From positions 7,620 through 71,619 of the forward strand of contig MENI01000073.1 of NCBI GenBank assembly GCA_001768195.1: a stretch of DNA of 64,000 nt. Direction: 5' to 3'. The notes beneath the pieces were generated by a model. It worked only from the letters and a program-made list of their open reading frames with translations, did no database searches and had not been told where the DNA came from. A program made the position numbers and the translations under genes. Shown here piece after piece: positions 1-64,000 of this stretch (position 1 is the stretch's first letter; the number at the start of each line of letters is the position of its first letter). The DNA comes from Bacteroidetes bacterium GWA2_40_15. GTDB lineage: Bacteria; Bacteroidota; Bacteroidia; Bacteroidales; VadinHA17.

Positions 1-25657: not shown

Positions 25658-26788
25658 CTATGCATTTATCATCATTGGCATCAGAAGCATGAGCAGGTCT
25701 TCTGATTCATTATCGGTTGAAACGGGAAGAAAAAGGCCTGCCCTTGTCGGATCAGCCAGTTCAATCATAACATCCTGTGAACCAATGTTTGCAAGTATCT
25801 CAAGCAAAAATACCGACTTGAATCCAATCTCAATATCCTCTCCCTCATACTGGCATTTTAACCTTTCATATGCAGAAATCGAAAAATCAATATCCTGCGC
25901 AGAAACCATTATCTGGTTGCCTTTAAGCTGGAGCTTTACAAGGTTGCTTGCCTGATTTGAAAAGACAGAAACTCTTTTGAGAGTATTATAGAACTCTACC
26001 CTGTCGACAGTTATCTTTCTGGGATTATTTTTTGGAATAACGGAATTATAATTGGGATAATTACCTTCAACAAGCCGGCAAACTACCTTATGATCACTCA
26101 AAGTAAAGAAGGCATTCTTATCATCAAAGTCAACCTTAACAGCCCCCTCTTCTTTCGGGAGAATATTTTTAAGCAGGGAAGCGGGTTTTTTGGGAAGAAT
26201 AAAAGAGGCGCTGTCATCAGCATGTGCATCGGTCCGCTGATATCTGACAAGCTTATGTGCATCTGATGCAACAAATGTGATCTTATCAGTTGTTGCCTCT
26301 ATAAAAACACCACCCATTACAGGCCGTAGTTCATCATCGGCTGTCGCAAAAAGTGTTTTGCTGATACCTGCCAGTAATACATCAGCATTAATACTGAACG
26401 AGAATTTCTTATCCTTTTTGATTGCAGGAAGTGCCGGAAAATCAATTCCATTCTGCCCTACCACATTGAATTTCCCGTTCTCGGAACTTATGACAACCGC
26501 CATTGTACCAAGATTTATTTCAAAAGTCAATGGCTGTACTGAAAATTCCTTCAGAGTGTCAAGGAGTATCCGTGCAGGAAGCGCTATTGTACCATCTCCG
26601 TCTGTATTTTCAAGTTTCATCCTGGTTATAAGTGTCGATTCAAGATCGGATGCAGTTATCTCAAGATCATTTCCTGAAAGGTTAAAAAGAAAGTTGTCAA
26701 GGATAGGAAGGGTATTCTTGGAACTTATTACCCTGCTTATAGCCTGAAGATGACCTAGAAGTTCAGAGCTGGATACTACAAATTTCAT
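25658..26788 (-). CDS. dnaN: DNA polymerase III subunit beta (sliding clamp)
   Basis: 376 aa. MKFVVSSSELLGHLQAISRVISSKNTLPILDNFLF and three-domain length typical of DnaN. Confidence 0.95.
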   Translation of the reverse strand: MKFVVSSSELLGHLQAISRVISSKNTLPILDNFLFNLSGNDLEITASDLESTLITRMKLENTDGDGTIALPARILLDTLKEFSVQPLTFEINLGTMAVVISSENGKFNVVGQNGIDFPALPAIKKDKKFSFSINADVLLAGISKTLFATADDELRPVMGGVFIEATTDKITFVASDAHKLVRYQRTDAHADDSASFILPKKPASLLKNILPKEEGAVKVDFDDKNAFFTLSDHKVVCRLVEGNYPNYNSVIPKNNPRKITVDRVEFYNTLKRVSVFSNQASNLVKLQLKGNQIMVSAQDIDFSISAYERLKCQYEGEDIEIGFKSVFLLEILANIGSQDVMIELADPTRAGLFLPVSTDNESEDLLMLLMPMMINA

Positions 26789-27065
26789 ACTTGTATGGTT
26801 TTTAAATTATTTTTCCGTCAGATATTTTCGCTATTCAGATCAAAATCAATAACTTGAAGCATATGATCACTTCAAATCTCAATTATCAATATTACAAAAA
26901 AAAACTATTCCTTCAAAGTATAAAATAAAAGCAATTTTGAATCATTTTGCAGTAATTTTAACCTCTCTTAAAATTAGAAGTCCAAATATCTTGTATTGAC
27001 CCCCCATCCCCCAAGGGCATAGGCGTCTACTTAAGAATAGTATTGTAAATACAGAGATTAAAAAA

Positions 27066-27153
27066 GTTTCCCCTCCTTTTCAAGGAGGGGTGGCCGCAAC
27101 ACATAGATAGTTAATGTTTTACGAAAGGCTGGTTGCGGCCGGGGTGGTTGATT
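27066..27153 (+). repeat. Double-hairpin module, subtype 1
   Basis: Same layout as 5612-5698. Second stem is GGCCGCAAC...GTTGCGGCC. Confidence 0.85.
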
Positions 27154-27177
27154 GGTTGGTTTATCAGATCGATTCTT

Positions 27178-27294
27178 TTATTTTTTTGATTTTATCATTT
27201 CCCATAATGCTGCCTCAGCCGAAGTGGACCTGTTCCTGAGAGATGATCTGAAAGATTTAAGGCCCTTTCTGTTGAAGTGGGTTTTGTTTTTCAT
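27178..27294 (-). pseudogene. DUF559 N-terminal remnant (38 codons)
   Basis: MKNKTHFNRKGLKSFRSSLRNRSTSAEAALWEMIKSKK* matches the DUF559 N-terminal LR.N.T.AE..LW helix. The catalytic core is missing. Confidence 0.7.
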
Positions 27295-27321
27295 AGATAT
27301 AATGGTAAAAAGAAATGAATA

Positions 27322-27408
27322 AATCAATCACCCCGGCCGGGAAATGGACCTTGTAAAGATCAGATAATCAGCGGTCCCGGCCACCCCTCCTTGAAAAGGA
27401 GGGGAAAC
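27322..27408 (-). repeat. Double-hairpin module, subtype 2
   Basis: Same layout as 5937-6022. Inner end is GGTGATTGAT (one substitution). Confidence 0.85.
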
Positions 27409-27613
27409 TTTGTTTATTTCATCAATTCAACCACTCTTAAACTATTATGAACGAACTTAAATTAGATATTAAAAGCCGTTTGCCTTTATTGATCCTCCCT
27501 GTAAACCTTTTTCAGATTGCTTAAGTTAACGCCTATGCCCCTAGGGGGTCCCCATAACCATCGGGATAGGGGTGGAATTTAAAGAAATAATGTTTAATCA
27601 TATTTAATCATTT

Positions 27614-28585
27614 CTACTCACGAAAGAAATAGGATCTTTTCTTCAGTACAGGATCAATATCAAAATAGCGGACGATGAAGAAATCATCATTCGCCTGGGT
27701 TTTACCAAGAAGCCTGTCGGTATCAGGGACCTTTTCTCCATTCTCGTATTTTGTTTTTTCCCATAAACTCAGGATTGTTGTATAACCTGCTGAAGATATA
27801 AGCGTTATCCTGTAGAAAGGATCCCGTTTCCCAGTTAAGGATTTCTCCTCAATGCTTAAGTCGAATACCCATGCTTCAAAAGGGATCCAGGTGAAGTAAG
27901 AAAGGTAACGGATAACCCGGGAGGTGTCCCATCCCGACAGTTCATTTTTTGTCCCGGAAAACGAATACCTGCCCTCCTTTTTGAATATCGCAAATGATAA
28001 GGTGGTATCTGTCAGATTTTCGAAATTCACAGAAGTGATCTCCGATGGAAGCAGATTGAATATAGTATATGGCTGCCAGAAAAGCTCGTTCAGAGTAAAG
28101 CCTGAACCTACATTAACCTCATATCCCGGAATATGCACTATAAAAGGTTTTGCATTCTCCTTCAGCTTCATAATATTTCCGTAATTATTGGAACCGGTCT
28201 TATATACCCTGAAAGACTTAATCATCTTTCTGCCCTCATAAACCTTTACCGTAACCGGAACTATCTCCTTTTCAGTAATTTCATTTTCAAAGAAATCCCC
28301 GGAGACTGGCGATTTTATTTTAGCTTCAGTTAATATCCTGATAATAAAGTTTATACTGCTTTTACGTGCACTTTCTTTACCATTTATCAGCCACTCTTCT
28401 CCTGACTTCTCAAGCTTAAGCTCCTGCCCATTCTGTGAAAGCACTATTCTGGTAATCTCCCTCTCCGGTTTTGCTGAGAAATCACTGTTTGACCTTCCGA
28501 ATGGGGTTCTGGTTCTTGAAAGAAAAATCAGAAGGAAAAGAACTATGCCTGAAACTGAAATAATGATAATTATTGCTTTTTTCAT
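27614..28585 (-). CDS. DUF4340-like protein downstream of gldG
   Basis: N-terminal anchor MKKAIIIIISVSGIVLFLLIF. 4-nt overlap with the gldG stop. Position typical of DUF4340 partners; family call is tentative. Confidence 0.5.
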   Translation of the reverse strand: MKKAIIIIISVSGIVLFLLIFLSRTRTPFGRSNSDFSAKPEREITRIVLSQNGQELKLEKSGEEWLINGKESARKSSINFIIRILTEAKIKSPVSGDFFENEITEKEIVPVTVKVYEGRKMIKSFRVYKTGSNNYGNIMKLKENAKPFIVHIPGYEVNVGSGFTLNELFWQPYTIFNLLPSEITSVNFENLTDTTLSFAIFKKEGRYSFSGTKNELSGWDTSRVIRYLSYFTWIPFEAWVFDLSIEEKSLTGKRDPFYRITLISSAGYTTILSLWEKTKYENGEKVPDTDRLLGKTQANDDFFIVRYFDIDPVLKKRSYFFRE

Positions 28586-30303
28586 AGTCCATGTCTGGTG
28601 TATTTTCTTCTACGGAAGTAATTGTAAGCTAATCCTGACATCAGAACAATTATTAAAGGTCCCAGGGTGTTTATAAACTGCCATTTCAGTTTTTCATTTT
28701 TCACCCGGGTCAGATTCAGAATCCTCAGTTTCAGTTCTCTCGATCTGAGTTCCATAATGCCTTTATCATCAACCAGCCAGTTCAGGCAGTTTAAAAGAAA
28801 ATCCCTGTTACCAAATACCTGTCCGGTATACTTATCCTGGCCCAGTGTCAGGGGAGTCTCTTCAGTCCCCGTTCGTCTTACCTCATTTCTGATTATGTCA
28901 GCATCTGAAACAATGATCATTTTAGTTTCCCTGCTTTCCTTTTTCAGGGTGAAATTCTGGTCACCGGTTAACATGTTTACCGGCCTGTTTATGAAAGCCG
29001 AGATAAAGGTTCCTTCAAGAAGAACAGCAACAGGCAGTTTCGACTTGTTGAAGAGCTGTTCATCAGGAATAGTTTCTGCCTCTTTAAGAGTTATCATAAG
29101 AGGTGGAGAAAGAGTTCTTGAGTAGTCTGAAGTATGGAGCAATACCTTTTTACTGACTGAGCCATCAAGGCCAACTGTATCGATATAATTAACAAACTCT
29201 CCTTTTACCCTGTTCAGGTTTCTGGTTATAGGGTGATCTGATGCCGGCATAAGAACAGGATAATAAACCCATGGGGCATCAACTACCTGCTGACGGGAAC
29301 CTCCCGACATCACCATCAGCCTTATGGTAAAACACTCCAGATCCTGGACAACGGCAGGATTGACCCGTGCCCCATACCTGAACAACATATCTTCAAGATT
29401 CAAAGGGCGATATAGCCCTATTGTCGAACCGTAAACAAGACTATCCTGGTTTACTGCAACCTCTTCAATCAGCCACAGAATCTTTCCGCCGTTCATTATA
29501 TACTGATCGAGGACAAGTTTGTCCTGTTCGCCGATCTCTTTTTCAGGTCCCGCAATTATAACCGCAGCATAGTTGTCCAGTATACCTGTTTTACCTCCGA
29601 TTACACCCCTGTCAACCGTAAAGAATTTGGCCAGATTCAGAGTTATGTCTGCTGTTTCAATTTCGTTCAGCTCTTCATGCCCCTCAATGAATGCAACCTT
29701 GTAAACCGTATCGGCAGTTATTGTGGCAATCGTTTGTATCAACTCATACTCGAGGCCTTCAACCGAATGAAGAATATTCTGCTCGTAGAATAAAGACTGG
29801 TTATTTTTCAAAAAATTAACAGGCACTTCTATCCCGTTGCAGTTAATGATCATACCCGGAAAAACAATCTTACGTGTGGAACCACCCTCGGCGTCAGATG
29901 CCTGAATATTGATCGGCATTAATCCCTTTTTAATCAGGTACTGGTATTGAGTTTCACGTTGTTTTACATCACTTCCCTCTGACGGATTCAGGAATTCATA
30001 GTCAATCCGGTGGCCTGAGGCAATTCTGAATTCATCAAGTATCTCCTTTACTGATCTTTTGAGCCTCTTCAGAGGAATTGGAATATCCCCGTCAAGAAAA
30101 ACCTGTATGAATATATCACTCTTAAGCTCCGATAGGATCTCTTCTGTTGGAACAGAAAGAGTATACCTTTTATCCTCTGTAAGGTCAAGCCTTAAATGCA
30201 AAACTGAAATGACAGATGCTGCAAGAAGTACCGCTGCAACAGTATAAATGAAATGCAGCCAGCTTTTCATCCTCATTTTTGGACTATTCACAGAACTCTC
30301 CAT
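28582..30303 (-). CDS. gldG: Gliding-motility-associated ABC transporter substrate-binding component GldG
   Basis: LDLTEDKRYTLS motif near the N-terminal anchor. C-terminal TM segment. Directly downstream of gldF. Confidence 0.8.
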   Translation of the reverse strand: MESSVNSPKMRMKSWLHFIYTVAAVLLAASVISVLHLRLDLTEDKRYTLSVPTEEILSELKSDIFIQVFLDGDIPIPLKRLKRSVKEILDEFRIASGHRIDYEFLNPSEGSDVKQRETQYQYLIKKGLMPINIQASDAEGGSTRKIVFPGMIINCNGIEVPVNFLKNNQSLFYEQNILHSVEGLEYELIQTIATITADTVYKVAFIEGHEELNEIETADITLNLAKFFTVDRGVIGGKTGILDNYAAVIIAGPEKEIGEQDKLVLDQYIMNGGKILWLIEEVAVNQDSLVYGSTIGLYRPLNLEDMLFRYGARVNPAVVQDLECFTIRLMVMSGGSRQQVVDAPWVYYPVLMPASDHPITRNLNRVKGEFVNYIDTVGLDGSVSKKVLLHTSDYSRTLSPPLMITLKEAETIPDEQLFNKSKLPVAVLLEGTFISAFINRPVNMLTGDQNFTLKKESRETKMIIVSDADIIRNEVRRTGTEETPLTLGQDKYTGQVFGNRDFLLNCLNWLVDDKGIMELRSRELKLRILNLTRVKNEKLKWQFINTLGPLIIVLMSGLAYNYFRRRKYTRHGL

Positions 30304-30306
30304 CTC

Positions 30307-31050
30307 TTAGTTTTTTATCCTCCATTTACGTGATAACAAGACCATTCTGGTAGCCTCGTTAAACAAGATCACTACAGAGACAAAATACACCACATCCCTG
30401 ATATCCAGGACTCCTCTGCTCATTGATTTATAATGTTCATTTATCCCAAGCCTGATAATGAATTCATCAAAATTCTTTAATCCCGGGAGATAGGCAAGAG
30501 AATCGAATCCCATAAAAAGCATAAAACATAAAAGAACCGCAGCGATAAATGCAATAACCTGATTATCTGTTAATGACGAGGCAAATATCCCAACAGCAGC
30601 ATATACCGAGGCAAGAAAGAATAATCCGGTATATGAACCAATGGTACCTCCTTTATCCAGATTTCCCGGGACTTCACCCAGCATATAAACTGTAACATAA
30701 TAAATGACACCTGGTAGCAGTGCAAGCAGTACAAGGACGACTGAAGCCAAATATTTACCCCATATAATTCCACGTTCGGTTATTGGTCTCGAAAAGATCA
30801 GTTCAATTGTTCCCAGTCTTTTTTCCTCGGCAATCATTCTCATTGTAACAGCCGGTACAAGGAACAGGAATATCCATGGCGATAGCAGAAAGAGAGTATC
30901 CAGTCCGGCGTAACCATTATCAAATATATTCCACTCACCCGGGAATATCCACATAAAAAGAGAGTTTACCAGGAGATAGACTGTAATTACAATGTATCCT
31001 GTCAGGCTGCTGAAGAAACCATTAATCTCTTTTCTGAAAATTGCGAACAT
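30307..31050 (-). CDS. gldF: Gliding-motility-associated ABC transporter permease GldF
   Basis: MFAIFRKEINGFFSSLTGYIVI...AEEKRLGTIELIFSRPI is the ABC-2 permease pattern of GldF. Confidence 0.8.
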   Translation of the reverse strand: MFAIFRKEINGFFSSLTGYIVITVYLLVNSLFMWIFPGEWNIFDNGYAGLDTLFLLSPWIFLFLVPAVTMRMIAEEKRLGTIELIFSRPITERGIIWGKYLASVVLVLLALLPGVIYYVTVYMLGEVPGNLDKGGTIGSYTGLFFLASVYAAVGIFASSLTDNQVIAFIAAVLLCFMLFMGFDSLAYLPGLKNFDEFIIRLGINEHYKSMSRGVLDIRDVVYFVSVVILFNEATRMVLLSRKWRIKN

Positions 31051-31245
31051 ATGATACTAATTATCGTTTAAAATACCGTTCTTAAATACAATAATCTTCC
31101 TTCATCTGTCCTCCTGAACTTCTTTGCCGTTTTGCCCCCCTGAAGGGGCATAACTGTCAAGCTAAGGAGTTATAAAATGGTTTTACAGGAAGGAACAATA
31201 AAGGCAAAAGGATTTTAATATTGATATTCAGTCCATTTATAACAT

Positions 31246-31331
31246 TTTCCCCTCCTTTTGAAGGAGGGGTGGCCGCAGCACAATGATAGTTATAATATTG
31301 CAAAGTCTGGTTGCGGCCGGGGTGGTTGATT
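31246..31331 (+). repeat. Double-hairpin module, subtype 1
   Basis: Same layout. Second stem GGCCGCAGC...GGTTGCGGCC with a G-T wobble position. Confidence 0.85.
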
Positions 31332-31376
31332 GGTTCATCAGATCGATTCTTTGTTTTCATTGATAACTTTACTTAT

Positions 31377-31527
31377 CTAACTTATTAAATATTCAGGTTG
31401 CTTGAATACAAATCTGTTTTCAAATCTTAATATAGTGAATCCAGAGTTCTTCAGGTATTTATCCCTGTTTCCATCTTCTGTATTATTTGGTATTCCCAGT
31501 GGGAATCTCCGTCAAGTTCAATTAAAT
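31377..31527 (-). pseudogene. DUF559 C-terminal remnant with a frameshift
   Basis: LIELDGDSHWEYQ... in one frame, then ...RDKYLKNSGFTILRFENRFVFKQPEYLIS* in the next frame. Confidence 0.7.
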
Positions 31528-31610
31528 CAACCACCCCGGCCGGGAAAAAACTCTGTAAACATCAGATAATCAATTATCCCAGCCACCCCTCCTTCAAAAG
31601 GAGGGGAAAC
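31526..31610 (-). repeat. Double-hairpin module, subtype 2
   Basis: Same layout. One stem substitution (GGCTGGGA instead of GGCCGGGA). Confidence 0.85.
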
Positions 31611-31679
31611 TTTTTCTAGTCTCCGCATTTACAATAGTACTCTTAGGATGACAGCTATACCTTCAGGGGGTGAAGGCTG

Positions 31680-32831
31680 CTAAGGTCCTAAAAGTACTTT
31701 TGCATATCGTATATTTGTTATTATCACACCCTTATAATAAAACTCAATAATCTGCTGAAAGGTATTGCCTCTTGTCGCCATTTCCATTGCACCTTCCTGG
31801 CATAATCCAACTCCATGGCCATATCCTTTTCCCCTTAATATCACGGAGTCTCCGGCTGCTATTACAGAGAAGAAAGAAGAACGCAGCTTCAGATCCTTCC
31901 TTATTTTCTCGAATGGCATGGTAAATGAACCTGCTTTATAATCAACCCATCTTTTGTTCTGGTAAAAACTAAATAAAGCCGGATCGCTTATTTTGCCGGT
32001 ATATCCAGATTTTTCAAGATATTCAATCCACTCTTCCGTGCTCATCTTTGTTTCCCATGTTGCATTCCTTGAATTCAGGCAATAAGGATCGGGTATGCTC
32101 GTGAGATAGGGTTGCTCTGTTACCCATACAATCTCAGACGATACAGTCATGCCCCCGCAGTTTGAGTGAAAAGCAGATATGATCAGTGAACTGTCCTTGT
32201 CGAGTATCACCTGACCATGAGTTTCGAGTAAAGCTGAATTTATCAACGAATCTGATGATACTCCGTTAAAAGCCTGACAATGTGTGTTATCACATACACT
32301 AAATTTATCGTGCAGATGCTTGTCAAGGTGTTTATACAGGTAGGTTCTGGCTATAATTGCCTGTGTCTTGAAATACTCCTTATGCTTTTGTGTACCACCT
32401 TCGGCTCTGACAACTCCGGCGATATAACTTTCCACATCGCACCTGTTTATAAGTACAAGGGTCTCAAGATCGGGATAGCAGATCAAATCTCCCTTATAAT
32501 ATTGCCTTACAGGGGCCTGGCTATTCACTCTGAGGGAAAACGAAGCGTTTTCTGTTTTGGCCTGAATATTCAATGAATCTGCAATATATCCTTTACCGTT
32601 CCGGGATTTAACAGCCAGTCTGCCATCGTACTTTGTAATGACAACCAGGTCATTTTTCCTGAATACATCCGGATCTCCCATGAATCCATTGATTTCATAT
32701 TCCCCTTCAGTAACGGCAAAAACAACTGACTCAGGTGTCAGTGATGCAAACAGGCGCACTTTTATCTGCCCCTTTATCAGGCCGGTGCCAGGTAAAAGAA
32801 GCATCCAGACTAAAACCAAATATCTGATCAT
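31680..32831 (-). CDS. SpoIID/LytB domain-containing protein
   Basis: FHSNCGGMTVSSEIVW...PYL and YGHGVGLCQEGA are SpoIID-domain motifs. Signal peptide present. Confidence 0.8.
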   Translation of the reverse strand: MIRYLVLVWMLLLPGTGLIKGQIKVRLFASLTPESVVFAVTEGEYEINGFMGDPDVFRKNDLVVITKYDGRLAVKSRNGKGYIADSLNIQAKTENASFSLRVNSQAPVRQYYKGDLICYPDLETLVLINRCDVESYIAGVVRAEGGTQKHKEYFKTQAIIARTYLYKHLDKHLHDKFSVCDNTHCQAFNGVSSDSLINSALLETHGQVILDKDSSLIISAFHSNCGGMTVSSEIVWVTEQPYLTSIPDPYCLNSRNATWETKMSTEEWIEYLEKSGYTGKISDPALFSFYQNKRWVDYKAGSFTMPFEKIRKDLKLRSSFFSVIAAGDSVILRGKGYGHGVGLCQEGAMEMATRGNTFQQIIEFYYKGVIITNIRYAKVLLGP

Positions 32832-33958
32832 TCACTATATTGTTTCAATTCATTAACCATTTTCCTGGCTACCCTGCCTGAAGCACCTGAGGGACCGATG
32901 CGATCATTAAGTGCCTGGTAATCTGCCAGTATCTTTTCCCGTCTCTCCCCTCCCTTAAGCACTGCCTTAAGTTCCTTCAGAAGATTTTTCTCTGTCAGAT
33001 CGTATTGCACAAGTTCTCTTATCACCTCTGATTCCATAATAAGGTTTACAAGAGAAATATATTTCACCCTGATGACCATCCAGGCAATGAGCATTGAGAA
33101 GAAATCACCTTTATAGCAAACTACCTGCGGAGTATTCATAATAGCAGCTTCAAGAGTAGCTGTCCCCGACGTTACAAGCGCTGCTTCAGCTAAATGAAGA
33201 ATCTCATAAGTCTTATCTTTTAAAAGCCTGATATCCGAATTGCCCAGTATATGCATATAGAGCTCATCAGGAATATTTTTAACACCGGCAAGAATAAACT
33301 GATGATCAGGAAAATACCTGATAATTTTCATCATCTGTGGAAGTACGAGTTCAATTTCATGTTTCCTGCTTCCGGCCAGAAGTGCAATTACAGGCTTCCC
33401 GTCAATTCCAAGATCTCTTCTGATAATATCCTTTACCGGGAATAGCGATACTCTCCTCTCGGTCTCATCAACCAGTGGATTTCCAAGGTATTCAACAGTT
33501 ATTCCATGTTTTCTGTAAAAAGCAACCTCAAATGGGAAAATTATGTACATTCTGTCGATGTACTTCTTTATCTTTTCCACTCTGCCTTCATTCCATGCCC
33601 AAAGCTTGGGCGATATATAGTAAAATGTCCGGAATCCCTCTCTCCTTGCCCATTCTGCTATTCTAAGGTTAAAGCCAGGATAGTCGATAAAAATTACCAC
33701 ATCAGGCTTGATTTCAGATATCTGTTTTTTGCAGAGTGTAATATTTTTTGAGATTGTACCAAGGTTCCTTATAACTGCTACAAATCCCATAAAGGCGAGC
33801 TCTTTGTAATGCTTGAGAATTTGTGCGCCTGCAGCCAGAAGAAGATCACCTCCCCAGCAGAAAACCTCTGCAGACGGATCATTCTCCTTTAATCCCCTGA
33901 CCAGGTTGGAACCATGAAGATCACCTGATTGCTCTCCTGCTATAATGAAATATCTCAT
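32828..33958 (-). CDS. lpxB: Lipid-A-disaccharide synthase
   Basis: MRYFIIAGEQSGDLHGSNLVRGLK N-terminus and GT19 length. Confidence 0.9.
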   Translation of the reverse strand: MRYFIIAGEQSGDLHGSNLVRGLKENDPSAEVFCWGGDLLLAAGAQILKHYKELAFMGFVAVIRNLGTISKNITLCKKQISEIKPDVVIFIDYPGFNLRIAEWARREGFRTFYYISPKLWAWNEGRVEKIKKYIDRMYIIFPFEVAFYRKHGITVEYLGNPLVDETERRVSLFPVKDIIRRDLGIDGKPVIALLAGSRKHEIELVLPQMMKIIRYFPDHQFILAGVKNIPDELYMHILGNSDIRLLKDKTYEILHLAEAALVTSGTATLEAAIMNTPQVVCYKGDFFSMLIAWMVIRVKYISLVNLIMESEVIRELVQYDLTEKNLLKELKAVLKGGERREKILADYQALNDRIGPSGASGRVARKMVNELKQYSE

Positions 33959-34254
33959 CCAAAAAACTTTACTCCGAATACAATGAATGCCCAGATTATT
34001 GTGACTGCCAGAACCCCTTTTGTGGCTTTAAGCATATCTAGCCAGTTGAAGCCGAGAAAGATCAGTACATTCGGAAAAACACAGAGAGAGATTGAATGTG
34101 TAACCACCTTCGAACCAGCCAGTTTTGAGACAAATTCTCTGATGCTCATATCGCTTGCGGAAAAAGCATAAATTATGAATCCCACTATAAAGGGCAATAC
34201 CAATCCTGAAATGAACCCTGTAACCACACTGTCAAATTTATAATAGTTGATCAT
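33955..34254 (-). CDS. Small membrane protein (conserved between surE and lpxB)
   Basis: 99 aa with three hydrophobic helices. 4-nt overlaps with both neighbouring genes. Confidence 0.65.
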   Translation of the reverse strand: MINYYKFDSVVTGFISGLVLPFIVGFIIYAFSASDMSIREFVSKLAGSKVVTHSISLCVFPNVLIFLGFNWLDMLKATKGVLAVTIIWAFIVFGVKFFG

Positions 34255-35033
34255 TTCTTAATTTTATCCTTAAGTTTATCAATGTACCAGTGTGCAGTCA
34301 TGTCAACCGATACCGGTACAACAGATACATAATTATTGGCGAGTGCCCATTCATCCGTATCTGTCGACTCAGGTTCATGATTCATAAAAACTCCCGTAAG
34401 CCAGTAATAAGTTTTACCCATAGGGTCTTTCCTCTTTTCAAATTCCTCCCGCCAGTTGCCTTTTGCCTGCCTGCAGACTTTAATACCTTTTATCTCATCC
34501 TTTGGTGCTTTGGGTATATTAACATTCAGACAAACACCAGGCGGAAGAGACTCCTTTGAAACCATTTTCATAATAATGCGGATATACTTGCTGCAAGCCG
34601 AGAAATCTGCTGCCGGAGAAAAATTATTCAGAGAGAAACCCACTGAAGTGATCCCATACAGGCAACCTTCAATTGCAGCTGCCATTGTACCTGAATAAAG
34701 GACACTGACTGATGCATTTGCTCCATGATTTATACCTGACACAACCCAGTCAGGAGTCCTTTCAAGCAATTGATTGATAGCTATCTTGACACTGTCGGTA
34801 GGGGTTCCGTTACAGGCATATATCCGGTGGCTATCATTCTCCTCAAGAAGCTTTACACGAAGAGGTGTTTTAACAGTAAGGGCCTGTGACATTCCCGACA
34901 TACTCTCGGTTGTTGAGATAAGCACCACCTTGCCGAATTCTTCCATAACCTCCAGCAGTGTCTTCAGACCGGCGGCATATAGTCCGTCGTCATTTGTCAG
35001 GAGAATAAGTTTGTCTTCCTTTTCAATTACCAT
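34251..35033 (-). CDS. surE: 5'/3'-nucleotidase SurE
   Basis: LILLTNDDGLYAAGLKTL and GINHGANAS motifs. ORF extends to 35054, but Met at 35033 gives the usual N-terminus. Confidence 0.9.
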   Translation of the reverse strand: MVIEKEDKLILLTNDDGLYAAGLKTLLEVMEEFGKVVLISTTESMSGMSQALTVKTPLRVKLLEENDSHRIYACNGTPTDSVKIAINQLLERTPDWVVSGINHGANASVSVLYSGTMAAAIEGCLYGITSVGFSLNNFSPAADFSACSKYIRIIMKMVSKESLPPGVCLNVNIPKAPKDEIKGIKVCRQAKGNWREEFEKRKDPMGKTYYWLTGVFMNHEPESTDTDEWALANNYVSVVPVSVDMTAHWYIDKLKDKIKK

Positions 35034-35062
35034 ATGAAAATGTTTGAGGTACAAATATAGAT

Positions 35063-35100
35063 AAAAAACCAGCTGAAAAGTGAATAACCGCTTCAGCCGG
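35063..35100 (-). terminator. Candidate intrinsic terminator
   Basis: Minus strand reads CCGGCTGAAG-loop-CTTTTCAGCTGG followed by TTTTTTAT. It lies only ~10-30 nt upstream of the surE start, so readthrough or a dual role would be needed. Confidence 0.4.
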
Positions 35101-35267
35101 TTTGTGTTTAATTATAACTCAAAATATCTCCTTCGTGTACCTGTCCTTGTTGCCTTAATAACCCTCGTTCATATATCAGCACTATTGTATGTCTGGATCT
35201 TTCTTACCGAACATGTTCTTGGTATATTTCCTGGCTAATATACAGGAAGTCGAATATGGATCATCTT

Positions 35268-35651
35268 TTACAAATTACTTTGAAGATGGCTGAAGTTGCC
35301 TTGAATACCATGCAACTGATAAGGCCAGCACACTGGCAATAAAGTTGCACCCGGGCAAATAAACATTGAAATAGCTACTCTATACATAATAGGATCTGTA
35401 TGATCTAAATAGGCTGAGGCATCATCTAATACCATGAGGCTCAATAATACCAGCAACACTACCGTGCCAATAAGCAGTCCTTTATTAATACGACCACCTC
35501 GTTGTTTAACAAGAGTTGTCCGTACCAGTGCTGCAACAATAACCAGGTGGATAATAATAACAAACAAAATACCAGGTACTGCAATTTCCGGTTCTGCCTG
35601 GGGGGATGTGTCTATTATAACAGACGGAATTACCAGAAAAGCCAGAATCAC
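35268..35651 (-). pseudogene. Truncated/frameshifted paralog of the 37795..38238 membrane protein
   Basis: About nine in ten nucleotides match 37795..38190 by eye. No ATG (a stop lies just upstream; only GTG at 35651). A 1-nt deletion (CCGGGCAAATAAAC vs CCGGTGCAGATAAAC) changes the C-terminal 30 codons. Confidence 0.55.
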
Positions 35652-35660
35652 GGTGACAAC
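35268..35660 (-). repeat. Direct repeat, copy 1 (~0.4 kb)
   Basis: Collinear with 37795-38190, from GAAGATGGCT.AAGT.GCCTTGAATACCA through GACGGAATTACCAGAAAAGC.AGAATCA.GGTGACAACTAT. Confidence 0.85.
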
Positions 35661-35910
35661 TATTACGAGTCCGGTTTTCCATTAGATTGCCAAAAGCAAA
35701 ATTCTGCAGCACATTAATTGTGACTGATTTTCGACCAGATAGAAATATTTTCCTGGCAATTGTCAGCGCAATGCAAGTATATATCACTAGATCAAAGCGA
35801 TCCTCGGCTTTAGCATATTCTCATTTTTTAGAACGCATCTATCAATACTATTGGAATTAATAAATATTTCATTATATTTCGTCTCTTAACCCTCAGTTAA
35901 ACTATAACTA

Positions 35911-37443
35911 ATGCTTTCTAACATGTTACTTCATCAGCAGTTCGTTCGAATGGCAAAGAAACATGCCAAAAAGTTTGCAATTATTGACAAAACCACTGGT
36001 AAAAATGTTACTTATTCCAGGGCTTTGATCGGTACTCTAATCCTTTGTTCTAAATTTAAAAAGTATGATAAGGGCTTCATTGGTATTATGATCCCAACAT
36101 CGGCAGGTTGTGCACTTGCTACTGTTGGCGCATTAATGAGCGGCAGAAAACCTGTAATGATAAACTATTCAACAGGTGCTGAGGACAACGCAAAGTATGC
36201 TCAGAAAAAATGCAAATTTAAAACTATTATAACATCCAGAGCTTTACTTGAAAAAATTAATTGCCCGGCTATTGAAGGTATGGTCCTGATTGAAGATATC
36301 ATGGAAGGTATCACTACCGTTGATAAACTGAAGGCTGCCCTGAAAACGAAGCTTCCTGTTAATATGATCCTTAACACTATTCATAAAGGAGATGAACATG
36401 ACACTGCTGCAATTTTATTTACCAGCGGAAGTGAAAAAGACCCTAAGGCTGTCCAGCTTACCCACAGGAATATTGCTTCGAACATTGAAAATTTTGGTGC
36501 TTATGTGAAAATATCTGAATCTGATATTATATTGGCAAACCTTGTTTTCTTTCATGTTTTTGGATTAACAGTAAATCTTTGGGTGGCATTTTATTGCGGG
36601 ATGACAATGGTAACATATGCTAATCCGCTTGATTTCCAGACTATCAGCACTATAGCACGTGAAGAAAAGCCTACTATTATGGTTGGTACCCCAAGTTTCT
36701 TCTGGGGATATCTCAATAAGTCTGATCCCGGTGATTTTAAAACCCTCAGGCTAATGGTAGCCGGGGCAGATAAATGTCCGGATGCGCTAAGGGAAGGATA
36801 CATGAACAAGCATGGGGTAACTCTGCTTGAGGGGTATGGAGCTACTGAGACATCTCCTGTCATATCAGTAAACTCACTTGAGTTTAACAGGCCTGGAAGC
36901 ACAGGAAAAGTTATTCCTGGCGTTCAGGTCAGCATTGAGAGTTTTGAGACTGGGGAAACGTGTAAAACCAGGGAAGTAGGAAAGATTCTGGTAAAAGGAG
37001 ACTCTGTAATGAAAGGCTATTATGATGATCCTGAGCTTACTGCTGATGCCCTGGTTGATGGTTGGTATAATACAGGTGATATGGGGTATTTCGATGAAGA
37101 TGGCTATCTGTGGCATGCAGGCCGGTTTAAGAGGTTTGTTAAGATAGGGGGGGAAATGGTCTCTCTGGTTAAGGTAGAGAATACTCTGGAGAAATTTCTT
37201 CCTGTTGGAGTATCATGTTGTGTTGTTGAAGTGTCAGATGAAAAAAAGGGGGCAGCAATAATAGCAACAGTTACTATAGAAGTAAATAAGACTGAGATAC
37301 TTAAGAAGATGGGTGGTGAGTTGCCAAATATTGCACTTCCAAAACAGTTTGTTGTTATTAAGGAGTTACCCATGATGGGCACAGGAAAGATTGATTTCAG
37401 GAGTGTTACAAGGATTGTGCAGGAGATATTAAATAATTCCTGA
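35911..37443 (+). CDS. AMP-binding enzyme (acyl-CoA / acyl-ACP synthetase-like)
   Basis: AILFTSGSEKDPKAV (AMP-binding core), EGYGATETS, YNTGDMG and GKIDFR motifs. Resembles the acyl-ACP synthetase half of Aas. Confidence 0.8.
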   Translation: MLSNMLLHQQFVRMAKKHAKKFAIIDKTTGKNVTYSRALIGTLILCSKFKKYDKGFIGIMIPTSAGCALATVGALMSGRKPVMINYSTGAEDNAKYAQKKCKFKTIITSRALLEKINCPAIEGMVLIEDIMEGITTVDKLKAALKTKLPVNMILNTIHKGDEHDTAAILFTSGSEKDPKAVQLTHRNIASNIENFGAYVKISESDIILANLVFFHVFGLTVNLWVAFYCGMTMVTYANPLDFQTISTIAREEKPTIMVGTPSFFWGYLNKSDPGDFKTLRLMVAGADKCPDALREGYMNKHGVTLLEGYGATETSPVISVNSLEFNRPGSTGKVIPGVQVSIESFETGETCKTREVGKILVKGDSVMKGYYDDPELTADALVDGWYNTGDMGYFDEDGYLWHAGRFKRFVKIGGEMVSLVKVENTLEKFLPVGVSCCVVEVSDEKKGAAIIATVTIEVNKTEILKKMGGELPNIALPKQFVVIKELPMMGTGKIDFRSVTRIVQEILNNS

Positions 37444-37794
37444 TCTTATTCGATAGCACCAAGGAAACCTGCCATACCCTGAGCCGCTTGTTACCGGAAG
37501 ATTTAATCTTCTTAATTATATAATTGTCGATGGTAGCCTCACCAGGGAATAATTCTGACTGTGAGGTAGCATTGAAAGGAATACAATTCTTAATAAATGA
37601 AAGGCCACCGGTTGCAGTGGAGCCATTCACCTGTGTAAAAGGATTTATGATATTTACCTGCGAAGGCTGAATCCAGCATGATATACCTTCAGAGAGGCTG
37701 TATTCAAGCATAAGTTCAAGAGTATTAATTCCAGTCACATGATAAATTGTACTTTATTATTGAGAGTGTTTTTGATTGAATCATCAGATATAAC

Positions 37795-38190
37795 TTATTT
37801 AGAAGATGGCTTAAGTCGCCTTGAATACCATACAGCTGATAAGGCCAGCACACTGGCAATAAAGTTGCACCCGGTGCAGATAAACATTGAAATAGCAACT
37901 CTATGCATAATAGGATCTGTATGATTTAAAAAAGCTGAGGCACCATCTGATACCATGAGACTCAATAATACCAGCAACACTCCCAGGCCAATAAGCAGTC
38001 CTTTATTAATACGACCACCCCGTTGATTAACAAGAATTGTCCGTACCAGTGCTGCAATAATAACCAGGTGGATAATAATAACGAATAAAATACCAGGTAC
38101 TGCCCTTTCAGGATCAGCCTGGGGGGATGTGTCTATTATAACAGACGGAATTACCAGAAAAGCAAGAATCAGGGTGACAACTATAACGAG
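37795..38190 (-). repeat. Direct repeat, copy 2 (~0.4 kb)
   Basis: See 35268-35660. This is the intact coding copy. Confidence 0.85.
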
Positions 38191-38238
38191 TCCTGTCCCC
38201 ACATACAGAATGCGGCGCAAAATAGTATCATTTTTCAT
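37795..38238 (-). CDS. Hypothetical four-helix membrane protein
   Basis: 147 aa with four hydrophobic segments. Intact copy of the duplicated gene. Confidence 0.7.
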   Translation of the reverse strand: MKNDTILRRILYVGTGLVIVVTLILAFLVIPSVIIDTSPQADPERAVPGILFVIIIHLVIIAALVRTILVNQRGGRINKGLLIGLGVLLVLLSLMVSDGASAFLNHTDPIMHRVAISMFICTGCNFIASVLALSAVWYSRRLKPSSK

Positions 38239-38279
38239 AGCAATGCCTCCTTTTTAAAAAATGATTTCTTAATACATGT

Positions 38280-38777
38280 TTAAAATGAATAACCAAAAGA
38301 TAATCCGAACCATAAAGAATTACCGAAAGTATCTCCTTTTTCAGTATTATAAATATACATAGGTGTCGCTCTGATGACCAGGCCTTTCTGTCCCTGGCGT
38401 CGGTACCCCCCAGTTAGAACAATAAGCCGGTCAGGATCGCCTGTAAAATGAGTATATCCTATACTAGTTTCAAAAAAGTGTATATGGTCACCATATAGAA
38501 TACCTGCTGTTCCCAGAAAATTGAAACTCAATTTGTTTGTATCATAACCATGATATTCATTTCCCCCAATTCTTATAAGCACTGCTAGCTCATTTTTTAA
38601 AGGTACAATTCGATCATAATTTAAGGACCATACTGCAGCGTTTCCTAAAATCTCAAAATAGATAGAATTTTTTTTTAAGCTTTCCATGCCTGATTCTTTG
38701 AGATTAGCAATCTGAGCATTTAGTGAAGCACAGATTAAAATGTGACTCATTAAAAAGATTGAAATTACTTTCATCAT
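38280..38777 (-). CDS. Small outer-membrane beta-barrel-like protein
   Basis: Signal peptide. Alternating beta pattern. C-terminal ...GLSFGYSF with terminal Phe. Confidence 0.6.
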   Translation of the reverse strand: MMKVISIFLMSHILICASLNAQIANLKESGMESLKKNSIYFEILGNAAVWSLNYDRIVPLKNELAVLIRIGGNEYHGYDTNKLSFNFLGTAGILYGDHIHFFETSIGYTHFTGDPDRLIVLTGGYRRQGQKGLVIRATPMYIYNTEKGDTFGNSLWFGLSFGYSF

Positions 38778-39382
38778 CGATTATCAGGACTCATCCTTTC
38801 AATTTTAAGATCATCAATCCAAAAACTTCCTGGCTGAAGTATGTTCATCTCAAACCTTATATTATTCATGCCAGGTGGAATTATATAAGTATATTCAAAT
38901 ATCTGCCAGCTGGTTATTGTTTCATTTGATTTGACAATCGTATCGTACCGGCCTTTAGTTGCACTGACCCCCCCTATTCTGGCAATAAACTCGCTTAATT
39001 CATTTTTGACCCAGAAACTGACATGGTATGATTCTTCCGGCTCCGCCTTGTACTGCATGCAAAATCCGGGAGAATGCCACCCACCATCGGGAGAGCATTC
39101 TCTGACCAATAACTTCAGTGATTGTTTCCCATCCTTATATTCTGTTGTATCAATAATTAAATCATAATCCCCGGTTGGGATTGTTTTTGGAGTATACAAG
39201 ATCCAGTTAACCGGCAATCCGGATTTTGTAATTTCAAAGCTGCCATTTTTTCCTGCATTTTCATCAGTTATATATTCACTCATTCCTGAAGAACAACCAC
39301 TTGCGCAAATAACAAATAATACTATGGCAATCATTCTTAACAATGAGTCAAGTCTTCTTATCATGTAATCTGCCGTTTTCAT
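38774..39382 (-). CDS. Lipoprotein with CBM4/9-like beta-sandwich
   Basis: Lipobox-like FVICASGCSSG. NGSFEITKSGLPVNW and WIDDLKIE resemble carbohydrate-binding-module sandwiches. 4-nt overlap with the downstream gene. Confidence 0.6.
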   Translation of the reverse strand: MKTADYMIRRLDSLLRMIAIVLFVICASGCSSGMSEYITDENAGKNGSFEITKSGLPVNWILYTPKTIPTGDYDLIIDTTEYKDGKQSLKLLVRECSPDGGWHSPGFCMQYKAEPEESYHVSFWVKNELSEFIARIGGVSATKGRYDTIVKSNETITSWQIFEYTYIIPPGMNNIRFEMNILQPGSFWIDDLKIERMSPDNR

Positions 39383-39481
39383 ACTTTCAAAATTTATTTG
39401 TTCACCTGTTAAATTGAAATAAGCTCATAAAGCGAATCCAAGACTTAAATAAATACAATTGAAAAAATTTTCATCCTGATT

Positions 39482-40189
39482 CTATCCGGATTTAAACCAG
39501 AGATAATTTTTTATATAAAATAACCCCTGGAGAAATAATGGAACTCCAAACATGATCCATGGACCCGAATCGCGAAATTCAAAATAACCAACAGACCCGG
39601 CAAGCATAATAATGTACCATAGCACAAATATTAAACCAGCCAGTAGTTCATGTTTCCATGAAAATGCAAAACCAATAATAAATACCAGAAATAATATTGG
39701 GAACAGAATAAAAGGCAGGCTGAAATAATCATATGGCTTATCGGAAAATTGTTCCGAAATCACCACAATTATATATAATACAGAATAGTTTAACAGAAGA
39801 ACCCGAAGTATATATTTCCAGTGAAATGGAACCGATAGCTGAGGATTTACAGAGGATTTGTACCATTCTAAACAAGATAAAGCACCAATGACCATTACGG
39901 GAACGGCCATGATACTGATCATACCCCTGTCCCGGCCCCCTTCAAGACAAAGATCATGGATCCAAACACCTGCGTTCCAGCCCATAAAGATAATACCAGC
40001 CATTTTCTCATTTACCCATAGCAAACAAAAGGCAGATAAGAATATAACAGAGAGTAACAGGAATAAAATATCATTCAGATTTTTCAGGGATAACTCCCCT
40101 TTATATAATATGATACCTATACCTGTGAAATATAATATAGCATAAACAATAATTAAAATCCTCAGAATTTTAGTTGATTTTGATTTCAT
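39482..40189 (-). CDS. Polytopic membrane protein with an internally duplicated W-x-x-E module
   Basis: Two half-units: LLWVNEKMAGIIF... and FSWKHELLAGLIF..., each followed by about three helices. Confidence 0.7.
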   Translation of the reverse strand: MKSKSTKILRILIIVYAILYFTGIGIILYKGELSLKNLNDILFLLLSVIFLSAFCLLWVNEKMAGIIFMGWNAGVWIHDLCLEGGRDRGMISIMAVPVMVIGALSCLEWYKSSVNPQLSVPFHWKYILRVLLLNYSVLYIIVVISEQFSDKPYDYFSLPFILFPILFLVFIIGFAFSWKHELLAGLIFVLWYIIMLAGSVGYFEFRDSGPWIMFGVPLFLQGLFYIKNYLWFKSG

Positions 40190-40203
40190 TTAATTTAATG
40201 CCT

Positions 40204-40842
40204 TTAGTTAATATCTCCGAGATATGCCTCCCATATTTTTATATGGTTGTCTCCAAAATACTGATATCGTTTAACCAGATAAATATCAACAGTTATAATA
40301 TCAGGTAAGATTTCTGATGTACCCTTACTGCTCAGGGCCTGACATTCAAGCTTACAAGAGAGATTACCTATGAAAGTGGAATCATTCTCAGCTGCAAATG
40401 GGGCAGTTACAATTATCTGTACAGGTTTAAACCAGACTGGCATACCTTCTGAAAGAATATGGTCCAATAATCTATCCAAAGTATAAAGAGCTGATTCCGG
40501 ATAATTATTGCTCAAGCCTGATAATTTGATCTTATCAGAAATAAACAGATTCCTGACCATCACTGCTGAATGCTGTCTGAATTCAGGATCGAGATTAGTA
40601 TCTGAGATAATTTTAAGATAGTCGGCAAAATCGTTTAACATATCCGAAGCAGTAATCTCATAAGCCCTGAGGAATTGTTCAGATAAAGAGTCGGACGTAA
40701 AAACCTCCTTAAGATCGTTCTTCAGATTTGAGATATAATTCTCTTCCTTCCGGGCATTACTCTCTTCATCTTCTGTGCAGGTTCTTGCTGAACAGGCCAG
40801 ATAGATTATAATCAGGATCAATTTATAATTCAGGCCTTTCAT
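40204..40842 (-). CDS. Hypothetical lipoprotein
   Basis: MKGLNYKLILIIIYLACSARTC lipobox. 4-nt overlap with the upstream gene. Confidence 0.65.
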   Translation of the reverse strand: MKGLNYKLILIIIYLACSARTCTEDEESNARKEENYISNLKNDLKEVFTSDSLSEQFLRAYEITASDMLNDFADYLKIISDTNLDPEFRQHSAVMVRNLFISDKIKLSGLSNNYPESALYTLDRLLDHILSEGMPVWFKPVQIIVTAPFAAENDSTFIGNLSCKLECQALSSKGTSEILPDIITVDIYLVKRYQYFGDNHIKIWEAYLGDIN

Positions 40843-41774
40843 TCCTTATTCCGTTTTATTCTGAAACGCAGGACAGATATTTTCCCATCAAGATAGCGGC
40901 AATCGAGAATCTCGATTTTCCTCAGACCTGATGAAGGCATTGTAATCTTGTCGATAAACTCCCATTTATTGTAGAGAGCAATTCCGCTACCGGCACTTTT
41001 ATCAGGCAGCATGTAAATTATCGCATCGTCACTGATTATCATGGTTAGTTTCTGCCTTCTGTTCTCCCATCCTATTACATCCGACTGTGAAAAGTAACTT
41101 ATCATAAGCGCATAATAATCTGCATTCAGATTAACCTGCTCATCATGGCCAATTTTTCTCAGCACTCTTTTTATAGTATCCGTTTTGTAATAAGGTGCCT
41201 TAACAATCATAGTTACACTGCTTTTGCTTGTTCTTACAGTTATGCTTCCGCCACTGGAAGCTGGTATACTCAAAGGAGATTCATTTTCATTGAGTAATTC
41301 CACCCTTAGATTGCTGTCGGTAACAGGCTCCCTTGTATCAGAATCAATGAAAGTGAACCGGTAGTTCTGAGTATTGATTATTTTTATAATAATAAATATC
41401 AGAATTATAACAGATAAGAATAAAAGTGGGATTCTTATCAGATTATTTATAAACCGGCCTGGCTTATCTGCCACAGCGGGCTTCCCCGCATTTTTGTATC
41501 TGAAGTCATGCCAGTTTTTGTAACCCGTATATTTACTGAGTATATTAAGTACATCAACCCTTGGTAAAGAATGACTATCAGTTTTCATGTGATTATAAAA
41601 CCACTTCTCGCTGAGTTGTCCATTAACCTTTTCAAGTAAATCTTCCTGAAAGTCAGTTATTTCCTGACCTTTCCAGTTTGATATTTCAGGATCAAGACCC
41701 GGGTATGATCGCATCATTGTGTCTGCTATTTCCTTTTTGAGAAGGCTGAAGAGTATTTTATCTTCCTGATGCAA
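40839..41774 (-). CDS. Bitopic protein: cytoplasmic N-domain, one TM helix, extracytoplasmic domain
   Basis: N-domain ...ISNWKGQEITDFQEDLLEKVNGQLSEKWFYNHMK...LPRVDVLNILSKYTGYKNWHDF. TM helix IPLLFLSVIILIFIIIKII. I cannot name the family. Confidence 0.65.
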   Translation of the reverse strand: MHQEDKILFSLLKKEIADTMMRSYPGLDPEISNWKGQEITDFQEDLLEKVNGQLSEKWFYNHMKTDSHSLPRVDVLNILSKYTGYKNWHDFRYKNAGKPAVADKPGRFINNLIRIPLLFLSVIILIFIIIKIINTQNYRFTFIDSDTREPVTDSNLRVELLNENESPLSIPASSGGSITVRTSKSSVTMIVKAPYYKTDTIKRVLRKIGHDEQVNLNADYYALMISYFSQSDVIGWENRRQKLTMIISDDAIIYMLPDKSAGSGIALYNKWEFIDKITMPSSGLRKIEILDCRYLDGKISVLRFRIKRNKE

Positions 41775-41938
41775 AATTGGATAAGGATTAAATGGGAGGT
41801 ATGCAAAATCCTTGTAAAATACGATACAACTAATTTACAAAAGAATTACCACATTAACACGGAGAAATGGCTTAATTTCACTACAAGTGACTAGAAATCC
41901 AATATTTAGATTTAAAATACAATTAATTCCCTAATAAA

Positions 41939-42295
41939 ATGATATTAAAAATTATGCTTTGGCTTTCCCGGATTCTTGCAATCCTTGCGATTCTCTTCAT
42001 CATGATGTTCTCTCTTGATGTATTCGGTGGAGGAGATCCACTGACAAAGCAAATGCTGGCATTTCTTATACATAACATTCCGGCATTTGCCCTGATTATT
42101 GCACTGGTCGTTTCATGGAGATATGAGATAGCCGGGGGTGCAATTTTTATATTATTATTTATAGCTCTTGGCATCTTCTGGGGATCCTTCAAAGGCAACA
42201 GTGGTTCCCTGATCTTAATAGCTCCATTTTTGCTGGTTGGAATGCTGTTAATACTTCACCGTATCTTAATTGCAGGGAGAGGAAATAGTCAATGA
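41939..42295 (+). CDS. Small membrane protein with W-x-x-E module
   Basis: 118 aa with VSWRYEIAGGAIFILLFIALGIF. Paralogous to the half-units of 39482..40189. Confidence 0.6.
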   Translation: MILKIMLWLSRILAILAILFIMMFSLDVFGGGDPLTKQMLAFLIHNIPAFALIIALVVSWRYEIAGGAIFILLFIALGIFWGSFKGNSGSLILIAPFLLVGMLLILHRILIAGRGNSQ

Positions 42296-42359
42296 TTTTA
42301 AACTGAAATTGTTTGCCGGTTTTTTTTGATTCCCGAATATTTACCTCTTGCCTTGTTTA

Positions 42360-42557
42360 TCAACTTTGAGGTCTGATCTTAAAATGGTAAACTATAAAGA
42401 GGATTCCATGTACAAGAATGGTAAGGCCGATTAATATATAAGGCCCTCTGTCCAATAACTGAGGATAGCGGAGCTGGCCGTAGAGTGTTAAACCGTACCA
42501 GAGAAGAAAGAAAATGGCCGCATAAAATTCATAATTCCAGGCCAGTAAAAATCCCAT
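42360..42557 (-). CDS. Small membrane protein, single W-x-x-E half-unit
   Basis: 65 aa. LAWNYEFYAAIFFLLWYGLTLYGQLRYPQLLDRGPYILIG aligns by eye with the C-terminal half of 39482..40189. Confidence 0.5.
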   Translation of the reverse strand: MGFLLAWNYEFYAAIFFLLWYGLTLYGQLRYPQLLDRGPYILIGLTILVHGILFIVYHFKIRPQS

Positions 42558-42597
42558 GAAATATCACGAGCAGGTAATCTAAATAATGCTATCATCT

Positions 42598-42957
42598 TCA
42601 CTCAGGGGCTCCGGCAAATGCGTATTTGTAATTTCCAAGATAAATGCACCCGTCACCAACCATCTTCAACTGTTCCTGTTGAGCTTCGTAGGCTTTAGTA
42701 TTCTCAAACCATGAAATAATTGTCTGATCATTTGAATTAAAAACCATATCGTAAGGAATATAGCCTTTACACATCTCCTGCAGGTTCCACCCTGCGATCC
42801 ATTTATCATTTCCAATCCTTGTTGATTTAGGTTTGCCCAGAACAGATTCCACCTCAGTATATGTCATTCCGGGTCTGAGTTTACCTGTAAATTCAACTGA
42901 GTTCAGAGACATTGTTTTCATGCTCCCGTAACTGGTTATAACAAGAATAATATACAA
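42598..42957 (-). CDS. SmpA/OmlA (BamE)-like domain protein
   Basis: LRPGMTYTEVESVLGKP is the hallmark turn of SmpA/OmlA domains. Start may be Met at 42921. Confidence 0.5.
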   Translation of the reverse strand: MYIILVITSYGSMKTMSLNSVEFTGKLRPGMTYTEVESVLGKPKSTRIGNDKWIAGWNLQEMCKGYIPYDMVFNSNDQTIISWFENTKAYEAQQEQLKMVGDGCIYLGNYKYAFAGAPE

Positions 42958-43208
42958 AATTACACTATTGATGTATATAAGTCAAAACTTCATCAATCTG
43001 CTATTTAATTTACAGATTTTTTAGAATAATATGACTTCCACCTGGCTGCAACCTCCTAAGGTCATGGGAATGAAGTATGTTCAACTCACCGGAGATACTG
43101 TATCAATTAAAACGGTTGGACTTATATAAATAGTAGTGAATAACTAAAGCTTTTTTTGTTTCAATCCTTTTATTCGATGACATAAAGGAGTCATATTTTA
43201 AAATTCCT

Positions 43209-43216
43209 TACTTTTG
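43209..43216 (+). promoter_or_regulatory. Candidate -7 box of pheT
   Basis: TACTTTTG matches TAnnTTTG 34 nt before ATG 43250. No clear -33 TTTG. Confidence 0.3.
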
Positions 43217-43249
43217 CATTTTTAATTGCAAATTTTAATCATCCCTGAA

Positions 43250-62753: not shown

Positions 62754-64000
62754 ATGAAAAAGCTACTCTTCCTGGTTACTGCACTGTTTTTGGCATGTTT
62801 TGTCAGAGGACAGGTAAAGCCTGACTATTATCTCCCCACAGACATAAAATATAACAGCGCAGTTCCCACTCCGGGACAGCTTGCCGGACATGAGATCGGC
62901 GAATGGCATCTGACTCACGACAAACTGTATTACTTCATGCTGGAACTGGCCAGAATATCTGACAGGGCAATATGGGAAGAATACGGAAAAAGCTATGAAA
63001 ACCGCCCCCTTGGTCAGCTTATCATAAGTTCACCTGAAAACATTAAAAACATAGAACAATTAAGGCAGGAGCATTTAAGATTATGCGACCCTTCATCCTC
63101 CGGCAATTCTGATATTGAAAAAATGCCACTTTTTGTTAAGTTGGGTTATGGGATTCACGGCAATGAATCAAGTGCACAGAATTCATCAGTACTTGTTGCA
63201 TATTATCTGATTGCTGGTGAGAGTGACAAGATAAACGAGATTCTCAGGAACACAGTAATACTGATTGATCCTTCGCTAAATCCCGATGGTATGCAGAGAC
63301 ATTCATCCTGGGTCAACTTTACAAAAAGCATGAATAATAATCCTGATTCTGACTCATGGGAATTCTCCGAGACCTGGCCTGGAGGAAGAACAAACCATTA
63401 CTGGTTTGACCTTAACCGCGACTACCTGTTTCTTCAGCATCCTGAAACAAAAGGGCGAATGGCAGCCTTTTACAGGTGGAGACCCAATATTGTCACCGAT
63501 CACCATGAAATGGATGCCGGCTCCACTTTTTTCTTCCAGCCCGGAGTACAGAAACGGAATAACCCCCTTACACCTGCAAATATTCATACCCTGACGGCAG
63601 AGATAGGAAAATACCATGAAAAATACCTGAATTCCATTGGCAGTCTTTATTATACTGAGGAAAGCTTTGATGATTTTTATGTTGGCAAAGGATCATCCTA
63701 CCCCGACATACATGGTTCAATAGGTATTTTGTTTGAACAGGCAGGAATCAAAGGACATTTGAGAAATACATCAGGCGGCCAGATCTCATTCCCTTTTGCA
63801 ATAAGAAACCAGGTCACTGTTTCGATGTCAACACTCGAAGCAGGACTTTCTTTGAGAAAAAAGCTATTGGAATGTCAGAGGGATTTTTACAAAGATGCTG
63901 CCGCTCAGGCAGATAAACATCAGGTAAAAGCTTATGTAATTACTGAATCGGCTGACAGAGGAAGGCTCAGCGAATTCATCAGTATCCTCCGACAACATCA
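62754..64000 (+). CDS. M14 family zinc carboxypeptidase-like protein (3' end outside window)
   Basis: Frame open from ATG 62754 to the window end (absent from the ORF track because there is no stop). Signal peptide MKKLLFLVTALFLACFVRGQ. GIHGNESS zinc-ligand motif at 63150 is in frame. Confidence 0.7.
   Translation, partial: MKKLLFLVTALFLACFVRGQVKPDYYLPTDIKYNSAVPTPGQLAGHEIGEWHLTHDKLYYFMLELARISDRAIWEEYGKSYENRPLGQLIISSPENIKNIEQLRQEHLRLCDPSSSGNSDIEKMPLFVKLGYGIHGNESSAQNSSVLVAYYLIAGESDKINEILRNTVILIDPSLNPDGMQRHSSWVNFTKSMNNNPDSDSWEFSETWPGGRTNHYWFDLNRDYLFLQHPETKGRMAAFYRWRPNIVTDHHEMDAGSTFFFQPGVQKRNNPLTPANIHTLTAEIGKYHEKYLNSIGSLYYTEESFDDFYVGKGSSYPDIHGSIGILFEQAGIKGHLRNTSGGQISFPFAIRNQVTVSMSTLEAGLSLRKKLLECQRDFYKDAAAQADKHQVKAYVITESADRGRLSEFISILRQH

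What the first reader, a model, noticed from the sequence alone, without database searches (positions are those of the whole stretch)
27000..27548. Archetype of a five-copy family of ~0.55 kb nested-inverted-repeat elements built around DUF559 endonuclease gene debris
Seen: outer inverted termini are CCCCC..GGGCATAGGCGTCTACTTAAG (27001-27035) and CTTAAGTTAACGCCTATGCCC..GGGGG (27520-27548). Inside them, two 85-88 nt double-hairpin modules face each other (27066-27153 and 27322-27408). Each module is a CCCCTCC-loop-GGAGGGG hairpin, a GGCCG..CGGCC stem-loop, and the end CGGCCGGGGTGGTTGAT. Between the modules lies a 38-codon minus-strand ORF, MKNKTHFNRKGLKSFRSSLRNRSTSAEAALWEMIKSKK. The same parts recur at 5485-6076, 20189-20450, 31135-31670 and 54461-55054, always intergenic. 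Known: LR.N.T.AE..LW is the N-terminal helix of DUF559 (PF04480, Vsr-like PD-(D/E)XK nuclease) proteins. The cores of copies I, IV and V encode the matching C-terminal end (IELDG..H ... LGFTVLRFEN). Inference: these may be non-autonomous, decayed derivatives of a selfish DUF559-nuclease cassette with MITE-like termini. Alternatively they are a REP/BIME-like structured repeat that repeatedly captured that gene. No transposase, integrase or intact nuclease is in the window, so any mobilising activity is encoded elsewhere. I do not recognise a described element class with this architecture, but I cannot search.
Basis: partly seen in the sequence, partly recalled or inferred. Interest (0 to 1): 0.75.

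Follow-up and report, generated by a model that had tools for sequence, protein, structure and literature searches.

The report
Decayed IS231-type cassettes carrying DUF559
The five repeats are worn-out copies of a small non-autonomous transposon, common in uncultured Bacteroidales, that has IS231-type ends and carries a DUF559 nuclease gene between two mirrored hairpin modules; it is a new variant of a known kind of mobile element.

Summary
Five regions between long ORFs carry one repeat family: nine full 88-nt double-hairpin modules and one partial, outer inverted termini, and DUF559 gene debris.

Intact masters exist in other Bacteroidales genomes. There a 415-nt core between the modules encodes a 124-129 aa DUF559 protein under purifying selection (dN/dS about 0.1-0.3).

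The real termini are CATAGCCGTCAACYTAAG. They match the published end consensus of the IS231 subgroup of the IS4 family. They are 16-17/20 identical to IS231A, IS231F and two related insertion sequences. Non-palindromic 10-bp target-site duplications flank them.

Related genomes with the same gene order have an empty 151-153 nt spacer at the site of copy III.

So the family is a mobile insertion cassette (MIC/MITE) of the IS231 type. An IS4-family DDE transposase most likely moves it in trans, not DUF559. I did not find that transposase.

The function of the hairpin modules is unresolved. Their first hairpin looks like an outward-facing terminator.

DUF559 genes in cyanobacteria, Deinococcus, Sinorhizobium and Neisseria also sit between GC-rich hairpin repeats. 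A DUF559-specific selfish mechanism therefore remains possible.

The parts
27008..27017 (.). Copy III, left target-site duplication (CCCCCAAGGG)
   Evidence: Matches the right flank CCCCTAGGGG at 8/10 positions. Sharper copies elsewhere have 10/10 duplications.
27018..27035 (+). Copy III, left IS231-type terminal inverted repeat (CATAGGCGTCTACTTAAG)
   Evidence: Fits the consensus CAT-------AA--TAA.
27066..27153 (+). Copy III, A-type double-hairpin module, lying downstream of the gene remnant
   Evidence: Hairpin 1 is called terminator-like on the - strand at 27090-27070.
27181..27294 (-). Copy III, DUF559 N-terminal remnant (38 codons); the rest of the gene is deleted
   Evidence: About 80% identical to the N-termini of intact copies such as L087.
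27322..27408 (-). Copy III, B-type double-hairpin module, lying upstream of the gene (canonical order)
   Evidence: Terminator-like on the + strand at 27384-27404.
27409..27519 (-). Copy III, long arm: linker plus what looks like a degenerate extra module copy
   Evidence: Sequence comparison with the tandem modules of copy V and with long arms in L006, L061 and copy IV.
27520..27537 (-). Copy III, right terminal inverted repeat (reads CATAGGCGTTAACTTAAG on the - strand)
27538..27547 (.). Copy III, right target-site duplication (CCCCTAGGGG)
5498..6071 (+). Copy I. Left repeat is degenerate (5498-5512). A module 5612-5697 (+). DUF559 C-terminal remnant 5760-5891 (+). B module 5937-6024 (-). Right repeat 6054-6071. 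The core is inverted relative to the canonical order.
20198..20479 (+). Copy II, heavily damaged. Left repeat 20198-20217. An unrelated palindromic element at 20257-20408 occupies the hairpin-1 position. Module tail 20430-20446 (-). Degenerate right repeat 20466-20479.
31149..31659 (-). Copy IV, canonical order on the - strand. Repeats 31149-31166 and 31642-31659. A module 31246-31331 (+). Frameshifted DUF559 C-terminal remnants 31380-31522 (-). B-like module 31525-31610 (-). Duplication CCTGAAGGGG/CCTTCAGGGG (8/10).
54473..55043 (-). Copy V. Repeats 54473-54490 and 55026-55043. Two tandem B modules 54523-54608 and 54626-54711 (+). DUF559 C-terminal remnant 54718-54858 (-). A module 54898-54984 (-). 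Core inverted relative to the canonical order.

Best explanation
The five window repeats are old, internally deleted copies of a non-autonomous transposon family found in uncultured Bacteroidales.

The full-length element is about 0.7 kb. Its order is: IS231-type terminal inverted repeat (CATAGCCGTCAACYTAAG), short spacer, 88-nt double-hairpin module (usually type B), 45-nt leader, a 124-129 aa DUF559 (Vsr-like PD-(D/E)XK) gene, an inverted module (type A or C), a short or long spacer, and the second inverted repeat.

It inserts by cut-and-paste DDE transposition and duplicates 10 bp of a target of the form SSS-N4-SSS. The transposase is not on the element. By analogy with MIC231 and IS231, an IS231-subgroup IS4-family transposase encoded elsewhere moves it in trans.

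After insertion, copies decay. They suffer internal deletions, inversion of the core between the inverted modules, module duplication, nested insertions and erosion of the termini. The window shows this decayed state.

Shown here: the family, the master copies, the ends, the duplications, the empty sites and selection on the ORF. Inferred: which transposase moves it; that hairpin 1 acts as an outward-facing terminator insulating neighbours; and what DUF559 contributes.
For: - **Family size.** At least 98 module-bearing stretches in 32 species-level assemblies. All are labelled Bacteroidales, Bacteroidota or Rikenellaceae except one Spirochaetota-labelled contig. The scan was truncated.
- **Master copies.** Core lengths have a mode at 409-424 nt (12 loci). 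Ten of these hold intact DUF559 ORFs, with pairwise dN/dS of 0.08-0.32.
- **Abundance of the protein.** More than 2,800 90%-identity clusters of close homologues, mostly on short contigs.
- **Target-site duplications.** Perfect non-palindromic 10-bp direct repeats abut CATAG...CTATG in L020, L028, L041, L058, L061, L076 and L087, and 9/10 in seven more. At least 9/10 identity occurs in 18% of repeat pairs against 0.35% of cross-paired controls.
- **Ends.** They fit the published IS231-subgroup consensus CAT-------AA--TAA--- with 10-12 bp duplications. They are 16-17/20 identical to IS231F, IS231A, an Anoxybacillus IS4 and a C. perfringens IS read from public records. They resemble the ends of 80 metagenomic IS231-like elements.
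- **Definition of the class.** MICs are IS231-type repeats flanking coding sequences without a transposase, and are mobilisable in trans.
- **Empty sites.** The 323aa-dnaN spacer is 151-153 nt in three syntenic relatives. It is occupied in the window, L187, L188 and RA.bin116.
- **A non-coding derivative has spread.** The same ~186-nt core without DUF559 similarity recurs at different loci and in different assemblies.
- **Terminator-like hairpins.** Hairpin 1 is called terminator-like facing outward on both sides of copy III.
Against: - No cognate IS4/IS231-like transposase with these ends was found in the window, in about 0.8 Mb of module-bearing loci, or among the 80 metagenomic IS231-like loci. 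None of those loci carries modules.
- Every coding passenger seen is DUF559, always placed at the centre of symmetry between hairpin modules. That is unlike the varied passengers reported for MIC231.
- DUF559 genes in other phyla are also bracketed by hairpin repeats but lack IS231 ends. This suggests a DUF559-specific relationship that the simple passenger model does not explain.
- The 'CA region' reported next to the left repeat of MIC231 is not evident here.
Confidence: 0.78

Rival explanations
1. The DUF559 gene and its two inverted hairpin modules form a selfish unit of their own. The nuclease recognises or cuts the hairpin or palindromic repeats. The gene is then copied by break repair into the centre of other palindromic copies, a homing-like gene conversion into foldback MITEs. 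The IS231-type ends would be only a second, outer vehicle.
For: - The gene lies at the centre of symmetry of a long palindromic element.
- Minimal forms with 42-55-nt palindromic cores and no gene debris exist in L004, L008 and L086.
- DUF559 genes in Pseudanabaena, Picosynechococcus, Deinococcus, Sinorhizobium and Neisseria are also flanked by GC-rich hairpin inverted repeats, without IS231 ends.
- 'DUF559 domain-containing protein' is enriched (odds ratio 14.3) among predicted inversion targets.
- The Vsr/DUF559 clade contains a proven homing endonuclease, I-Bth0305I.
- The ORF is under purifying selection.
Against: - Most gene-less copies still hold N- or C-terminal gene fragments. They are deletion products, not pristine empty targets.
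- In Bacteroidales the module-gene unit was never seen without IS231-type ends.
- New genomic sites carry 10-bp duplications, which indicates transposition rather than homing.
- Six of 11 DUF559 loci from other phyla show no flanking inverted repeat above shuffled controls.
Confidence: 0.12
2. The modules are host-domesticated structured repeats of the REP/BIME or Correia type. They would act as terminators, RNA-stability elements or protein-binding sites and be kept by host selection. The DUF559 gene would be incidental.
For: - The copies lie between genes.
- Hairpin 1 is terminator-like facing outward.
- The stem-2 base is kept through compensatory changes: GC to CG in 104 versus 55 modules, GC to AT, and CG to TA.
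- Hairpin 1 is replaced by a different hairpin in L092.
- No Rfam family matches, so it would be an undescribed motif.
Against: - The 10-bp duplications and IS231 ends show the units arrive by transposition.
- Syntenic relatives do well with an empty 151-153 nt spacer.
- No RAYT-like gene was seen.
- Window copies are eroding (I and II have lost a terminus), which does not look like host selection.
- Covariation may reflect only two or three module lineages.
- Fold z-scores are modest.
Confidence: 0.07
3. The regions are ancient fixed intergenic spacers shared by descent, not mobile DNA.
For: The window and the distant relative RA.bin116 both carry a family member in the 323aa-dnaN spacer and downstream of the TatA-like ORF.
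Against: - Closer relatives have empty sites.
- The RA.bin116 copy belongs to a different subfamily (186-nt core), so it is probably an independent insertion.
- Target-site duplications are present.
- There are dozens of unrelated insertion loci.
Confidence: 0.01

Closest known systems
MIC231 / IS231 (mobile insertion cassettes of the IS231 subgroup, IS4 family; Bacillus cereus group)
   Same: - Terminal repeats of the CAT-------AA--TAA type, 16/20 identical to IS231A and IS231F.
- Duplication of about one helical turn (10 bp here; 10-12 published; 11-12 read from pBtoxis).
- G/C-triplet-flanked targets. An Anoxybacillus relative duplicated GGCTTTTGCCC.
- A passenger coding sequence between the repeats and no transposase.
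- Size of about 0.7 kb.
   Different: - Host is uncultured Bacteroidales rather than Bacillus.
- A single recurrent passenger (DUF559) rather than varied ones.
- The passenger is framed by two inverted 88-nt double-hairpin modules, making the whole element a long palindrome.
- An abundant series of MITE-like deletion derivatives.
- The 'CA region' is not evident.
- The cognate transposase has not been identified.
MITEs in general (for example Correia elements of Neisseria)
   Same: Short, multi-copy, located between genes, with terminal inverted repeats and target duplications, no transposase, and terminator-like hairpins (from my own knowledge of Correia elements, not checked here).
   Different: The master copy here encodes a conserved protein. 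The duplication is 10 bp rather than TA. The ends can be assigned to a specific IS subgroup.
REP/BIME and REPIN-RAYT systems
   Same: Structured GC-rich hairpin repeats between genes, with a small gene flanked by inverted copies of the repeat.
   Different: The flanked gene is a PD-(D/E)XK DUF559 nuclease, not a Y1 (RAYT) transposase. The element has IS4-type repeats and 10-bp duplications, which REPINs lack.
Vsr-fold homing endonucleases (I-Bth0305I, EDxHD family)
   Same: Same nuclease superfamily cluster (Vsr/DUF559/DUF2726). Small selfish-looking ORF with many degenerate copies.
   Different: Not located in an intron or intein. Insertion sites are unrelated and carry transposition-type duplications. 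No cleavage data exist.

Membership tests
IS4 family, IS231 subgroup ends (IS231/MIC231) | Terminal inverted repeats fitting CAT-------AA--TAA--- | tested here: met
   The consensus CATAGCCGTCAACTTAAG has CAT at positions 1-3, AA at 11-12 and TAA at 15-17. It is 16-17/20 identical to IS231F, IS231A, an Anoxybacillus IS4 and a C. perfringens IS, and resembles the ends of 80 metagenomic IS231-like loci.
IS4 family, IS231 subgroup ends (IS231/MIC231) | Direct target duplication of 10-12 bp | tested here: met
   10 bp. Seven perfect 10/10 and seven 9/10 cases. At least 9/10 in 18% of pairs against 0.35% of cross-paired controls.
IS4 family, IS231 subgroup ends (IS231/MIC231) | Insertion specificity (published for IS231A; the consensus GGG(N)5CCC is from my memory of Hallet 1994 and was not retrieved here) | tested here: inconclusive
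   The target logo is SSS-N4-SSS, for example CCCTnAAGGG. The Anoxybacillus relative duplicated GGCTTTTGCCC. This is similar in style, but the published consensus was not read with the tools.
Mobile insertion cassette (MIC) | Two IS-type inverted repeats flanking one or more coding sequences, no transposase gene, about 0.7-3 kb | tested here: met
   Full-length copies of about 0.67-0.72 kb hold only the DUF559 ORF. tblastn with IS231F finds nothing in the loci or the window.
Mobile insertion cassette (MIC) | Mobilised in trans by a cognate IS transposase present in the same genomes | tested here: inconclusive
   No cognate transposase was found in the window, in 98 module-bearing loci, or among 80 metagenomic IS231-like loci. 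The rest of these genomes could not be searched.
Mobile insertion cassette (MIC231 specifically) | Conserved 'CA region' next to the left repeat | tested here: inconclusive
   By eye, the alignment shows no run of Cs followed by As next to the repeat. The feature is described only in prose, so the comparison is loose.
DUF559 (PF04480) | Pfam PF04480 match at or above the gathering score | tested here: met
   Window fragments score 33.1 bits (IV) and 21.3 bits (V), above the 20.6 cutoff, and 19.4 (I) and 13.8 (III), below it. All 120 listed close homologues of the intact ORF carry PF04480. PDB 3HRL matches at E = 5e-21.
REP/REPIN-RAYT | Repeat-flanked Y1 (RAYT) transposase; no target duplication | tested here: not met
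   The flanked gene is DUF559, and 10-bp duplications are present.
Homing endonuclease gene | Resides in, and cleaves, one specific cognate target such as an intron, an intein or a defined allele | not testable with these tools
   The insertion loci are unrelated and carry duplications, which argues against classical homing. Cleavage specificity needs biochemistry.
Rfam RNA families | Match at the gathering score | tested here: not met
   No match in the whole window.

The most novel reading that the evidence does not exclude
DUF559 (YcjD-like Vsr-fold) nucleases may be the engines of a widespread, undescribed class of palindrome-associated selfish cassettes. The gene would live at the centre of GC-rich hairpin or foldback repeats in several phyla (Bacteroidales, cyanobacteria, Deinococcus, alpha- and beta-proteobacteria). 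It would spread or maintain itself by nuclease-induced recombination at those hairpins. In Bacteroidales it would additionally ride on an IS231-type MITE.
Probability: 0.15. Interest if true: 0.8.

Novelty: new variant of a known kind. Interest (0 to 1): 0.45.

Why it matters
It resolves a puzzling 'nested inverted repeat plus nuclease debris' pattern into a concrete mechanism that can be tested: IS231-type cut-and-paste of a passenger cassette.

It extends IS231-type cassettes from the Bacillus cereus group to abundant environmental Bacteroidales, where the family is large. At least 32 species-level assemblies carry it, and the protein has thousands of variants.

It gives the large orphan family DUF559 a reproducible genomic context: a conserved small nuclease framed by mirrored hairpins, seen in five of eleven DUF559 loci examined from other phyla. 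That context suggests experiments on what DUF559 recognises.

On the practical side, these elements break short-read assemblies and produce spurious small ORFs, so recognising them improves annotation of Bacteroidales genomes assembled from metagenomes.

Tried and rejected
- **Rfam.** A gathering-threshold search of the whole window found nothing.
- **Mis-set terminus.** I first took GGGCATAG as the terminus and saw no duplication. Moving the boundary to CATAG revealed the 10-bp duplications.
- **A conclusion withdrawn.** I first read the shared occupancy of the dnaN spacer in the window and RA.bin116 as orthologous conservation, with modules under selection. I withdrew this after finding empty sites in closer relatives, and because the RA.bin116 copy has a different core type.
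- **Transposase inside enlarged family members.** None is cognate.
  - L006 holds an IS1380-family transposase.
  - L030 holds an ORF that looks like a group II intron reverse transcriptase.
  - L066 holds a 511-aa ORF that looks like an IS1182-type transposase.
  - L035 and L012 hold what appear to be ordinary genes between two separate copies.
  - L092 has only rearranged arms.
- **tblastn with IS231F** against the loci and the window found nothing.
- **Metagenome scan with an IS231 alignment.** It returned 80 IS231-like loci, all low-GC, without modules and without exactly matching ends.
- **Empty-site search among the module-bearing loci themselves** found none.
- **Plasmid collection.** No close DUF559 homologue and no Bacteroidales element.
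- **Viral contigs.** No module match.
- **pBtoxis.** Accession AL731825 is not held, and the first 50 kb of the RefSeq record contain no IS231.
- **PADLOC.** Only a weak DpdF hit, not pursued.
Full report
**1. The observation**

The outer inverted arms are 27008-27035 and 27520-27547 (28 nt, 86% complementary). The inner arms are 27054-27096/27378-27420 (43 nt, 93%) and 27136-27162/27313-27339.

BLASTN of the unit against the window gives matches only in five regions: 5.5-6.1 kb, 20.2-20.45 kb, 27.0-27.55 kb, 31.1-31.7 kb and 54.45-55.05 kb. E-values go down to 1e-38. All five lie between long ORFs.

Motif searches find nine complete modules of about 88 nt and one partial module. Each module has four parts:
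- hairpin 1, CCCCTCC-loop-GGAGGGG;
- a second stem, GGCCG...CGGCC, of 7-8 bp;
- a loop of about 34 nt;
- the tail GGGGTGGTTGAT.

Predicted folds agree, at -33 to -34 kcal/mol. The z-scores against shuffles are only -1.8 to -3.5 on this strand.

Modules fall into subtypes: A (GGCCGCA..TGCGGCC), B (GGCCGGGA..TCCCGGCC) and C (GGCCGGA..). Across 162 modules the stem is kept by compensatory changes. These may represent only a few lineages.

Translations of the cores hit PF04480: copy IV 33.1 bits, copy V 21.3 bits, copy I 19.4 bits and the copy III N-terminus 13.8 bits, against a cutoff of 20.6. Rfam has no match in the window. The window comes from a groundwater metagenome.

**2. The family outside the window, and master copies**

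They come from 32 assemblies. All are labelled Bacteroidales, Bacteroidota or Rikenellaceae except one Spirochaetota-labelled contig, whose flanks match a Rikenellaceae locus.

Distances between facing modules show a mode at 409-424 nt in 12 loci. Ten of these hold an intact 124-129 aa ORF that is clearly the full version of the window fragments. For example, L087 begins MKNKNLFNRKVLKSFRASLRNRSTSAEAALWEMLKSKK, against MKNKTHFNRKGLKSFRSSLRNRSTSAEAALWEMIKSKK in the window.

The aligned masters give the canonical order: terminus, short spacer, B module, 45-nt leader, ORF, inverted A or C module, short or long spacer, terminus.

Evidence on the protein:
- Pairwise dN/dS among intact ORFs is 0.08-0.32.
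- It has more than 2,800 close 90%-identity clusters in public data, mostly on contigs of about 1 kb.
- It matches the solved DUF559 protein 3HRL at E = 5e-21.
- It matches the YcjD-type NCBIfam model, but below its cutoff.

Shorter cores are a deletion series that keeps N- or C-terminal gene pieces. A distinct ~186-nt AT-rich core with no DUF559 similarity also recurs at different loci and in different assemblies. That shows a non-coding derivative has itself spread.

The B module lies upstream of the gene in 31 of 40 cores with a DUF559 match. Window copies I and V belong to the minority (5 of 40) with A upstream and B downstream, that is, the core inverted between the modules. Recombination between inverted repeats would produce this.

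**3. Termini, duplications and what they identify**

Listing all terminus matches with their outer flanks showed variable bases just outside CATAG.

Setting the boundary at CATAGCCGTCAAC revealed direct repeats abutting both ends. Examples are GGGACAAGGG (L020), CCCCGAAGGG (L028), CCTTTGAAGG (L041), CCCCCTGCCC (L058), GGATTTAGGG (L061), CCGTTTACCC (L076) and GGTCACGCCC (L087). Seven more are 9/10. Several are non-palindromic, so they are true duplications and not extensions of the inverted repeat.

In 66 terminus pairs, 18% have at least 9/10 identity, against 0.35% when left and right flanks of different elements are paired. This is despite some mispairings in the automated set. The target looks like SSS-N4-SSS.

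Window copies have worn duplications (III 8/10, IV 8/10, V 7/10). Copies I and II have each lost a good terminus. This fits old age.

The review 'IS4 family goes genomic' gives, for the IS231 subgroup, ends 'CAT-------AA--TAA---', duplications of 10-12 bp, insertion specificity and passenger DNA. The consensus found here fits every specified position.

I checked this against real records:
- IS231F on pBtoxis has CATGCCCATCAACTTAAGAA with 11-12 bp duplications.
- IS231A has the same repeat.
- An Anoxybacillus IS4 has CATAGCCATCAAGTTAAGAA, 17/20 identical to the consensus here, and duplicated GGCTTTTGCCC.
- A C. perfringens relative has CATGACCGTCAACCTAAGAA.
- Most of the 80 IS231-like transposase loci fetched from metagenomes carry ends of the same pattern.

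A review defines MICs as IS-type inverted repeats flanking coding sequences without a transposase. It gives MIC231 as the main example and reports trans-mobilisation by IS231. On structure, the Bacteroidales family is therefore an IS231-type MIC, and its deletion products are MITEs.

**4. Mobility at a window site**

Homologues of the 323-aa protein next to copy III were located on contigs with the same gene order: ABC2 permease, 571 aa, 323 aa, dnaN, RNase T.

The 323aa-dnaN spacer is 825 nt in the window. It is 153, 153 and 151 nt in L186, L189 and L190. Those short spacers align with the window's spacer outside the insertion.

L187 and L188 keep remnants of the same long arm in the same orientation. 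In L188 most of the element has been replaced by a second palindromic element.

By concatenated protein identity, the empty L186 is the sister of the occupied L187. The most distant genome, RA.bin116, carries a family member of a different core type. Occupancy is therefore patchy. It needs at least one loss or allele replacement, plus an independent gain. This rules out 'ancient fixed spacer'.

**5. What moves it, and what the parts do**

A 10-bp staggered-cut duplication with IS231-type ends points to a DDE transposase of the IS4 family acting in trans. That step is inferred. No such gene is in the window or in about 0.8 Mb of family loci. The metagenomic IS231-like loci are low-GC and lack modules.

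Large ORFs found inside enlarged family members are nested, unrelated insertions. They are an IS1380-family transposase and, judged only from their sequences, a group II intron reverse transcriptase and an IS1182-like transposase.

Hairpin 1 followed by AAACTTTTT is called terminator-like facing outward on both sides of copy III. My working inference is that the modules insulate neighbouring genes from transcription that leaves the element, and give the DUF559 mRNA a stable 3' end.

By eye, the conserved leader (..GGTTGAT-N17-TACCTTTAT..ATG) resembles a Bacteroidetes -33/-7 promoter. This rests on my own knowledge of that consensus and was not tested.

The contribution of DUF559 is unknown. 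Purifying selection shows that the protein matters to the element or to the host.

**6. A wider pattern noticed on the way**

DUF559 genes on replicons from other phyla are also framed by GC-rich hairpin repeats:
- Pseudanabaena: arms of 40 nt at 100% and 35 nt at 97%, each side being a double hairpin built on CCCCCAATTCTGGGGG.
- Picosynechococcus.
- Deinococcus: CCCTCTCCC-GCAA-GGGGAGAGGG on both sides.
- Sinorhizobium: 20/20.
- Neisseria: 29 nt at 79%.

The other six of the eleven loci examined show nothing above shuffled controls. The three cyanobacterial loci checked have no IS231 end signature.

A published screen lists 'DUF559 domain-containing protein' among annotations enriched in predicted inversion targets, with an odds ratio of 14.3. 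The Vsr/DUF559 cluster includes the homing endonuclease I-Bth0305I.

This keeps open a more novel reading, in which DUF559 has a specific relationship with palindromic repeats. I give it about 15%. It rests on a small, unsystematic sample. In Bacteroidales, most gene-less copies are plainly deletion products rather than virgin targets.

**7. Verdict**

The class is known. It is an IS231-type mobile insertion cassette. The likely engine is a DDE transposase and not the DUF559 nuclease.

What is new:
- the host clade;
- the single conserved DUF559 passenger;
- the mirrored double-hairpin modules.

I rate it a new variant of a known kind, of moderate interest.

Noticed in passing
window 20257-20408 (inside copy II); also L188 3513-3651, L037 852-962, L056 118-230: A second, unrelated palindromic MITE-like family. 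Its ends are GGGGCTGTTGAAAAAGTC...GACTTTTTCAACAGCTCC and its core is a CGCAGAGGGCGCAAAGG-type hairpin. In copy II it sits exactly where hairpin 1 should be. In relative L188 it occupies the same dnaN spacer as copy III.
   Followed up: partly
L192 477-1203 (Pseudanabaena plasmid), L191 510-1164 (Picosynechococcus plasmid), L198 (Deinococcus), L199 (Sinorhizobium), L195 (Neisseria): DUF559 genes in other phyla are also bracketed by GC-rich hairpin inverted repeats, without IS231-type ends. This holds for 5 of 11 loci examined. A published screen lists DUF559 among annotations enriched in predicted inversion targets.
   Followed up: partly
window 5440-5488 and 6149-6217: Short tandem repeats flank copy I: units of about 9-10 nt (GGCTGTAGAG-like) on the left and about 8 nt (CCTGTTGC / CACCTCA-like) on the right. 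Similar short tandem arrays flank family members in L012, L019, L082 and L084.
   Followed up: no
window 6080-6117 and 54434-54459: Extra GC-rich hairpins lie just outside the element ends: CTCCCGC..GCGGGA plus GGCTCTCCCGGAGGGGAGC, and GGCCAACCGCCAGCTGGCGGATGGCC. Related hairpins (CCCCCCTTGAGGGGGG, CTCCCCTCCC.GGAGGGG) abut many family members. They may create the G/C-triplet targets the element prefers.
   Followed up: no
window 20588-21718 versus L067/L090 (JAKLDT010000040.1): The 376-aa gene is present in the window but absent at the syntenic position in RA.bin116. There only about 690 nt, holding one family member, separate the TatA-like ORF from the 732-aa gene.
   Followed up: no
window 19774-19962 (-): A 63-aa ORF ([31 protein letters not shown]...) whose sequence looks TatA-like lies inside the 'intergenic' region that holds copy II. 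No family search was run on it.
   Followed up: no
L006 595-2091, L030 2773-4218, L066 266-1801: Family members serve as landing pads for other mobile DNA. One holds an IS1380-family transposase (confirmed by HMM). Two others hold ORFs that look like a group II intron reverse transcriptase and an IS1182-type transposase, judged by sequence only.
   Followed up: partly
L034 5044-6131: A tandem arrangement: a short family member, a repeat of about 150 nt ending in CCCCCCAACCCCCCTAAAGGGGGG, then a full-length member followed by the same 150-nt repeat again.
   Followed up: no
L123/L124 427-567, L136 2995-3149, L162 1173-1325: Metagenomic contigs carrying IS231-like transposases also carry short pairs of IS231-type ends with no ORF. 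This suggests IS231-type MITEs are common outside Bacillus.
   Followed up: no
window 26789-27017 and 27548-27613 versus L186, L189, L190: Compared with the empty sites, the window spacer has about 140 nt of extra sequence beyond the cassette. This includes CCACCCCTATCCCGATGGTTATGGGGACCCCC next to the insertion point. An earlier insertion may have supplied the target.
   Followed up: no

Follow-up and report, generated by a model that had tools for sequence, protein, structure and literature searches.

A decayed DUF559 transposon-like element in Bacteroidales whose core orientations probably reflect rare inherited inversions

Inverted repeats promote replication template switching and short-homology recombination, and in E. 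coli plasmids, inversion between short inverted repeats is RecA independent. For the isomers of the plastid inverted repeat, the 2-micron plasmid, and the flip/flop termini of parvoviruses, both forms are equimolar and constantly interconverted. In Bacteroidales, global invertases act at distant loci. To our knowledge, promoters in Bacteroidetes do not fit sigma-70-type sites. Among extragenic palindromes that multiply, REPINs are about 100 nt long, non-coding, and mobilized by a single-copy HUH/Y1 RAYT encoded elsewhere (PMC3733652; bioRxiv 10.1101/2021.07.10.451892).

The 64-kb stretch of DNA analyzed here (the window) contains five copies (I to V) of an element built from inverted repeats. 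We counted 10 occurrences of the 17-mer CGGCCGGGGTGGTTGAT in the window (expected, 0.02) and 9 of the CCCCTCC..GGAGGGG hairpin (expected, 0). The 17-nt inverted repeats sit within imperfect inverted modules of 81 to 83 nt, of which the window has nine in two types (S1 and S2). The repeat that abuts the core is perfect in copies I, IV, and V and has one mismatch in copy II. The region 31135-31670, which the original prediction singled out for an inverted DUF559 core, coincides with copy IV and its terminal inverted repeats (TIRs). With a probability of about 0.7, we read this region as one decayed DUF559 transposon copy and the flips as rare inversions, mediated by inverted repeats, that transposing sub-lineages have inherited, with no regulated switch at individual loci. 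Copy IV would thus most likely be a single non-autonomous, internally deleted transposable element. The features of the window are as follows.

31149-31166, plus strand: left TIR of copy IV (CATAACTGTCAAGCTAAG), from the TIR scan; the G/C-rich flank before it, CCTGAAGGGG, and the flank on the right agree at 8/10 positions as a direct repeat, a degenerate target-site duplication of 10 bp
31167-31248, plus strand: long arm of copy IV, containing AAGGCAAAAGGATTTTAAT; the TIR-to-module distance of 100 nt is of the long-arm class
31249-31330, plus strand: S1 module of copy IV, with hairpin 1 (CCCCTCC/GGAGGGG), the 8-bp stem 2 GGCCGCAG, and the inner 17-mer CGGCCGGGGTGGTTGAT
31331-31525, minus strand: core of copy IV, a DUF559 pseudogene covering residues ~65-121 of 127 aa (translation, tblastn against the full-length relative, and Pfam)
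31526-31606, minus strand: S2 module of copy IV, inward facing, stem GGCTGGGA
31607-31659, minus strand: short arm and right TIR (31642-31659) of copy IV
5503-6071, plus strand: copy I, with a degenerate left end and long arm, S1-beta module (5615-5696), core (5697-5936), S2 module (5937-6018), short arm, and TIR (6054-6071)
27018-27537, minus strand: copy II, with TIR (27018-27035), short arm, S1 module (27070-27152), core (27153-27322), S2 module (27323-27404), linker and module remnant (27405-27437), long arm, and TIR (27520-27537)
20198-20446, plus strand: copy III (partial), with TIR (20198-20215), short arm, 21-nt linker, and S1 inner-end remnant (20430-20446)
54473-55043, minus strand: copy V, with TIR, short arm, two S2 modules (54526-54607 and 54629-54710), core (54711-54898), S1-beta module (54899-54980), short arm, and TIR (55026-55043)
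5615-5696, 27070-27152, and 31249-31330, plus strand, and 54899-54980, minus strand: S1 modules (stem GGCCGCAG..)
5937-6018, 27323-27404, and 31526-31606, minus strand, and 54526-54607 and 54629-54710, plus strand: S2 modules (stem GGCCGGGA..)

The core of copy IV has lost the N-terminal half of the gene and carries a frameshift and premature stops. As single-stranded DNA (ssDNA), its S1 module folds at -18.9 kcal/mol (z, -4.3), with covariation in the stem. The tandem S2 modules of copy V are one 103-nt unit duplicated, and copy III hosts an unrelated nested palindromic element (element X) at 20231-20415. The long arm is recognized by the motif AAGGCAAA.GG.TTTTAAT.

Copies I and IV share the same frame (long arm, S1, core, S2, and short arm) with the DUF559 remnant in opposite orientations, as had been proposed and as the module map and translation confirmed. 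A C-terminal remnant lies on the plus strand in copy I (..LRLGFTVLRFENRFVFRDPEFEK; residues ~53-108) and on the minus strand in copies IV (..LKNSGFTILRFENRFVFKQPEYLIS) and V (residues 82-122). Copy II retains residues 1-42, fused to the 3' end of the gene, on the minus strand. The claim that the junctions move with the core also held. The gene-5' junction, GGTGGTTGAT joined to TTAATTG, abuts S1 in copy I and S2 in copy IV, and the gene-3' junction abuts S2 in copies I and V and S1 in copies II and IV. In copies I and IV, the long arm adjoins S1; in copy II, where the module-core-module block is reversed relative to the arms, it lies on the side of S2. Copy II also has a module remnant and a 21-nt linker between the long arm and S2. 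At least one inversion of the core against the module pair has taken place, and at least one of the block against the arms, with inverted repeats bounding each segment, in agreement with the original prediction. The two module types are real, but what had been called subtypes are alternative base pairs at positions 6 to 8 of a conserved 8-bp stem, together with different loops. By core orientation, copies I and V are the flipped (beta) isomer.

Relatives were collected from Bacteroidales genomes and metagenomes, yielding 86 distinct elements out of 236 loci, and the family is widespread among Bacteroidales of groundwater and sediment. These 86 relatives define a canonical element of ~770 nt, in the order TIR, short arm, S2, DUF559 gene, S1 or S3, long arm, and TIR. 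The TIR is 18 nt long (CATAGCCGTCAACTTAAG) and is present at both ends with at most four mismatches in the TIR scan. In intact elements, the short arm measures ~35 nt, the core 415 nt, and the long arm ~80 nt, and the S1 or S3 module lies in inverse orientation to the S2 module. The TIR-to-module distance is ~53 nt for a short arm and ~97 nt for a long arm. Short arms flank seven elements on either side, an arrangement beyond the reach of inversion alone. Most copies are internally deleted, MITE-like derivatives that keep both ends. Since each module has two hairpins and the invariant 17-mer abuts the core, the element as a whole forms a nested palindrome around an asymmetric center; as ssDNA, it folds at -89 kcal/mol (z, -7.5). 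Across 202 distinct modules, stem 2 pairs at 96 to 100% at positions 1 to 6, with compensatory changes at positions 3, 5, 6, and 7. An Rfam scan of the whole 64-kb window gave zero matches, so the modules correspond to no described RNA family. A similarity search of the PLSDB plasmids with the full-length element also gave zero matches, and the element is undescribed in the literature searched on DUF559 with inverted repeats, homing, or mobile elements or on nested palindromic MITEs in Bacteroidetes.

The intact gene encodes a 127-aa DUF559 protein, predicted to belong to the Vsr-like PD-(D/E)XK endonuclease fold family. In the full-length relative L041, Pfam PF04480 (DUF559) matches at 116.9 bits, against a gathering cutoff of 20.6, over profile positions 5 to 108 of 109. 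The full-length protein matches the DUF559 profile at an E value of 4.9e-34 and PDB 3HRL at 9e-23, and both sequence matches are unambiguous. The fragments in the window score 20.8 (IV), 20.2 (V), 16.9 (I), and 13.8 (II) bits against PF04480, with the same cutoff of 20.6. The motif is of the E-x-D-x3-H type (IELDGAPH), versus EDxHD in homing relatives. Twenty-three cores are full length and 16 open reading frames (ORFs) are intact; with a median dN/dS of 0.17, the nuclease gene is evolving under purifying selection. At an E value of ≤1e-10, there are 2,891 homologous clusters; among the 120 listed, many come from contigs no longer than a few kilobases. Proteins of this kind are widely labeled "very-short-patch-repair endonuclease" and sometimes even "cytosine methyltransferase." In the window, however, four of four cores are truncated or frameshifted DUF559 pseudogenes by translation, so flipping alters no product. 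At the repeat borders of the window copies, no partial coding sequence was found, nor any adjacent partial gene or coding payload.

Insertion of the entire unit creates a target-site duplication of 10 bp. A 10-bp direct repeat matching at 9 or more of 10 positions lies outside the TIRs in 9/40 elements, compared with 1.1% of mismatched flank pairs (P = 4e-10). The duplications of the window copies are imperfect, with 7 to 8 of 10 positions matching, and the targets are a wide variety of intergenic G/C-tract 10-mers. In relatives with a GldF 85 to 89% identical (L236, L237, L238, and JGI 3300075153), the spoIID-gldF and dnaN-upstream gaps lack copies IV and II. The element at L202 is ~97% identical to copy V and has an internal deletion in common with it, while the arms and flanks differ. 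No recognized transposase is present in the element, whose sole ORF is DUF559, and no transposase with the same TIR was found in 1.6 Mb of loci. A conventional autonomous partner was rejected, as four long elements have unrelated insertions within or beside them. The DDE_Tnp_1_4 gene at L023 and the IS1595-like gene at L057 each belong to an independent IS with its own inverted repeats and duplication, inserted in an element; the insert that lengthens the L103 element is a group II intron; and the transposase ORF at L128 belongs to a separate IS beside a solo TIR.

The two core orientations are far from balanced among the relatives. The 5' end of the gene is beside S2 in 47 elements (31 S2>S1 and 16 S2>S3) and beside S1 in only 4 of the S1/S2 and S1/S3 type (all S1>S2). 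The S3 sub-family contributed zero flips in 16 elements typed, and both arm distances could be measured in 12 of these, all 12 being canonical. All four flipped elements carry the S1-beta sub-variant of the loop and cluster together in the 3' region of the gene, and orientation is tied to the S1 sub-variant (Fisher P = 0.0055). The flipped clade has a bootstrap of 74/200 (37%) on 95 nt; this being weak, we rely jointly on the module sub-variant, the 3' end of the gene, and the Fisher test. The old, clean lineages of isomer classes that were named as counting against the original prediction are closely but not fully approached: the flips follow a sub-variant, but besides the low bootstrap, S1-beta also stands downstream of the gene in unflipped elements (L160, L186, and L023). 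Together with the pair L173 and L186, whose difference is confined to the downstream module, this means that copies exchange parts and that their history is reticulate, with no clean tree. Flipped copies with different deletions (I, V/L202, and L189) place the flip before their multiplication. The suggestion that the inversions may be ancient is favored by these data.

At the consensus level, at which a minority orientation in less than ~10 to 20% of cells is invisible, no orientation difference was found at seven loci represented by 2 to 24 independent assemblies each. Of 24 contigs read for loci II and IV, the DNA of 8 assemblies was compared, and all 8 were collinear; locus V is collinear in 2 further assemblies; and orientation is constant at 4 other loci, each in 2 assemblies. 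An apparent difference at copy II in L112 was rejected, as it coincides with N-filled scaffolding gaps.

These observations suggest a simple course of events. The core-only inversion would have occurred between the 17-nt inner ends and the inversion of the module-core-module block between the ~33-nt outer hairpin regions, most likely by replication template switching or short-homology recombination. The inverted forms would then have been inherited and multiplied via transposition, with copies I and V representing one flipped sub-lineage, copy IV the canonical form, and copy II a second-level rearrangement. Such inversions would be neutral for the element because its cis-acting ends are unchanged.

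An active programmed switch, in which a recombinase encoded elsewhere flips the core at each locus and the orientations coexist in the population, is very improbable. The geometry of an invertible switch was read into the locus originally. Perfect 17-nt inverted repeats do directly abut a segment of 170 to 415 nt, and the global invertases of Bacteroidales do work at distant loci. In addition, "DUF559 domain-containing protein" is enriched in predicted programmed inversions, with an odds ratio of 14.3 (Table 1 of PMC9881135). However, the isomer ratio is 47:4 and the isomers are lineage bound, orientation is identical in every independent assembly of the seven loci, the cores are pseudogenes, and it is a transposon, one that duplicates its target site, to which the repeats belong. 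No recombinase Pfam domain was matched in the 20 window ORFs scanned or in the Pfam listings of further window genes, though a distant global invertase could lie outside the 64 kb. An assembly artefact, with short-read assemblers placing the core arbitrarily between inverted repeats, is more improbable still. The elements are indeed frequent sites of contig breaks, with L240 stopping within copy I and L243 where copy V begins, and copy II of L112 has N gaps. The identical inverted stretch beside the core is just 17 nt, shorter than assembly k-mers and reads, so that core orientation is set by the data; moreover, NCBI metagenome-assembled genomes (MAGs), k127 ENA reassemblies, and JGI agree on orientation, and the same architectures occur on contigs of 0.4 to 1.8 Mb of other MAGs (L025, L045, and L066).

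A less remote but still unlikely alternative is that the core, or the module-core-module block, is a separate mobile or homing cassette, copied into the module pair or arm pair via double-strand-break repair, with its orientation fixed when it enters a palindromic landing pad. Such a cassette could land either way, as the homologies on its two sides are mutual inverted repeats. The block shared by L202 and copy V is bounded exactly where AAGTTT joins CCCCTCC and GGAGGGG joins AAACTT, between different arms, and L173 and L186 combine the same upstream module and core with different downstream modules. The arms host other cassettes (element X in copy III and L236), the varied internal deletions, many in number and with both junctions retained, look like abortive gap repair, and Vsr-like nucleases are known homing endonucleases (PMC2677866; I-Bth0305I as cited in PMC9403480). 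Free choice of orientation, however, predicts about 50:50 rather than 47:4, with the flipped copies all of one sub-variant and the S3 sub-family free of flips in 16 elements and canonical in the 12 with both arms measured. Empty module or arm pairs were not found among the elements, the smallest cores (47 to 57 nt) being deletion remnants or other palindromes, and the target-site duplication is on the whole element, whereas homing yields none. The inheritance of rare inversions by transposing copies accounts best for these counts.

The element family itself, whose sole gene encodes a Vsr-like nuclease, is a more interesting result than the flips. A transposon-like element with a target-site duplication carries the DUF559 gene as its only cargo, and purifying selection acts on that gene, so that its involvement in DNA mobility is directly testable. 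It is conceivable, though we consider it doubtful, that the nuclease is the mobility enzyme of an undescribed class of bacterial transposable elements. It might recognize the invariant GGGGTGG-containing hairpin modules and 17-mer junctions, cut the element ends, and make 10-bp-staggered cuts in G/C-tract targets. Cutting at the two identical inner junctions might occasionally excise the core, which would be rejoined in reverse to give the flip isomers. If true, a restriction-endonuclease-fold protein would by itself suffice to drive a transposon.

The analysis also removes a false lead, as nested inverted repeats around DUF559 genes mimic invertons. The family may add to the DUF559 enrichment in the domain-wide screen of predicted programmed inversions, although that screen left out repeats with many genomic copies (PMC9881135), and inverton screens should mask it. 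One large branch of DUF559 thereby gains a mobile-element context. The elements, their deletion derivatives, and the secondary insertions that they attract fill intergenic DNA of these groundwater Bacteroidales and break assemblies, which is relevant to binning and comparative genomics.

Compared with known systems, the element resembles IS elements and MITEs in being multi-copy and dispersed in intergenic DNA, in its 18-nt TIRs and 10-bp target-site duplication, in its presence or absence at orthologous sites, and in having a minority of full-length coding copies beside many internally deleted ones. Unlike an IS, its sole ORF is the 127-aa DUF559 gene, with no DDE, tyrosine, serine, HUH, or DEDD transposase, and unlike either, its ends bear two elaborate covarying hairpin modules in a three-level nested palindrome. 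With invertons (fimS, hin, and Bacteroides Mpi/Tsr) it shares short inverted repeats around a segment of a few hundred base pairs and both orientations among copies. It differs in showing no orientation polymorphism at any one locus in assembly consensus, no recombinase found in the window, and no evident coding payload; the repeats belong to a transposon, and the orientation classes follow sub-lineages.

Free-standing Vsr-like (EDxHD) homing genes such as I-Bth0305I (PMC2677866; Taylor 2011 as cited in PMC9403480) likewise appear to be small selfish genes for a Vsr-fold nuclease, and the deletion spectrum of the element is compatible with break-repair copying. The element, however, occupies many unrelated intergenic 10-mers with duplication rather than one conserved site in a gene, intron, or intein. 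Like REPIN-RAYT systems and REP/BIME sequences, it consists of hairpin-forming extragenic palindromes in inverted pairs that persist and multiply within a lineage, but unlike REPIN-RAYT, its nuclease gene is inside the palindrome, and it has TIRs and a duplication; a RAYT-type domain was unmatched in 20 window ORFs and absent from the Pfam listings of further window genes. A further analogy for the isomers may be the flip-flop of plastid, 2-micron, and parvovirus DNA, where an asymmetric center likewise takes both orientations with breakpoints inside inverted repeats. In contrast to those systems, the isomers of this element appear to be rare and constant at each locus, and descendant copies appear to inherit them.

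Nine modules of 81 to 83 nt were recognized in the window and were assigned to two types, S1 (stem GGCCGCAG..) and S2 (stem GGCCGGGA..). They were delimited jointly by the 17-mer CGGCCGGGGTGGTTGAT, with 10 occurrences against 0.02 expected, and by a CCCCTCC-loop-GGAGGGG hairpin, with nine occurrences against 0 expected. Convergent module pairs enclose four cores, and a partial fifth copy is also present.

5615-5696, plus strand: S1 module
5697-5936, plus strand: core of copy I, C-terminal DUF559 remnant (translation)
5937-6018, minus strand: S2 module
about 20198-20446: copy III, partial fifth copy
27070-27152, plus strand: S1 module
27153-27322, minus strand: core of copy II, first 42 DUF559 residues (translation)
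27323-27404, minus strand: S2 module
31249-31330, plus strand: S1 module
31331-31525, minus strand: core of copy IV, C-terminal DUF559 remnant (translation)
31526-31606, minus strand: S2 module
54526-54607, plus strand: S2 module
54629-54710, plus strand: S2 module
54711-54898, minus strand: core of copy V, C-terminal DUF559 remnant (translation)
54899-54980, minus strand: S1 module

The core fragments are DUF559 by Pfam, and each is a pseudogene; the window copies are MITE-like deletion derivatives of a transposable element. The layouts and junctions described in the original prediction were all confirmed. In copies I and IV alike, the plus-strand frame is long arm, S1, core, S2 and short arm. 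The two cores are oppositely oriented: the gene's 5' junction, TTAATTG, adjoins S1 in copy I and S2 in copy IV. Copy II has its long arm on the side of S2. Around copies I, II and IV (4462-7227, 25658-28585 and 30307-32831), both neighboring genes run in the same direction and the remnant is co-oriented with them, which at three of three copies is not significant.

For the wider family, one genome per species was scanned with the 17-mer and metagenomes were scanned with the hairpin-1 motif, giving 227 loci, or 236 after further look-ups. These contained 257 modules and 103 module-core-module elements (86 distinct), hosted mostly by Bacteroidales MAGs from groundwater, sediment and soil. The unit measures about 770 nt. 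A conserved 18-nt terminal inverted repeat (TIR), CATAGCCGTCAACTTAAG, lies outside the modules; its distance from the module, about 53 or 97 nt, distinguishes a short from a long arm. The canonical order is TIR, short arm, S2, gene, S1 or S3 (a third module type), long arm, TIR. Both arm distances were measurable in 12 of the 16 elements with S2 upstream and S3 downstream of the gene, and all 12 were canonical. The two modules of an element almost always differ in type, with no S1/S1 or S2/S2 pair among 71 oriented elements. No match was obtained in Rfam or among PLSDB plasmids, and no description of this element was found in the literature searched.

A 10-bp direct repeat (at least 9/10 matching) directly outside the TIRs was found in 9 of 40 elements (P = 4e-10), compared with 1.1% of mismatched left/right flank pairs at the same threshold. 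G/C tracts abound in the duplicated 10-mer targets, examples being CCCCAAACCC, GGGACAAGGG and CCCTTTACTC. Relatives with 85-89% identity in GldF retain the gene order surE-lpxB-spoIID-gldF-gldG-dnaN; their gaps at the positions of copies IV and II measure 54-403 nt and contain no copy of the element. Since the DUF559 element combines TIRs, insertion polymorphism and target-site duplication, it is a transposable element. Transposition of the ~770-nt unit generates a 10-bp duplication, and both ends are retained in its deletion derivatives.

The DUF559 nuclease is the sole protein encoded by the element. In 23 elements the core is 403-425 nt long, and 16 of these carry an intact ORF of 113-139 aa, most of 125-129 aa. 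The median pairwise dN/dS of 0.17 indicates that the protein is kept by selection. A full-length relative covered the whole Pfam DUF559 profile (E = 4.9e-34), and the protein matched the solved structure 3HRL, a Neisseria "endonuclease-like protein" (E = 9e-23). A protein search returned 2,891 clusters at E <= 1e-10; among the 120 listed, many come from contigs no longer than a few kb, which is the expectation for a repeat that breaks assemblies. Their source names are "very-short-patch-repair endonuclease", "DUF559" or, wrongly, "cytosine methyltransferase". The last of these, given in some public records to 126-aa family members (protein records P0195 and P0196), is almost certainly a misannotation derived from Vsr/Dcm neighborhoods.

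Folding as single-stranded DNA gave two local hairpins per module (z -3.8 to -4.8) and, for the entire element, a single long hairpin of nested structure (-89 kcal/mol, z -7.5). Pairing at positions 1-6 of stem 2 was 96-100% over 202 distinct modules; when the partner was shifted by 1-3 nt, pairing fell from 80% to 18-55%. Double compensatory changes occurred at positions 3 (C-G/T-A, 179/14), 6 (G-C/C-G, 130/63) and 7 (G-C/A-T, 102/61). The predicted S1 and S2 subtypes therefore represent alternative base-pair identities of a conserved stem, at positions 6-8, together with different loops.

Gene direction could be called in 71 elements, whose flanking modules were read in the gene 5'>3' direction.

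Module pairs by gene orientation
S2>S1: 31 elements
S2>S3: 16 elements
S1>S2 (window copies I and V, loci L189 and L202): 4 elements
S1>S2c, a separate sub-family: 3 elements
S4>S2: 3 elements
Other pairings: 11 elements, one of each

Where an S1>S2 element has a long arm (I and L202), this arm adjoins S1, as in the canonical frame; S1>S2 therefore differs from the canonical element only in its reversed core. All four share the S1-beta loop sub-variant (..CAGATAATTAATATGTTACAATGA..) and gene 3' ends (..KSEIRKVLNK..), and they cluster in a neighbor-joining tree built from the core's final 95 nt, with a bootstrap of only 37%. Orientation is tied to the S1 sub-variant: S1-beta lies upstream in four cases and downstream in two, other S1 modules in three and 30 (Fisher P = 0.0055). 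Three different internal deletions occur among the four, so the flip is older than their multiplication. The module-core-module blocks of L202 and copy V are about 97% identical, deletion included, while arms and flanks differ. Reversal of the block relative to the arms was found in copy II, L132 and L129, and seven elements have short arms on both sides.

A gldF look-up identified 24 contigs from independent Rifle assemblies; the eight compared at the DNA level match the window collinearly through both IV and II, with identities of 99.4-100%. Copy V was collinear in two further assemblies, and orientation agreed at four other loci with two assemblies each. An assembly artefact is an unlikely source of the orientation, which reads and k-mers resolve because the core is bordered by no more than 17 nt of identical inverted sequence. 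No recombinase domain was found in 20 scanned window ORFs or among further window genes with precomputed Pfam. Thus, of the invertible DNA switch originally proposed, inversion did occur, but stable loci, pseudogene cores and the lack of a detected recombinase domain in the window genes covered argue against a switch.

The isomers form old, clean lineages approximately but not fully, because copies exchange parts. S1-beta also lies downstream of the gene in L160, L186 and L023. L173 (2551-2880) and L186 (5701-6073) share the upstream S2 and the same truncated core, with different downstream S1 variants; L140 and L152 have a common left flank and different right flanks. These two patterns indicate either that copies have recombined or that metagenome assembly produced chimeras at the repeat.

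Each inverted segment is exactly bounded by nested inverted repeats, and inversion of this kind is a known property of such repeats. We infer rare inversions between the element's own repeats, by replication template switching or short-homology recombination, with the crossover falling either within the inner ends of 17 nt or within the outer hairpin region of ~33 nt. An inverted element would stay mobile, because its cis-acting ends are untouched, and could found a sub-lineage. The main rival is that a core or block was copied by break repair into a palindromic pad in either orientation. Although the block common to L202 and V, the module exchange and the deletion spectrum speak for such copying, the 47:4 orientation bias, the uniform S3 family, the target-site duplication and the failure to find empty pads speak against it. 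Interest in the flip isomers as such is modest, and the better lead is the family, a nested-palindrome transposon whose only gene, for a Vsr-like nuclease, is under selection.

The elements are prone to secondary insertions. A DDE_Tnp_1_4 IS interrupts the DUF559 5' region in L023 (372-2105), an IS1595-like IS with its own 8-bp duplication CTTTTGAA occupies the hairpin-1 loop in L057 (2770-3735), a group II intron reverse transcriptase lies in the L103 core (371-2355), and a separate IS lies beside a solo TIR in L128 (12640-14281). The conventional transposases in or beside long copies (L023, L057 and L128) were rejected as the element's own, as they belong to these independent ISs. A ~70-nt GCCC..GGGC palindrome was also observed between hairpin 1 and stem 2 (L023 218-290, L057 4075-4145), and a ~50-nt palindrome (TCAAGTCT..TGGATAGACTTGA) replaces the core in L008 (7062-7111) and L027.

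In copy III (20198-20446), a normal TIR and short arm are followed, at the module's place, by another palindromic element (GGGGCTGTTGAAAAAGTC..AACCGCAGAGGGCGCAAAGG.., 20231-20415), a 21-nt linker and an S1 inner-end remnant. Because this element replaces a module and has relatives in the gaps upstream of dnaN in L236 and between spoIID and gldF in L238, the arms seem to host interchangeable cassettes. In three copies (54519-54712, 27405-27437 and 20415-20429), the inner end of a module is followed by the linker, TT[TG]ATGAAATAAACAAAGTTT: in V it lies between two S2 modules in tandem (a 103-nt unit in 1.9 copies, 93% identity), and in II after a mostly deleted module beside the long arm. A comparable decayed second module lies between S1 and the long arm in L128. 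Tandem arrays are frequent in the intergenic DNA of the window, with units of 7-9 nt present in 5 to 14 copies per array (CCTCACT x14, TGGTTGC x11, CGGTATGA x10 and AACAACAT x8, for example). Two directly flank copy I; similar arrays lie beside elements in L019, L056, L001 and L075 and, in relatives L236 and L237, fill the orthologous gap between spoIID and gldF.

Tandem arrays in the window
5439-5494
6148-6217
8819-8900
13436-13497
16893-16991
21721-21824
53105-53171

Among known systems, the DUF559 element works like an IS with its MITE family, but without a recognized transposase. Its geometry is that of an inverton, but no locus-level heterogeneity, payload or nearby recombinase was found in the assemblies and window genes covered. 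With REPIN-RAYT the only likeness is a hairpin-forming extragenic repeat. The nuclease fold is shared with Vsr-like homing endonuclease genes, but their single-site, duplication-free insertion is not (PMC2677866). DUF559 is among the annotations enriched in predicted programmed inversions, where it was not discussed (PMC9881135), and elements of this sort could add to that signal.
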